A DNA stretch of 64,000 nucleotides. Source: an uncultured virus (IMG/VR IMGVR_UViG_3300020036_002912). Taxonomy: Duplodnaviria; Heunggongvirae; Uroviricota; Caudoviricetes. Position 1 is the stretch's first letter; each line of letters opens with the position of its first letter. The DNA lies in IMG/VR virus record IMGVR_UViG_3300020036_002912. One strand, 5' to 3'. Shown in pieces: positions 1 to 64,000 of the stretch. The position numbers were made by a program, and so were the translations under genes. A model generated the notes under the pieces. It did not search any database. It was not told the origin of the DNA and saw only the letters and a program-made list of their open reading frames with translations.

Positions 1-532
1 TGAAATACACGTTCATAAAAAAATTCGTAGTAGAGTGCGAAATAGAAGTAAATGCTAACACACTAGCAGAAGCTAGGGAAATAGCCAATAAATCCGTATG
101 GTGTAATACTGAGGTTAGTAACGACCATACAATTACTTACTCAGGCGAAAATAAAGATACCTATACACAAGCCATAGAGGTAGTGAAAGCTCCCATGAGT
201 GTAGTAGATGGACAAGTAAGACTTAAAAACTATAAAGACTATAAAAATGATTAATAGAATTAACCTTGACAAGTACTATACGCCAGTACCGGTAGCTAGG
301 TACTGTATTGATACTGCTTTTAAATCTTTAAAAGATTTTGAAATAACAGACATAATAGAACCTTCAGCAGGTAACGGTAGTTTTTCGCCTGAGTAAGTAA
401 TTGTATGGTCGTTACTAACCTCAGTATTACACCATACTGATTTATTGGCTATTTCCCTAGCTTCTGCTAGTGTGTTAGCATTTACTTCTATTTCGCACTC
501 TACTACGAATTATTTTATGAACGTGTATTTCA
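1..532. repeat. Inverted repeat 1-151 vs ~382-532 (fold-back)
   Basis: 1-151 is the reverse complement of ~382-532 with 2 mismatches; the junction has TTTTCG/CGAAAA microhomology. Confidence 0.9.
248..388 (+). pseudogene. Truncated N-terminus of an adenine DNA methyltransferase-like ORF
   Basis: Translates MINRINLDKYYTP...DIIEPSAGNGSFS (YTP and EPSAGxGxF motif I) and is cut at the fold-back junction. Confidence 0.6.
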
Positions 533-547
533 TACTTTTTAAGTTGC

Positions 548-1183
548 TTAATTATGTTTAATATAAAAAGACCATTGACTAGCCATAGCCTTTGCAATAC
601 CTTCAAATGTTTTTGACCTTAATTTTGCTCGTTCTTCTTTTGGTAACTTCCAAGCATCAGCATACCAAGTTGGCATACTTTTACCACTTTTAAACTCGGT
701 TCTTTTCGGTGGTTCAACTATGTTTGTCGGTTGTAGTTTCGGTAATCCTTTTAACCATAGGCAAGTCTTTTTCTCAAAGGCATCGCCAAACTCATAAGGG
801 TTTATAATTTGGTCAGGTTTTCGCCATTCGCTACTCATTATTCCAACTGGGTTTTCAATTGCAACCTTTTCACAATCGCATTCAGCAAACATCTTAAAAA
901 ACTTAATTGCAAATTCTCGGTCTTTATGCCTTTGTATTGCTTGTTCGCCATACCTTTCAATGTTAAACCATCTATTTCCTGTTACAGTTAAGTAAGTGCA
1001 AGGCGGAAAGGCTATAATTAAATCCCATTTTTGTTTCAACAGTTCGGTAACATCTTGCTGTAAGTGCCATTCGGGGTGTCCGCCACTACAAGGCAACAAG
1101 TCACAACTAAATGCTTCGTGTCCTAATTTTCGCATTTCAATGCAAACCGTTTGGCTTTCTTCACACGCTAATAATATTCTCAT
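548..1183 (-). CDS. Phage-type DNA cytosine methyltransferase-like protein
   Basis: DLIIAFPPC (motif IV-like), AIENP (motif VI-like), C-terminal RSKTFxGIAxAMAxQW. Confidence 0.75.
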   Translation of the reverse strand: MRILLACEESQTVCIEMRKLGHEAFSCDLLPCSGGHPEWHLQQDVTELLKQKWDLIIAFPPCTYLTVTGNRWFNIERYGEQAIQRHKDREFAIKFFKMFAECDCEKVAIENPVGIMSSEWRKPDQIINPYEFGDAFEKKTCLWLKGLPKLQPTNIVEPPKRTEFKSGKSMPTWYADAWKLPKEERAKLRSKTFEGIAKAMASQWSFYIKHN

Positions 1184-1219
1184 ATTTCGATTAAATTTTG
1201 ATTAGTAAAAAAGTACTGT

Positions 1220-1352
1220 GCCTAACACGGTGTCATACGCTATTGGGGGTTTTATCGTAATTCGCAGCCGTGTAGCATCGTCCAAAGTTCAGTGCAACTT
1301 GATAGTTTTGCGCTCGTAAATCCCCAACAGCGCATACACCAATTCGTTAGCG
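1220..1352 (+). repeat. attC-like site A
   Basis: GCCTAAC-ac-GGTGTCATACGCTATTGGGG ... CCCCAACAGCGCATACACC-aattc-GTTAGCG; one extra C in the left arm. Confidence 0.8.
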
Positions 1353-1574
1353 AGCATAACAGATACAGCTACCTTCACTATATCCTTTACATCGTTCGCA
1401 GTAAGCCCAACTATCTTTAAACTCTTCCCATTCCACCCAGTCATATTCATCTTGCCAAGTAAATAACTTTTCCAAATAATATTCAGAGTTACGCTCGCTA
1501 ACATCAAGTAAAAGCAAGTTTTTTTCTGCTATTTTCGATGTTAGTTTTTCAATTTTACTTTTGAATCGTTTCAT
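1347..1574 (-). CDS. Cassette-borne small protein with C-terminal CxxC...CxC
   Basis: 75 aa; start lies in the loop of site B, stop in the TAAC of site A. Confidence 0.7.
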   Translation of the reverse strand: MKRFKSKIEKLTSKIAEKNLLLLDVSERNSEYYLEKLFTWQDEYDWVEWEEFKDSWAYCERCKGYSEGSCICYAR

Positions 1575-1627
1575 AATTTTGTGCTTTTAATTAATAAAAA
1601 ACCTGCTCTTACTTGCAACCGTTATAA
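1496..1627 (+). repeat. attC-like site B
   Basis: CGCTAAC-at-CAAGTAAAAGCAAGTTTTT ... AAAAACCTGCTCTTACTTG-caacc-GTTATAA. Confidence 0.8.
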
Positions 1628-1645
1628 GCAATAAAATAAAATTGC

Positions 1646-1891
1646 CTACACACGCTCAAAATATGTATCAAATTCTTCAACACTAATATTTCCTATTGAA
1701 GCCTTGTAGATATATTTTGAATTTTCTTTAACAAGTCCTTCCCAAAATTCCATCATAAGTTCCACTCTTTTGTTTTGTGCGTAATACCAAAATATATCTT
1801 CACTATTACAAGTTAATATTAAGTTACTATGGTCTCTGCCATGTTCGGGATTTTTAAGTACAAATTCAGTTTTAACTTTACATTTTTCCAT
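1646..1891 (-). CDS. Cassette-borne hypothetical protein
   Basis: 81-aa ORF between sites B and C. Confidence 0.7.
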   Translation of the reverse strand: MEKCKVKTEFVLKNPEHGRDHSNLILTCNSEDIFWYYAQNKRVELMMEFWEGLVKENSKYIYKASIGNISVEEFDTYFERV

Positions 1892-1913
1892 CGCTCAAAT
1901 TTTATTTTACAGC

Positions 1914-2004
1914 TTATAACAAAGGCTAAAAGCAATTGCCATCAAGCATAGTGCAAATTTTGAGCAGTATTTTAGGCAACTGCTCTTAGCCTCAAACGTT
2001 AGCT
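1914..2004 (+). repeat. attC-like site C
   Basis: TTATAAC-aa-AGGCTAAAAGCAATTGCC ... GGCAACTGCTCTTAGCCT-caaac-GTTAGCT. Confidence 0.8.
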
Positions 2005-2304
2005 TCAATTGCCTACCAACGCACTAACACGCTCTTTAGCTTGTTTAATAAAATGGTCATATTGCTCGCTGTCAATATGTTCTTGACTTGTAAGCTTTAA
2101 TAAGCTATCAAGCAATAATGGCGCAGCTTCAAATAGTTTTGCATTTGCTAATCCCTGTTCTAATGACGGCATATCTTTTTCTCCTTCTACTGTAAAAAAA
2201 GCCTTTCCAATATTTGTTGTTTTACCATCATCGGAATCACACATTATCGCAAATCCGTTTATAAAACTTCTGCGCCATTTCCCTTTTGTTATTTTATTTT
2301 CCAT
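2005..2304 (-). CDS. Cassette-borne hypothetical protein (TxGxW ... ANAKLFxAAPxLL type)
   Basis: Likely start is ATG 2304 (MENKITKGKW); motif pattern common in small phage proteins. Confidence 0.7.
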   Translation of the reverse strand: MENKITKGKWRRSFINGFAIMCDSDDGKTTNIGKAFFTVEGEKDMPSLEQGLANAKLFEAAPLLLDSLLKLTSQEHIDSEQYDHFIKQAKERVSALVGN

Positions 2305-2350
2305 AATATATTTTATTAAATTGTTCTTAAATCCAGCGAAAGGCAACTAA

Positions 2351-2407
2351 AGCTAACAGCGTATAAAAGCCATTGAAAAAACGGCTCTTATACGCCTACC
2401 GTTATGA
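2351..2407 (+). repeat. attC-like site D
   Basis: AGCTAAC-a-GCGTATAAAAGCC ... GGCTCTTATACGC-ctacc-GTTATGA; overlaps the stop codon of 2402-3421. Confidence 0.8.
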
Positions 2408-3421
2408 GCGCACACTGGCTTCCTGGTAGAATCTAACACCATTAAACACGCCTTCTTTTAAATCCTCAGATTTCAAATGAGCCTTCACTGCTGTTTCGTC
2501 TAAGGTGATCCATTCGATAGGTAATTTACTTTTATCCACTAATTCAAACCTCCAAATCTTTCTCACTCCGGATGTCTTTTCTGTTTCTTGTTTAGCGGCT
2601 AAGGCTTTTAATTCTTCAGTGGCTTTTTTATCAGCTTCTTCTTTCTCTCTTTTTAACTTAGCTTCTTCTGCTTTGATAGCTAAATCTCTTTCTTCGGCAG
2701 CTAATTTTTCTTTTTGTAGAGCAAGCTCTTCTTTGCGTTTAGCGAGTTGTAATTCTTCATCACTAAGCACATCCGCCGATATGAGAAGCATTTTTTTATT
2801 CTCGATCATGCTCACATAATTATCTCTTAGCTCATAAGCTAAATCAGCATGCTGTAAGAATTTCTCTCTAAGAGGGTAATTAGAATGAATGTAGGCTAAT
2901 GTTTTATCGGCTTCTTCGGGTGTTTTGATCGCTTCTAATTTGTCCTTGAACCACTTTGTGTATTTACCGTTAATGCTATCAAGAATGTCTTTAGATAGCT
3001 TTTGTTCTTCTTCTAATTTCTTAGCTTCCGCTGCGGATTTTTCTTCGAGTAATCGTAGTTCTTCTTTTTTACGCTCTTCAAGTTTAGCATCCCAATCTTT
3101 GATTTGCTCTTTAATGTGATTAATCCCGGATTGCAGAGGCTCTTTTAATTCAGCACCGATACGATCAATTTCTTTACACGCCACAAGGTGAGGTGATTTA
3201 ATCTCCACGCGTTTTTCTTCCACGAATTTAAGCATGTCGTTTGCTTTGGATAGGTTTTGTTGGGCGATCGCGAGGGTAGTTTCATCTGTGATGATAATTT
3301 GCTCACAATTGGCTTTAATAAGCTCTGCTTGTTCTTTGAATGCAGATATTGAGTCAAGTGATTTCTGTAAGTCATCGCTTAACATTATCACTGCTTCGGT
3401 TGGTTTTTCTTTCTTTGCCAT
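2402..3421 (-). CDS. Coiled-coil phage protein (recombination-module type; C-terminal RKxWxFE...GVRFY)
   Basis: 339 aa, helical and charged; C-terminal motif common in phage recombination modules. Confidence 0.6.
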   Translation of the reverse strand: MAKKEKPTEAVIMLSDDLQKSLDSISAFKEQAELIKANCEQIIITDETTLAIAQQNLSKANDMLKFVEEKRVEIKSPHLVACKEIDRIGAELKEPLQSGINHIKEQIKDWDAKLEERKKEELRLLEEKSAAEAKKLEEEQKLSKDILDSINGKYTKWFKDKLEAIKTPEEADKTLAYIHSNYPLREKFLQHADLAYELRDNYVSMIENKKMLLISADVLSDEELQLAKRKEELALQKEKLAAEERDLAIKAEEAKLKREKEEADKKATEELKALAAKQETEKTSGVRKIWRFELVDKSKLPIEWITLDETAVKAHLKSEDLKEGVFNGVRFYQEASVRS

Positions 3422-3426
3422 ATTGG

Positions 3427-3657
3427 TTATTTGTTTAAGTCGTCTTTAATGAATTTTATAGCCCTCAACACTGCTTTTGCTTTTAGTTCAGCTTCTTCTA
3501 GGGTGTTGTTCTTAAAAGAAACGCCTTCTTCGTGAATAGTGGTTATGTCTATATGCTCGGTTTCGTGATTATATGTAGCATCAACTACTTGTGTTTTAAC
3601 GCCTGGTTTTGATGCCACTGACTTAATGGTTGTCCATTTTTTATATACCTTAATCAT
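3427..3657 (-). CDS. Hypothetical protein
   Basis: 76-aa ORF within the leftward operon. Confidence 0.6.
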   Translation of the reverse strand: MIKVYKKWTTIKSVASKPGVKTQVVDATYNHETEHIDITTIHEEGVSFKNNTLEEAELKAKAVLRAIKFIKDDLNK

Positions 3658-3662
3658 GGTTG

Positions 3663-3965
3663 TTATTTTAAAGTTTTATGTTTGTATGTGCGGTGATCCT
3701 TCATGTATCCTTTATGCTTTTCCTTATCGTAATATTGCATTGTCCCTCCGCGCTCTTCTCTTCGCTCTAAATTCTTTTCAAGCTTCTTTGGATCAATAGT
3801 AAATTGAATTAACCGGCGCGACACTTTAAACATCTTAGCTAGCCTTCTTTGACTGTATCCTTGATTGCTCCAATAACAAATCATTTCCTTCTGACAAGGC
3901 AAAAGCTTAACACTTCTCTTTAAGAAGGGGCTTTGTAATGATTGCTTATCGGTTTTGTAAGGCAT
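3663..3965 (-). CDS. HTH DNA-binding protein
   Basis: SQRRLAKMFKVSRRLIQF helix-turn-helix pattern. Confidence 0.7.
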   Translation of the reverse strand: MPYKTDKQSLQSPFLKRSVKLLPCQKEMICYWSNQGYSQRRLAKMFKVSRRLIQFTIDPKKLEKNLERREERGGTMQYYDKEKHKGYMKDHRTYKHKTLK

Positions 3966-3967
3966 AA

Positions 3968-4255
3968 TTAATCTTCTTTTAAGAATAAATCTTCAAAAGT
4001 TTTACCAGCATTATTAAGTTCTCCACCTGTACCGAAAAGTATAATTTTACCAAGGGGCTTATTGATTAATTGTGTTGGTTTACACGATTCAAAAGCATCA
4101 ATTAAGCCTTGTCTTTCTTGGTTTGTCATTATAATCGGCAGTCCGCTTTCGAGGTCAGGAACGATACAAAAATCAGGCTTACCTTCAATTTGCTTTCTTG
4201 CGTGTTCCCAGCAAGCTTCAAAATACCCGGTGTTTGGCGATAATCCTTTTAGCAT
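3968..4255 (-). CDS. Hypothetical protein
   Basis: 95-aa ORF within the operon. Confidence 0.6.
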   Translation of the reverse strand: MLKGLSPNTGYFEACWEHARKQIEGKPDFCIVPDLESGLPIIMTNQERQGLIDAFESCKPTQLINKPLGKIILFGTGGELNNAGKTFEDLFLKED

Positions 4256-4433
4256 AATTATTGGTTATTTGTGTTTTTTAGCGTAAAGTTTATTTAATTC
4301 ACTGGTTATTTCTTTTTGTAGCTTGTCTGCTGTATTAGTGAACCCTCCAATATACGCATAATGCTTTTGAAGTGCTTTCTTGATTATGAATTTTATTTTG
4401 CTTTTTTTCATAGCTATTTGTTTATTGGTTAAT

Positions 4434-4480
4434 GCAAATATACTACTTTAAACGTAATCTTTTGATAAAAGTTACAAATA
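4434..4480 (-). promoter_or_regulatory. Bacteroidota-type promoter with TTGATAAAAGTTACAA box
   Basis: TATATTTG -7 element on the minus strand; closely similar to 10896-10940. Confidence 0.7.
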
Positions 4481-4493
4481 AATTGTTAAATGT

Positions 4494-5810
4494 TTAAAAC
4501 TGGTTTTCTTCTCTATCTAAGAACTGAGAATATTGTTTGGCAAACTTCACATACGTGGCTCCAGTGCTTCCGTACCGGTTCTTGGCCTTATTGATCTCAC
4601 AAAGCCCTCGTAAATCATTTCCTTGTCCGTCCACTGGATTAGGATCGTAATAATCTGGGCGGTACATCAACCATATCTGTTGAGCATTTGCTTCTATAGC
4701 TCCTGATTCTTTTAAGTCTGTCATCACTGGTCTTGGGCCGCTTGGTCTTTTAGCAATATCCCTAACCAATTGCGACAGCTCGATTAACCCTACATTATAT
4801 TGTTTTGCAAGGTTGGCTAAATTATTACACTTTATAGACATCCTTGTTTCTGAATTTTCTCTCGCGTCTTCAGGGCACGATCCCATAATTTGTATGTAGT
4901 CTATAAACCCAACTATCATTGTTTTCATGGGCACTTTTTTTCTAATCTGCTTAAAAACAGACTCCACGTATTTATATGTGATGTTAGGGTTGTCGTCTAT
5001 AGTAATATTGTTTCTGAACTTTTTTCTTGAAGCTTCAATACGAGCATATTCTTCATCTGTTACGTCGCCTAATGTTAGTTTGTTGGTATTAAAACCAAAC
5101 ATGTTTGCCCATAGGTTAGTCACGATTTGCTCCGCCGACATCTCGATGCTAAAAAACACCATTGGCACATCTTTATCAATAGCTAAATTCTTTATTATAC
5201 TAACAACAAGCGAGCTTTTACCCATGCCTGGCGCTGCACCTATAACTGTGATCCCCTTCATTATCATCAGGTCCCCAAGGCCAATCCTGTATCCCGGTTC
5301 CACTTTTTTTTCTTTAAGCTCTTTAAGTCTTGTTAGCGCGCTATCAAATACCTCTGTTATAGTGGTAGTTTTTTGTACGTTGTTTATTACAGCGTCGATG
5401 TCAGTGATCTTGTTCTTCACCACGCTTATCACGTCCTGCACATTTCCTATACCTGAATTGAGATCCAGATATGTTTGGTGTAATATCGGCTTCATCACCT
5501 CACGGGTGTAATTATCAAACAGAATTATCACACCTTCTTTAGGACTCATTTTTGTTATGGCATCCGCGGTGGTGAGTTTAATACATATTTCTTTTAATCC
5601 TTTTTCGGGGTATCCTAATGATTTGAGATTGTTGTAAAGCGAAGCTCCGTCGGTGAATACATTTTTAGCATGATTGTTTTTAATGAACTTATAAGCATTC
5701 TTGTTCACTCCGGTGAATAGGTGTGCGCCTACAAGGTGATCTATCCCGTCGAATAGCGATGGGGTGTTGGCGTATGTTCCTATAAGCTTTTCTTCAATCT
5801 CTAAATACAT
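4494..5810 (-). CDS. dnaB: DnaB-like replicative helicase
   Basis: GAAPGMGKS Walker A, FFSIEMS, IDYIQ, LSQL, DLKESGAIEANA, KAKNRYG. Confidence 0.95.
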   Translation of the reverse strand: MYLEIEEKLIGTYANTPSLFDGIDHLVGAHLFTGVNKNAYKFIKNNHAKNVFTDGASLYNNLKSLGYPEKGLKEICIKLTTADAITKMSPKEGVIILFDNYTREVMKPILHQTYLDLNSGIGNVQDVISVVKNKITDIDAVINNVQKTTTITEVFDSALTRLKELKEKKVEPGYRIGLGDLMIMKGITVIGAAPGMGKSSLVVSIIKNLAIDKDVPMVFFSIEMSAEQIVTNLWANMFGFNTNKLTLGDVTDEEYARIEASRKKFRNNITIDDNPNITYKYVESVFKQIRKKVPMKTMIVGFIDYIQIMGSCPEDARENSETRMSIKCNNLANLAKQYNVGLIELSQLVRDIAKRPSGPRPVMTDLKESGAIEANAQQIWLMYRPDYYDPNPVDGQGNDLRGLCEINKAKNRYGSTGATYVKFAKQYSQFLDREENQF

Positions 5811-6262
5811 AGTTCTCTTAGTTTTGCTTTGTCTTTACAAAGTTCCATAATTTGCTTCTCGTATTTCTTCTCGTAGAATTGAACGCTAATGTGATCTCCG
5901 TTTCTTTCTTCCGGCACCACTACGAGATAGGTCCATCCATGAAATACAGCGTTTCTCATTATCATGCAGAGTAACCCGCTTTTGTAATATTCAACAGCTT
6001 TCTCTTTAGTCCATTTGTCTTTTAGTATGTACTTAGACATTTGCACTGAGGTTTTCCAACATTCTGTTTTCTCTTCGGGGGTAATTGTAATCTGTCCGCC
6101 GGGTATTTCTAAGCAAAGATTAGGAGTGAATAGATCATAAGCCATTGCTCCGTATTTCTTATTCTTGATTATGTGATACCACCAACCGTCGCTCAATTGT
6201 GTGTCAAAGGCGTATTCCATTACATCTAACACTAATCTTTCTGTCACTGATAGTTTAAGCAT
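5801..6262 (-). CDS. Hypothetical protein in replication module
   Basis: Overlaps the dnaB start. Confidence 0.65.
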   Translation of the reverse strand: MLKLSVTERLVLDVMEYAFDTQLSDGWWYHIIKNKKYGAMAYDLFTPNLCLEIPGGQITITPEEKTECWKTSVQMSKYILKDKWTKEKAVEYYKSGLLCMIMRNAVFHGWTYLVVVPEERNGDHISVQFYEKKYEKQIMELCKDKAKLRELCI

Positions 6263-6263
6263 C

Positions 6264-6632
6264 TTAATCTTTCTGGAAGAAATTATTCACTACTTTACTT
6301 TGCGTTGCTACATTACCAGTGTCTTCGTTTTCCTTTTTGAACCAAACACCGATCGCTTTTTGTCTCCAGTTCTTTACTTGGTTTCCTTTACCGTCTTTCC
6401 AATTTGCGGAGTCGTAGTATTCCCAAAACTTAATAGCTGCTGATTCAAGGTATTTCTTGCTTTTGAAATATTCTTTCACCTCTTCTTTTGATGGGGGAGT
6501 AAAAGATTTAGAGGGCTTAACATCCGCCGATCCGATTTTCTTTAATATAAGCTTGCCGTCAATTAAGTTATAACAGAACACTTCCGTTCCCATTATAAAC
6601 TCTTCTCCGGGTTCAATCTTTTTTCTTTTCAT
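6264..6632 (-). CDS. Phage replication initiator/DnaD-like C-terminal domain protein
   Basis: FTPPSKEEVKEY...FWEYY...WKDGKGNQVKNWRQ pattern; lies upstream of dnaB. Confidence 0.65.
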   Translation of the reverse strand: MKRKKIEPGEEFIMGTEVFCYNLIDGKLILKKIGSADVKPSKSFTPPSKEEVKEYFKSKKYLESAAIKFWEYYDSANWKDGKGNQVKNWRQKAIGVWFKKENEDTGNVATQSKVVNNFFQKD

Positions 6633-6811
6633 GGTTTAAGAAATGTAAAGCTCCAGTTTTTCACATCAATTGTTTTGGTGTATCCGTGTCTTTCGGAGAA
6701 TAATTTATTCCATTTCCTTAAATCTTTACAGCAAATGCCGTATCCGAATATCCTAAACCAAAACATTCCGCCTCCGTGAAAGCTACTAAAAAATTTGTGT
6801 TTAATTTCCAT
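6629..6811 (-). CDS. Hypothetical protein
   Basis: 60 aa, translationally coupled to its neighbours. Confidence 0.55.
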   Translation of the reverse strand: MEIKHKFFSSFHGGGMFWFRIFGYGICCKDLRKWNKLFSERHGYTKTIDVKNWSFTFLKP

Positions 6812-7191
6812 TACAAATCTGTAATAATTTTTACTTGTTCAATTTCGTTACCGGCCTGTAACGGTTCTGCATTTGCTTCAGGCGCATCGGCGGATGCTCT
6901 CATTTCTTCAAGACCTTTAAAAGCCTTATACATAGCAAAAGCATAATCTCCTAATGTTTTTAATCCTTTCTGAGCCTGCATTGTTTTAAGCAATCTGTCA
7001 TTGATTTGAGCTTTCACTTTACCTGTGTGGTTGGACTTCTCTTCTTTGATGTGTTCGATCCATTCTCCACATACATATTCAGCAATAGCCATCGCCGCGA
7101 TGTCGTTTTCTAATGTAGATTCGTATTCGGTGTTTGTACCGTTCTCGTCTAACGTGATCTTGTACCTAATTGTTCCTTCTATTGTTGTCAT
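6811..7191 (-). CDS. Hypothetical protein
   Basis: Probable start MTTIEG at 7191, coupled to the helicase stop (TAATG). Confidence 0.6.
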   Translation of the reverse strand: MTTIEGTIRYKITLDENGTNTEYESTLENDIAAMAIAEYVCGEWIEHIKEEKSNHTGKVKAQINDRLLKTMQAQKGLKTLGDYAFAMYKAFKGLEEMRASADAPEANAEPLQAGNEIEQVKIITDL

Positions 7192-8735
7192 TATTTTTGT
7201 TTTTCTAATTTCTTTTTCACTTCCCACATCGCGGCGTTAACATCTCCGATTGTGATTATTCTATCACTAACATCGTATCCGTGGTATTTTAATAAATTAA
7301 TTTGTTTCTGATTTGCCGGTTGCTGAGAGATAATTTCACTGCACATTTTTTTAGTGTAATGGTTATTTACCACATCATATCCTAAACTAACTATCCACTT
7401 CAATTGAGCTTCAGTGGCGCTTTCTTCCATCTTAATAGACTTGCTTATTTTAAGCTTAGGTATTTTAAGTAATGTTACTCTCTCGTCTTTATCCCTTGTG
7501 TGTTCTAATTTTGCCTTTCTTGATGCTAATAATTTCTCTCTCTTTTCTCTCGTAATAAACACTCTTTCTTCAGGATGTTTATCTTTGTCAAGCTCCCATG
7601 AGTTTACTAAGTTATGTCTATTTGTCGAATCCACAAAGTCCAACACTATACAGTTCTGCCCAAACTTATCGACAAATTCTTTAGACTTTAACCTGGTTCC
7701 TCTCCCCGTACACTGTATATATTTTGTTAATGATTTAGTTGGCGAAGCATGCCCAATCACTCCGGTGTCTGGAATATCAATCCCCGTAGTAAGCACCATT
7801 ACGTTTGTAAGTATTGTTATAATGCCTTTTGAATACAGATCAATATTCTCTTGTCTGTTTGGAGTTAGTTCTTCATTAGAGCTTATTGCTGCTGTCCTAA
7901 TACCCATTTCATTAAACACTTGCGCTAAATGAATAGCGTGATTTATGTCGGCACAAAAGAATATTCCCCGTCTTCCTTTAGCGTATTTGATATAGCTACT
8001 TACCACAAGTTGGTTTCGCTCAGGGGTGTCAATTTCTTCCGCTAAATCTTTTTGATTAAGCTCTCCGCCGGTTGTTCTTACCTTGTCTAAACTAACTGTA
8101 GTTTTAACGCGTATAGCGTCTAATTCGCATAAGTAACCGTTCTCAACTCCTTCTTTTATCCCGTACTCATAAACGATCTCGTCAAACACGTCTCCTAACT
8201 GCAAGTTGTCCTCTCTTGTAGGGGTCGCTGAAATTCCAACGAGTAATTTTGGAGTGAAGTGAGTTAAAAACTTAACCCAAGTAGTGGCAGCCGCAAGGTG
8301 ACATTCGTCTACGATTATCAAATCAAACATTTCGGGGCTTAACTTGTCTAATCTTCTGTGAAGCGTTTGTGCGGATGCTATAACTACATTTCCAGCAGGC
8401 TCAAACACATCAGCTTTAATAAGGCCCATTCTGAAATCATTAAGCGCGAATAGTCCTTTATTTCTTATATAATCAACAAATCCTATTTTAGCTACGTGAT
8501 TAGCAAATGAGTCGTCGAAATATTCTCTAATAAAAGCTATGGCACTTTGTGATGTAAGTTCTTCTGTGTGTGTTATCCATAATGTTTTGGGATATTCTTT
8601 ACAGATATTAACGGCAGTGAATGTTTTTCCAAGGCCGGTTGCCATAGAAATTATCTGCTTGTTTACACCGCGGGATAATGCTTCTTTGCTAGCTTCAATA
8701 GCTTTTATTTGATATGGCCTTAGTTCTTTAGTCAC
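7191..8735 (-). CDS. Superfamily 2 DExH helicase (ResIII/YejH-like)
   Basis: LRPYQ, ATGLGKT, DECH, SATP, QCTGRGTR. Confidence 0.92.
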   Translation of the reverse strand: MTKELRPYQIKAIEASKEALSRGVNKQIISMATGLGKTFTAVNICKEYPKTLWITHTEELTSQSAIAFIREYFDDSFANHVAKIGFVDYIRNKGLFALNDFRMGLIKADVFEPAGNVVIASAQTLHRRLDKLSPEMFDLIIVDECHLAAATTWVKFLTHFTPKLLVGISATPTREDNLQLGDVFDEIVYEYGIKEGVENGYLCELDAIRVKTTVSLDKVRTTGGELNQKDLAEEIDTPERNQLVVSSYIKYAKGRRGIFFCADINHAIHLAQVFNEMGIRTAAISSNEELTPNRQENIDLYSKGIITILTNVMVLTTGIDIPDTGVIGHASPTKSLTKYIQCTGRGTRLKSKEFVDKFGQNCIVLDFVDSTNRHNLVNSWELDKDKHPEERVFITREKREKLLASRKAKLEHTRDKDERVTLLKIPKLKISKSIKMEESATEAQLKWIVSLGYDVVNNHYTKKMCSEIISQQPANQKQINLLKYHGYDVSDRIITIGDVNAAMWEVKKKLEKQK

Positions 8736-8749
8736 TGGTTAAGCTATTT

Positions 8750-9346
8750 TTATTTATCGCGTAAGAATTCTTCTTTAAAGAACCACAATATTTCTTCTTT
8801 TTGTCCAGGACTATAATAGCATATAGATCCTAATGTTTTTCCGTTTGCCCACTCATTGAATTTCTTAACAGTTCTTTCCCATCTTTTCTCCTTTATTTTT
8901 TTAATGGCCTTTTTGAACTCTGAAAATACAGCGCTAGGTTTGTCGGCGCGGTTCCCCACCACTTTTGTTTGGCCGGTGTGGGTGAATGATCCGTCTTTGT
9001 TGCGCATTGATTTTTTACTATCGAAATGCTTTTGTGCGTAATCAAGGCTTTCTTTGTACCAAATTACATTTATCTTATCCTCAACATATTCCTTAATCTC
9101 TCCTGTTTCAATGTAGCGAAGTATTTTGTGGATTTCGGTGGCTTTGAATGTTGGTCTTTGTCGTATAGGAATGAACGCCTGTGAATAAACAAGGCCAGCA
9201 TCTCCGTACCCTATAATTCTTGTGCATTCGTTAAGCTTTCCCCATATACCAACTCCGTCATCATACCCCGCCATCACTAAAAGCGTTTCAATTTCCACTA
9301 ATTCTTGTGGTGTTCCTGTGATAATAATTTCAGGTAGTTTTTTCAT
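8750..9346 (-). CDS. Hypothetical protein
   Basis: 198-aa ORF with AACCAATAAA leader. Confidence 0.65.
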   Translation of the reverse strand: MKKLPEIIITGTPQELVEIETLLVMAGYDDGVGIWGKLNECTRIIGYGDAGLVYSQAFIPIRQRPTFKATEIHKILRYIETGEIKEYVEDKINVIWYKESLDYAQKHFDSKKSMRNKDGSFTHTGQTKVVGNRADKPSAVFSEFKKAIKKIKEKRWERTVKKFNEWANGKTLGSICYYSPGQKEEILWFFKEEFLRDK

Positions 9347-9549
9347 GTTGTGTTTGTTTATTGGTTAAAGGTTAAAAAGAACCGGATTAGAGCACCGGTG
9401 CCTGATGTGTTTAAAACTTCACAGGTGGAACTAGAGTTAAGGGCATCTAGGACCGCTAAATAAGGACGTGGTACTTGTTACTATTAACGTACGCTAATAA
9501 CAAGGTTATTTTTACATCCGCCCACGCCTAACGGCTATTTTTAAAAAGA

Positions 9550-9614
9550 TAACCACCACCCCGAAATATAACAAGCTTAATACTAAATAAATGACCGGTA
9601 AGGGGCGGTGGTTA
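9550..9614 (-). ncRNA. Putative stem-closed small RNA
   Basis: TAACCACCACCCC / GGGGCGGTGGTTA terminal stem around an AT-rich loop. Confidence 0.4.
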
Positions 9615-9620
9615 ATGTTA

Positions 9621-9713
9621 TAATAGTCCATAGTGTTTAGCGTGGGCTTTTTTAAGGCTTCACAGTATCAGAGTTTCCTCCGCGTGATACAGAGCATGCA
9701 CTATGGTCTATTA
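9621..9713 (-). ncRNA. Putative multi-stem small RNA
   Basis: 15-bp terminal stem TAATAGTCCATAGTG / CACTATGGTCTATTA with two internal hairpins. Confidence 0.5.
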
Positions 9714-9721
9714 TTAATGGG

Positions 9722-9785
9722 TTGCGCGGTACATGGATGCTCAAAAAACTCAATTTAATAATTAAATTTATTCCCCTCCGCGCAA
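9722..9785 (-). ncRNA. Putative stem-closed small RNA
   Basis: TTGCGCGG / CCGCGCAA terminal stem, preceded by boxA-like GTTCTTTGA. Confidence 0.4.
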
Positions 9786-9806
9786 TATATTCAAAGAACT
9801 TATTTG

Positions 9807-9880
9807 TAGCAGGAGTGGGACTCGAACCCACGACCTTCGGATTATGAGTCCGACGAGCTAACCAACTGCTCCACCCTACA
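9807..9880 (-). tRNA. tRNA-Met(CAT), initiator-like
   Basis: Full cloverleaf; CTCATAA loop; 1:72 mismatch; fMet-type D arm GGAGCAGTTGGTTAGCTC; anticodon stem GGA rather than GGG; no encoded CCA. Confidence 0.9.
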
Positions 9881-9889
9881 ATATATAAA

Positions 9890-10207
9890 GCCGGTTATAC
9901 AGCCTAAATCAAACCACTGAGTCATATCATTACAACTCTTCAAACTTTACATAGGATTTGAAAGAGCTTTTTACTTTAGTACTTAATCTTTAGTGCGTAA
10001 GAACTTTTACTCTTGAACTTATAAACTTTTTGCTTTGATCTTTTAGCTTTTCAGTTTTTGAAGCTGGAATCGAACCAGCGACCTCTTGATTAACATTCAA
10101 GCGATCTAACCAACTGAGCTATTTTTCCATCGCAAGGAAATTTATGTAGTGGACTATTAACGCGACAGCCCAACGCGAATGATGTTTGTGGTTTTCGTAT
10201 AACCGGC
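9890..10207 (-). ncRNA. 318-nt structured RNA with tRNA-like module and AAAG repeats
   Basis: Perfect 11-bp end stem GCCGGTTATAC/GTATAACCGGC plus AAACCAC/GTGGTTT; no long ORF. Confidence 0.75.
10059..10128 (-). pseudogene. tRNA-Asn(GTT)-like module lacking acceptor stem
   Basis: D arm, anticodon arm CTTGA-ATGTTAA-TCAAG and T arm GCTGG-TTCGATT-CCAGC are present; 5' GGAAAAA cannot pair with 3' TTCAAAA. Confidence 0.75.
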
Positions 10208-10232
10208 AATATGTCAAAGAACAATTTGAGAA

Positions 10233-10853
10233 CTAGATCTCAATAAACGTCACGGCATTTGATTCTGATAATACAGCATCAATTTCCATTTCAAAGGTAT
10301 TAACTTCTTTGCTAAGTTCGTCAACTTTTTTATCCACACCTAATGGATCAAACAAATGGAACTCATTTGACTCCATGAACGGTTTGCGAACCGACTCCAT
10401 ATCCGAAGGAGATACCTTTGTATTGTCCTTGCCAAATGTGTGTTCTAAAATAACCTGGCAGTTCTTATTCACCTTCTCGTTGTTCTCGTTTAGGGCTGCG
10501 GTGATACGATTGTGTTTTGATTGTAATGTTTGAACAAGCGTTTTCTTGAACTTCACATTATCCTTTTCGGTGATCGCTTCTGCAACTGTCATTTCAACTT
10601 CTCCAACCTTTACTTTAGTTTTAGCGTTGCTTTCTACGATAAGGGCCTTGATCTTTTGTTTACGCTTAATTAAATCAATCGCACTGGTGTATTTAGATAG
10701 TGCGTCTGATTTAAAATCTTCCGGTTTTACATATCCGCCGATCAGCTTATCCTTTTGGTAGATAGCTGTAGGGCTAATGTCTGTGATTGCTTTTTCGATT
10801 CTGGAGTCAATAAGCTTTAATTCAGCCAATGCTCTGTGGATTGTTACTTTCAT
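10233..10853 (-). CDS. Long helical/coiled-coil protein (TIHRALAELK...IDAVLSESNAVTFIEI), possibly DIP1984/DUF6847-like
   Basis: Terminal motifs and internal MTVAEAI repeat recognised from memory; family unverified. Confidence 0.7.
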   Translation of the reverse strand: MKVTIHRALAELKLIDSRIEKAITDISPTAIYQKDKLIGGYVKPEDFKSDALSKYTSAIDLIKRKQKIKALIVESNAKTKVKVGEVEMTVAEAITEKDNVKFKKTLVQTLQSKHNRITAALNENNEKVNKNCQVILEHTFGKDNTKVSPSDMESVRKPFMESNEFHLFDPLGVDKKVDELSKEVNTFEMEIDAVLSESNAVTFIEI

Positions 10854-10895
10854 GTCTTTACTTGTTTTTAATGGTTAAACTTTAATTGTGAGTAC

Positions 10896-10940
10896 AAAGA
10901 TATAGTTTTAAACGATATGTTTTGATAAAAGTTACAAATA
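10896..10940 (-). promoter_or_regulatory. Bacteroidota-type promoter with TTGATAAAAGTTACAA box
   Basis: TATCTTTG -7 element on the minus strand; positioned to drive the coiled-coil gene and RNA cluster. Confidence 0.7.
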
Positions 10941-11559
10941 TTTTATGTTTTATTTATAACAGATTGATAGTTAGTGAGAAAAAAAAACAGCCAGAGGTGA
11001 GTCCGGCTGTCATTGTAAACTAAATTTTTAAAAGAAGTAAAAAAGTTAGACTATAAAGAACGTGATGCAAATATAGTACTAATTATTGAAAACACAAATC
11101 CCGACGCGTGGCCGGGATGTATGCTGCTTTAACCAATAAAACAAATATCTGATCTTCTATGGAAAGAAGCTTGATATGGATACAAATATACGGAATGTTC
11201 TTTTAACCACAAATAAATAGGGGTGAATAATTTTTTATACATTGATTTACATTGATTGATATACAAAGTAGGGTGGATTATAATAGAGCATAGCAATTAT
11301 TGTAAGTATCGCTGATTCGATTTAGGCAATATTAGGCAATTTGAACTAAAATCTTGTAATAACTATCTACAAAGCTCTATAAATGAAATTTAATTTTATT
11401 AATCTGTTAATCAATAAGATAATTAATTATTGAAATTATTTGCACTTTTTTGCAACTTTTATTTGTTTTGTATAGTATAATAGAGTAATTTTGTAATCAA
11501 ATAGGCGTTTACCCTTATTTTAGCAAAAGTCGGGTAAATTAATTTAACCAATAAATAAC

Positions 11560-11769
11560 ATGAAATACGTACAGAACATACCAATAGAATATCTTTTTGT
11601 AGTAGTGGTGGTATCAGTGATATTTGCCGTTATAGTAACATGTGTGAGGAATGCAGAAGAGAGAGACGAGGATGAGGTTTTGTTCAGACATCTTAATGGT
11701 ATGGATAGGGAGATAAAGAAACCTGAACTAGGGGATTCTCCATCCGCCGATCAGGAAGTGAAAAAATAA
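11560..11769 (+). CDS. Small membrane protein
   Basis: Hydrophobic YLFVVVVVSVIFAVIVTC. Confidence 0.65.
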   Translation: MKYVQNIPIEYLFVVVVVSVIFAVIVTCVRNAEERDEDEVLFRHLNGMDREIKKPELGDSPSADQEVKK

Positions 11770-11881
11770 TTGTTAAAAGATTTTGTTCTTTGAAATAAAT
11801 GTATTTACTTTGATGCATGATGCTTAGCGGCACTCACGTACAAAAGATTTTTTTTCGCGGATTTTTTTAAATCCATCTTAT

Positions 11882-11931
11882 AAATCAGCTCCCGTGATGC
11901 CGCTAATATCTAAAAGGAGCTGATTTTTTTT
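11882..11931 (+). terminator. Terminator/attenuator in leader of wHTH gene
   Basis: AAATCAGCTCC / GGAGCTGATTT followed by a T run. Confidence 0.65.
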
Positions 11932-11943
11932 CTTTCAAAACCG

Positions 11944-11994
11944 TTACACGGCTGTAAGATTTCAAGACATCTCCAAAATATTACAAATTTGTAA
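11944..11994. promoter_or_regulatory. Paired TTACA-N4-TGTAA boxes, copy 1
   Basis: Boxes at 11944 and 11981, 37 nt apart. Confidence 0.7.
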
Positions 11995-12009
11995 CGGTTT
12001 TATAACACT

Positions 12010-12756
12010 ATGTACATACATAAAAGGTATCTAAGAGAGCACGTAACTGATAAGAAATCGGTTAACGAACTCGCTTTTTTCCTTTTGTTAAAGACAAAGT
12101 TCCCTAGCTCTATAATATACTCAGAAGGCAAGTTTACCGAAATGAGCGAAAGAATAGGGGTGGATCGCCGAACAGCCAGAAAGTATTTTATAGCCCTTAT
12201 CGAAAAAGGGTTAATTCATAAAAGAGGGAAACATTACCGCGCGATCAGCATAGAGAAAGAATTTGAATACAAACTAAAGACAACCGGAAAGAAAGACAGA
12301 AAATGGAGAAATAAGTACTACAGGTTGTTTTTAAAGAAGCGTTACACGTTTAAAGATTACAAAAACATTATAAGGGGACTTTTAGTAAAGTCATTCTATC
12401 AATCAAAAGCACTATCAACAATAACAAAACAGATGCGAGAGCATAATTCTAAAAGGGTTAATAAGATTTGTAGGCTATCCTCAACATTGGGGGTAAAATC
12501 CAAGTCTGCTGAAACCGAATCTGTACCGATGAGTGTGTTTTTTTTAGGCAGAATGATGGGTGTTTCTAAGTCCACTGCACAAAGAACAATGGATGGCCTA
12601 GTGAAGATGAAGCTTGTTTATAAAAAAGTAGGCGAGTGGGAAAGAAGAGGGCTTAAAAGATGTTTGAGGGCAGAGATCAAGGATAATCTCCCGTATGGCA
12701 TATTTTGTCACAACGGGGTGGTATATCAAAAGCACATTAATAAATACGTTATTTAA
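12010..12756 (+). CDS. Basic double winged-HTH protein, putative replication initiator
   Basis: Two HTH patterns (MSERIGVDRRTARKY; LGRMMGVSKSTAQR). Confidence 0.6.
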   Translation: MYIHKRYLREHVTDKKSVNELAFFLLLKTKFPSSIIYSEGKFTEMSERIGVDRRTARKYFIALIEKGLIHKRGKHYRAISIEKEFEYKLKTTGKKDRKWRNKYYRLFLKKRYTFKDYKNIIRGLLVKSFYQSKALSTITKQMREHNSKRVNKICRLSSTLGVKSKSAETESVPMSVFFLGRMMGVSKSTAQRTMDGLVKMKLVYKKVGEWERRGLKRCLRAEIKDNLPYGIFCHNGVVYQKHINKYVI

Positions 12757-12869
12757 CAATTTTGACATTATAGATGTACAAAAAATGGGAACTACTTTCT
12801 GGGTTAATTATATATATTATATATTAGTAATATAGTTATAGTAGACGGATGTGCCCGCGATAAAAAAAA

Positions 12870-13364
12870 ATGAGCAGAAAATTCATAGCATATTTTGATG
12901 GGGCATGTGGCCCTATAAATCCTGGTGGAGATGTTGGGGTTGGATCTATAATTTTTAATGTTACGAATACCAACATTGTGCTTCATAAGTTTGGACCAAT
13001 AGCACCGGTTATGCCAACTTGGGAGGAAGCGTTTAAATGTTCAAAGTTTTATAAGAGCTTTGAATTAGGGCGCACGTCTAACAATGTTGCTGAATACATG
13101 GCGTTTCATGAGTGTGCTGTTTGGATTAAGGAAAACGCTAAAAAAGAAGATGGTGTTTTGTTTCTGGGAGATTCTAAGTTAGTAGTTAATCAAATGAATA
13201 ATTTTTGGCGGATAAAAGACGGGATTTATAAAGAAAGCGCTTTAGAGGCAAAGGAAGTTTACAATAGCATTGAAGTTAAGAATAAATTTGTGTCATGGAT
13301 ACCGCGAGAGTTTAACACGGTGGCTGACGATCTAAGTAAATTAGAAGGAAAGTTTAAATACTAA
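12870..13364 (+). CDS. Ribonuclease HI-like protein
   Basis: YFDGAC, SNNVAEYMA, GDSKLVVNQM, WIPREFNTVADDLS. Confidence 0.92.
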   Translation: MSRKFIAYFDGACGPINPGGDVGVGSIIFNVTNTNIVLHKFGPIAPVMPTWEEAFKCSKFYKSFELGRTSNNVAEYMAFHECAVWIKENAKKEDGVLFLGDSKLVVNQMNNFWRIKDGIYKESALEAKEVYNSIEVKNKFVSWIPREFNTVADDLSKLEGKFKY

Positions 13365-13524
13365 GTATGACCTCACAAGAACAGAGTAAAAAGATGCTTG
13401 AAAGATATGGCGAGGAAGCCTACAATAAAGCATTAGATAAAGTAAAAAAGGCCAAGGGCATAAAACAGGAAGTGTTTTGGAAATGCGTGGCTTATCATCT
13501 TAAAACCAATAAACCTAAATAAAT

Positions 13525-14244
13525 ATGAAAGTAAGAATTAAGAAATGCGGTAGTGATAAATCTACCTATAAAAACCTTGTTGGAGAAACGTTTGATGTGT
13601 TTACAGATTGTGATGGATTTTATGCTTTAGACGTTAATGGGCGCGGTATCTTTGTTGAAAAACAAGACTGCGAAGTGGTGGATGAAGCTATTGTTTACAA
13701 AGAAAATGCGTCAGGCGATGGATGTCCACCAAAATTTAACCGATCAGAAAACAAACAAACTATGGAAAAACAAATAAAAATGTCGATCGAAACCGCGATA
13801 CGAATGTATAATGACGTTAACTTGCCAAACTACTTAACCCCTTTAATTTTAGAAAACTTCACTAAAGAAGAGCTTGAACCTAAAAAAGGATTTACATGGG
13901 AGGATAGTTATGAAGCTGAAGGTTATTGTATTACTATGGATGGTTCGTATAAAGTAAAAGGAAATGGCTATAAAAGCGCATTCAAAACCCGCGAACAGGC
14001 CGAATCAGCCTTAGCCTTCGCGCAACTTAGTCACATCGTGGCTAAATATAATGAGGGAAAGATGTTTGGATTTCCAGGGGAAGAACCAATTTACTATTAT
14101 GTAACCAAGTATAACGGAAAAGACTTATGTATAAATAACGATTCTCAAGAGTTTCTTAATTTACCATTCTGTGATTTTGAAGACGCTAAAACCTCAATGG
14201 AAGTGAATGTAGATTTGTGGAAAAAATACTGGATGCTTAAATAA
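13525..14244 (+). CDS. Hypothetical protein
   Basis: 239-aa ORF. Confidence 0.65.
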   Translation: MKVRIKKCGSDKSTYKNLVGETFDVFTDCDGFYALDVNGRGIFVEKQDCEVVDEAIVYKENASGDGCPPKFNRSENKQTMEKQIKMSIETAIRMYNDVNLPNYLTPLILENFTKEELEPKKGFTWEDSYEAEGYCITMDGSYKVKGNGYKSAFKTREQAESALAFAQLSHIVAKYNEGKMFGFPGEEPIYYYVTKYNGKDLCINNDSQEFLNLPFCDFEDAKTSMEVNVDLWKKYWMLK

Positions 14245-14372
14245 CTTAAAACCAAATAACCAATGACACAATTTAATGAATGGGAAAACCCACCGGCACC
14301 AGTGCCACCGTTAGGGCATAGCATGTACCCACAGCAGATAGGAAAGCCAAACCTTTTAAGAGAATTTACTAT

Positions 14373-14576
14373 ATGATACAATTAGATTATTTACCTAGTT
14401 TTGCCTTTAGGTGTAAGCAGAAGTTCACATGGCACAGGATGGAGGAAGAAAAGCCTATGGCTGATAAGAAAGAAGCCCTTGCAAGGAAGAGGGAGTTAGG
14501 AGAATATAAATGTCCCACAGGGTATAGAATAATTAAACATCAAAATAAATACTTTCTATATGAAAAAAAAGATTAA
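14373..14576 (+). CDS. Hypothetical protein
   Basis: 67-aa ORF in the rightward block. Confidence 0.5.
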   Translation: MIQLDYLPSFAFRCKQKFTWHRMEEEKPMADKKEALARKRELGEYKCPTGYRIIKHQNKYFLYEKKD

Positions 14577-14695
14577 CTATCCGGCGGATGCTCCAGATAA
14601 AAAAGCCATTAAGCCTAATGTATTTAAAGGCACTATTACATCAGCAGTGGAGAATTTAGAACAACTATTCTGTTATACATTTAAAAGAAATAAAG

Positions 14696-15085
14696 ATGAG
14701 AGAAATTAAATTTAGAGGATGGAATGGTGAAAAAATGCTTATGTATTCTTCGTGGTTTACATTAAACAGAAATGAAACATTATGTTTTGAAGAACCACCA
14801 CATAATTATGTTGACGATTCAGATGTAGATTACCCTACAAGAATAATACCGATGCAGTACACGGGATTACTTGATAAACACGGAAAAGAGATTTATGAGG
14901 GCGATATTGTTAATGGAGCTTCGTTTAATGGCAGTTACGCATACGGTAAAATAATCTATTGGAAAGATAGATATGTGATAAAACCTATTGGTAGATTTGT
15001 TGAAGGAATTGCAGATTTATATTATCACGTTTCTTGCCTTGAAGTGATTGGAAACGAATTTGAAAACCCAGAATTATTAAATTAA
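14696..15085 (+). CDS. YopX family protein
   Basis: MREIKFRGW...MQYTGLLDKHGKEIYEGDIV...EVIGNEFENPELL. Confidence 0.92.
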   Translation: MREIKFRGWNGEKMLMYSSWFTLNRNETLCFEEPPHNYVDDSDVDYPTRIIPMQYTGLLDKHGKEIYEGDIVNGASFNGSYAYGKIIYWKDRYVIKPIGRFVEGIADLYYHVSCLEVIGNEFENPELLN

Positions 15086-15086
15086 T

Positions 15087-15620
15087 ATGAACATAAAAAC
15101 AAATAACTACCCCCACCTTCCGCCGATAACAGGAAACAATAAAGAGAGAGTGTTCACTAAGCATTGGGCTAACTTACCTTTGCATATTAATCCCAACGAA
15201 ATGGCTATCCTATCGTTTTTAACGTATCAGGCTAAGGCGGATAATACATTTAAGTATTCAGTGGAGCTGTTGCAGAGATATGTTAAGGCAGTGAGATATG
15301 CAAATGACGAATACAATCCTAGTGGTAAGAAGCGATTAAGAATGCCTAATGGACTTGCTACAACACCCGGATTTATAAAGCTGTTTATGGATCTAATGAT
15401 AGATCACGGATGGTTACTAAGCACTACAGTGAAGAATGTGTACATGATCAATCCCATGCTCACGTATGTTCCTTACTATGTAGGCAAGGAGCAATACAAG
15501 GAGATGTGTTTGTTGTATAAGGCACGGCCGGCGGATGTAGTGGAATATTTCAAAGGAATAGTGAATGGCAAGGTGAATAGCAAGAAGGGTAAAAACGCAC
15601 ATATTTTTTGGCAGGGATAA
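15087..15620 (+). CDS. wHTH/RepL-like protein
   Basis: KNVYMINP motif; stop codon overlaps attC-like site E. Confidence 0.55.
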   Translation: MNIKTNNYPHLPPITGNNKERVFTKHWANLPLHINPNEMAILSFLTYQAKADNTFKYSVELLQRYVKAVRYANDEYNPSGKKRLRMPNGLATTPGFIKLFMDLMIDHGWLLSTTVKNVYMINPMLTYVPYYVGKEQYKEMCLLYKARPADVVEYFKGIVNGKVNSKKGKNAHIFWQG

Positions 15621-15745
15621 CGAATACGGCTATGTGTAGTGCCGATGTTAAAACTTACACAAAACTTAATAAAAGGAACTAAAGATGGAAGATTTAGAAA
15701 TATTCGATAAAAGCGGAAAGGCATTATATATAGCCGATGTTAGCG
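15615..15745 (-). repeat. attC-like site E
   Basis: GGATAAC-gaata-CGGCTATGTGTAGTGCC ... GGCATTATATATAGCCG-at-GTTAGCG; contains the MTase ATG. Confidence 0.8.
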
Positions 15746-16467
15746 GTAGTGCTTTATTTCAAGGCGATTGCTTAGATATTATGCCTTTGATACCTGCTAA
15801 ATCGGTTCAACTTATTTTAGCTGATTTGCCTTATGGTACAACTCAAAATAAATGGGATTCAATTATAGACTTGGATTTACTTTGGGTGCAATATAAAAGG
15901 GTTTTAAAAGATAACGGTGCTATTGTTCTAACTTGTACACAGCCATTTACCAGCAAATTAGTAAGCTCAAATTATGAATGGTTTAAATATGATTGGACTT
16001 GGCAAAAGCCAAAAGGAACAGGGCATTTAAACGCTAAAAAACAACCAATGAGAGATAAAGAGGATATTGTTGTTTTTTACAATAAGCCATGTATTTACAA
16101 CCCACAAATGACAGAAGGTACACCATATAAAGATAAAGCAGGTAAAGACCATACGAAAAAAACTTCGATGACTGGCTCTTATGGTAACTACACTAATTAC
16201 AGGGAAGAAAATACAGGATTTAGATACCCAAAACAAGTGTTAAAATTTGGTGTAGTTGAACGAGGAACTTTACACCCAACAGAAAAGCCTTTGGATTTAA
16301 TGAAATACCTTATAAAAACATACTCAAATGAAACCGATATGGTTTTAGACAACACAATGGGAAGCGGAACTACTTGTTTAGCTGCAAAAGAACTTAATCG
16401 TAAATTTATCGGTATTGAAAAAGAACCTAAATATTATGAGATTGCCTGTCAGCGGTGCGGTTTTTAG
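15685..16467 (+). CDS. Beta-class N4/N6 DNA methyltransferase (cassette-borne)
   Basis: DLPYG catalytic motif precedes HPTEKP and LDNTMGSGTT motif I. Confidence 0.92.
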   Translation: MEDLEIFDKSGKALYIADVSGSALFQGDCLDIMPLIPAKSVQLILADLPYGTTQNKWDSIIDLDLLWVQYKRVLKDNGAIVLTCTQPFTSKLVSSNYEWFKYDWTWQKPKGTGHLNAKKQPMRDKEDIVVFYNKPCIYNPQMTEGTPYKDKAGKDHTKKTSMTGSYGNYTNYREENTGFRYPKQVLKFGVVERGTLHPTEKPLDLMKYLIKTYSNETDMVLDNTMGSGTTCLAAKELNRKFIGIEKEPKYYEIACQRCGF

Positions 16468-16473
16468 CATTAC

Positions 16474-16552
16474 TGCTAACGTTTGGCAGCTAACAGAAGG
16501 CGGCTTTTTAGCAAACATAGTATGTGCCGCTTTTTGTTAGGTGCTGTTAGGT
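16474..16552 (-). repeat. attC-like site F
   Basis: TGCTAAC-gtttg-GCAGCTAACAGAAGGCGGC ... GCCGCTTTTTGTTAGGTGC-t-GTTAGGT. Confidence 0.8.
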
Positions 16553-16599
16553 ATCAGTATTTTTAAACAGAGGGGGAGAAATTAAAAACTAAAATTATT

Positions 16600-16926
16600 A
16601 TGAAAAGTAGAATTGAAATATTAGACCAATTAGCCATTAAATGGGGTGGCAAAGATGGAGTTGAATCATTTGAGGATTACTGCCAATTTTATAGTTGGGA
16701 TGCAATTATATCGCTTGTAATGATAGCGATGCAAGAAATTGAATTGCAAGGAATGAAATTTGGTAGAGTAAAAGCAACTGTAAATAATAATCTTTTGCTA
16801 AAACACCAAGAACTTACACAATGGATTGAGGAAGAAATTAGCGATGAAAAAGATAATGTTGTTGAGCCTTCGCATGATTTTTTAAATATTCTATTTGAAA
16901 AAATACACAAATTAAACCACGATTAA
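16600..16926 (+). CDS. Cassette-borne hypothetical protein
   Basis: 108-aa ORF. Confidence 0.65.
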   Translation: MKSRIEILDQLAIKWGGKDGVESFEDYCQFYSWDAIISLVMIAMQEIELQGMKFGRVKATVNNNLLLKHQELTQWIEEEISDEKDNVVEPSHDFLNILFEKIHKLNHD

Positions 16927-16928
16927 TT

Positions 16929-17330
16929 ATGCAGACAAAAGAAGAAAATCTACAAATGAAACTTGAAGCAAGAGATTTAGAAATAGTTGCTTTAAAAGAT
17001 GCTTTATTTATGAGAAATCAAATGATACAGCGATTAGATAAAGATATTAACCAATTAGATAAGGAAAATAAAACCTTAACCGAAATAGCTGATAGTGCAA
17101 CTGCAAGGCTTAATGATAGTTCAGATTTTAATATTAAACTCCATATAAAAAATAGAGAATTAAGAAACGAAATTGAAAGAGAATGTAAAAACTTTGGTGA
17201 ATTTATCGGACACAATTTTAGCACTACAAACCATGCTGAAAGATGGGAGTGCGATAATACACACGAACTTTACGACATAGAAGAACTTTACGCTAAGTAC
17301 GTCCAACACACACAGGCGGGGAGGGTTTAA
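16929..17330 (+). CDS. Cassette-borne coiled-coil protein
   Basis: 133-aa ORF. Confidence 0.65.
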   Translation: MQTKEENLQMKLEARDLEIVALKDALFMRNQMIQRLDKDINQLDKENKTLTEIADSATARLNDSSDFNIKLHIKNRELRNEIERECKNFGEFIGHNFSTTNHAERWECDNTHELYDIEELYAKYVQHTQAGRV

Positions 17331-17339
17331 AAATATTGT

Positions 17340-17418
17340 ACCTAACGGACGGAGCTTTGCGCTGATTGGCTTTTATAAGCGGTTAGTTTGAGCCGCTTGC
17401 CATTAGGTGCTGTTAGTT
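17340..17418 (-). repeat. Degenerate/hybrid attC-like site G
   Basis: ACCTAAC-ggacg... TTAGGTGC-t-GTTAGTT; cores present but arms pair poorly. Confidence 0.55.
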
Positions 17419-17585
17419 GGTGCGTGAGCCTGTGGGTTGATTCTGTTTGTTTTTGTTCTTTTTTAAGAAGGGAAGGAAAAAAACAATTCTTTGATTTACA
17501 GCAAGTTACGAAATAATTGAAAGATTTATTTGTATATATGAAATATACGCTATATATTTGTATCAGAAATTAAAACAATAACAAA

Positions 17586-17768
17586 ATGGAAAACGTAATC
17601 GCAACTAAAGAATTAAAAGGTGGAGCTACTAAACAAGTAATCGCTTTAAGAGATGAATTTGTAATTAGAACAATTTTTACAAACGGAGCTGCGCCTCACT
17701 ACTTTAAAAAGTATTTCACAACTGAAAAAGCAGCTGTTAAAATGTTTAACCAATTAATAGCAATGTAA
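17586..17768 (+). CDS. Hypothetical protein with own TATATTTG promoter (~17553)
   Basis: 60-aa ORF. Confidence 0.6.
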   Translation: MENVIATKELKGGATKQVIALRDEFVIRTIFTNGAAPHYFKKYFTTEKAAVKMFNQLIAM

Positions 17769-18070
17769 TGACACCAAGAGAAATAATACAAGAAATTAAA
17801 GCCTCTCCAATAAATGAGAGGCAAGCTGAAAAAAATATATGTGATGCTGTTTTGAATCCATTATATGATTTACAACAAACCTGTTTAAATGCAATGAACG
17901 CACTTGATACAAATATTTTTGTTTTATTGTATTCTGATGATGATGGATATAAAAGAAGGGAAGGATTTATAAATGAAAAAAAAGCATATAGCGATATGTT
18001 TACGGAAATAAACAAAAAAGTAGAATTATTAGAACATTATAAGGAAACAGGAAATTATGGAGAGTTATGA
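17768..18070 (+). CDS. Hypothetical protein
   Basis: 100 aa, TAATG coupling. Confidence 0.6.
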   Translation: MTPREIIQEIKASPINERQAEKNICDAVLNPLYDLQQTCLNAMNALDTNIFVLLYSDDDGYKRREGFINEKKAYSDMFTEINKKVELLEHYKETGNYGEL

Positions 18071-18163
18071 AATTTGGGAATGGTTTACTAATAATATACA
18101 GTTAATTTTATTAGTATTTATATTGATAGAGTTAAGGGAAATTAATAAACGAGAAATAAAAAA

Positions 18164-18457
18164 ATGAAAAAACTACTTGATTTAAGCGAAACGTGTGTAA
18201 AAACACTAAGCAAAAGAGCCATTGATGAGAATACGAATTTCAAATTATTAGCTCAGGCTATTTTGGAACGTGAGGCAACCCCAATGGGGTATGACACGTT
18301 GTTAGGCGTTGTTGTTTCTTCTCCAAAATGTGCAGTAAAAGTAGTTTCAACTGGGGAACATTGCCCTGAAACAGGAATACATAGAATTGATGATACAGAT
18401 GAGTATTTATGTGAAAGGTGTTATGAGAATTGGATGCGTTCTCACAATAACGCCTAA
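18164..18457 (+). CDS. Small protein: RHH-like N-terminus fused across half-site H to a CxxC-containing segment
   Basis: Contains GTATGACACG-tt-GTTAGGCGTTGTTG at 18289-18314; stop in the TAAC of site I. Confidence 0.55.
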   Translation: MKKLLDLSETCVKTLSKRAIDENTNFKLLAQAILEREATPMGYDTLLGVVVSSPKCAVKVVSTGEHCPETGIHRIDDTDEYLCERCYENWMRSHNNA

Positions 18458-18580
18458 CGGTTACAGCCTTATTTAGTGTGGGCTTAGAAAGCACTAAACA
18501 ATCTTAAAATACAAACAAAATGAGTAGCAATAACGAAAATGAACCGATTAATCCCACATTGAATAAGGCTGATGTTATAA
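18452..18580 (-). repeat. attC-like site I
   Basis: GCCTAAC-ggtta-CAGCCTTATTTAGTGTGGG ... CCCACATTGAATAAGGCTG-at-GTTATAA; contains ATG 18520. Confidence 0.8.
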
Positions 18581-18729
18581 GAAGTAAATTTGTTTTTGTT
18601 CGATACCTAAATTGGGCTGGGAAAGAAAAGATACAAGTAGTAGAAGCTGAAAATGAGGGGGAGGCAAGGTTATGGATGAAGACTGCTGGATTTGAGATTA
18701 AGGAAGCAAAACAAATTTATTTCTTATAA
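18520..18729 (+). CDS. Cassette-borne small protein
   Basis: N-terminus (PTLNKADVIRS) encoded by the site I arm; stop in site J. Confidence 0.7.
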   Translation: MSSNNENEPINPTLNKADVIRSKFVFVRYLNWAGKEKIQVVEAENEGEARLWMKTAGFEIKEAKQIYFL

Positions 18730-19181
18730 CGTTATCGGGCTAAACGCAGTTACTTAAACTTTTGAGCGAGGAAATTTAAAACTAAATATAATGGAAAAAG
18801 AAAAAAGACAAATGCTTTGCGAAGAATTGCGAGGCTTAAAACTAACGCCTTCATTGAGGGAAGAATTTAATAACATAGCTAAAAACCAACCTGTGTTCGC
18901 TGGAAATTTACTATCCCATCAAGGAGCAGATGACCTTTATAAATTGGGATTGGTTTTTAGATACGAAGGTGAATATGTTTTAACGGACAAAGGAACTGTG
19001 TTGAAAGATAATTTGAAAGCATCATTTGACATTATGTGTAACGGAGTTCTTTATAAACCGAAAGGATGTAAATTAGAAAAAGACTTTAAAGAACTTGGAT
19101 GTGGCAAATGCGGTAGTGGTAGTACTGAACTGTGCGATGGCAAAAAAGTTTAAGTAATTGTCGTTTTAGCCTGTGTTATAA
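18724..19181 (-). repeat. Giant attC-like site J enclosing a whole ORF
   Basis: TTATAAC-gttat-CGGGCTAAACGCAGTTACTTA ... TAAGTAATTGTCGTTTTAGCCTG-t-GTTATAA. Confidence 0.7.
18791..19153 (+). CDS. wHTH-like protein with Cys-rich C-terminus, inside site J loop
   Basis: LYKLGLVFRYEGEYVLTDKG wing pattern; CGKC. Confidence 0.6.
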   Translation: MEKEKRQMLCEELRGLKLTPSLREEFNNIAKNQPVFAGNLLSHQGADDLYKLGLVFRYEGEYVLTDKGTVLKDNLKASFDIMCNGVLYKPKGCKLEKDFKELGCGKCGSGSTELCDGKKV

Positions 19182-19262
19182 GGCGAAGCGAACCGTTGGC
19201 TTTTCGCCAATGGCTTATAACGATAGGATTGTGGAATGCTATGTGAATTACAATAAGATACA

Positions 19263-19604
19263 ATGTACAAAACAATAAAAACAGAGGGTCATCCGGCGGA
19301 TGTGTACACCTCCATAATAGCCAAGATTAAGTTTAAGCTTACGTCTGATACAGAGATAACCGTGCTACAGTCATTAGTTAAGTACAGCAGCAATATGAGT
19401 ATTACAATGACTAAGGAGGCCAATAGTCATATAGCTAATGAAACAGGAATAAGCTTGAATTTATTAAGCACCACCATGCACCGGTTAGAAAAGAAGGAAG
19501 TGATCCGGCGGACAGGCCGAACAATTATGATACATTTAGCATTCAAAGATTTAGAAACAATTAAAGGAGTAGTGTTTGTAGCTAATCCAGCGGACCCACA
19601 TTAG
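19263..19604 (+). CDS. Winged-HTH protein
   Basis: IANETGISLNLLSTTMHRLEKKEVI. Confidence 0.7.
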   Translation: MYKTIKTEGHPADVYTSIIAKIKFKLTSDTEITVLQSLVKYSSNMSITMTKEANSHIANETGISLNLLSTTMHRLEKKEVIRRTGRTIMIHLAFKDLETIKGVVFVANPADPH

Positions 19605-19905
19605 AAGGGTTAAAGGCATCTATTTCTTTATTATGTGCAGTGAAATAGCACTGAATAATAAACCCATTCTTATCATACTTTCGATACCACACATCCCAGG
19701 TAGTTTCGCCTGAATCCGGGCGGATGGAATAGAGATCCATAAAGTCTTTAATTTCGTGTTTAGCTTCATCTGCTTTACACACTTTAGCTGCATGGCAGAA
19801 CATGTCTGCCGGCACTCTAAACTCGCATTCAGGGTTAATAGAAGCGATATTGTCAATCATTCTCAGCGCGCGGTTGGCGGTGATGTTTTTAGGTAGTTGG
19901 CTCAT
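19582..19905 (-). CDS. Hypothetical protein
   Basis: 107-aa ORF; last gene of the leftward block. Confidence 0.6.
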   Translation of the reverse strand: MSQLPKNITANRALRMIDNIASINPECEFRVPADMFCHAAKVCKADEAKHEIKDFMDLYSIRPDSGETTWDVWYRKYDKNGFIIQCYFTAHNKEIDAFNPSNVGPLD

Positions 19906-19910
19906 GGCTA

Positions 19911-20402
19911 TTATTTTTTAAGTAAATAGAAATCTGTTACTTTAGGGAAGTTATTAAGCTCTTGAACTTTGATTCCCACCTCGCGGCCTACGATGTCCAT
20001 AATATCAATACTATCTCCCATATCAAATCCACAGCTATAGGCTAACCGTTGTAGCATGATATTACACACCTTTGTCTTTTCCTTGCTCAGCACCCGGCGG
20101 TTGGTTCTAGGATCTACAGCATACCACACTTTACTAAACGGGTGCATCTTAAACACTACGTTATCTGGAACTTCAATATAGTCCTGCTTAGTCATATAAC
20201 CTACAGTATTAAGCCACATAGTAACAAACCCGTCGTTGTTCTTAAACCTGATGGCAAGTTGAGGTGTTACGTCGTCCCATGGTGCCTTAATTTTCTCAGG
20301 GGCTAAAGTTTCCTGTACTGACTCAACATATACAACGTGTAAACCGGTTGGCAGTAATCCTCTTTTTTTGAGGGATAAGTCGTGTCGTTTAATGGTTATC
20401 AT
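19911..20402 (-). CDS. Possible OB-fold/SSB-like (DUF669-type) protein
   Basis: LLPTGLHVVYV...DIVGREVGIKV pattern. Confidence 0.45.
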   Translation of the reverse strand: MITIKRHDLSLKKRGLLPTGLHVVYVESVQETLAPEKIKAPWDDVTPQLAIRFKNNDGFVTMWLNTVGYMTKQDYIEVPDNVVFKMHPFSKVWYAVDPRTNRRVLSKEKTKVCNIMLQRLAYSCGFDMGDSIDIMDIVGREVGIKVQELNNFPKVTDFYLLKK

Positions 20403-20461
20403 GGCTTTTTATTTTATAATGTGAATAATTGATAAAGGTTACGAGATGCGTTATTAGTCCT

Positions 20462-20737
20462 TTATTTGATTGGTTTGTTTATGATTTTAGGGTAGTTGTA
20501 TTCTGGCCAGTTTTTAACAAGTCTTTCGTAGCTTGTTAGGCATTCTTTTAGATCTTCGTCTGTTCCTTCGTCTCCATTGCTGCCTAATTTTCGTAAATCC
20601 TCTATGGGTTGGTTTCCATCAGAATCAAGCCTAATTTCTCCGTAGTTTTCATCAGGATAGTTGTTTAAAACCACTCCGTAACAAAGATTATTTGTATCCC
20701 ATACAATTTCTCCTATTTCAAATTTTGTGTTTTCCAT
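20462..20737 (-). CDS. Hypothetical protein
   Basis: 91 aa, KFEIGEIV SH3-like start. Confidence 0.6.
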   Translation of the reverse strand: MENTKFEIGEIVWDTNNLCYGVVLNNYPDENYGEIRLDSDGNQPIEDLRKLGSNGDEGTDEDLKECLTSYERLVKNWPEYNYPKIINKPIK

Positions 20738-20749
20738 GATTTCTATGTT

Positions 20750-20941
20750 TTATAATTCGTTAAAGGTATAATTCTTTTCTGTTTGTGTTCTGTGTAATGC
20801 TTTGGCATGGTCGGCGGATGCTATTACAATTTGATTGAACAGATTAGCCCCTCCATTCATTACTATTACCTTACCTATCCTATTATTGAACCAGGATAGC
20901 AGGTGTCTAGGTTTCTTATGTGTGCTTAATACTCTAGCCAT
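20750..20941 (-). CDS. Hypothetical protein
   Basis: 63-aa ORF. Confidence 0.55.
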   Translation of the reverse strand: MARVLSTHKKPRHLLSWFNNRIGKVIVMNGGANLFNQIVIASADHAKALHRTQTEKNYTFNEL

Positions 20942-21236
20942 TGTAACCTCCTTTTTCTTTCGCGTTCATTCTATCTACGAACATTCGCGCGGCTGCAGAG
21001 CCTTTTGCGCACAGACTAGCTAACTCAACCTGTAGTTGTTCTATGTCCATGTCATAGTAGTAATTAAACACACTAAGCCAGTCATTAATCACTGCTGAAT
21101 GGGTGTCGGGGTAGTGAGCGAATAAAAAGCGCTCAGTGTTTATGCAGTCCCTAACAAGTGATAATTTGATGTTCATTTGTTCGGTTTCAATTTCTTCTAT
21201 CACTTCTCTGCGGATGTTTTCAAGTTGCTCAGTCAT
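20934..21236 (-). CDS. Hypothetical protein
   Basis: 100-aa ORF. Confidence 0.6.
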   Translation of the reverse strand: MTEQLENIRREVIEEIETEQMNIKLSLVRDCINTERFLFAHYPDTHSAVINDWLSVFNYYYDMDIEQLQVELASLCAKGSAAARMFVDRMNAKEKGGYNG

Positions 21237-21378
21237 AATTTTAAGGGTTAAAGGGTTAATATTGGTTTGGCGTTATTAGTCCGCGATTAACGGATCGGCG
21301 CAAAGGGTGGGTAAATTGGCGCTAATTCCTCGCGCATCATTAGCCTTAGTTTCATTCTTATGGTCATGGTGTTAGTGG

Positions 21379-21660
21379 TTAAATTACTGTTAAATTATAT
21401 CCTAAGCTTTCAAGTTCTTGTTTAAGATCCTTGTATTGCTCTTCTGTTGCCGGTGTGCATTCGTTAATATACTCCTCACATGCTTCTGAGTGTTGGCCTA
21501 TATGGGCGTAACATTCTGTTAACTTTGTTCGGTCCGCGCCTGTTCTTGTTTCTTCGGGGAATATTGCGAACACGTCGCCCGCGAATGTTTGTCCGTTTGG
21601 GCCTATTTCGTCCTTTTCTATTAAGAACTTAACCTTGGTTTTATGGGTGTCTTGTTTCAT
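21379..21660 (-). CDS. Conserved-looking phage hypothetical (YAHIGQHS...LKQELESLGYNL)
   Basis: Motif recognised as recurrent in phage early regions. Confidence 0.65.
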   Translation of the reverse strand: MKQDTHKTKVKFLIEKDEIGPNGQTFAGDVFAIFPEETRTGADRTKLTECYAHIGQHSEACEEYINECTPATEEQYKDLKQELESLGYNLTVI

Positions 21661-21845
21661 GGCTTATGGTTTTAAAGGTTAAAAATTATGTTTGTGGTTC
21701 GGCGGACGGTGTTAGTTCTTTGAAAACTTCCATCTGTCATAGTCATTAACTACTAATTGTATTAGATCGTCAATTGTTAAGGGTATTAGTTTCATTGGTT
21801 AGGGGCTTTAATGGTTTATATTAATAACGTTGTTTTTTAATTTGG

Positions 21846-21896
21846 TTACAGGGCTGTAATATTTTCAAAGATCCTCAAAATGTTACACAGTTGTAA
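21846..21896. promoter_or_regulatory. Paired TTACA-N4-TGTAA boxes, copy 2
   Basis: Boxes at 21846 and 21883, 37 nt apart. Confidence 0.7.
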
Positions 21897-21933
21897 GGGT
21901 TTAAATTTTGTCGGCCACACTCGGCGGACGGCG

Positions 21934-22131
21934 CTAATCCTCTTTAATCTTATGCACCTCATTATATAGTAAGTCTACATTAGCTATTAACTTATCCGTA
22001 TCTGGGCATTTAACCTCAAAGTGTAAAGCCTCACTGTCTTCGGCTCTTTGTACACCTAACGCCTCTCTAGCAGCCTCAAGGGGATTCTCCGCCTCTACCT
22101 CTATTGTCCATACTATTCTATATGTTTTCAT
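21934..22131 (-). CDS. Hypothetical protein (IEVEAENPLEA motif)
   Basis: 65-aa ORF. Confidence 0.65.
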   Translation of the reverse strand: MKTYRIVWTIEVEAENPLEAAREALGVQRAEDSEALHFEVKCPDTDKLIANVDLLYNEVHKIKED

Positions 22132-22402
22132 AACTATCTAATTTTTAACTGTTAATACTACATTTATTTACCATTTCCCCCTACTATCATAACCCCTATT
22201 AAATACACTACACAAACCACCAAAAAACAAAAATACAGGGGATTAAATGAATTATGTACCTAATATAGCAATGCAATAAGGGATAAAAGAACGTGTTAAT
22301 TGTGTGTTATTTTATACTGTTTACTCAGTGAAGTGCTAAAAAAGTGCCGTTAAATACGGGGTTTTACTCTTTTCACTCATTTAAAGCGGTGTTTAGGCGT
22401 TT

Positions 22403-22900
22403 TTAAGGTTTTAATATCTCAATTATCTTAGCTGTAATCGCGGGGATCATTACCTCGTTGATTCGCTTGTTCAAGTCTTTTAAGTCTCCGTGGTTAACTG
22501 GTGAGGTTGTAATATGGCAACCTGGTAATTCTTTATGGCAAAAAGCGGCCATATCTTTTAATAAATAGAATTGTTTAAATAGTTCGCTTAATTTCCAGCC
22601 TTCGTTCTTGTCAAATGTTGTTAACTCAAATGTTGGGCAGTCGTAAATATTGTGTATGTATTCGCTGCCATTGATCTTTCCGGTAAATGAGCTATCAATG
22701 TGGCTGTGGCTGTTAATGTCTTTAGCTTTGCTTGGGTTGTCGTTGTTGGTGTATGTTTCAACATAACCAAACCCCCAATACCACCCGCAATCAAATTTTG
22801 GGGCTTCTAACCAGTATTTAACGCCTTCTTTATCTTGGCCCAATAAATATACGTCTTTTCTAAACGCGTGGCTCTCTTGTTTTTTTAGTGTGTTTTTCAT
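22403..22900 (-). CDS. Conserved-looking phage hypothetical (FDCGWYWGFGY)
   Basis: 165-aa ORF; first gene of the leftward block. Confidence 0.7.
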   Translation of the reverse strand: MKNTLKKQESHAFRKDVYLLGQDKEGVKYWLEAPKFDCGWYWGFGYVETYTNNDNPSKAKDINSHSHIDSSFTGKINGSEYIHNIYDCPTFELTTFDKNEGWKLSELFKQFYLLKDMAAFCHKELPGCHITTSPVNHGDLKDLNKRINEVMIPAITAKIIEILKP

Positions 22901-23158
22901 GGTATTAGGTTTTAATTGGTTAATATTGCTGTACTGCTTTACTATTTATACTGTAAATGTAGTAAAAAAGTTGCAATAAATATCAAATTTAACATATATT
23001 TAATGAAATTTAGAACGATTCTAATTAAGGGGGCATATCAATAACCATGCCATAATACACTGATAATCAATATTTAGAACGATTCTAAATAAGCCCTCCG
23101 CCGGTGCCATGGCTATAAATACAGGGGTGTGCCATGGTAATACAAGGAAGACAAAACG

Positions 23159-23209
23159 TTACAGGGCTGTAATATTTTAAGGCAGGGCGAAAATGTTACA
23201 GGATTGTAA
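23159..23209. promoter_or_regulatory. Paired TTACA-N4-TGTAA boxes, copy 3
   Basis: Boxes at 23159 and 23196, 37 nt apart. Confidence 0.7.
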
Positions 23210-23337
23210 TTGAATAGTAAAGAGCAGAGGCAACCCGCGGATGGACCACACACCATGCAGAGGATCATGAACAGGGATATATAACACAATACCCAACCCG
23301 CGGACGGCCTGACCTTAATTACATTTATAATAGATAG

Positions 23338-23472
23338 AACATAAATAACAAACACAAAACCCACAACACCAAAACAAAAACCCTAACAAACAAATACAAA
23401 ACCCAAAACCACATTTTAACCACCAAAAAACCAATTCCCAAATTCCAAACCAAAAAACCACCCCACCCCCAA
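23338..23472. other. 135-nt G-free A/C tract at divergent junction
   Basis: No G on the + strand in 23338-23472. Confidence 0.85.
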
Positions 23473-23602
23473 GGCAGGCAAATCCAAAAATCGGGGGGAG
23501 GTGCACATAGTCCCCTCCAAGAAAAAATAAATAAAATTTTTTTATGTTTGATAGTTTTATCAAATAATTTATATTATCTTTGTGTAATCAATAGGAATTT
23601 AT

Positions 23603-24058
23603 ATGACAGAAGAGTGTATTATAACAGGGAACCGGTTGATAGCTGAGTTTATGGGCACGGGTATAAAAATGGGTCCTGGAGATCTGAATGGGTATAATTT
23701 CCCTGTTAGGGTTGTTTCTGGGGATTTTGATTCATTGTTTGAGTCAGATTGTGGATTTGCCCATGAGTTGTTGTATCATGAGAGTTGGGATTGGTTGATG
23801 CCTGTAGTTGAGAAGGTTTATCTTGTTAGGGGGGTTTCTATGGAATTTACTCCGGGGTCTCTTGAAATACTTTATGTTGGCAAAAAGGGATATAGGAATA
23901 GTGTTTGCGTGGCTGAGATGAAAGGGATAGAGTGTTGGTGGGCGTGTTTGGTAGACTTTATAGACTGGTATAATAAGAATGTTGTATCCGCCGATGGTGG
24001 GGAAAAAATAATAACGACTAAATACATAAATCATGACAAGAGAGGAAATATTAAGTAA
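23603..24058 (+). CDS. Phage hypothetical (NRLIAEFMG...YHESWDWLMPVVEK family)
   Basis: Motif recurrent in Bacteroidota phages; TATCTTTG promoter at ~23575. Confidence 0.75.
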   Translation: MTEECIITGNRLIAEFMGTGIKMGPGDLNGYNFPVRVVSGDFDSLFESDCGFAHELLYHESWDWLMPVVEKVYLVRGVSMEFTPGSLEILYVGKKGYRNSVCVAEMKGIECWWACLVDFIDWYNKNVVSADGGEKIITTKYINHDKRGNIK

Positions 24059-24479
24059 GCAAACAATAACTAACTTTTCAGGAGTTGAGTTTGTAAAGCC
24101 CCATAATGCGTTAATTGCCATGCAAGAATACGCTGACCAAGAAACGCAAAGGATTAAAGCCGAATTAGCGTATAAAGATAAGGAGATTGAAATAAGTCAT
24201 AATGAAAATAGAAGAATGGAACGACACTTTTTAGAAACAGTAACCGTTATAAACAGTTTAAGGGAGTTACAAACAGAAGATTTAAAACAACTCCAATCCG
24301 AACTAACCGAGCTAAAGGAAAAGCATAAATATGACGAAAACGATATGTTACAAGCCGCTAAATACGGTTATGTGTTTAGAGATACAACATCTTTTCCAGA
24401 ACATAAATTTGAGGATTCGTGCATAAACAACACTAAACAGTGGTTAATTTACTACAAAGAAACACATAAAACCAAATAA
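24033..24479 (+). CDS. Coiled-coil hypothetical (AMQEYA motif)
   Basis: 148-aa ORF. Confidence 0.65.
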   Translation: MTREEILSKQTITNFSGVEFVKPHNALIAMQEYADQETQRIKAELAYKDKEIEISHNENRRMERHFLETVTVINSLRELQTEDLKQLQSELTELKEKHKYDENDMLQAAKYGYVFRDTTSFPEHKFEDSCINNTKQWLIYYKETHKTK

Positions 24480-24480
24480 G

Positions 24481-24659
24481 ATGAAGAAAGCAGCACTATT
24501 AGCAATGGCACTAGCCACAACAATGACAAGCTGATCGCCGAAATAAACTCAGGCGGATTAAGCGATTCTGATCTGCACAAAAAGAACAAAGAATTTATGG
24601 TGCTAATGCGTTGTTACGCCAGCGCCGATATCAACAACAGATGCGTATTTATACCGTAA
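24481..24659 (+). pseudogene. Probable disrupted small lipoprotein gene
   Basis: MKKAALLAMALATTMTS-TGA where a lipobox Cys is expected, then a frameshifted continuation to TAA 24659. Confidence 0.4.
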
Positions 24660-24671
24660 AACCATAAACCA

Positions 24672-24926
24672 ATGACAAAAGAGGAAATAAAACAAGCATT
24701 CGCTATTGAATGTACCGAAACAAACAGTAAAGGCGTAATAGTCGTTAAGGGAACCCCAATGGATATTATTAATTGGATTAACGACAAGCTCGACCAAGAA
24801 ACCCAAAGGCTTAAAGCTGAATTAGAGAAAGTAAAGGCGGAGTTGGAAAAGAAAATAAACATTCCATCCGATCAATACTGTGATAATCTATTAAGGACGT
24901 ATAACGCAGATAAGTCTAACAAATAA
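24672..24926 (+). CDS. Hypothetical protein
   Basis: Shares DQETQRxKAEL with the 24033 ORF. Confidence 0.65.
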   Translation: MTKEEIKQAFAIECTETNSKGVIVVKGTPMDIINWINDKLDQETQRLKAELEKVKAELEKKINIPSDQYCDNLLRTYNADKSNK

Positions 24927-24944
24927 CCTTTTAACCAAACACAA

Positions 24945-25223
24945 ATGAGTATTTATACGGAATCAATAATGCAAAACTACATTAAAGATTTAGCTAAAAA
25001 AGAAGAAGATTTAATAATGAATTGCTTTAAAAAACAAAAACGATTTGTTAGTATAGAAGAAAGTAAGCATTTAATTGAGGTAAGAAGAATGATGAAGTTT
25101 GACGAACACGCCGGAACTGATTACGTGTTTGATGGAAAAGTAATTTTAACCATTTACCCGCCAAAATTCACCGAAGAAAATGGAAGATTTAATGCTACAA
25201 TAAATTATCAAGAATATAATTAA
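24945..25223 (+). CDS. Hypothetical protein
   Basis: 92-aa ORF. Confidence 0.6.
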   Translation: MSIYTESIMQNYIKDLAKKEEDLIMNCFKKQKRFVSIEESKHLIEVRRMMKFDEHAGTDYVFDGKVILTIYPPKFTEENGRFNATINYQEYN

Positions 25224-25500
25224 AACCAAACACAAATGAAAAAGCTACACGAACAAGTTAAGACGGCAAAATATTTAATTGCTTTAGAGAATACGGGCTT
25301 TGATTCGGTAGGTGATTATAAGAATGAATTATTTGAACAAGTATATTATAACCTTTAAATCAGACACAAATGAAAAAAGTAACAGTAAAACAAGACTACC
25401 CCTTATGGTTTGCAATGGCAATCATAACGGCAGATATAATCCTTAGGGCTGTTACGATAGGACTAGCAGCTTATTTTATTAACCAATTAATAGGGAAGTT

Positions 25501-25701
25501 ATGAAGGAATTAATCGAAGTATTTAGAATGAATGAGGTAAGCATAGGTGTTCGTTGTAAAATAATTATACAACTTGGACACGCTATAAACGCTGAATACG
25601 GAATGAACATTACAGAGCCACTTGTTTACGAACTTGTGAAGCAGTTAGACCCTGAAAACAAAGATGTTGAAACAGAACATTATAAAAAACGAATCAAATG
25701 A
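25501..25701 (+). CDS. Hypothetical protein
   Basis: 66-aa ORF. Confidence 0.55.
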   Translation: MKELIEVFRMNEVSIGVRCKIIIQLGHAINAEYGMNITEPLVYELVKQLDPENKDVETEHYKKRIK

Positions 25702-25780
25702 CCATAGCAACCATATACCTAGTAGGCTTACTTATATCTTGGATTGTATAATTAATCTAAAAACTTTATATTTGTTAAAA

Positions 25781-26140
25781 ATGAACTTTACGGAAGATAT
25801 TAATGTAATAGATAGATACGGGATCGTGGGTGTTTTCACTACGGTAATCACCATGGCCACCGCCGAACTTTATTCCAGAAATGAGAATGATCCTGAAATT
25901 ATCGGCCACCTGCAGGCGCATGACCTGGTGCCAAGAGACTTCACCGGCCAGATGTTACCATATGATGTTGTGGTGAGCATGCCTATATTCCCGTTAAAAG
26001 AGGGTGTTGGAGAGGCTATTGATGAAATGAGCCACAGAATGCGCATGAATAGACAGCGGGTTAAAACAAGCGTAGTGATCTTTAGGGATATTGATGGATA
26101 TGAAAAATACATGGAGGACGGTTACAGACATTGTGTATGA
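25781..26140 (+). CDS. Hypothetical protein
   Basis: Probable start MNFTEDI just after TATATTTG (~25767); the track's start at 25664 is likely too long. Confidence 0.55.
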   Translation: MNFTEDINVIDRYGIVGVFTTVITMATAELYSRNENDPEIIGHLQAHDLVPRDFTGQMLPYDVVVSMPIFPLKEGVGEAIDEMSHRMRMNRQRVKTSVVIFRDIDGYEKYMEDGYRHCV

Positions 26141-26382
26141 GAAAAAGGATTAAAAGAAAAAGGATCTATAAGGGAGAGCCGCGGAGTTATTCGAGCATTA
26201 TTGAAGGGATAAGTAACGAGGTAGGGGAGGAAGTGGATAGTGAGTATTTGGGGATGAGTGATAAGGAATTGGATAAATTACCGGCGGAGGATAAGGATGG
26301 TATCTGCTTTTACGAGGTAGGCGAGATATTGTTGGGTAAGGAAGCATTAATAAGGTTTGTAAAGAATAAAAGAAAGAAATAA
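26131..26382 (+). CDS. Hypothetical protein
   Basis: 83-aa ORF. Confidence 0.55.
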   Translation: MCMRKRIKRKRIYKGEPRSYSSIIEGISNEVGEEVDSEYLGMSDKELDKLPAEDKDGICFYEVGEILLGKEALIRFVKNKRKK

Positions 26383-26401
26383 TCTAAAAACAAAATAAAA
26401 C

Positions 26402-27199
26402 ATGAACATCAGGAAAATTGCAACAAAGGCTGGCGGATTCAAAGGCTTAGAGGTCCACTACATTAAGATGGACGAGAACAAAGGTAAAATAGGCGAGGTA
26501 ACAAAAACCGAATACAAGCGACCTATTCAATTGAACTTAGAGAATAAGTTCCGGGAATTAAGATATTTCTTATTGGAGATCGCGGGTGTACTGGACGGAA
26601 GCGAAGATAAGATGCAAAAGGACTATGCTATTTCGGATTGCAAAGTCACCGGTATTAAATTAGAAGCAGAATCATTTGCTCTGATCGGAGAGATCACAGT
26701 ACTCGATCACAAAAGAATGAAATTAGAAACGCCGTTGGTTAACGAAGATGACGGGTATGCTAATTTTGAAGCGGTGAGAGGTATTCTAAGTGCCATTGTT
26801 GAAGAAACAGAATTGTACATGAATGATAAGGTTGTTATTGATAATAACGAGCTTGTAGTGCGTTGGGTGCAGTCTGGACAGGACAAACACGTTAGTAATG
26901 ATGCTTATTCAGAAATGAGTGCTGAGGAGAAGAAGGCGTTCCATATTAAGGCATTAGAAGAAGTGTTTGGCGTGATGGTGTTAGATGCTGGTGATATGGA
27001 AGAAATTGACGAGAACAAGTTGCAGGCGGTTGAAGAAGAATTTATGCCTAAAGAAACTATCGAAGTTGGCTTTAAAAAAGAAGCGTCGGCGGATGCTGAG
27101 TTTACAGAGTATAAAGAGATCGAAGTAGAGAAAAACGAATTTGATCTAAGCGGAGAGGAAGTTGTTATTCCCGCACAACCAGTAAAAGCTAAGAATTAA
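26402..27199 (+). CDS. Acidic hypothetical protein
   Basis: 265-aa ORF. Confidence 0.7.
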   Translation: MNIRKIATKAGGFKGLEVHYIKMDENKGKIGEVTKTEYKRPIQLNLENKFRELRYFLLEIAGVLDGSEDKMQKDYAISDCKVTGIKLEAESFALIGEITVLDHKRMKLETPLVNEDDGYANFEAVRGILSAIVEETELYMNDKVVIDNNELVVRWVQSGQDKHVSNDAYSEMSAEEKKAFHIKALEEVFGVMVLDAGDMEEIDENKLQAVEEEFMPKETIEVGFKKEASADAEFTEYKEIEVEKNEFDLSGEEVVIPAQPVKAKN

Positions 27200-27417
27200 T
27201 GGATGCTAAATACGAAATGTGGATTTTGCCACCTAGAAAGGTGTTAAACACGAATAGTCAGCAATGGGAAGACGAATACGACAAGTTATTAATATCTGAT
27301 GAGCAATATGAATTGGTTCAGTCGGTGTTTAATGTTGAAATGGACAAAGAAATGAGTCGCATTTATGTTTGTAACGAGTTGCGTTTTAAGATTTATCCAA
27401 TATTTAATAAGCCATAA
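27199..27417 (+). CDS. Hypothetical protein
   Basis: TAATG coupling on both sides. Confidence 0.65.
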   Translation: MDAKYEMWILPPRKVLNTNSQQWEDEYDKLLISDEQYELVQSVFNVEMDKEMSRIYVCNELRFKIYPIFNKP

Positions 27418-28160
27418 TGCACACATTATTTCCAAATAAAGTAAAGTTAGAGCCGGTATCTCACAGGTATTATCACGATAACGGCGATGAGTACATTAGT
27501 GTGTCGGCTCTGCTTAAAATGATAGCTGAGAAGTTTGAGGACACTCATGCTTATGCGAGGGCCACTCCGGAAACAAGATTGGAGTGGAAAGAGAAAGGAA
27601 GGGTTGCTGCAGATCATGGAACGCGTATTCACAATGCCTTAGAATTGTATTCTGATTCTGGTCAGATACTAAAGGACAACGAAGACTTGGTAGAAATTAT
27701 TAAGTCGGTGTCGGCGGAGTATAACGAATACCACAAGAATTACAACGAGGTGTGTTTGTATAATGAGAAATACAGAATTGCAGGCACCACAGATAAGATT
27801 TGTGCTATAAGTAACAGAAAGGATTGCGAGGTTGATTTAGCGGACTTTAAGACCAATATCTCGAATGGAATTCAATATTTTAATAAGTACAAGAAGAGAT
27901 TGTATCCGCCATTCGATCATTTACAAGATTGTAACTATGTAAAGTATAGTTTTCAGTTGAGTATTTATGCTTACTTTTTTGAGGAGTTGACCGGGCGGAA
28001 GGTAAGACAATTGTACATCCACTTTATAGCTCCAGACTTCAAAACACACACAAAGATCCCCGTAATGTACATGAAGAATGACGTTAAGTTATTACTTGAT
28101 ACATATTCGGGACAAATAATTAATAACCAAGAACCAATCCAAAACGCATTTGAGATATGA
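27417..28160 (+). CDS. PD-(D/E)XK exonuclease
   Basis: GTRIH, E, IAGTTD, DFKT, YSFQLSIY. Confidence 0.88.
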   Translation: MHTLFPNKVKLEPVSHRYYHDNGDEYISVSALLKMIAEKFEDTHAYARATPETRLEWKEKGRVAADHGTRIHNALELYSDSGQILKDNEDLVEIIKSVSAEYNEYHKNYNEVCLYNEKYRIAGTTDKICAISNRKDCEVDLADFKTNISNGIQYFNKYKKRLYPPFDHLQDCNYVKYSFQLSIYAYFFEELTGRKVRQLYIHFIAPDFKTHTKIPVMYMKNDVKLLLDTYSGQIINNQEPIQNAFEI

Positions 28161-28381
28161 CAAAAAACATTTTAATTTATGACGTATGTTCTATTCCTAA
28201 AGGAAAGACCATGAGAACAATAATGAGCGAGTTTAAGGACGGGGTGGTGATGTGGGCATCACAGCCACACATGAATGTGTCAGAAAGAAGAATAGAAAAT
28301 CCTCCGCGCGTGATCGACAGAAGAACGTTAGAAGATGCAAAGGGTATTAAGTTTGTAGATGTATCGGAGGAGAAGAAATGA
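28157..28381 (+). CDS. Hypothetical protein
   Basis: ATGA overlaps with neighbours. Confidence 0.6.
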   Translation: MTKNILIYDVCSIPKGKTMRTIMSEFKDGVVMWASQPHMNVSERRIENPPRVIDRRTLEDAKGIKFVDVSEEKK

Positions 28382-28941
28382 GTTATTTATTTTTCATAGA
28401 CGACAAAGATAAGCTGGTCCTCAGACCCGAAGCTTTAAAGCTAAAAGAGGAATTGCGGGTGCTAAGCGATAAAGAGATTTACTTTATCATTATGTACTGT
28501 GACTACCATAGTCCCTACCATCAATTACCGGAGATACAGCGTAGGAATAACTCTATTTGGGAGGCGTTTGGCGACAATGTGCCTAATATACTTGATAAAC
28601 CAAAGATCAAAGCGGCGATCGAAGCCTATACAGCTTTACAGTACAACGATAAGATCGAGTTGATTAACCGGTATAGGACCAAGCTTGATAGGATCTCGCA
28701 GAGGTTTTTATCTCCTGAATATGATGATGATTCTCCAACATCTAATAGCAACTTAATGAAAACCATTTCGCAATTACGTGAAGCTATTCGCGAGTTGGAG
28801 CAAGAGGTGTCACAGGAAATGAAGGACGAAGGACAGATTAAGGGAGATTCAACTCTTAGTTGGTTAGAAAATATGCAGGCTAATTCGGATAGATATGATT
28901 CTATTCTAAAGGCTGCAAAAAAGCGTAAAGATGATAAATAA
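28378..28941 (+). CDS. Possible terminase small subunit
   Basis: Immediately upstream of terL; helical; position-based call. Confidence 0.45.
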   Translation: MSYLFFIDDKDKLVLRPEALKLKEELRVLSDKEIYFIIMYCDYHSPYHQLPEIQRRNNSIWEAFGDNVPNILDKPKIKAAIEAYTALQYNDKIELINRYRTKLDRISQRFLSPEYDDDSPTSNSNLMKTISQLREAIRELEQEVSQEMKDEGQIKGDSTLSWLENMQANSDRYDSILKAAKKRKDDK

Positions 28942-30955
28942 AGCTCCGTACATAAAAGGTAAAGGCTTCATGAATAAATTGTGTAGCGTTGCAATAAACG
29001 GTATACCCAAAGAAGCTGATGCAAGGAGAGATAAGCGTGTTATTGGAACGCCTCAGTACGTTGCGTTTTGGTCAGAAGAATTACATAAAATAATTCACGG
29101 AGTAGACTGTCCAGGTATCGGATGGGTGCCAGGTAGGTTTTATTGGTATATGAACTATAAAGTCATGTCCACTATCGAAGGTGTTGTTACGCCGGATATG
29201 GTGGATCTACACTTAGAGCTTGCTTATTACATTGAGTATTGTAAGGCAAACGGAAGGAATTTGATTTGCCCAAAAGGTCGACGTAAAGGTATTTCAGAGG
29301 CTACTCATACAATGGTAATTGATTATGGTTTTAGGTTTTTTCCTGGCTATAAGGGTGGCGTCGCTTCTGGTAAAAAAGATTACGTAGATGACTTTTTAGC
29401 TAAGTGGAGATTCGGGGACAGTAAATTGCCACCTGAATTTAAGATCAAAAAACTAAAGAGCAATGATGATGAAATTATTGCCGGATACAGAATAAAAGAT
29501 GAGTCTGGAGATTATATAGAAAGAGGCACTATGAATACCATATACGCCCGTACTGCACACACTAATCCTGGTATATTTAAAGGGTTGTACTTGAACGATA
29601 TTATTTGTGAAGAGGTTGGTGAGTTCGAGAAGTTTTTAGAGTTTTTCTCAGCGTCTAAAGACTGTTTAAAGTCGGGTAGTATTCAGAAAGGGATGCTTTT
29701 TGCGTTTGGAACCGGCGGAAGTATTGATAAGGGAAGTAAAGATTTTAAAAAGGTTTGGGAACATGCTGAAGATTTTAATTTTGAGAAATTTCCGATACTG
29801 GCTCCAAGATTTTATTATTACGGTGGGGCTAAGCATAAACAAAGAAGACTACCTGAAGATTCTGAATTGTATTTAAATAACAAGGAGTTTGAGTTGATCG
29901 GTGTTGAGGACACCAAGCGCGCGGAAGAGGATATTATAAAGAATAGGGAGAAGCTGTTAAAGGCTGGTGACTTAAAGGCTTACAACGAGGACCTGCAGAA
30001 CAACCCGATAAGCGTAAAAGAAATTTTTAAAAAGACTAATGTTAATAACTTTCCGATTGATAAGTTAAACGAGCAGGATTTCAGAATATCATCACTACCA
30101 CACCCCAAATATTCACGTTACCGAATGGAGTGGATCAAAGATGACAATGGCATGATTAAAATGCCGCTGCAAGTGAAATGTGTGGCGATGAGAAACGACG
30201 AAGACTCTGATGAAATAGTGTATATTATTGATTCTGAGCATCCTAGAAAGAATTTTACTAATTTATACGTAGGCGCTATTGATAGCTACGATCAAGACAC
30301 TTCTAAAACATCTAAGTCATTAGGAGCCATGTTGGTTTTGATAAGAGAGAATAGAATAAGCGGAGCTTTAAGCAAAGTACCGGTTGCGGTGATAAGAACG
30401 CGCCCTAAGCGTAAAGAGAAGTTTTACGAGCTGTGTTTGCAGCTATCGGTTTACTATAACATAGTAGGCAATGTATTGGGTGACGTGGCTTCAGGGTTAA
30501 TTATTCAGTATTTTAAAGACCACGGTGGAGTAAAGTTTTTAGCACCGCGCCCAAGAGCGTTTGAATCGGAGGGGAGTGAGCAAAACCATGATTATTGGGT
30601 ACGCTTAACCGGTTTCAGTAAACAAAGGATGGTTGCTTTAATGCAGACTAATATTGAGGATCACATACAAGACATTTGGTTTAATTCAAGTAACGATAAA
30701 GGCCCCGCACTTATTAACGAGTTGGGGAACTATGACGAAGTTGAGATTGGATCGGATAATGACTTGGCGGATTGTTACGGCATAGCGTTGATGCAAGATG
30801 TATCGGCGGATATTAGGCCAAAGGACATGAGTTTAGAAGACAATGATAAAACATTCGATTTCCCGGATTACACAATGGGAGGAACTAATGATGATGCAGA
30901 TTACGATGTTGACAATCCTGAGTTTGATGGAGGTGGTTTTGGACGTGTTAATTAG
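28931..30955 (+). CDS. terL: Terminase large subunit
   Basis: PKGRRKGIS Walker A, IICEEVGE Walker B, FGTGG, GAIDSY and DNDLAD nuclease motifs. Confidence 0.92.
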   Translation: MINKAPYIKGKGFMNKLCSVAINGIPKEADARRDKRVIGTPQYVAFWSEELHKIIHGVDCPGIGWVPGRFYWYMNYKVMSTIEGVVTPDMVDLHLELAYYIEYCKANGRNLICPKGRRKGISEATHTMVIDYGFRFFPGYKGGVASGKKDYVDDFLAKWRFGDSKLPPEFKIKKLKSNDDEIIAGYRIKDESGDYIERGTMNTIYARTAHTNPGIFKGLYLNDIICEEVGEFEKFLEFFSASKDCLKSGSIQKGMLFAFGTGGSIDKGSKDFKKVWEHAEDFNFEKFPILAPRFYYYGGAKHKQRRLPEDSELYLNNKEFELIGVEDTKRAEEDIIKNREKLLKAGDLKAYNEDLQNNPISVKEIFKKTNVNNFPIDKLNEQDFRISSLPHPKYSRYRMEWIKDDNGMIKMPLQVKCVAMRNDEDSDEIVYIIDSEHPRKNFTNLYVGAIDSYDQDTSKTSKSLGAMLVLIRENRISGALSKVPVAVIRTRPKRKEKFYELCLQLSVYYNIVGNVLGDVASGLIIQYFKDHGGVKFLAPRPRAFESEGSEQNHDYWVRLTGFSKQRMVALMQTNIEDHIQDIWFNSSNDKGPALINELGNYDEVEIGSDNDLADCYGIALMQDVSADIRPKDMSLEDNDKTFDFPDYTMGGTNDDADYDVDNPEFDGGGFGRVN

Positions 30956-30966
30956 AATTAGTCTAA
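30952..30966. promoter_or_regulatory. TTAGA-N5-TCTAA palindrome upstream of portal
   Basis: One of five copies (23010, 23074, 30952, 33328, 38161). Confidence 0.65.
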
Positions 30967-31009
30967 ATAATCAAAATTTTACTTATTTTTGATTAAATTT
31001 TAATTCAGC

Positions 31010-33229
31010 ATGAGGACTTTTCCAGAACAAAATATTCCCATATCCCAAAAAAACAGCAATTGGTATAAAAGGCATTTAGATTATGCTCAGGACATTGTAG
31101 TTACTTACAATGGAATAACCGGTAAAATGGATCGGCTTTATAATTCTTACAACGGAGTTAAAAACGCATCTAGTTTAGCGTGGTTAGAGAAGACCTATGG
31201 TAAACAAAACAGAGCAAAGTATATTACATACCGCGTAGGCAGAACAAAGATGGATTTGCTATGGGGAGAATGGCTTAAACGCCCTCTTACTGCTACAGTA
31301 GAAACAACCAATATAGAGGCTCGTTCTCAAAAAATGGCACAGTTAGATTTCATGACCGGAGCTATGATCGCAAGGCAAGAAATTATTGATGTGAAGGAGA
31401 AAGCCGGTGTTGATATAATGGAAGGCGCGCCTATCCCGCAATCACAGGATGATCCTATTTGGGCCAAGATGTCTCCTAAAGACAAGGACGAAGATATAAT
31501 GCAAATTATATTGGACGAACAAGTTAAGGCATTAGATTTACAAAGAAAAATAGGACAAAACTTTCTTGACGTATTAATCACATCTATGTGTTATAGTATG
31601 GTTGAGATTAACGAAGAGGGTGATGTTGCTTATGAGAGAATTGATCCGCGCGATGCTATTTACGAACATATTGAAGGTGATGATTACTTAGAGAAAAGTC
31701 CGATCCGCGGATGTCGCAGAGTATTACCTATTCACGAAATTAAAAAACGCTATCAGTTAAGCGAAGAGCAAATAAGATTGCTTGATAACATGGCGCAAAA
31801 TCCAAATGATTACAGAGATAATAGATGGATACAGGTTACAAACGGAGAATTGCTTTGTTCTGTTATTCACATTGAGTGGGATTCTTGGGACCCCGAATAT
31901 TACAAGATTTCACCAAAGACAAACGCGCAAATGGAGATTGATTCATCTTCAGATAGCTATGTTATGGAGATCACCGCAGACAAATATGAACCGGCTATGC
32001 AGGTGCACGCAAAGAATGTTGAGGCTGGTAAATATAAGACTGAAACAAAGTGGAGCGAGCAAACATACGAAGCAACCCGTATTGGCGGACTACCTGAGTT
32101 AGATGTTAACTGCAGACGTAAATACTTCCAAAAAAGAAGTGAAGACAATCCGGCTAGAGTGTTAAGTTCATCTTACCATGGATTTATTTTCAATACTATT
32201 AACGGTACACGCGTTTCTTTACAGGAAAAGATTGAGAATTTTGATACAATATTTGATATTACAATGTATCAGATATTAAAAGAATTAGCAAGGGCTAAAG
32301 GTAAGGTTGTTACATTTGACCGCGCCGGATTACCACAGAAAGCTAAGATGTCGGATGTTGTTTATAGAGCTGTTAACGATCAGTTCTTAGACTACGATTC
32401 TTCAGCTTCAGGAAACACGGCACAAAGACAATTAGATCCTGCAAATATGTTCAAAGAAATTGACTTAGGTTTAAGTCAGTCGTTTGAATTTTTACTTGTA
32501 ATGAAGAATGATATTCTAAACACATTAAACCAGATTACCGGTATTAACGAGAATAGAGAAGGTCAGATCGCTGCTAGTTCAACTGCAACAAATGCTAATT
32601 CAGCAATAGCAGCTTCGCGCACGATCACGGAGCCATTGTTCTTTGGCATGCAAGGATTTGTTCAGCGCGTAATGAAGAGCATTATTGATAGCACTAAAGT
32701 GTCATGGGCATTTTATAAGCTTGATAAAGGTGAGCACATATTAGGCGCAGATAAATTAAGATTCTTACAGGTAACTAAGAGTATTGGTTATAAGGATTAC
32801 GACGCGCATGTGGATGATGGCGGAGAATATTTGAGATTACGTCAGGAGATGGATCAGTTAATGGCATTCGATTTACAAGCTGGTAATTTAAGATCTGCGG
32901 ATGTGTTGAAGGTGAAATTATCTAAGACTACAGCTCAAATGAAAGCTACATTAGAAGATGCTTGGATGCGATTAGAGAAAACAGCATTAGAGCAAAAGCA
33001 AATGGATATGCAGAACCAACAGGCTATGAATGATAAAACCATTCAGGCTAATAAGGAAATGGCCCAAGAAGACCGTGAGGATCGCCAGGTAGCGGCAGTG
33101 GATGAAATAAATGCTAAGACACAGGGTCAAGTAGTTGTTGAGAATGTAAAGGCTAAAAACAAGATGTTTGAGAACCAACATAAGGCCCAAAACGATATAA
33201 TCAACAATACAAATATTACAGAAATGTAA
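31010..33229 (+). CDS. Portal protein (crAss-like)
   Basis: FPEQ N-terminus, LWGEWLKRP, ITGINENREGQI; follows terL. Confidence 0.88.
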   Translation: MRTFPEQNIPISQKNSNWYKRHLDYAQDIVVTYNGITGKMDRLYNSYNGVKNASSLAWLEKTYGKQNRAKYITYRVGRTKMDLLWGEWLKRPLTATVETTNIEARSQKMAQLDFMTGAMIARQEIIDVKEKAGVDIMEGAPIPQSQDDPIWAKMSPKDKDEDIMQIILDEQVKALDLQRKIGQNFLDVLITSMCYSMVEINEEGDVAYERIDPRDAIYEHIEGDDYLEKSPIRGCRRVLPIHEIKKRYQLSEEQIRLLDNMAQNPNDYRDNRWIQVTNGELLCSVIHIEWDSWDPEYYKISPKTNAQMEIDSSSDSYVMEITADKYEPAMQVHAKNVEAGKYKTETKWSEQTYEATRIGGLPELDVNCRRKYFQKRSEDNPARVLSSSYHGFIFNTINGTRVSLQEKIENFDTIFDITMYQILKELARAKGKVVTFDRAGLPQKAKMSDVVYRAVNDQFLDYDSSASGNTAQRQLDPANMFKEIDLGLSQSFEFLLVMKNDILNTLNQITGINENREGQIAASSTATNANSAIAASRTITEPLFFGMQGFVQRVMKSIIDSTKVSWAFYKLDKGEHILGADKLRFLQVTKSIGYKDYDAHVDDGGEYLRLRQEMDQLMAFDLQAGNLRSADVLKVKLSKTTAQMKATLEDAWMRLEKTALEQKQMDMQNQQAMNDKTIQANKEMAQEDREDRQVAAVDEINAKTQGQVVVENVKAKNKMFENQHKAQNDIINNTNITEM

Positions 33230-33272
33230 CGAAATCAAACAAACACAAAATAGTACAGATTTGTACTCAAAT

Positions 33273-33299
33273 AGCCCGAATTAACAGTTCGGGTTTTTT
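33273..33299 (+). terminator. Rho-independent terminator
   Basis: GCCCGAA...TTCGGGT followed by a T run. Confidence 0.75.
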
Positions 33300-33379
33300 G
33301 TTGTTGATAAGTTTATCTATTCCTTAATTAGAATTAGTCTAATTAACCTTACTTTTATTGAAATTTAAAACATTAATCA

Positions 33380-34573
33380 ATGTCAGATGAAACAGTTACC
33401 ACGGAAGTGGTGCCGCAAGAGACGGCTAAAGAAGGGAATGCCCCTTTAGAAAGTAACTGGGATGCCATCACCAATGCACCGGAATTTAGTGCTGATTATG
33501 TTGCTCCTAAAACGGATTCAACAAAACCTGATGAAGATCAGAACAAGTCAAGCGAAACGGTAGACGAGGCAAAAACGAATGAAGATAATGCTGATGCAGA
33601 TCAGAACAAGGAAAAAGAAGGTGAAGGTCAGGAAAAACCTGGTGACAAGCCGGCGGATGAGACAACAGAGGATAAGCCTTTGATTGAATTTAAAGTAGAG
33701 GATGTTAAGGGTACACCTGAAGCGGAACCGGAAGACGGTACATGGTTAGCGGTTGCTAAAGCGTCAGGAATTGAGGACTTAAAAGAAGATTCTTTTGAGG
33801 CTTATCAATCGGCGGTTGAAGCAAAATACAACGCTAAAATAGAAGAGGTTAAATCTATTACTGAAGATAAGGTATTAGAGAAATTCTCTCCGGAAGCCCG
33901 CGCCACTATTGAGCTTTTAAACTCAGGATTATCTTTAGAACAAATTTATGCTCCTTTACAAGAGGTGCAACAATTAAAGCAACTTGACGATGTTTCGTTA
34001 GTTCGCAAAGCCTTAGAAGAGGCTAAGATGCCGGACGGAACAAAAATGTGGGATGCTGATATGATTGAAGCAAAACTTGAAAAGATTTTAGAGGAAGGTA
34101 AAGCAGATGTTGAAGCAAAAAACATCCGCCGGATTTTAGAAGTTGAGGAGCAGAAAATTAAATTAGAACATAGTAACAAACTACAACAGTATCAGGAGAA
34201 GAAGGTTCAGCTTGCAGAGCAACAGAAACAAGAATCAGCGGCCAAGTTTACACAAGCGATGTCCACAGTGACAGAGTTTTTTGGCGGAAAGATTAGTGAA
34301 GAAGCTAAGCAGGCAATCATTAAAAAGCATCAATCCGGAGCTTACAATGATTTACTTAACAATCCTAAAGATATAGCAGAGTTTGTTTTATATAAAGAGT
34401 TTGGTCAAAAAGCGATCAAGAACCTTGAAAACACAGCGTTTCAAAGAGGTCGTGAAGAAAAGACTAAAAAACTCTTGAACGTTCCGCCTGTTACTCAAAA
34501 CGGTTCGGGAAGAACAATAACCAATACAGAAACAGATAACTGGTCAGCATTAAGGGAGGGGCTTGGTAGTTAA
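33380..34573 (+). CDS. Acidic scaffold-like protein
   Basis: Acidic disordered N-terminus, coiled coil; lies between portal and MCP. Confidence 0.65.
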   Translation: MSDETVTTEVVPQETAKEGNAPLESNWDAITNAPEFSADYVAPKTDSTKPDEDQNKSSETVDEAKTNEDNADADQNKEKEGEGQEKPGDKPADETTEDKPLIEFKVEDVKGTPEAEPEDGTWLAVAKASGIEDLKEDSFEAYQSAVEAKYNAKIEEVKSITEDKVLEKFSPEARATIELLNSGLSLEQIYAPLQEVQQLKQLDDVSLVRKALEEAKMPDGTKMWDADMIEAKLEKILEEGKADVEAKNIRRILEVEEQKIKLEHSNKLQQYQEKKVQLAEQQKQESAAKFTQAMSTVTEFFGGKISEEAKQAIIKKHQSGAYNDLLNNPKDIAEFVLYKEFGQKAIKNLENTAFQRGREEKTKKLLNVPPVTQNGSGRTITNTETDNWSALREGLGS

Positions 34574-34608
34574 AATTAAACTATTAAAAAACTCAAAAAA
34601 CTAAAACA

Positions 34609-36093
34609 ATGGCACAAAATCCAGGCAGAATTGCCGTAAACACAGGTACATTTACTGAAGACACCTGTACACTTGACTACGACTTAATCCGTAATCAATC
34701 TAAAGTTCCTCAAATCCGCACAATGTTAGAATACGCTAACCGTCGTGCATTATCTACATTATTAGTATCTGGAGTTGTTACTCCTTACGGTATTGATGAT
34801 CGTAAACCGACTGATATTAAGCCCGCAACAGGTAAAGGTATCGGTAACAACGCATATCAGTTTGACGTAATGGGTCGTATTGAGAAAGCTGCAGCTATTC
34901 GTTCACAAGTTGGCGCAACTGCAACTGATGGCACATTCCAATTATTAATGAATGACAAGCATTTGGTTCCGGGTATGGTTTGTATGTTTCACGGTGGCTT
35001 CCAAGCTCGCGTAATGAACAACCCTACAGGATCACCGGCTGCAGGTTATTTATACACATTCAAAGGAATGGCTGCTGGCGTATCTTTCTCTTATTCTACT
35101 CACACACAGCCTACAGGAACTAAAACTTGTTTCGGTGCTTATACCTCTGTATCTGAGAAATCATTACGTGGTTATGGCCGTTCTAAGTTCCCTGATCGCT
35201 TTACAAACTACATGACTACTCAACGTAAGACTGTAGCTATTTCGGGTGGAGCTGCTTCAAGCGTTCTATGGTATAACTACACTAACGATGGCGGTAAAAT
35301 GTCAAAAGGTTGGATGTACCAAGAATTAGCACAAGCACAAGCTCAATTCGTAATGGAAAATGAGCGCGCTAAGTGGTTCGGAGTATCTACTATGAAGAGT
35401 TCTACAGGTGGTTTATTGCCTATCGCTAACATTATTGATGATGAAACAGGATTACCTGTAATCACCGGTGATGGTTGGGAAGAGCAAGTTGCTGGTGGTA
35501 ACGTATTATACGGAAGTGGTGTAAACGGTTTACCAACTGCAGATGACTTCAAAGACATGATGACCATGTTAGAGAAGCAATCAGATAAAGTAATGGGATT
35601 AAATTGGGTATGTGTTACTGGAACTCATGGTTTCGCACACTTCCAATCAATCGCTACTGACATCGGAGCTACTCAAAACACTACTTATTTCTCTAACGTA
35701 GAGAAAGACGGACAAGCTGGTGGAGCTGTAATGGCTGCTGGTTATACTTTCATGAAAATTAACTTTGCTGGTAATTCAATGACTGTATTAAAGCATACAT
35801 TATTTGATGACGATCAATTGTTCACTGAACTTGATGCTAACGGAAACGTTGTACAATCTTCTACTTACTTCATCATGAACGTAGGCGAAGGCGCAAATAA
35901 GAACATGGACATCCTTTGTAAAGAAGCAAACGGTATCCGCCGTGACGAAGTAACTGCTAAGTTTAACGGCTTAACAGGTGCATCTGAGATGTCAGTTACA
36001 GAAGAAGATGCTATGAAGTACGCTATGTTAAAAGAAGACCTTTTGGTAATCTATAACACAATGGAGTGCGGTATCATCTACCCTAACACCTAA
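34609..36093 (+). CDS. Major capsid protein (crAss-like)
   Basis: 494 aa, high-expression codon bias, NYMTTQRK, ITGDGWEEQV, VTGTHG; synteny. Confidence 0.85.
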   Translation: MAQNPGRIAVNTGTFTEDTCTLDYDLIRNQSKVPQIRTMLEYANRRALSTLLVSGVVTPYGIDDRKPTDIKPATGKGIGNNAYQFDVMGRIEKAAAIRSQVGATATDGTFQLLMNDKHLVPGMVCMFHGGFQARVMNNPTGSPAAGYLYTFKGMAAGVSFSYSTHTQPTGTKTCFGAYTSVSEKSLRGYGRSKFPDRFTNYMTTQRKTVAISGGAASSVLWYNYTNDGGKMSKGWMYQELAQAQAQFVMENERAKWFGVSTMKSSTGGLLPIANIIDDETGLPVITGDGWEEQVAGGNVLYGSGVNGLPTADDFKDMMTMLEKQSDKVMGLNWVCVTGTHGFAHFQSIATDIGATQNTTYFSNVEKDGQAGGAVMAAGYTFMKINFAGNSMTVLKHTLFDDDQLFTELDANGNVVQSSTYFIMNVGEGANKNMDILCKEANGIRRDEVTAKFNGLTGASEMSVTEEDAMKYAMLKEDLLVIYNTMECGIIYPNT

Positions 36094-36109
36094 TCACAAG
36101 ATCAAAGGC

Positions 36110-36136
36110 AAAGGCCCCGATAAAAAGGGGCTTTTG
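36110..36136 (+). terminator. Rho-independent terminator
   Basis: AAGGCCCC...GGGGCTTTT. Confidence 0.7.
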
Positions 36137-36166
36137 TTTATTTAATAACATAAAAAGCAAGAAAAA

Positions 36167-37285
36167 ATGTCAACATTGACTGAAAGCCTTGCCGGGACAC
36201 AAAATTCCAACAAACAAGTTGAAGAGGCCCCGGAGTACATCATAGTGAAAGACGGATATGGTGTAGAGCACAAAGTAATAAACTTAGAGCATCCAAAAAT
36301 CCGCAGAAATGGAATTATTGAGTTGGTTCCAACAAGGTCTTCTACAAGACATGCAACTCAGGTACGCTATACTAAATGGCAAAACCCTAACAGCGGGATC
36401 ATTTATGGTATTTTTACCGGCGTTAACCCAAAGACAAAAGAACTAATGTTTCAGTCTATTCTTTTAAGAAACGACGTTACTTTAGATTTGTCGAACAATT
36501 CAGATGCTAAAAAATGGGCGGTGTTACAATACGCTTCATTTTTAAGAGGTTCTGTTAACTTCAAAGAACATCACAAAACACAGTACAAGATCCACGACAA
36601 AGAACAAGAAGCTCAGGAGTTTTTATCTAAACGCGTATTTAAGCGTAAAGCTATTGATATTGCTGAGGGATTGATCGGTGAAGGATTAGTTGACATGGCG
36701 CGTGATCTTGGAATGGACCCTAAAAGCTATTCGGTTCCAACATTGCATGCTGAGTTAATTAAGATTTCAGAAGAAAACCCTAAGCGCTTTATGGACGTGT
36801 GGGATAATCCTATGCGTACACAATTAACCATTTTAAAGCGTGGTATTGCTACAGGTATCGTTACTCAGGACTTAACCGGATTAGGCTTTATGTTTGGCGC
36901 ACACACTTTAGGAACAACTGAAGGAGCTGCTACAGACTATTTACGTCAACATCCGCAATTAGGAATAGCTATTGACCAACAGGCCCGTAATAAGGAATCT
37001 GATTCGGTGAAGGCTATGTCTAGTAAAAAACAAGAAACACCTCCAGCAACCGGCGAAGATGCAACTGTTAAAAGATTGTTAGAAGAAATTGCTGCAATGA
37101 AAGAGATGAACAAAACTCTATCTGAGCAATTAATGAACAAACAATTGGATGAAACAGGTACGATCACGGTAGACGAAGAGCTGTTAGAACTAAGAAAGAC
37201 CGCTAAAGGATTAGGAGTTAAAAACCCTAACATTTACGGTAAAGAAAAGCTAAAAGCAAAAGTCGAAGAGTTACAAGCTCAATAA
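36167..37285 (+). CDS. Conserved crAss-like post-MCP protein with C-terminal Rho-N/SAP-like motif
   Basis: ELRKTAKGLGVKN...KEKLKAKV; synteny. Confidence 0.6.
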   Translation: MSTLTESLAGTQNSNKQVEEAPEYIIVKDGYGVEHKVINLEHPKIRRNGIIELVPTRSSTRHATQVRYTKWQNPNSGIIYGIFTGVNPKTKELMFQSILLRNDVTLDLSNNSDAKKWAVLQYASFLRGSVNFKEHHKTQYKIHDKEQEAQEFLSKRVFKRKAIDIAEGLIGEGLVDMARDLGMDPKSYSVPTLHAELIKISEENPKRFMDVWDNPMRTQLTILKRGIATGIVTQDLTGLGFMFGAHTLGTTEGAATDYLRQHPQLGIAIDQQARNKESDSVKAMSSKKQETPPATGEDATVKRLLEEIAAMKEMNKTLSEQLMNKQLDETGTITVDEELLELRKTAKGLGVKNPNIYGKEKLKAKVEELQAQ

Positions 37286-37292
37286 CAAATAA

Positions 37293-37321
37293 AAAGGAAG
37301 CCTAAAAAACTTCCTTTTTTT
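37293..37321 (+). terminator. Rho-independent terminator
   Basis: AGGAAG...CTTCCT followed by a T run. Confidence 0.7.
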
Positions 37322-37348
37322 AATTATCTTTGGTACAAAATACAACAC

Positions 37349-38131
37349 ATGAACGCAATACAACAAAAGGAAAGAGCTGATTTTTACATGGACCGATCAC
37401 GCGCTCCACGATTTACATTTAATCAGTACAATATTGCTTTTAGAGAAGTGATAATGACTTACTTTGACAAAAATAAAACAAGCGAAATCGGTATCCGGGA
37501 TGGGCTTTATACGCTATTAACAACCGTTACGCCAACTGTTACCACAGTTACTTCCGCTTCTACATATACAATTAGCAGGTTTAGTTACCCTGCAGATTAT
37601 CACTTTTTAAATTATATGAACGTGTATGTTGACAGCGAATTGGCACGCGTGTTGCCTATTAAAGGCGATGAGATTAATCCGGTATTAATAGACTCGTTCA
37701 AGAAACCAAGTAACACAAAGATCTACCAAAAGGAAGATGCTACAGGATATTTATTGTATAGGGGCGTTGGTGGCACATGTACTGTTAATTACACGTACTT
37801 AAAAGCTCCGGCTGCATTTTATATAGGTAATGAATCTGATCTTATTACGGCAGGAACATCTTTAGCTTTAGCTACGGGATACACGGCGGTAGAAGAAAGT
37901 GTTGTTGCGGGTGTTACTTATGATCCAGGCGATCAGTTTACAAGTGCCGTTACACCAACATCATTAACAAGCGGTAAGCTTATTTTAACCTCTATATTGG
38001 TAGATTGTGATTTACCGGATACGGTTCATGAAGATATTGCAAAGATGGTTGCGGAATACATGAGTGGCACTGTTGAAAACTTTAATAAATCTGCTTTTGC
38101 AGAGAAGGAGTTTTTAAAAACCAACAGTTAA
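37349..38131 (+). CDS. Head-tail adaptor/ring protein-like
   Basis: YPADY, YLKAP, CDLPDTVHEDIAKM pattern. Confidence 0.6.
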   Translation: MNAIQQKERADFYMDRSRAPRFTFNQYNIAFREVIMTYFDKNKTSEIGIRDGLYTLLTTVTPTVTTVTSASTYTISRFSYPADYHFLNYMNVYVDSELARVLPIKGDEINPVLIDSFKKPSNTKIYQKEDATGYLLYRGVGGTCTVNYTYLKAPAAFYIGNESDLITAGTSLALATGYTAVEESVVAGVTYDPGDQFTSAVTPTSLTSGKLILTSILVDCDLPDTVHEDIAKMVAEYMSGTVENFNKSAFAEKEFLKTNS

Positions 38132-38222
38132 TAAATATTTTGGCTTTTGTTTGGCGTTAATTAGAACGTGTCTAAATAAGCGTTATATTTGTTTCATTAT
38201 TAACAATTTAATTATTTAAAAA

Positions 38223-39815
38223 ATGAGACCAAACAAACAGTCAGTACTGTTAAAGACATCGGCGGCGACTGATGTACAGTGCAGTGGTGGAGTAGTATCT
38301 ATCACAGGCTTAAAGAAGATCTCTAAGAAAAACATCTTAGACATCAAGCAAGTGAAATATCGTGCTGAAGTAGCGCAGGTAATTCGCGTAGGAACAAGTT
38401 CATATACACCGTCTTTAGACACAGTGTATGAAGTAAAAATCGGTGACGTAAACCGTACACAATCAGGTTATGAAGAGACTTTAAAATCTTATTCATTCCG
38501 CACGCCAACTACATGGGGAGCATCTTACACAACTGATGCTTTACGTAGAGAGTACATCCACGGAGAATTAGTATCTCGTATTAACGCTGACGCTTCTAAT
38601 AAAGTAGTGGCTCTTTCGTTAGGTACAGGTACAGGTTTTTCTGTAACTGATGATGCTTCTTACTACCCTGTATTTAGCCAAGGTATGTCAAACACTAAGT
38701 TTGTATCTACCGTAATTCCTTGTACTCAACCTGACGGATCAGGATTTGCTGACACTGATTATTCAGTTTATACAGCAGGTGTATTGAAATCGGGTGTTGG
38801 TGCTTACTTAGCTGCTATGGCTCCAGTATTGGATTATGCTAATGGCGGTAACTTAGTAAGTGGTGTTATTGACACACCTCCAACTGCGGTTGACGGTACT
38901 TATGCAACAAGTGGACAAAACTACGATTGCTTTGCGATCACTGGTCTTGAATCACAACCTGCATGGGGTGGTATGAACCAAATTGGTTATGTAATGTGTT
39001 GGAAAGAAATCTGGGTTGACAATGGCACAGGTTCTTCTACAACTAACTTAACTGGGTTTAAAGCATTCGAGCGCTCTATGTTAGAATTAATCTTCGGATT
39101 ATATGACAAAGATGCTAATGCGATCATTTCAATGGGTAATACTGCTGCTGTATCTCAGGGATTAAATACTGGTTTACCTTCAGGTGTTGCTCAAGCAGAA
39201 AACGTAATTGTTTTCGGTAACGGTCACGCGGCTCACTACTCTCCGATTGCTACATCTACATTAGTTGCTTTAGCGTCTACAAATGACGGTATCGGATTAG
39301 TATTAGATGCTACTGCTTCTGAGGGTGTTGAATTATCGGCTCCAACTTGGGCAAATAGCTTAAAAGAATTTGTAGTTGGCAAAACTCCATTTTCTGTTTA
39401 TGGTAAAATCAAAATCGATGACGTGTCTGGTTTAGATCCGTTATGGTTTGGATTCCGTAAAAAAGCAGCTTATGGTGCTACTTGGGCATCTTATACTGAT
39501 TATGCTGCAATTGGTTTAGGTAATGCTACCGGCGACATTTACACTACTATTGAGTTAAACGCAGGTGGTAATACAAACACTGATACAACATTAAATTGGG
39601 CTGATGGTGAAACTCACACATTAGAAGTTCGTGTTACTCAGGCGGGTGTAGTTACTTTCTACGTAGATGCAGCACAAGTAAATAGCGCAACAAGCTTTAC
39701 CTTTGATTCTGGTGATTCTATTATCCCTACAATTTACGGCTTACAAACCGCGGATATTGGAACTCCATTCTTATTAGAGTGGGCTGTAGTTGCATCAAAC
39801 ACTTGGAGACAATAA
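38223..39815 (+). CDS. Structural protein (auxiliary capsid-like) with probable C-terminal beta-sandwich/lectin domain
   Basis: High-expression codon usage; HTLEVRVTQAGVVTFYVD. Confidence 0.6.
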   Translation: MRPNKQSVLLKTSAATDVQCSGGVVSITGLKKISKKNILDIKQVKYRAEVAQVIRVGTSSYTPSLDTVYEVKIGDVNRTQSGYEETLKSYSFRTPTTWGASYTTDALRREYIHGELVSRINADASNKVVALSLGTGTGFSVTDDASYYPVFSQGMSNTKFVSTVIPCTQPDGSGFADTDYSVYTAGVLKSGVGAYLAAMAPVLDYANGGNLVSGVIDTPPTAVDGTYATSGQNYDCFAITGLESQPAWGGMNQIGYVMCWKEIWVDNGTGSSTTNLTGFKAFERSMLELIFGLYDKDANAIISMGNTAAVSQGLNTGLPSGVAQAENVIVFGNGHAAHYSPIATSTLVALASTNDGIGLVLDATASEGVELSAPTWANSLKEFVVGKTPFSVYGKIKIDDVSGLDPLWFGFRKKAAYGATWASYTDYAAIGLGNATGDIYTTIELNAGGNTNTDTTLNWADGETHTLEVRVTQAGVVTFYVDAAQVNSATSFTFDSGDSIIPTIYGLQTADIGTPFLLEWAVVASNTWRQ

Positions 39816-39840
39816 TCAATTCAATTAATTAACCTTAAAT

Positions 39841-39871
39841 AGGGGCAGGTAAAAAAGCCTGTCCCTTTTTT
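39841..39871 (+). terminator. Rho-independent terminator
   Basis: GGGGCAGG...CCTGTCCC followed by a T run. Confidence 0.7.
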
Positions 39872-39888
39872 ATAAAAACACATTTACA

Positions 39889-40485
39889 ATGGGATTAAAT
39901 AAAAACGGTAATGGCGAATGGGAATTGATCCCAAACGGCAAACTAAGAGGGGTAGTTCCTTCAACAAATTCGGATTCTGCCGCTACTTATGGGCAGGTGT
40001 TTGAAAACAGTAACACAACAGCGGGTAACAATACCCACACTGGAACAGAAACGTTCTCAAATGCTACTGGTGTTACTACTGATACAATTACAGAAAGAAC
40101 GGCTGCTGCTGGTGTAACTATCGACAGCTTAAAGGTAAAAGACGGTGGTGCTAGTAACACTGCCGGAACTGCTTTTGCAGGATTCTTTTATACTGCAGCT
40201 CAAAACAACATTACTGCAGGAACTGGCGGAGCTATTTCGGTGGCTAACTACCTAACAACAATCAATACTGATGCTGGTGGTGATGCTTTCACTATCGCTG
40301 CAGGTGGCCAGATCGGACAATTAAAGAAAGTATTGTTAGTTGCTGATGGTGGCGGAGATGCTACTATCACATTAACAGGTTACACTTCTATTGTTATGAA
40401 TGACGCTGCAGATTACGTAGTATTGATTTGGGGAGGAGCTGCATGGTTCGTTCTTGAAAATTCAGGATGTACAGTTAACGCTTAA
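39889..40485 (+). CDS. Fibre/decoration protein
   Basis: Gly/Thr/Ala-rich; KLRGVVP...D motif shared with the next ORF. Confidence 0.6.
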   Translation: MGLNKNGNGEWELIPNGKLRGVVPSTNSDSAATYGQVFENSNTTAGNNTHTGTETFSNATGVTTDTITERTAAAGVTIDSLKVKDGGASNTAGTAFAGFFYTAAQNNITAGTGGAISVANYLTTINTDAGGDAFTIAAGGQIGQLKKVLLVADGGGDATITLTGYTSIVMNDAADYVVLIWGGAAWFVLENSGCTVNA

Positions 40486-40495
40486 TAACTAGATT

Positions 40496-40903
40496 ATGTT
40501 TAAGTTCATAGAAGGGGTAGCTACATTGCCAAAACTCTCAAAATTAAGGGGGGTATTGCCGGGTACAGATCCGACGGATGTTTTAACGGTTCAACAGTTT
40601 CCGTACACTAAATACGTGGCGCTAATGACTCAATCGGGTACTGATGCCCCAACAGTTGCTGTATTGGAGAATACCACTGGCCAGAACTTTACGTGGACGT
40701 ATGCTGGCGTTGGTCAATATTCGGCTAGCGGAGCATTTACGGTAGCTAAATCTGCGTTTTTTACAGGTGGTCCAAGTGGAGCAGCTCATTTATATGGGAC
40801 GTACACAACTACTGCTATAAACGTTAATACTTACGATGTTAATGGCGCTGCGGCAAACGACATCATGTCTAATGCTACAATAGAGCTAAGGTTATACAAA
40901 TAA
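40496..40903 (+). CDS. Fibre/decoration protein
   Basis: YTKYVALMTQSGTDAPT..VLENT..IELRLY. Confidence 0.6.
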   Translation: MFKFIEGVATLPKLSKLRGVLPGTDPTDVLTVQQFPYTKYVALMTQSGTDAPTVAVLENTTGQNFTWTYAGVGQYSASGAFTVAKSAFFTGGPSGAAHLYGTYTTTAINVNTYDVNGAAANDIMSNATIELRLYK

Positions 40904-40982
40904 TCTTGTTTAAAAACTATTTAAAAAGGGATATGTAATTATATCCCTTTTTTATTTATATTTGATACAAAATAATATCAAC

Positions 40983-41525
40983 ATGTCAAATTCCATATTA
41001 GAAAAAGTAAATAAATCGGTAAATAAATTAACTCCTGGTGCAGTTGAGTTTTCGTATTCATTTACAAGGCCATCAAACACAACTGCATACGCGGCAGAGG
41101 ACGTTGTAAATAATAGCACGTCAGCCCCTAGTATAATTACATTTTCCACAGTTGGAGGAGAGAATACCGAAGGAGGTAAGCAGTATTACGTTAAATCTTT
41201 AAGGGTGGCTACGAACAATGCTACAGTGACGTTTGGGTCTTTTAGGCTTTATTTAACCACAAATACTCAAACAGCTATAAATGATAATTCTCAACAAACA
41301 TTGCTTTACACTAATAAGGCGAATGTTGTGGGGTATATTGACTTTTCTTTAAGTACCGGCGGAACTGGATCTGATTCTGCGGAGGCTTATGTTACAGGAA
41401 TAGATATTCCAGTGACGTTAACTAATAATGTTTTATACGGGTATTTGGTTGCAAAAGCGGCGTATGTTCCTGCTAGCGATCAGCAATTTTATTTAAAATT
41501 AACGTTACAGACGTATAGTTCTTAA
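40983..41525 (+). CDS. Structural protein (FTRPSNTTAYAAEDVV family)
   Basis: Probable ATG at 40983 after TATATTTG. Confidence 0.6.
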   Translation: MSNSILEKVNKSVNKLTPGAVEFSYSFTRPSNTTAYAAEDVVNNSTSAPSIITFSTVGGENTEGGKQYYVKSLRVATNNATVTFGSFRLYLTTNTQTAINDNSQQTLLYTNKANVVGYIDFSLSTGGTGSDSAEAYVTGIDIPVTLTNNVLYGYLVAKAAYVPASDQQFYLKLTLQTYSS

Positions 41526-42919
41526 TGAAAAAAATAATAGATACTAATTTTTATAGGCCAAGTCCATCAAAGGCTAAAGTAACAGAGGATTCTGCAAGAA
41601 CCGCCAATGCTACTTATTCTTATACGGGAACGGTTAGAACGGTTGGTAGCGGTAAAACACACGCTACTTTAACGGCGGCTTATGCGGCTTGTTCAACTGG
41701 TGATATTATAGAGGTTTACGGGACTATTGATATTACAGCAGAAGCGGGAGGGTATTGGTTGATAAACACAGCTAAGAATGTTTTAGTTAGAGGCTCAACT
41801 TCTAATGCAGCAGATACTGTTTTAAGTAAGGTTGGTGGGGCTTCTGGTTTCGGGGTTCGGATTCGTGTTAATTCGGGAATAGTATTTAAAGATTTAACTT
41901 TTTATACAGATCATAATGCTCCTTCTTTTTACAACGATGCTGACGAAGCGAACAGAAACATGATTTGCGATAATGTTAGGTTTATTCAAATTAACACAGG
42001 AGCTTCTGCTACGTGGATGTCATTATCTGGTACGGCACCAGCTCAGGTAAGGTATTTTGAATTTAAGAATTGTTATTTTGAAAGACTAGGTGCTGGGGCA
42101 TCAATACCTTTAAATGTTGTATTACCTAGCCCTAACAACACATTTCTATTTACAGGATGTACATTTAATGTTAGTGGGGCTACAATGAGGGTCCATCAAA
42201 CATTTGACGGTACATTTATAATGTATGATAATAGCTTTACACAAAGAAGTTCTGATATATGTGTTCAGTTTGGCTATGACACAACTATACCAACATCTAC
42301 AATTGGACTTGTTGATTATAGAGGAAATAAAATAACTTTTTTACCAGGATTTTCTCAGCATGGACTCCTTTTAGGAAGGGGGACAGATGATGTGTATTGT
42401 TATAACAATGAAATGTATATGCATTCTGTTAATGACGCTAACTCCATAGGCATTGTTGTTAAAACAACATCTTCTTCTGTTGGAAACTCTATTATAAAAG
42501 GGGATTTTTGTTATGCCCCTAGGCCATTTTATATTAAAGGAGGGTCTAATGTAATTGTATCGAATAATGTTTTTGTGTCAAACAATCCGTCATGGGAGGC
42601 ATTTGGATTTGCTAATCATAAAAACGGAGCAGACGAAGTGTTAAGTAGATATAATGTAATTACAAATAATGTATTTACATCTAAAGGACAATACCCGGTG
42701 TACTGTTACAATGACGGTACCGCTGAAACTACAGATGTGTCTTTTAAGACCTGCTCTTTAAGTAATAATTCGTATTATTCTTCTACAGGAAAATATCTTT
42801 ACGATGCAGTAAACTCAATTGGATATACATTTAGTAATGTTAGTTCTTTTTGGGGAAGCAGTGGTAATGAAATTCCTTTACATAAAATAAACGGAGTGTA
42901 TATTCCGAACTTCAGCTAA
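41525..42919 (+). CDS. Beta-helix (pectin-lyase-like) tail spike/depolymerase candidate
   Basis: TVGSGKTHATLTAA..GDIIEV cap, then Asn-rich coils (SNNVF, TNNVF, SNNSY). Confidence 0.65.
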   Translation: MKKIIDTNFYRPSPSKAKVTEDSARTANATYSYTGTVRTVGSGKTHATLTAAYAACSTGDIIEVYGTIDITAEAGGYWLINTAKNVLVRGSTSNAADTVLSKVGGASGFGVRIRVNSGIVFKDLTFYTDHNAPSFYNDADEANRNMICDNVRFIQINTGASATWMSLSGTAPAQVRYFEFKNCYFERLGAGASIPLNVVLPSPNNTFLFTGCTFNVSGATMRVHQTFDGTFIMYDNSFTQRSSDICVQFGYDTTIPTSTIGLVDYRGNKITFLPGFSQHGLLLGRGTDDVYCYNNEMYMHSVNDANSIGIVVKTTSSSVGNSIIKGDFCYAPRPFYIKGGSNVIVSNNVFVSNNPSWEAFGFANHKNGADEVLSRYNVITNNVFTSKGQYPVYCYNDGTAETTDVSFKTCSLSNNSYYSSTGKYLYDAVNSIGYTFSNVSSFWGSSGNEIPLHKINGVYIPNFS

Positions 42920-43548
42920 TGGCAGAAACTCCCTATACACAAGTCCCAGCGACGAATTCAATATCGTTATTAACCTTATTGAAGGTAATTAACAGCCCTG
43001 ATAATAAGGAGTTCTTTACTAGGTTTGCGAATGTTATAAACTTAGTTGAAACTGAAGCTAACTTAGCGTCGCCTGAATTAGTAATTTCATTAATTTTGAG
43101 TATGTCAAAAGGAGAACTGGTTCAGGAGTACACATTTGATGCTTCTGCCAAAACAATAACATTTACAGCGTTTAGCGAAATTGATATTCGCCGGGTGCTT
43201 CTTGTTACAAACCTTACAGACAATATCATAATTTATAACTTTTCGGACGACACAAAAGGAGGCACGGCAGCTACAAATGTTTTAACTATGGATTATAACA
43301 CAACATCCATGGACGATGCAGATGAGATACAGGTGCTTTATGACTATCCTAAATTACTTCAATTAATTGACGAGGCAAGTGCCACGATCACTTATATTGG
43401 TAAGGCACAAACAGGAACTGGAATAGGAGATGCTTTCTGGCAAATAGAGAGAATTGATACAGGTTCCGGAACGGCTATTGAATGGGCGGAAGGAACGGAT
43501 AAGTTCGATAAAGTTTGGGATGATAGAGCTGCTTATACTTATAGTTAA
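42919..43548 (+). CDS. Structural protein
   Basis: YTFDASAKTITF..LLVTN module plus YIGKA..WQIERI..WDDRA module. Confidence 0.6.
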   Translation: MAETPYTQVPATNSISLLTLLKVINSPDNKEFFTRFANVINLVETEANLASPELVISLILSMSKGELVQEYTFDASAKTITFTAFSEIDIRRVLLVTNLTDNIIIYNFSDDTKGGTAATNVLTMDYNTTSMDDADEIQVLYDYPKLLQLIDEASATITYIGKAQTGTGIGDAFWQIERIDTGSGTAIEWAEGTDKFDKVWDDRAAYTYS

Positions 43549-43569
43549 TAATTTTAAAAACAAAATAAA

Positions 43570-44013
43570 ATGTCAAAATCAAACTCATTCGAGAATAGTC
43601 TTTTACAGTTGTTGTTTAACAATGTAGACATAGCAAATATAGGCGATGCTGGTGGAATTCAGAATTCTGCAACCGCCGGATCTTTGTATTTAGCGCTTCA
43701 TACAGGTGATCCAGGAGAGGCTGGCGACCAAACAACTAACGAATGTGCCTATGGGTCATACGATAGAGTTGCGGTTGCGCGTACCGTTGGCGGATGGACC
43801 GTGGCTACAAATACAGCTACTAATGCTGCATTGGCTCAGTTCCCTGAATGTACATCTGGATCAGAAACCATTACTTATGTAAGCATTGGAACGTCTTCTT
43901 ATCCGACTGCAGGAGTGATTCTTTACAGTGGTGCTTTAACAGCATCTCGTTCAGTATCTAGCGGTATTCAGCCACAATTTGCAGCTTCAGCGCTTGTAGT
44001 TACCGAAGATTAA
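43570..44013 (+). CDS. Tail fibre-associated protein
   Basis: LYLALHTGDPGEAG...YDRVAV pattern. Confidence 0.65.
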   Translation: MSKSNSFENSLLQLLFNNVDIANIGDAGGIQNSATAGSLYLALHTGDPGEAGDQTTNECAYGSYDRVAVARTVGGWTVATNTATNAALAQFPECTSGSETITYVSIGTSSYPTAGVILYSGALTASRSVSSGIQPQFAASALVVTED

Positions 44014-44033
44014 TTTTAATCAGAAACAGTATT

Positions 44034-44210
44034 ATGTATAAATGTAGTGTTTGTGGAAAAAGTGTTTTGGTAAAAGATTTACCTGAGCCAATACGCGCGT
44101 GTAATTGCACACAAGAAAAAATAGTTAACGGAGAGAAAGTGGTAGCTCCTTCTTCAATAATTGTAGACATGGAAGGTACGGCATACGGAAGAAGTCAATT
44201 TAAAAATTAA
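44034..44210 (+). CDS. 58-aa Zn-ribbon-like protein (not in ORF track)
   Basis: MYKCSVCGK...RACNC; TAATG coupled to the next gene. Confidence 0.6.
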   Translation: MYKCSVCGKSVLVKDLPEPIRACNCTQEKIVNGEKVVAPSSIIVDMEGTAYGRSQFKN

Positions 44211-45073
44211 TGGCAGGATTAAAAACCATAGGAGAAGTAGTGGACTGTGAACTAAACGGCAGGGTAAGAAATTACATTTGGCGCAAAACACCGTCTCAAG
44301 CTACCACTATTGGATTATGGTTTGATTTATCTATGAGTCCAGGAATGCCGGTTCCTAAATACTGGTTTGATGCCACTCCATTAACAGCAAGATCAATTAC
44401 TCAAAGTGTAGACGGAGGGTTTTATCATGGTCCTAATGTGACCGGAGAGAAGTATTTACGGTCTATAACAACGATGGCAAACGCGTCAACCGCTTTGCCA
44501 ATGAATGCTATTCTTTGTGATTATTTATTGTATTATCCTACTACAGATGACGGGACTACTGATGTGCAGACAATGGACAATTCAGTTACCCTTCCAAGAT
44601 ACACTGACGGTAAAGGCGTTCAAATATTAGCGTTAACTGTTGGAGCAAGAACTGGAGGGCAGTCATTTACCATTAACTATACTAATTCTGATGGTGTTGC
44701 AGGAAGGGTTACTCAGGCGGTTACGCAAAATACATCTACTGTGTTAGGAAGCGTAACAGGAAGCAATCGAGCGGTAATAAATGCGTCAAACCCATTTATA
44801 GGTCTTCAGGCAGGAGATAGCGGCGTTAGAAGCATTGAAAGTGTAACAATGAATGGCGTAGATGTTGGTTTAATGAGTTTGATATTAGTTAAGCCACTTA
44901 TTCAGACGTGTTTTAGGGAGATCACAGTGCCTTATGAGAAAGATTTTTTAATACCAACAACTGATTTAATAAGAATTTATAACGATGCTTTTCTTAATTT
45001 TGTATGCTTGCCACAAGGAAGCTTGGCGGCAACTGTATTAAGAGGAGATTTAAAAGTAATATGGACAGAATAA
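44210..45073 (+). CDS. Structural protein, paralog of next ORF
   Basis: LPRYTDGKGVQ, YTNSDG, LQAGDSGV. Confidence 0.65.
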   Translation: MAGLKTIGEVVDCELNGRVRNYIWRKTPSQATTIGLWFDLSMSPGMPVPKYWFDATPLTARSITQSVDGGFYHGPNVTGEKYLRSITTMANASTALPMNAILCDYLLYYPTTDDGTTDVQTMDNSVTLPRYTDGKGVQILALTVGARTGGQSFTINYTNSDGVAGRVTQAVTQNTSTVLGSVTGSNRAVINASNPFIGLQAGDSGVRSIESVTMNGVDVGLMSLILVKPLIQTCFREITVPYEKDFLIPTTDLIRIYNDAFLNFVCLPQGSLAATVLRGDLKVIWTE

Positions 45074-45088
45074 TTAAAAACAAATAAT

Positions 45089-46267
45089 ATGGCTGGATTT
45101 AGCTCAAACGATCAAATTATACAAGCTCTAAGTTTAGGGCAATCATGGAACGCTCCATTTGGTAAAAACATGCAGCCAACCACGGTTTGTGTAGCAAACG
45201 AATGGCACATGTTAGCAAGAGGGGCTGGTAATCCGCCTGCGGATGCTCTCTTTGATTCAGGAGCCAACTTAACATTTATTCCGGTAGAAGACGATACTGC
45301 TTCGGCGGGTACGCTTCAGCATGGCGGAGATGTGCAGGCTAGCGGGTATAATAAATATTTATTAAGTGGACACGCCGTAACTGCTGCTGCTACTATGGCT
45401 CCTGGAACATTAGCTATATTAGATGTAATAGGTTACTATCGTGTAACTACCGTGACAACAGCTACAGCACAAGCAACCACTAATACTATCTCAACAAGGA
45501 CAGCAACATTTACAGCGGACGACACTACGGATATAATGACGTATACATCTACAACGTCTTTGCCTAGTAACCTGCTTACAGGGACAAGGGTTAGAGTGTC
45601 TACAACCACAACGCTTCCTGCTCCTTTAGTTGCTGCTACGGATTATTATTTAATTCGTGTTGATAATAGTACTTATAAATTAGCTACATCTTATGCAAAT
45701 GCTATAGCTGGAACTCAAATAGATATTACAACAACAGGAACAGGAACACATACTTTAAATTGGCTATTACCGCGTTATACAAATGGAGCCGGTGTACAGG
45801 CAGTGATTTTTAACCCTTCCGCAACTCCATTAGGAGCCGCTACCCCTAACATGTCTTTGGGTTATACAAACTCAGCACAAACAACATCAAGAGCTACGCC
45901 TACAGTGCTGCCTATTGGAAAAACAGCATGTCCTAATAGCCAAATAGTTTACACGGGTGCTACAGGTACAGGTAAATACAATTACATGATGCCGTTGCAG
46001 TCAGGTGATGCAGGGATTGCTGAAATAAACACTATTCAAAACTCTGTATCTTACGTATCAGGATCTTATACTGTTGCATTAGTAAAAGAGTTAGGGAGAT
46101 TCCCTATTTCAACTTTAGGTTTGGCGAGTGAGAGAAATTTTTTATTTGAATATCCTTCTATGCCTCGTATTTATGACGGTGCAGCAATTTATTTTGCTTG
46201 GGGATCAGGTGCAGCTACTCCAGTATCAAGCGCAGTATCAGGACAATTAAATTTTGTTTGGGGATAA
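45089..46267 (+). CDS. Structural protein with inserted LVAATDYYLI...KLATS module
   Basis: LPRYTNGAGVQ, YTNS, LQSGDAGI. Confidence 0.65.
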   Translation: MAGFSSNDQIIQALSLGQSWNAPFGKNMQPTTVCVANEWHMLARGAGNPPADALFDSGANLTFIPVEDDTASAGTLQHGGDVQASGYNKYLLSGHAVTAAATMAPGTLAILDVIGYYRVTTVTTATAQATTNTISTRTATFTADDTTDIMTYTSTTSLPSNLLTGTRVRVSTTTTLPAPLVAATDYYLIRVDNSTYKLATSYANAIAGTQIDITTTGTGTHTLNWLLPRYTNGAGVQAVIFNPSATPLGAATPNMSLGYTNSAQTTSRATPTVLPIGKTACPNSQIVYTGATGTGKYNYMMPLQSGDAGIAEINTIQNSVSYVSGSYTVALVKELGRFPISTLGLASERNFLFEYPSMPRIYDGAAIYFAWGSGAATPVSSAVSGQLNFVWG

Positions 46268-46268
46268 A

Positions 46269-47057
46269 ATGTTAATCTGTAATTACTCATATATAAATCA
46301 GATTTGTGGGCATAACCATTCTGGTATAACGAATCCAGTATGGGTAATAGCCCCTCATACGATGCGGGGCTATTACGGCAAAGCTCAGTATGAGGCTATT
46401 CAGGATCAAATAAAGAGAGATGGTTTTTCGACAGGAACCAATATACCATATTCAATAGTAATGGGAGATAAAGGGGCTTTGTTAAGTGCCACAACGCTTC
46501 TTAACGGGTCTAGTTCATCTACGTCTGGATTGTCTATGGGGAAAGCATGTTCAGCTTCTTTAACAGGAAGCGGGGAAATAACAAGCGCTCAATTATCATT
46601 AATTGTTTCTTTAGCCGCAAGCCTGTCTGGAAGTGGCACAATAACTACAGCTAACCTGGTTGGAGTTGTTTCTTTAGCGGCTAGTTTATCTGGTACAGGA
46701 AGTTTAGCAGCGGGACTTAATGTAGTTGCTTTTATGAATTCTACGTTGGCGGGAACGAGTTCTATTAGCGCTGAATTGAAAGGTACATTATCTATGTCTG
46801 CTTCTATATATGTTAACCAATCAGAAGCCACCGTTCAGCAGATCGTAGATGGTGTATGGAATGGTTTAGCTACAGCTTATAACAATTCAGGAACGATGGG
46901 CGAGTTGTTAAACAACACTGGCGGAGGGGCAAGTCCGGCCACGATCGCGGATGCTGTATGGGACGAGGTATTATCGGCACATAATATATCCGGAAGCACC
47001 GGAGAAAAGTTGTCAAAACTTTTGGAAAAAATACAGTTTTTATATTTAAAAGATTAA
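46269..47057 (+). CDS. Structural protein with ASLSGxG repeats
   Basis: Ser/Gly repeats; IADAVWDE. Confidence 0.6.
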   Translation: MLICNYSYINQICGHNHSGITNPVWVIAPHTMRGYYGKAQYEAIQDQIKRDGFSTGTNIPYSIVMGDKGALLSATTLLNGSSSSTSGLSMGKACSASLTGSGEITSAQLSLIVSLAASLSGSGTITTANLVGVVSLAASLSGTGSLAAGLNVVAFMNSTLAGTSSISAELKGTLSMSASIYVNQSEATVQQIVDGVWNGLATAYNNSGTMGELLNNTGGGASPATIADAVWDEVLSAHNISGSTGEKLSKLLEKIQFLYLKD

Positions 47058-47082
47058 CTATATTAGCACAAACAAATGACTT

Positions 47083-47355
47083 ATGCCGCAAGAACAAGTA
47101 CTTACACCCACAGAAATTAAATTTGTCCTATGGGCATTAGCCGGTTTAATAGCGTTGTTAATAGCTGTATTTGCTTTCTTGGGGAAGTTGATTGTAGGGT
47201 ATTTAAAGAGCATGGCAGTTTCTATGACTAACATGGAAAAAGAATTGAGTGTGTTAGCAAACGATCACACTAATTTAAAAGATGACCACAAGGAGCTTAA
47301 AGTTCGAGTTGGATCATTAGAACAAAAATTCAAATATAACGGGAGCAGCCAATAA
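47083..47355 (+). CDS. Membrane protein, holin/antiholin-like
   Basis: One TM helix plus coiled coil; precedes the endolysin. Confidence 0.55.
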   Translation: MPQEQVLTPTEIKFVLWALAGLIALLIAVFAFLGKLIVGYLKSMAVSMTNMEKELSVLANDHTNLKDDHKELKVRVGSLEQKFKYNGSSQ

Positions 47356-47822
47356 TGAATAAGATTATTGAAATAGCCAAAGCCGAAATTGGCACAAAAG
47401 AATCACCTCCAGGATCAAACAAGGTGAAATACAACACTTGGATTTATGGAAAAGAAGTAAGTGGGCCTGAATACCCTTGGTGTTTGGCGTTTTGCTCATG
47501 GGTTTATGATACTGCAGGAATGCGCATCAAAGGCATGGGATTGCTTAGAGGTGGAGTTGGGTGCCCTTATGCGGTAGCCAATGTTAAGAAGTGGGGGAAA
47601 ATAGTAACTATTCCAGAAGCTGGCGATCTTGCTTTTTACGATTGGCAAGGTGACGGTAAATTTGACCATGTAGGCATTTTTAGTGAAGATATTGGACAAG
47701 GTTACTTCTGGGCCATTGAAGGGAATACATCGGCTACAAACGCGTCGGACGGAGGGGAAGTTGGGTTAATGAGACGTAAGTATAAAAATGCAATATTTAT
47801 AAGACCAAACGTAAAAATATGA
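47355..47822 (+). CDS. CHAP-domain endolysin
   Basis: PWCLAFCSW, DHVGI, AIEGNT. Confidence 0.9.
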   Translation: MNKIIEIAKAEIGTKESPPGSNKVKYNTWIYGKEVSGPEYPWCLAFCSWVYDTAGMRIKGMGLLRGGVGCPYAVANVKKWGKIVTIPEAGDLAFYDWQGDGKFDHVGIFSEDIGQGYFWAIEGNTSATNASDGGEVGLMRRKYKNAIFIRPNVKI

Positions 47823-48049
47823 TTAGCAATTACTACAAACCAACTCCAAAGAAATGGAGAATTATAGGAGATACATTTTTAGCAATATCGACTGCTGTTA
47901 CCGGTGGTGGTTTGTTAGCTTTTGACCAAATGAAAGATGTGTTCGGAGAGAGTACTCTAAAATGGATAATTGGAGGAGCTTTTATCATAGGTGTTTTAGG
48001 AAAGTTTTTAACAAACCTATTTAAAGAGCGTAATGAAGAAGCTAAGTAA
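47819..48049 (+). CDS. Holin-like protein
   Basis: PTPKKWRIIGD plus two TM helices. Confidence 0.65.
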   Translation: MISNYYKPTPKKWRIIGDTFLAISTAVTGGGLLAFDQMKDVFGESTLKWIIGGAFIIGVLGKFLTNLFKERNEEAK

Positions 48050-48398
48050 AAGAGATTGGGCAATACTAATTGTTTTAGTAATTTGCTTATTACCGGTTGG
48101 GATCGCTATTGGGCGGTTGACAAAAGAAACACCTGTAGTTGAAACACCGCCATTCAACACGAATGTAGCTGATTTCAGCAGAGATAGTCTTATTAAGCTA
48201 AAGGAAGCTTCTGATAAGGAGATCGCAAGACTACATAAAGAAAATGACTCATTAAAAGGATTAAAAGCAATTAACCATATAAATGTAAACCACCATGCTG
48301 GCAAAATTAAAATATTCACTCCTAATTCTCGTCGCCGTTGGGCAGATTCAGTGTTTCGGGCAGAAGGGATCAGACACCACAATATGTCTTTACAATAA
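48033..48398 (+). CDS. Inner-membrane spanin-like protein
   Basis: N-terminal TM and coiled coil; in lysis cluster. Confidence 0.45.
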   Translation: MKKLSKRDWAILIVLVICLLPVGIAIGRLTKETPVVETPPFNTNVADFSRDSLIKLKEASDKEIARLHKENDSLKGLKAINHINVNHHAGKIKIFTPNSRRRWADSVFRAEGIRHHNMSLQ

Positions 48399-48705
48399 TG
48401 AATTTGACTTTCTGGCGGATGCTTATGTAAGATTTAAGTACTTACAGGTAGATACTTTCTTAAACAACATGGAAATATCTAACCTTAATCTTATTATAAA
48501 AGAGCAATCTCAAAAGGCGTACTTAGATTCTTCTATCATTGTTAACCGGCAAACAGCCCTTAATGGGTGCAAGGAATCCTACGATAAGCTGGCTATAAGA
48601 CATGATAAGCAGGTTAAAAAGAACGGCAGGCTTAAAAAGATATTAACAACATCCGTGGCTGTTAATGCTGTGTTAATAATTATTTTAGTAATAGCCATAC
48701 TGTAA
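48295..48705 (+). CDS. Overlapping secreted/membrane protein, spanin-like
   Basis: Signal-like N-terminus, C-terminal TM; overlaps the previous ORF by ~100 nt. Confidence 0.45.
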   Translation: MLAKLKYSLLILVAVGQIQCFGQKGSDTTICLYNNEFDFLADAYVRFKYLQVDTFLNNMEISNLNLIIKEQSQKAYLDSSIIVNRQTALNGCKESYDKLAIRHDKQVKKNGRLKKILTTSVAVNAVLIIILVIAIL

Positions 48706-48825
48706 CGTATATTTGAGTGTCCGTTTTCCATGATGGATATTTTTCATACTTTTATTTTTTTACTTCAAGAAACCCTGTCTAAAAAACGGGGTTTTTTGTT
48801 TGCTGTTTATTTGTATATTTGAACT

Positions 48826-49671
48826 ATGCAAATAAACAAAAAATCAATTATTGACGATGTCATGTACATCATGTCCAAAGGTGGTTTAACGGACGATGCC
48901 CGCTATGATGTTGATTGGCTTAGTTATAAGATCGACCAAGTTCGTGCAGAATTAATTGTAAAGGAATACGATACTACAAAGACTATTGATAATAATTGGT
49001 TAAGCGATTTAGGTTTAATTGATTTTCATAAAGTGAATTTCGCTGATGACAGAACTGTTACTTATTGCGGATGCGATATTTCAAAAGCTACATTACCCCA
49101 ACTTATCACTCTGTATGTTCAGAATGGTAACATTGATATGGGTGTGTGGACTGTTATTTCAGCATGTGGTAAAACACGTTACTTCTATAAGCCACAAAGC
49201 TTATGGAGCTATACACCATCGGAACATACGCACAAATTATTCAGATATTTTAGTAGAATAAACACTTCCATTTATGTTGATCATGTAGTTGACCAATTAA
49301 GAGTGATCGCTTTATTAGCGCAACCTGAAGAAGGAATACTAATTAATAGCACACCGGTGGCAAGTGGAAGCATCGCTGTAGGAACCGTTTATTACGTGAA
49401 GTACAATCAGATCGTTTACAACGGTACTGTGTATGCTAAAGGAACTACATTCACTGGAGTTACCGGTAAAACAACTTACACGGGATCAGGTACGGTTTAT
49501 CTGAATAGTCAGATCACTAACCTACGTGAAACAGATCCTTATCCGGTTGGTCCTGATATGGCACGCGCGATAGTGTTTGAGATTATAACAAAAGAATTTG
49601 GTTTAGAAAAAGCAGTAATACCTGATACGGTAAATGACAGCGAAGACGATGCACAAAAGGGCCAAGGCTAA
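48826..49671 (+). CDS. Tail ring/adaptor-like protein
   Basis: IDQVRAELI, DPYPV...IITKE pattern; synteny. Confidence 0.55.
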   Translation: MQINKKSIIDDVMYIMSKGGLTDDARYDVDWLSYKIDQVRAELIVKEYDTTKTIDNNWLSDLGLIDFHKVNFADDRTVTYCGCDISKATLPQLITLYVQNGNIDMGVWTVISACGKTRYFYKPQSLWSYTPSEHTHKLFRYFSRINTSIYVDHVVDQLRVIALLAQPEEGILINSTPVASGSIAVGTVYYVKYNQIVYNGTVYAKGTTFTGVTGKTTYTGSGTVYLNSQITNLRETDPYPVGPDMARAIVFEIITKEFGLEKAVIPDTVNDSEDDAQKGQG

Positions 49672-50056
49672 GTATAAATATCCGCAGGTAAAAGCAAGAA
49701 TAAAAAAGCAATACCGGCAGAAGTTTAAGAAGTCAGTAACCCTTAGTGAAATAGATAAAATTTGGAAAGCGTATTTAGAAGAGGTGGTGATAAAACCTTT
49801 GCTAAGAGGGAATAAGGTAGTGGTGATCGACGGGTTTACGGTGGAGGTAGTTGGAAGAAGGGGACAGAAAAGAATGCGGTGGTTGAAAGATAATCCAATG
49901 AAGCCGGGATTAGTTTATACGATTGAATGTAATAACATTAACTTTAAGAACGGTAAATTATTCTTTAAAGCAGATGCTAAGATAAGAGAGAGATTAAAGT
50001 ATTTATTACGTAATACAGGACAATATTTTAGAATAGAAAACAATGAGTCAGAATAA
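49634..50056 (+). CDS. Basic IHF/HU-like protein
   Basis: Very basic; position before tail tube genes as in crAss-like phages. Confidence 0.5.
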   Translation: MTAKTMHKRAKAKYKYPQVKARIKKQYRQKFKKSVTLSEIDKIWKAYLEEVVIKPLLRGNKVVVIDGFTVEVVGRRGQKRMRWLKDNPMKPGLVYTIECNNINFKNGKLFFKADAKIRERLKYLLRNTGQYFRIENNESE

Positions 50057-50795
50057 ATTAATATCAATAAAAAACCCTATAGTTGACGCTATGGAGATGT
50101 TGCAAGTGGATCACGATAGGTATTTACCTATGTTCACTAACTGGGCTACGATAGCTGAGAACGACATCGGAAGCTACTTTCAGTATGTAAGAAAAAGAGC
50201 TGTGATTGACGTTGTTAATTGCGTGGCGTGTTTGCCTAGTGATTGTATGTTTTTACAGCGTGCTTTATTGGGAGATTATGGATGTGATTGCACTGACTTG
50301 TTTAATAATGTTTGTTCTAATATCACTCAGATTTCGGCTGCAGATCAGTCGAATATGGACACAGCAGGATTTTTAATTGTTGACATCGGCGGTGGTGGAA
50401 TAAATACATGGACATCTATTCCTCACGTTGTTCAGAATAACAAGATTATTTTGAATAGCAATTACGATGGACAAAAGCTCACTATTCAGTATTTAGGATT
50501 AGAAACAGATTGCGACGGGTTTGTAATGATTAGTCAAAACCACCAACAAGCGATCATGTGGAATATCATTTGGAAGTTCTACTTTCAGAGAAAGAGTCTT
50601 GCTCCCATGGAATATGGTAAAATGAAAGATGCTAAAGCTGAGTGGGACAGGGAATGTTCACACGCTCGCGCGGTTGATGGAGAATTAACTGAATCAGAAA
50701 GAGTAAGAATTGTTGCTATGCTTCACGATCCATACATCGGTATAGGATTAGGAGTAGGCATGTATCCGACAGGACCTAATAATATCGTTTGGTAA
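50043..50795 (+). CDS. Tail tubular/ring protein (P22 gp4-like)
   Basis: ACLPSD, IQYLGLETDCDGFVMI, AIMWNI pattern; synteny. Confidence 0.65.
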   Translation: MSQNKLISIKNPIVDAMEMLQVDHDRYLPMFTNWATIAENDIGSYFQYVRKRAVIDVVNCVACLPSDCMFLQRALLGDYGCDCTDLFNNVCSNITQISAADQSNMDTAGFLIVDIGGGGINTWTSIPHVVQNNKIILNSNYDGQKLTIQYLGLETDCDGFVMISQNHQQAIMWNIIWKFYFQRKSLAPMEYGKMKDAKAEWDRECSHARAVDGELTESERVRIVAMLHDPYIGIGLGVGMYPTGPNNIVW

Positions 50796-53700
50796 TTATG
50801 GCATCACAAGAATTTATAAACAACTTCAGTGGCGGGATGTTTAAAGACACGTCTTTATTGAACCAACCGGAAGGAACATATAGGGATTTAAAGAACTTTG
50901 AGGTAGTAACACATGATGGTAATACATTCTCCGTAAAGGATTCTTTGGGGAATAGATTGGTGCTTACAATTCCTTTGATTTATTCTTCAGTTGGACCGCC
51001 GGTGGTTAACCAAGCCCCGATGATGCCTATAGGATTCATATCACTACCTGATAGATTAATTGTATTTAGCACAAACAGCGAAACAGACGCGGGTAGTTAC
51101 GGTGAGATAGGGGAGATTTATTTAACCAACATTGGTCAGTCAGTGGAGGCTCAGGATCAAACTTTAACCATTGGCCCAAACATAGGCAACTACACTTATT
51201 CGGGATACGTTCCTTTATATGGACATACAGGATTGAAGTTCTCTAAAATGCACAAGATTGAAGGGTTTGGGTTTAAAGAGAACGATGCAATTGAGAGGGT
51301 TTATTGGACTGATAATAACAATCAGCCAAGGGTGTTTGATATTTCAGATGCTACGTATAGGTCATATTTCGATGATGGCGATCTTGTTACCGGAACTGAG
51401 TATATGGTATTGGGCGGTGTTGTTACTCATAGCGCTGTGGATTACGGACCGGGAATGACGGCAGGTAACGTGTTTACGTCAGGCGGTGGTACTCCGGCTA
51501 ATTACACAGTAGTAACAGGAAGCCCTTTGGTTATTCCTTATGTTGACTATGAGATTTTAAATTTTACACCTTCACGCGCGCTTGGTCAGATAATGTTCGA
51601 TGACTTAGGGACAGGAACAAAGTATTGTGGAAATCACATGTATTTTTACCGGTTAAGCAAAAGCACTTCAGGTCAAGTGACATCGTGGAGCTATGGATCA
51701 TTTCCGGTTCACGTAGGTAAAAACCAAGATTATCCTACTACCCCAACCATAAACACAAACCACAACTATGTTGGTCACGGATCAACTGCAAGTTTAGTAA
51801 ATAGCGGCAAGTCGGTTCAATTAAAGATCACTAATATTGATACCAAATACGATACTATTGAATTAGCATGTGCTGAGTTTGACCAAGACTACGAGGTTCC
51901 TTACCGTATTACTATTGTTGCTACTAAGGGAGTTAATAGTTCTACATTAAATTCGGACGGATCTATTGACATGGAGGATTTTGGTAATGTTAATTTGGGG
52001 ACATTAACCTTGGATGATATTACCTTGTTCCCTGCAAACGTATTGAAATGCAAGACATTAACAACAAATAAAAATTACATATTAGCAGGTAACATTACAG
52101 AGAGAGAAGAATTTGATGCTATAGATTTTACGGACGTAACTCCTTCTGATTTTATTTACTATATGCCTGTAGATAGGGATATTGATTACGAATCGGCTCT
52201 TAACGTGCCGGCGTTTCCAATGACTGCTTATGCTCCGTTTACTCCGAATGTAAATCCTTCTACTATTTATCCTGAAGTTAAATACACAGTTACAAGTGTA
52301 GCTGGTGGTAACGTTACTTATAACGCTGTAAGTTACGGATTAAACGAAGTGTTTGTAGGAGTAGTAGGAACAACTGCAGTAACCATTCCTGGTGCTTCAC
52401 AAGTGAGATTATGTTTTGCGTGGGAGCAATATAACCCAGTTAATAATACTAATCAAAGAAAGAATATTGTAGAGGCTAAAACAGTATTGGGAGCTTCTGG
52501 TGATACGGAATTAAACTACCGTAATCCTGCAGCGGCGATGCACTTAAAGTCGTACAGGTCTTCTGAAACTTACAGGTTCGGTATATTGTTTTATGACAAA
52601 AGAGGTAATCCTTTTTACGTAAGATGGTTGTGCGATCACACATTTACAGATATTTACACTAAAGACGGACTGCTACATGACGTAGGTGGCGTTACTCCAT
52701 ATAACAGCCTTTATTGCTTAACTCCAAACGGATTTCAATTAGATGATTTGCGTATTCCTAGAGCTATTGTCGATCAGATAAGTGGGTTTAGTATAGTTAG
52801 GGCGGAATGTGATAAGACAATCTTAACACAGGGATTGTTATGGCAAACAAGCTATTCACAACCTTCACCCGGACAATACGAAATACATCCATTGCCGGGA
52901 TATTCTTTACAGGCAACACAGGATAGTTATGGCCCTATTAATGGGCAGATTACGTATTCATATATTTGCCCTGATAGTTTGTCTGAGTTTAGAGGGTTTC
53001 AACAAGCTTTTGCTCCGGGTGATAAATTAAGAGTGGTTGGATGGTTAGACCCGGTTGATTTCGGGGCAGCTCCAGGCGTTAAATATGCATGGTGGCATAC
53101 GCAAGCCGACGATGCTTGGTCAAAACTTTACACGCATATTGATGCCGCAGACACCTCTACAAACGAATCTACTATCGTAAACATCCAAGGGATGAATGAA
53201 GCGGATACAGTTGTAAATATTATCGGCGGTGGAGACTTTTATAATGCAAGAATGTGGTTTGGAGCATCCGGCGCAAACGAGGCGGTTTACAACAACTGGT
53301 CTGGTGGTGGCCCTGGCGATTGGCAAGCGTCTGGAGCTTCAGGGTTTTTAATGGTTGGGGGTAGAAAATTAGGAGTAGTATTCGACGATGATTTGTATAA
53401 TCATCAAGGCCCAGCCGGAGGCGTTTTATACAGTGCTTCTGTTGGAGGCGTTCCGGCTAATCCAACTGTGTTTTATAAAGCTCTGACTAATTACGTTATA
53501 GATAAGCCTAACCAATACGGAGGAACTGGCGAAGATGCTAAAGCAGCAACTACGTATATTTCTACGGGTCATTTTCAACCAATAAATTCTACTGTTATTG
53601 CTGACAATTATGTTGGTGGTACGGGCGTTACAGATTACGACTACTTACAGTTTAACGAGTTGCAGGTGTTTGGAGGAGATACTTTCTTAAACCTTGTTGA

Positions 53701-55360
53701 CCAAGGATACGGACTTTATAACACTGCTTATGTAGGATTTGCCTACGACGGAAGTACAGCGGTTCCTGCTGGATGGGGATTGTTTTTTCCATGCGAAAAC
53801 CAAGTTAACTACGATCTACGTAATGGAAGAAAGGTATCTGATTTCGGAATGCATGAAAGTAATTACGGTGTAACTTATAGTGGTGTTGGAGCCGCGGCCC
53901 CTACTAATTGCGGGTTAGAAGATTATGCCTACAATGACGCTTATTCAAGTGACGGAACGCCATTTGCCTATGCTGCCTTACCGGTAAACTATGTAAACGC
54001 TGGTAGATTTCCTTTTAGAATACGATTTGCGGGTGAGAAATTCCCTGGCGAATTAGTAGATAGTTTCCGCGTATTCTTGACTAATGACTACAAAGATGTT
54101 GACGGCGGATTGGGAGAGATCAATAACCTTCGTTCAAAGGAGGGTAAAACGTTCTACTTCCAAAACCACGGTATAGGATATGTACCTATTTTAGAACGTC
54201 AAACAGTGTCGGCAACAGCCGGTGAAGCCACTACATTAGGTACTGGCGGTGTTGTAGATAGATTCGATACTATCAGCGCTGTGTATGGGAACCAACATCA
54301 ATGGAGTCTTACTGACACCGTGGATGGATTTATTTGGTTTGACATGCGCAATAAGGCGGTTATTGTAATGACGCCGGGTGGAGGCGTGAAAGAAATTACA
54401 ACTCCATTAGGATTAAGATCATTCTTTAGTGAGGTATTTTTAGAGCGTGTTACTTCTTATTATGGAGGTACATTCTTAAATTCACCTACATACGATGCTA
54501 CAAGCGATCAGCCATTATTGGGTACCGGTATTATATCAGTTTATGATCCTAAAACTAAAACATCTTATTTGACATTTAAGTTTAAGGAATGGACTCAGGA
54601 AGTGTCGGATGTTGCAACGGCAGAAAGTTCATCTCAATATCAAGTTATAAGTAAAGACTTCACCGTGGCTTACAGTCATGTTACCGGTAAGTTTATAGGG
54701 TTTTACGACAAATGTCCGGCGATCTGGCATAACCATAATCAGGTGGTGCTATCAGCTAATAATCCTAAGAACATTCAGAAGTACTACGCGGCGGATATGT
54801 ATGTTCCTGCAGATTTTGAATTGGGGGATGTTATTTGTGTTGGTGAGAAAGAATATATTTGTACGACAGCAGGTACCGTATCGGCATACGCAGCAACACC
54901 TTCAGCTTCATTATTCACTCTTATAAATCAAACCAATCAGATCTATGTGGAGAATGAAGAGAAAGCTTACACTGTTAATATTGAGGGGTATGAATACAAT
55001 AAGTATTACGGTCGTGTGGTGAATAACGAAATAGAGGTGGTGGTTAATCCTAAGTCTACAGAGCCAAGCGTGTTCGATAACTTCATTATGAGTTCTAACA
55101 ACGTGAATTTCACTGATGTAACCGTAGAAACAACGGATCAAACAGCTAGTGATTTGAGTATCACTCTTAGTAATAGGGACTACCAATACACTGATAAAGC
55201 ATGGAGAAGCAGTTTGCCGATCAGCGCTACCGGACGGATGGTTGACTACTTCTTAAAGGCTACATTCACAAAGAAGAACTGGACTACTGATCCTACTACA
55301 GTAGCGACAAGTGTTAAAATTCTCAATTTTATCAAAACTATTTTCAGAATCTCAAAATAA
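50789..55360 (+). CDS. Tail stabilisation/muzzle protein (P22 gp10-like)
   Basis: NNFSGGM, VYWTDNNNQPR, ETYRFGILFYD, FGGDTF, YGNQHQWS. Confidence 0.8.
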   Translation: MVIMASQEFINNFSGGMFKDTSLLNQPEGTYRDLKNFEVVTHDGNTFSVKDSLGNRLVLTIPLIYSSVGPPVVNQAPMMPIGFISLPDRLIVFSTNSETDAGSYGEIGEIYLTNIGQSVEAQDQTLTIGPNIGNYTYSGYVPLYGHTGLKFSKMHKIEGFGFKENDAIERVYWTDNNNQPRVFDISDATYRSYFDDGDLVTGTEYMVLGGVVTHSAVDYGPGMTAGNVFTSGGGTPANYTVVTGSPLVIPYVDYEILNFTPSRALGQIMFDDLGTGTKYCGNHMYFYRLSKSTSGQVTSWSYGSFPVHVGKNQDYPTTPTINTNHNYVGHGSTASLVNSGKSVQLKITNIDTKYDTIELACAEFDQDYEVPYRITIVATKGVNSSTLNSDGSIDMEDFGNVNLGTLTLDDITLFPANVLKCKTLTTNKNYILAGNITEREEFDAIDFTDVTPSDFIYYMPVDRDIDYESALNVPAFPMTAYAPFTPNVNPSTIYPEVKYTVTSVAGGNVTYNAVSYGLNEVFVGVVGTTAVTIPGASQVRLCFAWEQYNPVNNTNQRKNIVEAKTVLGASGDTELNYRNPAAAMHLKSYRSSETYRFGILFYDKRGNPFYVRWLCDHTFTDIYTKDGLLHDVGGVTPYNSLYCLTPNGFQLDDLRIPRAIVDQISGFSIVRAECDKTILTQGLLWQTSYSQPSPGQYEIHPLPGYSLQATQDSYGPINGQITYSYICPDSLSEFRGFQQAFAPGDKLRVVGWLDPVDFGAAPGVKYAWWHTQADDAWSKLYTHIDAADTSTNESTIVNIQGMNEADTVVNIIGGGDFYNARMWFGASGANEAVYNNWSGGGPGDWQASGASGFLMVGGRKLGVVFDDDLYNHQGPAGGVLYSASVGGVPANPTVFYKALTNYVIDKPNQYGGTGEDAKAATTYISTGHFQPINSTVIADNYVGGTGVTDYDYLQFNELQVFGGDTFLNLVDQGYGLYNTAYVGFAYDGSTAVPAGWGLFFPCENQVNYDLRNGRKVSDFGMHESNYGVTYSGVGAAAPTNCGLEDYAYNDAYSSDGTPFAYAALPVNYVNAGRFPFRIRFAGEKFPGELVDSFRVFLTNDYKDVDGGLGEINNLRSKEGKTFYFQNHGIGYVPILERQTVSATAGEATTLGTGGVVDRFDTISAVYGNQHQWSLTDTVDGFIWFDMRNKAVIVMTPGGGVKEITTPLGLRSFFSEVFLERVTSYYGGTFLNSPTYDATSDQPLLGTGIISVYDPKTKTSYLTFKFKEWTQEVSDVATAESSSQYQVISKDFTVAYSHVTGKFIGFYDKCPAIWHNHNQVVLSANNPKNIQKYYAADMYVPADFELGDVICVGEKEYICTTAGTVSAYAATPSASLFTLINQTNQIYVENEEKAYTVNIEGYEYNKYYGRVVNNEIEVVVNPKSTEPSVFDNFIMSSNNVNFTDVTVETTDQTASDLSITLSNRDYQYTDKAWRSSLPISATGRMVDYFLKATFTKKNWTTDPTTVATSVKILNFIKTIFRISK

Positions 55361-55417
55361 TTGTAACTTTTATCAAAAGACTGCGTATAACTATACAAAC
55401 CAATAAAACTTATAATT

Positions 55418-55924
55418 ATGAAAAGAGAGCATTCCCCAGAAAACATCAAGCTTGGTAAGGTTGTGTTTTTAATCAGTATTGTAGTAGCAATGTTAGCTGT
55501 CACTTTTTGCAGCGGGCAGAACTTTAACAACGTGGAGCTTCCTAGGGAAAAGGATCATGGTAAATGGTTTGCCTACTCAAAGGTTGCTTTTGATACTAAT
55601 GGAGATTCTGTTTTCTTTGGATCAATGTTTTCTCCAGGCCCATACGATTTTAAAACAATATATGTTGTAACTACTGGAAAAAATAAATGTGTACACAATT
55701 TAGTATTGGGTGTTTATTTTGAGAGCGGAGCGGTTGTTTACTTATCTGCTTACAACGTACAGAACTGCAAGGGGGAGTCTTGGTATGATCTTAGCGAAGA
55801 GGAAAAATTAAAGTTCAGGCATAGGAAAATAACAAAGATAGAGCTTTTTAATCCGTATAACTCTGATTCGTTTAAAGTGGATGATTGGGATTATCAATAT
55901 TACATTGCTGCAATTAACCAATAA
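55418..55924 (+). CDS. Secreted/membrane hypothetical protein (moron-like)
   Basis: N-terminal hydrophobic segment; own upstream box and downstream terminator. Confidence 0.6.
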   Translation: MKREHSPENIKLGKVVFLISIVVAMLAVTFCSGQNFNNVELPREKDHGKWFAYSKVAFDTNGDSVFFGSMFSPGPYDFKTIYVVTTGKNKCVHNLVLGVYFESGAVVYLSAYNVQNCKGESWYDLSEEEKLKFRHRKITKIELFNPYNSDSFKVDDWDYQYYIAAINQ

Positions 55925-55943
55925 GGTGTTAAGAAAATAATTA

Positions 55944-55972
55944 AAACCCATTGTTTGTACGATGGGTTTTTT
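55944..55972. terminator. Bidirectional terminator
   Basis: AAAACCCAT...ATGGGTTTTTT. Confidence 0.7.
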
Positions 55973-56003
55973 GCTTATATTTATAGCAAATTAATTTCAT
56001 AAC

Positions 56004-58634
56004 ATGAAAGCTCCTAAAATAAAAAAGTATCAAGACGGAGGAACTCCTAAATATGCTACTAGAAAAATGAACGCTAAAGAGTGGGATGCAGAAAACGCAA
56101 AAGCTGGACGCGTTCCTTATTCTGGAAGCGCCGAAGGAAGAGAAGGACATAAGCAGTATTTTGATCCTAAAGTTTACAAGGAAGAAAAAGATCCATCCAC
56201 AGGGTTGTTTAAATTAGCTAGATTAGATAATAAAGACGAACTTCTTCATGATATTTACACTTATGATTATTCTAAGCCTAAAGAAGCGGCTATAGTAAGC
56301 AAAGTGCCATCACCGGCAGTTGCAGAAGGACACAAACCATTAGTTATTGGCACAGCAGGAACTTATGACCCAAACACTGGCACAACTTATATTGATCCTT
56401 CTAAAAAAACAGGAACAATTGAGCCGATAGTTGAGCAATACAAGTCTGGCGGAAAAATCATGAAAGCGCCTTCATTAAAAAAAAAAGTAGGTAAATACGC
56501 TAACGGCGGTCCACTTACTCCAGAAGAGCAATCACAAGGAGCATACATTCAGAATGGTGTTAAATACAGCGCTAATGGCACTCCTATTATGGGAGATGAT
56601 ACATTTAGAACTACTGGCACTGAAGGAGAGATCACTTCTGCAACTACGCAACCATTAACAAACGGAACTGAATTTAAAGTGAGTGGTGATGCTGTAAGCA
56701 CAGGGCCACAAGCCACTGTTAATGCAGGTGCTCCGGCTCAGCAAGGTCAAAAGAAAGGTGGTGGCGGAACCGGTGATAAAGTAGGAGCTAGTATGGGATG
56801 GTTGCAATATGCAAACATGGCTAAAGATATTGGTAAAGGTCTTATTAAAAGAGACGAGATCACCGATCCAAATACAGGCCAAAAATATTCTTATGCTAAA
56901 GACAGAAATAGCGCAGGTATTGACAAAGCAATTACTCCATACCACGAAAAGTGGCAGAACGATTATAAAGAAGGCGACATGGGAAGTATGGCTGCGACGG
57001 GTGCTGGTATGTTAATCGGCGGTCCACTTACTGAAATAGCGTATGAGGGACTTATTGGCGAGAAAAAAGACAAAGATAGATTCGAGAAGAAAAAGGCAAC
57101 ATTTGAAGCACAATCTAATACCGCACAAAACATGGGTACTCGTAATGAACGATCATCATTAGCTAAAGGCGGGACAATCAAAGGTCCTGGCACCGGTAAA
57201 TCTGATTCTATTTTAAGTAGAATTGGAGATAAGGGTATTGCTTCAGGAAGCTTTATTGTACCTGAAGAAAATAACGAAATGGCTAAATCTATTCGTGCTA
57301 AAATACTTGGAGATAATCCTGAGAAAACAGCAAGCTTTAAAAAGCTAAACGGCGGTGGTGAAACAGAAGCCGATGTTGCTGTAAGTAATGGAGAACATTT
57401 ATTCACTCCTAAAGAAAAGAAAAAAATCACAGCTATGTTGGGAGAAGAAGTTCTTGAAAAACTAGCTCCTGAAGCAGAAGAGAATGATGAAATGAATTGT
57501 GGAGGCAAGGTTAAGTTGAAAGACGGAGGTACAGTTCCGGAAGGCACTAAGCTTGGTAAGTATTACTACAAAAAAGGTAATTGGATTGATGCTAGTGGCA
57601 ACAAGCTAACTAAAGAATTTGGTCAGAAATACACTGATGCTTACTTTAAGCAAACCGGTGGTAAGAGTAAAGATCAATTAGAAATGGAAGCTGATGTAAG
57701 AGCTGCTAACGAAAAGAATAATCCGGGTTATAACAGCCCTACCAAAACAGCCGATCAGTTAGCGTCGTTACAAGACACTAAACCATCTCAATTAGGCCCT
57801 AAGAAAGCCCCTAAGTCTAGTGGTAAAAAAACCGGTGTGGAATTTGTTCCTAAAATGACAGAAGACACAGGAGATTTCCCTGTAGTTCCAGGAACTAAAG
57901 AAAGTGTTTCTTTTACAGAAGCTATTGATCCTGTTTTTAAACAGAAAGCACCAATGACCGATGCTGGAGCTGATTTATTAGTTACTTCGGCTAAAAAAGC
58001 AAGTGATGAATATGTCCCTCAAACAGAAACCAAAAGAGGAAGCTCTGTATTAAGCGGAATAGGAAGTGCTATGGAATATGCTATGCCGATCGCACAAGGA
58101 ATAATGGGATACGATTACCTAAACAAAGCAGGTAAGCGCCCGGTGGACGCAATGGACCCTGACTTCGTTCAAAGTGTAGAGAAGGCTAAACAGAATGCTA
58201 TGTTTGGATTTGCACCTGAAGAGAAATTCGCTATAGATCAGCAAAACCAAAACCTTACAAACGCGGCTAGATTTACAGCTCGTAATTTATCGGGAGGTAG
58301 CGCGGCGGTTGCTCAATCAAACGAAAGAGCAGCTATTAATGATGCTTACATGAGAGGATTAGATTCTGTTATTAAGGGCAAACAATTGCAGATGGATAAA
58401 CAATTTTATGCTGACCAAACGATACAGGCTAAACAAAACAAGTCACGTCAATTGTTTCAGGACACTTTAGGTGCATGGAATCAGAATCAGCAAGCGGGAG
58501 CTTCTTTATTAGCGTCTGGTTTACAGGGATTAATTGGTGCTAAAAGGTATCAAGAAACATTAAATACAATGCAAGAAGAAGAAGCTGCTAGAAATGCTTA
58601 TAAGAATATTGACTATAGTAAATTAATCAAATAA
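56004..58634 (+). CDS. Virion cargo/ejection protein
   Basis: Repeated KYxxGG motifs, GGTIKGPGTGKSDSI, AVSNGEH. Confidence 0.65.
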   Translation: MKAPKIKKYQDGGTPKYATRKMNAKEWDAENAKAGRVPYSGSAEGREGHKQYFDPKVYKEEKDPSTGLFKLARLDNKDELLHDIYTYDYSKPKEAAIVSKVPSPAVAEGHKPLVIGTAGTYDPNTGTTYIDPSKKTGTIEPIVEQYKSGGKIMKAPSLKKKVGKYANGGPLTPEEQSQGAYIQNGVKYSANGTPIMGDDTFRTTGTEGEITSATTQPLTNGTEFKVSGDAVSTGPQATVNAGAPAQQGQKKGGGGTGDKVGASMGWLQYANMAKDIGKGLIKRDEITDPNTGQKYSYAKDRNSAGIDKAITPYHEKWQNDYKEGDMGSMAATGAGMLIGGPLTEIAYEGLIGEKKDKDRFEKKKATFEAQSNTAQNMGTRNERSSLAKGGTIKGPGTGKSDSILSRIGDKGIASGSFIVPEENNEMAKSIRAKILGDNPEKTASFKKLNGGGETEADVAVSNGEHLFTPKEKKKITAMLGEEVLEKLAPEAEENDEMNCGGKVKLKDGGTVPEGTKLGKYYYKKGNWIDASGNKLTKEFGQKYTDAYFKQTGGKSKDQLEMEADVRAANEKNNPGYNSPTKTADQLASLQDTKPSQLGPKKAPKSSGKKTGVEFVPKMTEDTGDFPVVPGTKESVSFTEAIDPVFKQKAPMTDAGADLLVTSAKKASDEYVPQTETKRGSSVLSGIGSAMEYAMPIAQGIMGYDYLNKAGKRPVDAMDPDFVQSVEKAKQNAMFGFAPEEKFAIDQQNQNLTNAARFTARNLSGGSAAVAQSNERAAINDAYMRGLDSVIKGKQLQMDKQFYADQTIQAKQNKSRQLFQDTLGAWNQNQQAGASLLASGLQGLIGAKRYQETLNTMQEEEAARNAYKNIDYSKLIK

Positions 58635-58635
58635 T

Positions 58636-60045
58636 ATGGCAGAATATGGTTTAGCTTTAGGTTTATCTCAGGATTTAGGATACGACCAAAGAATAAATGA
58701 TTTGTATAAAAAGCAAGAGATGATGCGTCTTGCGCATGAGGCTTCTAATCAGAAAGCTGAAATGTTCGCTAATGATTTGGATTTTACTGAAGGAGGAAAT
58801 GCTTTTGATGCACCGTTAGTAAAACAAAGGGCTTATGAAACTATTAATAAAATAGGACAAATAGCACGAAACAATCCTAATTGGGAATCAGATATTGCTG
58901 CCTTAACTCAAATAAAAATGTTGAGAAAAGATTTAAAAGGTAATGAACATATTACTAGAGCAATGATTACCAACGACAATTTTAAAAAGCTAAACACGGA
59001 TATGCAGACTGCTGCAAAAGACCCAAATCAGCATAATATAAAAGCTTATGAAGACGAGTTGAGTAGATATAGGAATTATGAAGCTTACGGGCACCCTGAA
59101 GGAAAAGAAGCGGCAGAAAAAGAGGGGTTAAAGCCGTTTTTGTACAATAAACCTAAAGATTTTATTGATATTAATAAGGCATTTGCTGATATCGGTAATA
59201 GCTTTAAGGACATGCGTGTGAAGTCGGTTAAGGGTGGATTAGGAGCTTATGAAGAATATGCTAACCCGGATTCTCTTAAAACAGTGGCGGCACAAATGTA
59301 TTCTCAAAACCAAAGCCAAATTGATAAGATCGCTGCCCAAAAGGGTATTGCACCTATTGATTATGTAATGGCAGGCATTAACGCTCACATCCCTAAGAAG
59401 CGGGATATGGGCGATTATGGATTGGCTAAAGAAATGGCCATGACCCGTTACAAAGCTAAATTAGCTGGCACAGGCGGACCGGAAGCTGATACATACAAAA
59501 CCTCAATAGTTGATCGCGATCACAGCGTGGTAAGTTCTGATTTAATGGACTCTATACTTGGTGATGGCGCTAAGACTATCTTAACATCAAACGATGGCAA
59601 ACAAGTATTGGATTTAACCGGTATTAGCGTTAAGCGTACAGGGTATAACTTTTACGCTGATCCTCAAAGAGGAGTTAAGTATGCTGAAGGAACGGCTTAT
59701 ATACCTATGGAAAAAGCTATTGAAATGGGAATTGTAAAATCCGGGTTTGGTATATTCACGGATGATGAAGTGAGTCCTGACTTTAATAAGTTTGCTAAGA
59801 TCGAATCTAAAGAAGGAGAAGATGGCAAATTACATAAAGCAGTGAAGATCACTGTATTTAATCCTTTTGATGTAAACAACGCTGCTAATGCGGGTGTGTT
59901 TAATGCTAAGACAATGACTTCTAAACAACGTCCTATGCCTGAGCAAGAATACCAACAAAGTGGTCAACAAATAATGGTGGATGAAGCAGGAAATCTATTT
60001 GATGTTTCAAGCGGAACACCTAAATTTATCGGTAAGAAAAAATAA
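58636..60045 (+). CDS. Virion cargo/ejection protein
   Basis: 469-aa helical protein; synteny. Confidence 0.55.
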   Translation: MAEYGLALGLSQDLGYDQRINDLYKKQEMMRLAHEASNQKAEMFANDLDFTEGGNAFDAPLVKQRAYETINKIGQIARNNPNWESDIAALTQIKMLRKDLKGNEHITRAMITNDNFKKLNTDMQTAAKDPNQHNIKAYEDELSRYRNYEAYGHPEGKEAAEKEGLKPFLYNKPKDFIDINKAFADIGNSFKDMRVKSVKGGLGAYEEYANPDSLKTVAAQMYSQNQSQIDKIAAQKGIAPIDYVMAGINAHIPKKRDMGDYGLAKEMAMTRYKAKLAGTGGPEADTYKTSIVDRDHSVVSSDLMDSILGDGAKTILTSNDGKQVLDLTGISVKRTGYNFYADPQRGVKYAEGTAYIPMEKAIEMGIVKSGFGIFTDDEVSPDFNKFAKIESKEGEDGKLHKAVKITVFNPFDVNNAANAGVFNAKTMTSKQRPMPEQEYQQSGQQIMVDEAGNLFDVSSGTPKFIGKKK

Positions 60046-60047
60046 CT

Positions 60048-63000
60048 ATGCCTGAAGACGTAATACCGGTTGGCAGCTTAAAGCCAATACAGCAACCTTC
60101 TACACAACCAGTGGGTAATTTAAAACCAATTGGCGGAATAGTGGAAGGCTTTAATCCAAATGAGCTTATTCAAAACCAAGATAAGTTCAACGAGGTATTG
60201 AACAATATTGAAGATGTTTCTGAAGATGAGAAAAACATAATCAAGAAACTTGCTTTAGCCGCACATGACGGTGATAAGGGAGTGACATCGGCGGATGTGT
60301 CCGATGCTATCTTAACCCTACAAGGAAGAAGCAAAGAACAAGGAGGAGGAAAATATTACGTTAAAGAAGTGGCACCTGAAGTTTATAAACCAATTTCTTT
60401 AAAACCAGGAGAAAAGCCACCTAAAGGATATGATGTTGCTAGCGTTTGGGGAACACAAAGTTCCGCTAATGACGACACGGCTGTTACAAGCTTAGGGAAA
60501 CATTTATGGAATGGTGTAATAGGAGCAGGAGAAGGACTTATTAATATGTCTGATTTAGCTTACGGTGCCGCTACAGGAGAAGAATCTCCTTGGTATCAAT
60601 CAATGAAGAACTCAGCTCAAAAATTCAAATTCGCCACCCCTGATTACGAAAAAGGAGAGATATTTAATACAGAGGGCATAAATAGCGTTTCTGATTTCTT
60701 TGATCCTTCACGTTATGATTTTAGCAAGGATAAGGTACAAGGCCAGATATTTCAGGGATTAGAAAGCTTAACATCGTTCTTATTAGGAACGAAAGGTGTT
60801 AGCGGAATTACCGGCGCAACATCAAAGGCCGGTAAGATCGGAGAAGCTTATGTAGGATCTTATGCCGTTAATTACGGAGAGTCATTACAGGCCGCTGAAG
60901 ATGCAGGGTTAACCGGTAGAGAGAAGTATGCTTATGCGGGGATCACAACCGTGCCAACCGCCGCTTTAGATGTGGCATTTGGTACCGAAGGGTTATTTGT
61001 AAAGAATCAATTGGCCCGCGACGGTAAGAAGAAAATGTTAGAAAGCCTTGCAAAAGGATTTAAAGAAGATATTGGCGGTAAGTTGACAAAAGAATCATTA
61101 GAAGATTTATATAAAACAACCACCGCTGCAGCAACAAATTTAAACAAATCATTCACCCGTCAATTGGGTGAAAACATATTAGAAGAAGCCGGTACAGAAT
61201 CAGCACAAGCATTAGTTCAGAATGGTGCTCAGATGATTTACGATCAGATATCCAAAGAACCTAAGTTTGGCAAAGATGCCTTTAGTTTAGAGAGCATTGG
61301 TGAGTATTTGAATAACGCTATCGGTGGAGCTTTTGGAGCTGCAGGACCGGGTGTTTATGGTGTAAGCCAAGAACGCAAGGCAAGTAAAGAAGAATTACAA
61401 AGCTCAAATGCTTATGAAGCAGTTAAGAAAGGTAAGGATGCGGTAAACGCGTTAAGGGCCGATGTTTATAGTTCTTACAAAAGTGGTGATTTAAGTCAGC
61501 AAGAAGCTGCAAATGCAGTAAGTAAGATCAATGCTTATTATGATTTTAATCAGCAATTAGGAGAAACTAAGCTTCCGGATGAACAACGCAAGCAGGTGTT
61601 GGATTTAGCCTTCCAAAAGGAATTGCTATATAATTCAATTAAAGACACCGATAAGGAAAAGTTAAGTCCGATCGAAATGGCTAAGTATGAAGCTAAGGCT
61701 AAGATGGCTAAGGACATACAGGCTCAAATTAATGACATTGTTTTAAAGCCAGAGGTTGAAAAGGAAGTGACGGTTGGTGATAAGACCATGGAGGATATTG
61801 CTAAGAAAGAAGAGAAAGAAGCTGAAGCAGGCACCGCTAAACCTGAAAAGAAGGTTAAGGTTGATGATCGTAAGTTTGAGGTTATACCTCCGGTTGATTG
61901 GAACACTAAAAAAGCAAGCGAGAAGTTTAAGATATTAACCCGTGATCTGCAGGAGTCAAATGAACCGGTACAAGGTAGTTTAACATTGGAGTCAGGCGGA
62001 CCAGGCAGAACAACATCGGATACAGTGCACGTTAACTTACCTGGTAACAAATTTGTTATTACAGCAAGCTCCGCCAAGAGCTTAGCAACCCAACTTCGCG
62101 GACATTTTAAGACAGAATTTGTTGAAGGAGATATAGAAAATCTACCGGTAGTTGTAAAACCAATGCAACTTACTTCAGGAAAAACCGTATTAGGGATATA
62201 TAATGAAGGAAATGGTAAGTTTATATCATACGTTAGAGAGGATGATAAAGGCGGCTCTAAATACTCTAAAGCAGAGGAAGAACAGTTACAACACATCCAA
62301 GCTACAGGAAAATTAAGCAAGGGTGAGATTGAATACTATAACAATAAAAGAAAAGACGATAAACAACCACCACCAGCGGGTGAAGCAGGAACAATGGAGC
62401 CTAAAACTCCAGTTACGCCTATTATGCCACAAGGGGGATTAAAACCAATAAGCGATGTTACAACAACCAGACAAACAACAGGAGAAGGGACTACCGTTGG
62501 AAAGACGGAACCTGTCACCGGAGACGTTTCAGAAACTTCTGAACAAGATGTTAAAAATGTCAAAGAAATTAAAATCAGAACGGGAACGAAGAGGAATCAA
62601 ACTTCAGTAAAACATCCCGAAAGAAAGAAGGCTTTGGCACATGAAGTTACAGACCCTTATCATGTGGTGTTGCAATACTTCTCAGGCAAAGGAACGATTA
62701 GTTCTGCTGCAATAGGGGAATTGTACGGTACAAAAGGAGATTCTAATACTAAGGATGAAACTAAGGCGTTTCAAGAAAAGTGGGCTAGAAAAAGTTATAC
62801 AACATCTAAAGAAAGAACTTTAAAAGGAACAGAAACATTAGATGCTTTAGCTCATAAATTATGGGAGGGTAATAGGGCTAATACGCCAGATGCCACTACA
62901 TCGGAGTACAGAGAAGCTATTGAAACGGCTATTGGTAAACATTTAATGCCGCGAGAGTTTGCTAAAGAATTGAATGATATTTTAATTCCAAAAGAGCAAC

Positions 63001-64000
63001 GTCAAACATTCGAGAATGAAGAGGCTTATAATGCTTACTATGATAAGTTAGAAGAATTAGGGCTGAGTGAAGAAGGCGATAAGGTGGCGGATAATTTAGA
63101 GAAATTAGACGATAAAGAATTAGAGCATTTGGCTAACATGCCCGAAAAGGAATTTGATGTTTTTGGGAATGAGATCGTAGATATTATTATCCGTAAAGAT
63201 TTAGAGGGAGATGTGTTTCAGAAACCAAAAGAACTTCAATATGCAGAAGACCAATTGTCTAAAGCAGAAAAAGAATTAAAGGCATCTAAAACAGCATTCG
63301 ATTCTAAGCGCAAGGAATTAGGTAAAGAAATTAACGCCGATCAGGAAGACTTATTTGGAGAAAGAAAATCAACAGAGGGAACAGGATTGTTTGATGAAAG
63401 GGTTGATATGAGCGCCTATGAAGGTGTTATTGCTCCGTTTAAGCAAAGATATGACGCGGCGGTATCTGAATATAATAAATGGAAAAAGAATGTGGATGGC
63501 TTACAGGGAATGGAAGATTCTCAAACATCGTTGTTTCAAAAAGAAGCCAACAAAAAAGCTAAATCAGAAGCCCTGACTAAAATAGTTGAAAAGCTAAAGA
63601 AGTCAATGCCTAAAGTGAAGGTTGTTTATGATAGCAATTTAACAGCGGCAGGTAAATGGTCTCCTTCAACAAATACAGTAACTATTAATCCATTCTATGC
63701 AGGATTAGACACTCCTATTCACGAATACGGGCATGTGTTTATTGAAGCTATTGGGTATAACAATAAAGTGATACAATCGGCTATTAAGCAATTAAAGTCA
63801 ACTCCGTTATGGAAAGAAACTTCAGAACGCTATCCTGAATTAGATGAAAAGAATTTAGGTATTGAGGTGTTGGCAGAAGCGATCGGATTAGAGGGTGAAG
63901 GGATCTTTGAAAAGGAAGCTGATAAGAGCAAATTCCGTCAGTATTTAGAGTACATCTTTGATTGGTTAAAGACTAAGCTTGGATTAAATAAGAACGTTGC
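60048..64000 (+). CDS. Giant virion protein, partial (>1317 aa), with zincin HExxH motif
   Basis: ATG 60048; absent from the track, consistent with no stop in the window; in-frame DTPIHEYGH at 63708-63734 and EVLAEAIG downstream. Confidence 0.8.
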   Translation, partial: MPEDVIPVGSLKPIQQPSTQPVGNLKPIGGIVEGFNPNELIQNQDKFNEVLNNIEDVSEDEKNIIKKLALAAHDGDKGVTSADVSDAILTLQGRSKEQGGGKYYVKEVAPEVYKPISLKPGEKPPKGYDVASVWGTQSSANDDTAVTSLGKHLWNGVIGAGEGLINMSDLAYGAATGEESPWYQSMKNSAQKFKFATPDYEKGEIFNTEGINSVSDFFDPSRYDFSKDKVQGQIFQGLESLTSFLLGTKGVSGITGATSKAGKIGEAYVGSYAVNYGESLQAAEDAGLTGREKYAYAGITTVPTAALDVAFGTEGLFVKNQLARDGKKKMLESLAKGFKEDIGGKLTKESLEDLYKTTTAAATNLNKSFTRQLGENILEEAGTESAQALVQNGAQMIYDQISKEPKFGKDAFSLESIGEYLNNAIGGAFGAAGPGVYGVSQERKASKEELQSSNAYEAVKKGKDAVNALRADVYSSYKSGDLSQQEAANAVSKINAYYDFNQQLGETKLPDEQRKQVLDLAFQKELLYNSIKDTDKEKLSPIEMAKYEAKAKMAKDIQAQINDIVLKPEVEKEVTVGDKTMEDIAKKEEKEAEAGTAKPEKKVKVDDRKFEVIPPVDWNTKKASEKFKILTRDLQESNEPVQGSLTLESGGPGRTTSDTVHVNLPGNKFVITASSAKSLATQLRGHFKTEFVEGDIENLPVVVKPMQLTSGKTVLGIYNEGNGKFISYVREDDKGGSKYSKAEEEQLQHIQATGKLSKGEIEYYNNKRKDDKQPPPAGEAGTMEPKTPVTPIMPQGGLKPISDVTTTRQTTGEGTTVGKTEPVTGDVSETSEQDVKNVKEIKIRTGTKRNQTSVKHPERKKALAHEVTDPYHVVLQYFSGKGTISSAAIGELYGTKGDSNTKDETKAFQEKWARKSYTTSKERTLKGTETLDALAHKLWEGNRANTPDATTSEYREAIETAIGKHLMPREFAKELNDILIPKEQRQTFENEEAYNAYYDKLEELGLSEEGDKVADNLEKLDDKELEHLANMPEKEFDVFGNEIVDIIIRKDLEGDVFQKPKELQYAEDQLSKAEKELKASKTAFDSKRKELGKEINADQEDLFGERKSTEGTGLFDERVDMSAYEGVIAPFKQRYDAAVSEYNKWKKNVDGLQGMEDSQTSLFQKEANKKAKSEALTKIVEKLKKSMPKVKVVYDSNLTAAGKWSPSTNTVTINPFYAGLDTPIHEYGHVFIEAIGYNNKVIQSAIKQLKSTPLWKETSERYPELDEKNLGIEVLAEAIGLEGEGIFEKEADKSKFRQYLEYIFDWLKTKLGLNKNV

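Follow-up and report, generated by a model that had tools for sequence, protein, structure and literature searches.

The window analysed here, a stretch of 64,000 nucleotides from an uncultured virus, contains a gene for a 206-aa helical protein, and behind this gene follows sequence which the original prediction read as an RNA with closing stems, a tRNA-like module, and a row of short AAAG repeats. The locus raises the question whether such an RNA is more than a chance arrangement around the remains of a tRNA gene, whether it belongs to the adjacent gene, and what RNA and protein might do together. We could confirm that positions 9890–10207 of the minus strand harbor a real, conserved, and heavily folded non-coding RNA. 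The RNA family is apparently undescribed, and gene and RNA would constitute a new RNA–protein module.

Architecture of the RNA

The 318-nt RNA starts 25 nt past the stop codon of the gene for the 206-aa protein, exactly where it had been predicted, and both of the closing stems originally quoted are present (Table 1). The outer one, P1, comprises 12 pairs including a closing G–U pair. The tRNA-Met(CAU) gene lies 10 nt downstream of the RNA on the same strand.

Table 1. Features of the locus. Position p of the RNA corresponds to window position 10208 − p.
Feature	RNA position	Window position	Strand	Pairing, sequence, and basis
Gene for the 206-aa helical protein (phrog_1491; T5.085 family; DIP1984-like fold)		10233..10853	-	ORF read
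Whole structured RNA, 318 nt		9890..10207	-	homologous to RNAs 3′ of the gene at other loci
P1, 5′ arm	1–12	10196..10207	-	GCCGGUUAUACG, conserved AAAA next; pairs with 9890–9901
P1, 3′ arm	307–318	9890..9901	-	UGUAUAACCGGC, right after invariant GGC
P2, 5′ strand	14–20	10188..10194	-	AAACCAC; pairs with RNA 291–297
P2, 3′ strand	291–297	9911..9917	-	GUGGUUU; pairs with RNA 14–20
P3, 5′ strand	253–256	9952..9955	-	CCUA; pairs with RNA 302–305
P3, 3′ strand	302–305	9903..9906	-	UAGG, within invariant ..GGCUG
P4 hairpin	270–289	9919..9938	-	GAGU...ACUC; covariation
5′ H-type pseudoknot	S1 31–34/44–47; S2 37–41/53–57	10151..10177	-	window pairs read from sequence
P6 hairpin	69–83	10125..10139	-	UUCC-UUGCGAU-GGAA; family loop consensus AUGCUAA
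tRNA-like insert, no acceptor stem		10059..10128	-	Rfam tRNA model
Heptad tract, ~11 AAAG/AAG units at ~7-nt spacing		9954..10054	-	AAAGCUCUUUCAAAUCC at end; count, shuffles, conservation
Ordinary tRNA-Met(CAU) gene, outside the RNA		9806..9880	-	ARAGORN; Rfam 61.2 bits

Within the window the 318-nt RNA has a fold z-score of −3.15, and its 11-bp inverted repeat ranks 15th of 40 such pairs. That the feature stands far above chance follows from its conservation and covariation in relatives, not from the window alone. In an alignment of 55 RNAs found behind homologues of the gene (A2) 90.3% of the pair cells are standard pairs, compared to 67.8% in shuffled alignments (0 of 500 reach the observed value) and 36–44% with slid partners. 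Moreover, 53 of the 62 pairs change on both sides, and the covariation score amounts to 0.450 against 0.137 for shuffled alignments and ∼0.07 for slid partners. The co-varying RNA expected behind homologous genes is thus indeed present.

These data bear directly on the reading that the locus is a decayed tRNA-Asn gene with an A-rich spacer and a chance inverted repeat. The low rank of the 11-bp repeat, the real tRNA-Met gene which follows, and a tRNA match that is devoid of an acceptor stem in the manner of a pseudogene would fit such a decay. It is refuted by the fact that the whole 318-nt architecture is conserved and covaries in more than 100 loci from distant phages and bacteria, and we leave it next to no probability.

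The sequence of the P1 arms differs widely among the loci with the pairing retained, and in A2 10 of 12 pairs change on both sides; that P1 is 100% paired is by construction, as P1 was selected for pairing. P2 is paired in 95.8% of the cells and P4 in 93.5%, with two-sided changes at 4 of 7 and 4 of 4 pairs, respectively. P3 is 98.6% paired and has two variable pairs with four Watson–Crick types each, one with CG 18, UA 17, GC 13, and AU 7 and the other with UA 21, AU 17, GC 11, and CG 2. P2 and P3 cross each other and form a pseudoknot because the 3′ strand of P2 is located between the strands of P3. Family members keep a constant distance between the AAAYCC motif and the 3′ end (median 72 nt, 10th–90th percentile 68–75, n = 101). 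In the 5′ H-type pseudoknot of the relatives both S1 (CCC/GGG) and S2 covary, S2 being for example UGCUU/AAGCA, GAUCCUU/AAGGAUC, or CAUAGUU/AACUAUG. In A2, where the S2 of the window itself is misaligned, S1 is 88% and the core of S2 82% paired. P6 is 65% paired in A2, at a place where the alignment is poor.

Outside P1 the pair types discriminate weakly between the strands (113 G–U cells versus 86 A–C cells). The minus strand is supported by other observations: D and T arms of the tRNA type are readable on this strand only, the RNA is oriented like the gene and like 378 of 380 nearby tRNAs, and P1 is followed either by a U-rich tail (43 of 106 non-redundant relatives) or by a terminator, which is of the canonical type at the bacterial locus L194.

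When profiles of the two domains are searched against the 64-kb window with nhmmer, the 3′-domain profile matches solely at 9891–10059 (E 6.9e-31) and the 5′-domain profile solely at 10113–10210 (E 2.5e-07). The non-coding parts of the window at 9347–9805 and 10854–12009 have no similarity in any of the fetched loci. RNA-library contigs from four sequencing runs, which share 7–10% of the sampled words, cover the tRNA-Met gene and the tRNA-like arms and then continue into unrelated sequence; the matching pieces are solely tRNA-like and stem from other organisms, so that they are neutral concerning expression.

The neighboring gene and its linkage to the RNA

The 206-aa protein matches phrog_1491 over its full length (E 6.2e-55). 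The family is widespread, with a homologue in 744 records of sequenced phages and 3,098 protein clusters (50% identity) matching at E ≤ 1e-3; among the best 150 of these clusters nearly all proteins have ∼200–240 aa. A single-protein scan of viral contigs gave no close relatives of the window protein. The nearest sequence record (G001) is without the region of gene and RNA.

The search for a known RNA-binding domain in the protein found none. The AF2 model (pLDDT 89.5) is closest to the structure 3kdq_A, with a VIA-align Z of 11.7 and an rmsd of 6.9 over 151 of 152 aligned residues. The second-best match has a Z of 7.7, so that 3kdq_A stands 4 Z units above all other chains; Foldseek supports the match to PDB 3KDQ with an E of 0.022 and a probability of 0.97. 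Thus, the protein shares the fold of DIP1984/DUF6847, its sole clear structural relative. It is a distant relative and not a member by sequence, as the matches are weak and stay below the cut-offs (PF20935: 17.2 vs. 27 bits; NF038048: 19.5 vs. 70 bits), and with 206 aa it is longer than the DIP1984/DUF6847 proteins of ∼150–190 aa. The tail fiber label which the family carries in phage annotation should be dropped. The papers listed by a literature search do not mention DIP1984 or DUF6847, their matches being concerned with "septicolysin."

The paralogous DUF6847 genes support a link of protein and RNA. In one bacterial genus 12 of 12 fetched genes have a conserved RNA of ∼210 nt of their own directly downstream, for which 34 pairs are predicted, nine with compensatory changes. 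This RNA is unlike the window RNA in sequence and is devoid of a heptad array; heptads are therefore not a general docking code of the DIP1984 fold.

How strictly gene and RNA belong together can be judged from both sides. Wherever both are found, in very distant phages as well as in bacteria, they occur in one order and on one strand, 2–60 nt apart, and there is no terminator between stop codon and RNA in the loci read. Starting from the protein, 120 of 165 entries have at the conserved anchors a P1 with 8 bp or more and no mismatch. For the other 44 entries the 3′-domain profile places the RNA directly behind the gene in 37, and six of the seven misses have 183 nt or less after the stop codon. 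At one locus (L039) the gene has 2.5 kb of downstream sequence and no detectable RNA, and 33 of 35 loci from bacterial genomes have the RNA. Homologous genes are hence followed by the RNA at nearly every locus that offers enough sequence. The profiles give 283 matches, every one on the strand of the gene and no more than 700 nt beyond its 3′ end; the rest of the 681 kb of loci and of the window has none. Starting from the RNA, a pattern search of IMG/VR gave 14 matches, 13 of them real, of which 10 have a full gene upstream and one has the C-terminus of the gene at the contig edge. The locus counts overstate the number of independent events, as many loci are near-duplicates (e.g., L057–L082).

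An exception is the complete 64.6-kb phage genome G085 (locus L217), which contains the 3′ domain of the RNA and no protein homologue at E ≤ 1, in a search whose two control phages were matched at 3e-86 and 6e-79. The RNA can thus exist without a protein encoded in cis, which counts against an obligate ribonucleoprotein. Nevertheless, the linkage as a whole indicates that gene and RNA are one conserved unit, and in this respect the original prediction holds; the unit is probably a ribonucleoprotein.

Such a close arrangement could also be expected if the RNA were a cis-acting 3′ element of the mRNA, that is, if it protected the message from 3′ exonucleases, terminated transcription, or served the protein as an autoregulatory operator, with no role in trans. 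The short distance to the stop codon without an intervening terminator would suit this idea, and so would the U tail or terminator after P1. On the other hand, RNAs of this length, with two pseudoknots, heptads of fixed length, and tRNA mimics, exceed what a stabilizer or terminator needs, the conservation of the RNA at least equals that of the protein, and the phage without the gene has retained the 3′ domain. We consider a purely cis-acting element very unlikely.

The RNAs of the family measure 217–589 nt (median 335). Phages of the T5 type carry T5.085 followed by an unannotated stretch of 370 nt (440 records), which makes the module accessible to experiments in a standard laboratory system. 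Further carriers include IMG/VR phages, metagenome contigs, Bacillus phages, and one phage from lemur gut. In bacteria, gene, RNA, and terminator are found free-standing among ordinary genes; within one genus 27 of 81 genomes have the module. Its occurrence there is patchy, and its chromosomal contexts differ. The 76 flanking open reading frames at 29 related loci are diverse and include, in phages, DNA methyltransferases, HNH genes, and PhoH/PIN. The location of the module in phage tRNA operons and accessory regions and its patchiness in bacteria point to tRNA and translation biology or to phage–host conflict as its setting.

The insert, the heptad tract, and a putative ribonucleoprotein

As predicted, the window RNA contains a tRNA-like module without an acceptor stem. 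The Rfam tRNA model (RF00005) scores 45.2 bits against a cut-off of 29, with D arm (RNA 89–105), anticodon-like arm (107–123, loop AUGUUAA), and T arm (129–145) in cloverleaf order. At the 7-bp acceptor stem the Rfam alignment has four non-pairs and lacks 4 nt of the 3′ side; the 3′ acceptor strand is missing, and ARAGORN calls no tRNA on the insert. It appears that P6 adjoins the D arm in the window where the acceptor stem of a tRNA would be.

The relatives reveal that the insert is exchangeable. Some RNAs carry a circularly permuted version like that of YrlA Y RNAs, others the version in tRNA order seen in the window or an entire tRNA, and others have no insert. A permuted mimic without an anticodon loop is found in 33 or more of the 120 RNAs, and ∼36 of 120, including that of T5, have neither arm motif. 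The tRNA order is also found in L121, L134, and L141, and the anticodon loops differ: GUU in the window and L134, nine nucleotides in L121, and UUA in L141. With three or more interchangeable designs, these natural and circularly permuted tRNA mimics bear on the question how the shape of a tRNA can serve as a building block apart from translation.

The original prediction proposed that the tRNA-Asn-like module acts as a decoy or sensor for host anticodon nucleases, and one could take this as the purpose of the whole RNA. Phage tRNA clusters counter tRNA-cleaving defenses. The window and L134 have a well-formed anticodon arm with GUU loop within the frame of D and T arms, and a gene for the RNA ligase RtcB is located within 2.5 kb at two related loci, once among the flanking open reading frames (L014) and once in the annotation (L001). 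However, the family does not conserve the anticodon arm: it occurs in a handful of relatives with varying loops and is dispensed with by the many RNAs described above. Since the tRNA-like part is exchangeable, a tRNA-Asn decoy role is unlikely for the insert, and as the purpose of the RNA we judge it highly improbable. This part of the original prediction is therefore not supported.

The heptad tract behaves differently. About 12 units of ∼7 nt had been predicted, and the 102-nt tract of the window has 11 AAG starts with spacings of 7, 7, 7, 8, 6, 8, 16, 6, 8, and 7. Composition-matched shuffles have 3.35 AAG starts on average and 0 of 5000 reach 11. The period-7 signal of the window is modest (327 of 5000 shuffles reach it; TRF score 31). 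In 84% of 115 RNAs of the family the signal at period 7 exceeds those at 6 and 8, and in 55 aligned sequences the tract has invariant A columns and almost no indels. A screen of column pairs for covariation gave no pairing partner for the tract. Pairing of AAAG with two conserved CUUU segments, either intramolecular or through dimer-forming palindromes (AAAGNNCUUU), was considered and rejected, because C-to-A changes in CUUU occur without a change in the invariant G and the screen gave no partner. Conserved and unpaired, the heptads fit a single-stranded platform with multiple sites, and the strictly spaced AAAG array is a candidate for a new code of protein–RNA recognition.

Given these observations, the reading that we favor, to which we would grant even chances, is that RNA and DIP1984-fold protein form a putative ribonucleoprotein with the heptad array as multivalent platform and the insert as optional accessory. 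Transcription would run on from the 206-aa gene into the RNA at its 3′ side. P1 clamps the ends of the RNA, and the pseudoknot of P2 and P3 forms together with P4 a core of constant size adjoining P1. The H-type pseudoknot and the hairpin build a 5′ domain, with the exchangeable insert, most often a tRNA mimic, between this domain and the heptad tract. Several copies of the protein could sit on the unpaired array: one mRNA yields many proteins, and one RNA would offer ∼11 equal sites, held in a defined geometry by the knotted core. The insert might present the tRNA elbow (D loop/T loop) to some host factor that handles tRNAs. Alternatively, it could serve tRNA-like processing, modification, or stability; anticodon decoying would be involved in neither case.

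A wider reading is possible but doubtful. DIP1984-fold proteins and the RNAs behind them might make up a large, so far unrecognized ribonucleoprotein superfamily of phages, plasmids, and bacteria. In its phrog_1491/T5.085 branch ∼eleven protein copies would occupy the 7-nt AAAG array of a doubly knotted RNA, and the exchangeable mimic, in many cases circularly permuted, would dock the particle on the tRNA or translation machinery. If this were true, it would be a new kind of phage take-over or counter-defense particle that can be studied in T5. A protein–RNA relationship would also be the first functional lead for the DIP1984/DUF6847 fold, whose structure 3KDQ was solved in 2009 without a function.

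Comparison with known systems

Comparison with Rfam found no characterized family that covers the RNA. The one related entry is RAGATH-27 (RF03100), which is said to have been defined by Weinberg in 2017. It does not match the window at its gathering score (76.1 bits) or at E ≤ 10, and it misses 39 further related loci at the gathering score. In Dulem virus 39 it matches, with 77.2 bits, nucleotides 1–84 of the homologous RNA that follows the homologous gene (L001:3641-3724), and its consensus includes the family motif ..CCGAAAACUuuAAAC... The model has 86 positions, mostly sequence and one hairpin, and represents the 5′ end of one subgroup only. Judged by these matches, RAGATH-27 models a fragment of a sister subgroup and is the sole Rfam entry for the family. 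The literature searched contains no mention of RAGATH-27, T5.085, phrog_1491, T5p083, or a permuted tRNA-like element, and the searched literature on GOLLD and ROOL (2023/2024) no description of the present RNA. As far as its main text is accessible, the catalogue in PMC10690425 does not mention the RNA; its supplementary tables may list fragments. The supplement of PMC5737381 may also list fragments.

Y RNAs of the YrlA type resemble the present RNA in that their 5′ and 3′ ends are likewise held together by a terminal stem. As described in PMC4201824, the YrlA tRNA mimic begins with a T arm, followed by an acceptor-like stem-loop and then a D arm. This arrangement is shared by at least 33 of 120 RNAs of the family, and the window has D arm – anticodon arm – T arm; two orientations of the mimic exist as with Yrn1 and YrlA, and the window carries the second one. 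The Y RNA motif GNCGAAN0-1G, as given there (PMC4201824), is not matched, as the present family has N-C-G-A-A-A-A and no conserved G two bases upstream. No Y RNA-type Rfam family was found at gathering score or E ≤ 10. No Ro60/TROVE protein is encoded near the RNA according to PHROGs (59 larger open reading frames of the window) and PHROGs plus Pfam (five open reading frames), nor among the 76 flanking open reading frames of the 29 related loci. In addition, the partner here is a 206-aa protein of the DIP1984 fold, the mimic is dispensable, being absent in T5-like phages and many others, and the core of two pseudoknots with the heptad array has no counterpart in Y RNAs.

A two-piece (circularly permuted) tmRNA comes to mind as well: the order here runs from T arm through acceptor 3′ strand, intervening loop, and acceptor 5′ strand to an unpaired A-rich tract and pseudoknots, which resembles that of permuted ssrA genes. 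At one locus (L022) the module is closely preceded by a true permuted tmRNA. The family RNAs have no tmRNA match in Rfam, and ARAGORN, run with its tRNA and tmRNA options on all loci, makes no call inside most of them. In L012, the sole example read, a loop closes the acceptor-like stem, which is without G3–U70. A tag frame as in tmRNA is not conserved through the heptads and was rejected: the window has a frame of 20 codons and L008 stops after five. The topology of P1, P2, and P3 and the motifs AAAUCC and GGCUG recall P1, P2, and P4 of RNase P. An RNase P-like core was likewise dismissed, as no RNase P model matches at E ≤ 10 and the large domains are located on the opposite side of the pseudoknot.

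Periodic short protein-binding repeats are known from the TRAP sites of the trp leader, the HutP sites, and CsrB/RsmZ. The heptad tract appears similar to these in having many purine motifs of 3–4 nt that are regularly spaced, unpaired, and near the gene of a candidate binder. The protein is unrelated to TRAP, HutP, and CsrA, and here AAAG at 7-nt spacing lies inside a knotted RNA.

In type III toxin–antitoxin systems an RNA gene with repeat units of ∼34–36 nt lies upstream of an endoribonuclease toxin. Like ToxIN, the module combines a protein gene with an adjacent repetitive pseudoknot RNA, is carried by mobile elements, and has a patchy occurrence in bacteria. One could therefore envisage a toxin–antitoxin or abortive-infection-like pair, in which the free protein is harmful, the multi-site RNA sequesters it, and loss of the RNA frees it. 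The repeated RNA motif, the 27 of 81 genomes with varied chromosomal contexts, and the phage neighbors named above would be in line with this, and ∼11 sites per RNA might suit the titration of a protein translated many times per transcript. However, the order is reversed with the RNA downstream, the units have 7 nt, and the all-helical DIP1984 fold is not a ToxN-like nuclease. Furthermore, no PADLOC defense model matches, the RNA with its two pseudoknots and clamp stem is built for stability rather than lability, and strictly lytic phages such as T5 retain the module. We regard such a pair as quite unlikely.

The phage and prophage RNAs GOLLD and ROOL share the niche near tRNA genes, a likeness of context and not of membership. 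They are found near tRNA islands, are without a known protein partner and form homo-oligomeric cages (PMC12286853); their functions are unknown, and they contain multiple pseudoknots and a variable region that can include tRNAs, sometimes within the GOLLD linker (PMC12286853, PMC5737381). By analogy, the present RNA might be an RNA-only machine that perhaps self-assembles via its unpaired A-rich tract, with the protein as a helper made from the same transcript, such as a chaperone or stabilizer, or with its gene as independent cargo. The genome G085 argues for this, as does the variable linker, which here also contains a tRNA-like element or a whole tRNA, at a module with at least one tRNA gene in 59 of 76 related loci of 5 kb or more. 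Against it stand the adjacent, co-oriented, and close spacing of gene and RNA at nearly every locus, from distant phages to bacterial chromosomes, and the DUF6847 paralogues with their own 3′ RNA, which are hard to explain without a protein–RNA relationship. Furthermore, the Rfam models of GOLLD and ROOL match neither the window nor 40 further loci, and the present RNA is two to three times smaller, with unrelated sequence and fold. An RNA-only machine therefore appears rather unlikely to us. To our knowledge, large and intricately folded RNAs of bacteria and phages are very few (OLE, GOLLD, ROOL, raiA, HEARO), and each of them began a line of research. In contrast to GOLLD and ROOL the present RNA is tied to one dedicated protein gene, which provides a handle for pull-downs and structures.

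The RNA and its neighbours in the window

The window is a phage genome with genes for a terminase, a portal, a major head protein, a DnaB-like helicase and DNA methyltransferases, and the 206-aa gene heads a leftward gene block. The original prediction ascribed to the RNA behind this gene an end-to-end stem GCCGGUUAUACG / UGUAUAACCGGC, a second stem AAACCAC / GUGGUUU and a tRNA-like D arm–anticodon arm–T arm block without an acceptor stem, followed by a run of AAAG units. Both stems are present in the window sequence. The tRNA-like block is matched by the Rfam tRNA model with the acceptor 3′ strand missing, is not called as a tRNA by ARAGORN and has AUGUUAA as its anticodon-like loop. The AAAG run is there as well: 11 AAG starts fall within 102 nt (spacings 7, 7, 7, 8, 6, 8, 16, 6, 8 and 7), compared with a mean of 3.35 in shuffles of the same composition, none of 5000 reaching 11. 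Taken alone, the window sequence would not be convincing, because the inverted repeat of the RNA comes 15th among the window's 40, the period-7 signal is matched by 327 of 5000 shuffles, the TRF score of the tract is only 31 and the fold z-score of the RNA is -3.15.

Further features were seen nearby. The ORF-free stretch after tRNA-Met has a 13-bp stem, AACCACCGCCCC.../...GGGGUGGUGGUU, and a fold z-score of -2.83; similarity to it was found in none of the fetched loci, and its Rfam match is sub-threshold only. The ORF-poor region upstream of the gene gives a weak GcvB-like match (22.7 bits, cut-off 42) and may be a divergent control region or encode additional small RNAs.

Features of the window and helices of the RNA (RNA position p corresponds to window position 10208 - p)
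Feature	Position	Strand	Basis	Remarks
206-aa ORF	window 10233-10853	-	ORF call	
318-nt RNA	window 10207 down to 9890	-		starts 25 bases past the stop codon of the ORF
tRNA-Met gene, normal	window 9806-9880			10 bases beyond the 318-nt RNA
P1	RNA 1-12 / 307-318		alignments	
P2	RNA 14-20 / 291-297		alignments	
P3	RNA 253-256 / 302-305		alignments	
Hairpin P4	RNA 270-289		alignments	
5′ H-type pseudoknot	RNA S1 31-34/44-47; S2 37-41/53-57		alignments	
Hairpin P6	RNA 69-83		alignments	family loop consensus AUGCUAA
ORF-free stretch	window 9347-9805	-		460 nt, between tRNA-Met and next gene
ORF-poor region	window 10854-12009			1.15 kb, upstream of the 206-aa gene
Two terminator-like hairpins	window 11011-10986; 11118-11098	-		in the ORF-poor region
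Imperfect palindrome	window 11937-12001			26 nt, in the ORF-poor region
Inverted repeat	window 1-532			151 nt, at the very start; 99% complementary, arms 230 nt apart

Conservation and structure of the RNA

The protein falls in phrog_1491 (E 6.2e-55) and has homologues in 744 phage records, every one below 60% identity. Via the protein we gathered 80 loci from IMG/VR, 80 from metagenomes, 35 from bacterial genomes or MAGs and four from annotated phages; near-duplicates are many (e.g. L057-L082), so that locus counts overstate the independent lineages. The architecture of the window's RNA recurs 3′ of the stop codon in the sequences of the relatives. A mechanical search for P1, as a perfect helix of at least eight pairs with its 3′ arm directly after GGC, succeeded in 120 of 165 entries. 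These RNAs then gave a 3′-domain sequence profile, which located the RNA directly behind the gene and in its orientation in 37 of 44 remaining loci. Six of the seven loci missed have at most 183 nt left past the stop codon; in L039, which has the gene and 2.5 kb of downstream sequence, the profile found no RNA. The bacterial set has the RNA in 33 of 35 loci, one miss being a cut locus. All 283 profile hits lie at most 700 nt downstream of the gene, and neither the 681 kb of loci nor the 64-kb window contains a hit of the RNA profiles elsewhere. The non-redundant RNAs measure 217–589 nt (median 335).

The lineages include phages of Bacteroidota-like metagenomic origin, T5-like enterobacterial phages and Bastille-like Bacillus phages, and in addition Clostridium, Vibrio and Pseudomonas phages. 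The homologues in T5 and DT57C are T5.085 and gp120, respectively. In T5 the RNA lies between the T5.085 stop codon and the T5.084 promoter, with a P1 of 21 pairs including five G-U pairs, the CGAAA motif, heptads and ..AGGCUG. This stretch is at least 90% identical in all but five of 440 matching T5-like records; among the 60 records listed it has no RNA annotation, the feature beneath it being mostly "none" and otherwise "promoter" or "hypothetical protein". About 2 kb downstream of the gene and its RNA, Escherichia phage DT57C has an annotated "rnaX, stable RNA with unknown functions" (L084:5069-5624) with a 39-bit Rfam tRNA match inside.

The helices were derived from RNA alignments of relatives. 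P2 and P3 make up a pseudoknot, because P2 encloses the 5′ strand of P3 but not the 3′ strand. Across 55 sequences and 62 pairs, among them those of the permuted tRNA mimic, 90.3% of the cells hold standard pairs compared with 67.8% in shuffles (none of 500 reaches 90.3%) and 36–44% when partners are slid by 1–3 columns. Two-sided changes occur at 53 of the 62 pairs, and the covariation score of 0.450 compares with 0.137 in shuffles and about 0.07 with slid partners. P1 is 100% paired by construction, being the selection criterion. The other helices were unselected: P2 is 95.8% paired, P3 98.6% (its two variable pairs each show four Watson-Crick types), P4 93.5%, S1 88%, the S2 core 82% (S2 of the window's own RNA is misaligned here) and P6, in a poorly aligned region, only 65%. 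From AAAYCC to the end, the 3′ module keeps a constant length (median 72 nt, 10th–90th percentile 68–75, n=101). The co-varying RNA downstream of homologous genes, proposed as a check in the original prediction, is found across the relatives in this alignment of 55 sequences; a decayed tRNA next to chance repeats is hardly credible as an explanation.

The gene and the RNA are probably co-transcribed, since no terminator separates them, and the RNA is followed by a U tail or terminator. That the RNA is a 3′ UTR acting purely in cis appears distinctly improbable to us. When IMG/VR was searched for the RNA pattern first, 14 matches were obtained, 13 of them real; the other (L216) is a chance match in a coding region where the profile hit is absent. 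The full gene lies upstream in 10 of the 13, L223 retains its last 23 residues at the contig edge, and L219 is uninformative as to the gene. The remaining locus, L217, has the 3′ domain of the RNA (E 4.6e-40) and, about 420 nt upstream of it, tandem circularly permuted tRNA-like modules, and the gene is absent. Its 64.6-kb record, rated 100% complete, has direct terminal repeats; a protein alignment search of the whole record found no homologue at E<=1, and two phage records used as controls matched at 3e-86 and 6e-79. L217 thus speaks against an obligate gene–RNA pair, and an RNA machine operating without the protein is a rather unlikely alternative. In summary, this is a new and ornate RNA family, tightly linked to and co-oriented with the gene of a DIP1984-fold protein, and the linkage is near-universal, not absolute.

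Heptad tract and tRNA-like insert

The heptad tract is kept as sequence: its A columns are invariant and it is almost free of indels in the 55 sequences (consensus UGAAAAGUUUAAAGnUnAAAGUUnAAAGnnnAAAGGUUAAAnUUnAAAGUUCUU....AUUAAAGAUUAAAA...AAAGnGUAAAGUUCUUUUAAAUCC), and in 84% of 115 family RNAs period 7 beats both 6 and 8. Screening every column pair revealed no covarying partner of the tract, and the changes in two CUUU segments, read from the alignment, are uncompensated. Sequence kept without a covarying partner means that the tract behaves like a series of evenly spaced, unpaired recognition sites, or like a group of tertiary contacts.

The tRNA-like portion of the RNA is an insert that can be exchanged. 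Motif classification of 120 RNAs found the T arm before the D arm in 33, the D arm before the T arm in seven (some being regex artefacts), the T arm motif alone in 39, the D arm motif alone in five and neither in 36. The common insert, as read in L007 and L012, is a tRNA opened at the anticodon loop in an exact circular permutation. It runs from the 3′ strand of the anticodon stem through the variable loop and T arm to the 7-nt acceptor 3′ strand, and then through a closing loop, the acceptor 5′ strand, U8 and A9 and the D arm to the 5′ strand of the anticodon stem. The window, L121, L134 and L141 have natural tRNA order without an acceptor stem, and their anticodon loops vary, with GUU shared by the window and L134, a loop of 9 nt in L121 and UUA in L141. 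ARAGORN detects a whole tRNA inside the RNA in one near-identical locus group, which accounts for 25 of its 26 within-RNA calls, and in T5-like and many other RNAs the insert is not recognisable. Given these permuted, natural-order, whole-tRNA and insert-free forms, the recurring feature of the inserts is the tRNA elbow rather than the anticodon. The idea of a tRNA-Asn decoy or sensor therefore fails at the family level, where anticodon loops differ and inserts are permuted or missing, and a decoy for an anticodon nuclease is very improbable, as the elbow and not the anticodon recurs.

tRNA genes occur in 59 of the 76 loci of at least 5 kb, with 378 of 380 tRNAs on the strand of the module (gene and RNA), and in Bacillus phage Bc431v3 the gene immediately follows a 21-tRNA array. 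The module does not need tRNAs nearby, since only three of 35 bacterial loci have a tRNA gene beside it. In Sporosarcina it lies among ordinary chromosomal genes at locations that vary between genomes (LytS-type kinase and maltose acetyltransferase; methyltransferases and DUF4179; GNAT and a DNA-alkylation repair gene), and the sequence of L194 reads gene, RNA and rho-independent terminator. The protein was found in 27 of 81 Sporosarcina genomes searched; thus, the module is a patchy accessory unit. Phage neighbours are also varied (DNA methyltransferases, HNH, integrase, PhoH/PIN, endolysins), with an RtcB ligase gene near the module in L014 and L001. Known RNAs accompany the module in two phage contigs: a permuted tmRNA with five tRNA genes just upstream of the module (L022:1977-2357, RF04321, 59.6 bits) and a "drum" RNA about 770 nt 3′ of the protein gene, just past the module's RNA (L026:3898-4005, RF02958, 47.7 bits).

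The linked protein and comparison with known systems

An AlphaFold2 model from a 43-sequence alignment (pLDDT 89.5, pTM 0.63) predicts long helical hairpins and a small beta-hairpin. A PDB sequence search gave no match at E<=1. The top Foldseek match is 3kdq (E 0.022, probability 0.97), a C. diphtheriae entry labelled "functionally unknown conserved protein", and in a wide structural search 3kdq_A, aligned over 151 of 152 residues, is set apart by its Z of 11.7, the rest reaching at most 7.7. Weak sequence matches agree (DUF6847 17.2 bits, DIP1984_fam 19.5 bits, ESM Atlas rows). At 50% identity the family comprises 3,098 clusters; nearly all of the best 150 listed are about 200–240 aa long. 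phrog_1491 and RefSeq homologues such as T5.085, DT57C gp120 and Bc431v3 orf239 are called "tail fiber protein", an identity that is unsupported, the fold being DIP1984-like and the gene lying in early or tRNA regions; this looks like a propagated label. None of the defence-system models matches the protein, and a type III-like toxin–antitoxin pair is in our view unlikely.

DUF6847 genes proper, paralogues within the DIP1984 family, occur in 23 of 41 Sporosarcina genomes, 19 above the family cut-off, and in this genus often lie 3–8 kb away from the homologue of the 206-aa gene. All 12 fetched DUF6847 loci (L201-L212) carry directly 3′ a conserved structured RNA of their own, about 210 nt long, followed in most by a terminator-like hairpin and U run seen on reading the sequences. 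RNAalifold gives 34 pairs, nine with compensatory changes, within one genus, and the closing stems covary. This RNA has no heptad tract, shows a variable insert with a T-arm-like hairpin (CGGUUC/GA..CCG) in five of 12 and matched no Rfam family in the nine loci searched. That phrog_1491 and DUF6847, two branches of one fold, each carry a 3′ RNA of their own is the strongest indirect argument for joint action of protein and RNA. Our preferred reading, which we hold to be an even call, is that the two would assemble into a ribonucleoprotein, in which the heptad array would offer a multivalent platform for the protein and the tRNA mimic would be an accessory module for docking or maturation.

Neither this RNA nor T5.085 was found described in the literature searched; supplementary catalogue tables (e.g. 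PMC10690425) may list fragments. The sole Rfam overlap of the family is RAGATH-27, an 86-position fragment model that one sister subgroup matches at 77.2 bits (cut-off 76.1); in the Rfam check suggested for the window this model misses, and the tRNA model matches the tRNA-like block (45.2 bits). The YrlA Y RNAs have in common with this family a terminal stem and a permuted tRNA mimic, but their protein is different and no Y RNA model hits the family. GOLLD and ROOL share the niche and a tRNA-bearing linker (PMC12286853; PMC5737381), but differ from the RNA described here in fold and size and have no protein partner.

Follow-up and report, generated by a model that had tools for sequence, protein, structure and literature searches.

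The DNA analyzed here, a window of 64,000 nucleotides from a tailed phage, contains an attC-like hairpin, which we refer to as J, with a whole gene lodged in its loop. Site J spans 18727..19178 on the + strand (452 nt), from the TAAC at 18727 to the GTTA at 19175, and is followed by a gene-less mini-segment of 47 nt (19175..19221, +). Our preferred reading, to which we give a probability of about 60%, is that J and the mini-segment form one mobile cassette of 491 nt, which would be moved by an Xer-like recombinase of the phage and would have arisen by the refilling of an existing frame. The stem, the gene, the reuse of the frame, the limits of the cassette in other contigs and the position of the enzyme family were observed directly.

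The window belongs to a genome found as one contig of 74,643 bp, with genes for a terminase, a major head protein, a helicase and an exonuclease; by its gene content we take the source to be a tailed phage. Its host is probably among the Bacteroidota, since the outer arms of J recur in Flagellimonas, Croceitalea, Urechidicola and other Bacteroidota records. No match to 18724-19260 was found among the INPHARED phages. The genome holds two arrays, in which hairpins running from TAAC to GTTA alternate with segments running from GTTA to TAAC, whose ends are also paired. Array B (15618..19221, +) has J as its cassette adjoining an attI-like site, while array A (1223..2404, -) shows four clear hairpins and likely continues across the contig ends to a second attI-like site and the recombinase gene. 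Each array opens where a resident gene ends, at 15618 in B and at 2404 in A, and the TAA stop of that gene is also the TAA of the first TAAC. The start of the contig (1-532) is a foldback around unrelated gene pieces: of 150 bases, 148 agree with the reverse complement of 383-532. This foldback, which interrupts array A, is probably chimeric or an artefact of assembly.

Several other features of the arrays should be mentioned. The cassette next to J (18455..18730, +) has a hairpin of 123 nt and a 69-aa ORF that runs from the hairpin loop to the TAA of J's own TAAC, and one public contig matches 18455-18731 exactly, with foreign DNA on both sides. The ORFs at 15685-16467, 18520-18729 and 1347-1574 (-) start in a hairpin loop, cross the right arm and stop near the next TAAC. 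The long segment 17416-18301 contains several ORFs and, at about 17553, the sequence TATATTTG, which we take to resemble the Bacteroidota promoter consensus and which could drive the downstream cassettes, including J. As the genes are read toward the attI-like site, a Pc-type promoter located there could not serve them. DNA methyltransferase-like cargo is present in both arrays (548-1183 on the - strand, 15685-16467 and genome positions 74184-74643), as judged by a Pfam match for 15685-16467 and by sequence appearance for the other two. In-frame joints inside the methylase that were seen in public contigs turned out to be other organisms' genes. Elsewhere, a tRNA-Met gene lies at 9806-9880 (-), together with a second tRNA-like repeat at about 10066-10116 that was not called by ARAGORN.

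The stem of J is formed by a left arm at 18736..18763 (+) and a right arm at 19144..19173 (+), which enclose a loop of 380 nt (18764-19143). The outer part of the left arm is GC-richer and the inner part AT-rich, with pair probabilities mostly of 0.9-1.0, while the right arm contains the stop codon of the ORF and two T residues predicted to be extrahelical, one at 19161 and one within the T run 19164-19167. A preliminary description of this DNA had placed the starts of the arms at 18736 and 19151, the ORF at 18791-19153 (120 aa) and the mini-segment at 19175-19221 (47 nt), and all of these coordinates are correct. Its picture of arms about 400 nt apart that enclose a whole ORF holds for the enclosed gene, although the stem is longer than was quoted and the last codons and the stop codon lie within the right arm.

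When folded as single-stranded DNA, the + strand of 18724-19181 reached -49.8 kcal/mol (z -3.31), a value that none of 100 shuffles equalled, whereas the - strand of the same stretch folded more weakly (-35.5 kcal/mol, z -1.75; 6 of 100 shuffles as good). Within a context of 1 kb, most pairs of the stem have probabilities of 0.9-1.0 on both strands. As in attC sites, AAC and GTT triplets close the hairpin, the boxes flanking them are paired in the linear as well as in the circular fold, and the asymmetric central spacer (18732-18735) is unpaired in the ensemble. The two bulges of J are both T and both lie on the 3' arm of the gene strand, whereas attC sites have two or three extrahelical bases on one arm, of which the first is usually a G. 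Over 74 sites, 41 bulges were counted on the 3' arm of the ORF strand (30 of them T) as opposed to 22 on the 5' arm. As the bulges of attC sit on the R''-L'' arm (PMC2727003), the gene strand would correspond to the bottom strand, and we thus regard the + strand of J as having attC bottom-strand geometry. Across 15400-19700, Rfam gave no match at E values up to 0.5.

The arms of J found each other as mutual best partners genome-wide, with an anchored score of 46 and runners-up of 29 and 30, in a scan that considered all 1433 GTT[AG] and all 1433 YAAC positions and excluded the matching of an arm to its own reverse complement. When the right arm was shuffled 1500 times with dinucleotide composition kept, the mean score was 11.5 and the maximum 31. 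The complementarity is thus significant against shuffled controls, and both arms are also reused together elsewhere, so that the possibility raised earlier, of two arms left over from separate degraded sites, does not hold. We therefore consider it extremely improbable that the arms pair by chance or descend from two decayed sites, or that the ORF is a read-through gene cut by a stop codon in the arm. Mosaics do exist, as the arms of site 17343-17416 do not match each other (z -1.05) and this site is probably a mosaic of two hairpins, and the ORF of J does lie in the frame that read-through genes use at the GTT. Against this, the ORFs of the 16 filled sites described below are spread over the three frames at GTT without preference (6, 6 and 4), which argues that J does not hold a truncated read-through gene, and a homologue of the J gene ends in another frame (locus L009). 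Finally, an independent public run yielded a contig in which the ORF, the right arm and the mini-segment follow one another (18859-19197) with 14 differences, those listed all falling inside the ORF, and J is thus not an assembly artefact.

The cargo gene (18791..19153, +; 120 aa) is predicted, weakly, to have a winged-helix-like N-terminal domain and ends in a Cys-rich tail of low confidence. We consider this ORF to be a real gene, to judge by how its sequence varies. Six homologues were found; the comparison with the one in L009 (69% identity) gave a pN of 0.21, a pS of 0.55 and a dN/dS of about 0.25, and in the independent contig 8 of the 13 changed codons are silent. A structure model built from seven sequences has a pLDDT of about 90 over residues 1-80. 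The best match in a fold search was to winged-helix proteins at an E value of 0.045, a weak resemblance, and no match to the cargo was obtained at E 0.001. Pfam, NCBIfam and PHROGs gave it no name, the best Pfam hit (E 0.019) being under the cut-off. Among viral contigs, none of 18 pattern matches was confirmed as a homologue, and among metagenome contigs the 272 matches yielded one homologous locus. The proteins P0002-P0004 end in CDGKKV, CDGFV and CVGF, which look like the right border motif of J described below with other arms behind it; these C-termini suggest that the gene family occurs in further frames.

The same arms were found around other genes. The exact pattern of the right arm led to five viral loci. 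Two of these carry J's arms around unrelated genes of 61 aa (L005) and 131 aa (L007), and a third (L008) has a 75-aa gene between inner arms with compensatory changes. In L004 and L006, the same outer arms form gene-less sites of 49 nt, while in L009 a hairpin with different inner arms has the homologue of the J gene in its loop. This comparison of arms and genes in L004-L009 bears out the earlier proposal that cargo can be carried within the site itself, far beyond the typical length of attC. A second frame holds five unrelated cargos and has its own mini-segment of 70-72 nt (L131, L134, L136 and L141, a single phage with two of the five); L134 and both L141 sites share a common leader up to the ATG and a common trailer after the stop codon. 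What had been called a single site of 1328 nt in L141 is really two sites of 324 and 341 nt, and the true site in L040, as judged by eye, has 49 nt. In total, we found 16 distinct filled sites, 229-661 nt in length. They hold 18 ORFs, among which those of the window and L009 form the only clearly related pair. As the loci were mostly retrieved with J-like patterns, filled sites are over-represented and these numbers provide no estimate of frequency. It should also be considered that 86 of 115 distinct matches to the left-arm pattern came without a partner arm and were taken as chance, although the flank available for many of them was just about 320 nt long and long sites may thus be missed.

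These sites allow one to consider the reading that J is a dead site, namely that, after the entry of a gene into the loop, the hairpin folded too rarely and now only rides with its neighbours or moves by homologous recombination. Natural attC sites measure 57-141 bp (PMC5371416) and their end loops 3-100 nt (PMC7439510), so that the loop of J is about four times the longest one published, and long loops cut attC recombination by up to four logs under replicative conditions (PMC8946536), which counts against our preferred reading. This reading would also fit the finding that no contig with J excised is present among the public contigs, where four runs had no coverage of J's cargo and are uninformative on this point. 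We nevertheless consider it quite unlikely. The arms co-vary and stay paired in all 16 filled sites, and the long sites have the strongest stems: with a single threshold for all lengths, eight long filled sites score 32-44, as compared with 25-34 for 16 sites of 84-128 nt, which is what selection for pairing across the loop would lead one to expect. In addition, J-type frames stand between different neighbours in each phage and change at TAAC, and the differences listed in the independent contig all lie within the ORF.

The mini-segment is, in our view, part of the same unit, as the second and empty loop of J's cassette; the preliminary description did not make this link, nor did it include the recombinase and the attI-like sites. 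It folds on its own (z -3.25; 1 of 200 shuffles as good), and an identical 47-mer stands behind J-type arms in L007, L008 and L159. Positions 19182-19188 read GCGAAGC on the gene strand, presumably an unusually stable DNA mini-hairpin that would form a three-way junction beside the core. A gene-less segment shorter than 80 nt follows 13 of the 16 filled hairpins and none of the 66 other sites for which a call was obtained (84 in total, 18 without a call on the following segment). The exceptions are L132, where a degenerate mini-segment can be made out by eye, and L183 and L184, which were found via the recombinase and have genes in both loops. Public contigs depart from the window sequence at 18730-32 and at 19213-22, and over 18300-19400 a TAAC marks 11 of the 21 loose ends considered, out of 23. 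We regard these loose ends as related cassettes in other phages rather than as excision events in this one. A mini-segment after filled hairpins and loose ends at TAAC together imply that the cassette consists of a hairpin and the segment following it, with a putative crossover at TAA|C; for J, this gives a cassette at 18730..19220 (+; 491 nt) that reaches from its first TAA|C to the following one. The circular fold of 18730-19220 is a dumbbell of -54.4 kcal/mol on the gene strand, as opposed to -37.7 kcal/mol on the other strand. Both the J frame and the neighbouring cassette were found next to different neighbours in different arrays, with the switch at TAAC, as is expected of units that move between arrays, while no public contig had the exact J cassette complete with its two ends. 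Four of the 21 loose ends lie at 19168-19174, where the mini-segment stands behind two other right arms; the mini-segment is thus not bound to J's arms alone, and exchange near GTT also occurs or has occurred.

The ends of the cargo are marked by short G-rich motifs. The left motif, GAGCGAGG (18764..18771, +), sits at the inner end of the stem, with similar ones at the same place in other filled frames, and the right motif, GTGCGATGGC (19132..19141, +), is translated as the last residues of the ORF. Such a motif is found 41-49 nt from the end in 12 of the 16 filled sites and is absent from four. A strict version was present in 6 of 9 filled sites, in a parse that missed the five sites of the second frame, as compared with 3 of the other 84 hairpins, 6 of the 38 segments that carry a gene behind the core and none of the 26 read-through cassettes. 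A search with the motif plus the arm returned one locus only, which was already known.

The motif raises a further reading, in which the inner module (the AT-rich inverted repeats, the G-rich motif and the gene) is a separate small mobile element or a second site-specific system that can enter either loop. In L021, L003, L133 and array A, the same inner arm and motif also flank cargo that lies behind the core, and the two motifs of L021 make up a direct repeat of 12 nt. Moreover, a chimera in L159 (2670-3065) fuses a behind-core left arm to the right arm of J and its 47-mer across one gene; this contig is palindromic and phage-like and was binned with a bacterium. We consider this reading very unlikely, since the inner-arm sequences vary from frame to frame with only their pairing kept, the loci examined included no empty loop bearing a single motif, and exchange over shared frames accounts for L159 as well. 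The left and right motifs, furthermore, usually differ within a site, so that there is no plain target duplication, and the duplication of a direct repeat as the general origin of the motif is likewise unsupported. A 12-nt direct repeat was also seen in L069, where the segment behind a 99-nt site carries a 262-aa gene and the repeat lies at the inner ends of long AT-rich arms; it differs from J's motif.

We favor, instead, the view that frames are refilled with different ORFs near the start and stop codons and are not created from scratch, as the comparison of frames indicates. A similar pattern is seen in the window segment 16546-17346, which returns in public contigs with different content between 16598 and 17304-8; the ATG of the segment is at 16600. 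The preliminary description took J as a hint at how cassettes are created. This can be kept in so far as reusable frames are refilled and L159 is a chimera of two frame types, although neither an empty J precursor (no empty J frame was found among the loci examined) nor a source of the genes came to light. Refilling would most simply proceed by recombination over the shared borders.

As to the enzyme, array B closes with an attI-like 39-mer (19218..19256, +), of which an identical copy lies outside the window at genome positions 74210-74248 (-), 6 nt before the gene for an Xer-like tyrosine recombinase of 294 aa (genome 73319-74203, -). The copy in the window precedes a 113-aa helix-turn-helix-like gene (19263-19604) rather than a recombinase, and the phage thus has two arrays and one recombinase. 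The attI-like 21-mer had no match in viral contigs. The catalytic residues of the recombinase are intact and are invariant across 29 relatives. Its scores are all under the cut-offs, with 92.7 bits for the IntI family TIGR02249 (cut-off 265), 119 of 335 (TIGR02224) and 117 of 330 (TIGR02225) for the XerC and XerD families and 152 of 220 for XerA; its best sequence matches are XerA/XerC-like, and the XerA alignment has no large gap. Compared with the Vibrio integrase, it is short by about 40 residues (22 positions where VchIntIA has 64) and has no IntI insert, whose I2 helix docks extrahelical bases in integron integrases (PMC7790495). Among 39 viral loci with relatives, 23 were parsed. In all seven of the closest parsed relatives (31-65% identity), a TAAC precedes the start codon by 38-76 nt, and hairpin sites lie upstream on the same strand in six of these seven and in one relative at 27%, as compared with none of the 15 remaining. 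L179 and L180 share a common end site and differ in the adjacent cassette. The recombinase family is, by its position, tied to the arrays and is a candidate for moving their cassettes.

The absence of the insert counts against an enzyme of this kind working on a folded strand, and one should therefore consider the reading that a host IntI moves cassettes of the same anatomy, with the phage gene only marking the first landing site of the array. The same outer arms form sites of 61-63 nt in at least six Bacteroidota chromosomes or bins (L149, L153, L157, L160, L164 and L171), where the genes lie on the opposite strand in the ordinary integron layout; these come from 33 genome matches, mostly due to chance, of which L148, L151, L153, L159 and L164 were inspected in detail. 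In addition, IntI1 recombined an attC of a Polaribacter phage (PMC9892861), and in another attC a change of the G bulge to T cost only 1.8-fold with IntI1 (PMC2727003). What stands against the host enzyme is the distribution of the phage enzyme family, which is found at the array ends in six of the seven closest relatives and in none of the 15 distant ones, and we consider the host reading rather unlikely.

Returning to the phage recombinase, from the above we infer recombination itself, the acting enzyme, the dumbbell and the route of refilling as follows. The enzyme would act on the gene-coding strand in its folded state, with cutting and joining at TAA|C; phage replication likely provides the single strand for this folding, and the excised cassette would form a dumbbell with one core-bearing stem and two end loops. 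A gene could then occupy the loop behind the core, as is ordinary, the hairpin's own loop, as in J, or span both loops, with an extra AT-rich stem closing a long loop. New cassettes would likely be existing frames that were refilled: one ORF would be swapped for another close to the start and stop codons, most likely through recombination in the stretches of shared frame, 40-90 nt on either side, and the G-rich motif would mark the border. A stronger proposal, namely that a dedicated process in Bacteroidota phages loads whole ORFs into either loop of dumbbell cassettes at the G-rich motif and that an Xer-like enzyme without the insert acts on them, would make these sequences a record of cassette making; it is tentative and, to our minds, doubtful.

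Cassette formation in integrons has been described as largely unknown (PMC5371416). If J moves as a cassette, it would offer a route to how gene cassettes acquire genes, as a fixed frame with unrelated ORFs swapped near the start and stop codons provides defined substrates and borders for study. Should a site of 452 nt recombine, attC-type sites would span a size range three times as wide, and models of attC sites, which were trained on loops of 20-100 nt (PMC4889954), would be expected to miss such cassettes. If an Xer-like enzyme truly works without the I2 helix, it would represent a second solution to single-strand recombination and would bear on the origin of the integron integrase.

In comparison with known systems, J shares with integron attC sites an imperfect AAC/GTT hairpin, an unpaired spacer, predicted bulges on one arm and a variable end loop, and the arrays share with integrons cassettes in a row, a putative crossover at the AAC triplet and a fixed site at the end of the array. 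Unlike natural attC sites, J extends over several hundred nucleotides with a whole gene in its loop, the bulges of the phage sites are mostly T and pairing reaches far beyond the core on the other side. In integron cassettes, the gene lies on the top strand, upstream of attC, whereas the phage genes lie on the bottom-like strand, so that the hairpin precedes or contains its gene. The counterpart of attI is here the duplicated 39-mer, which has a conserved position before the recombinases of relatives and is a candidate by position. AttC-type sites have been described within phage genomes, namely in the CALINs that Qi et al. (2023, PMC9892861) reported for virulent phages, among them Polaribacter phage P12002L, one Bacteroidota phage, and there, as in both arrays here, a DNA methyltransferase is among the cargo; these CALINs have no integrase, and the accessible parts of that report describe no gene within a site, no long site and no Xer-like enzyme at the end. 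More generally, the mostly open-access literature, as far as its text was available (including PMC12614218 and PMC8618304), gives no account of whole genes in attC loops, nor of such phage arrays with an Xer-like enzyme. The synthetic attC sites placed in coding sequences (Nivina et al. 2020, PMC7439510) resemble J in that an attC overlaps a coding sequence, and they do recombine; there, however, the site lies within the gene and has a loop of 3-21 nt, whereas in J the gene lies within the site. The phage enzyme resembles XerC/D and archaeal XerA, below the family cut-offs, and the CTX phage provides a likeness in that Xer can act on a folded single strand (PMC7790495), although the substrate here, unlike that of Xer, is a variable cassette array with attC-like bulges. 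Taken on its sequence features, the phage cassette system is thus integron-like, yet it stands outside the integrons in its enzyme, in the length of its sites and in the orientation of its genes.
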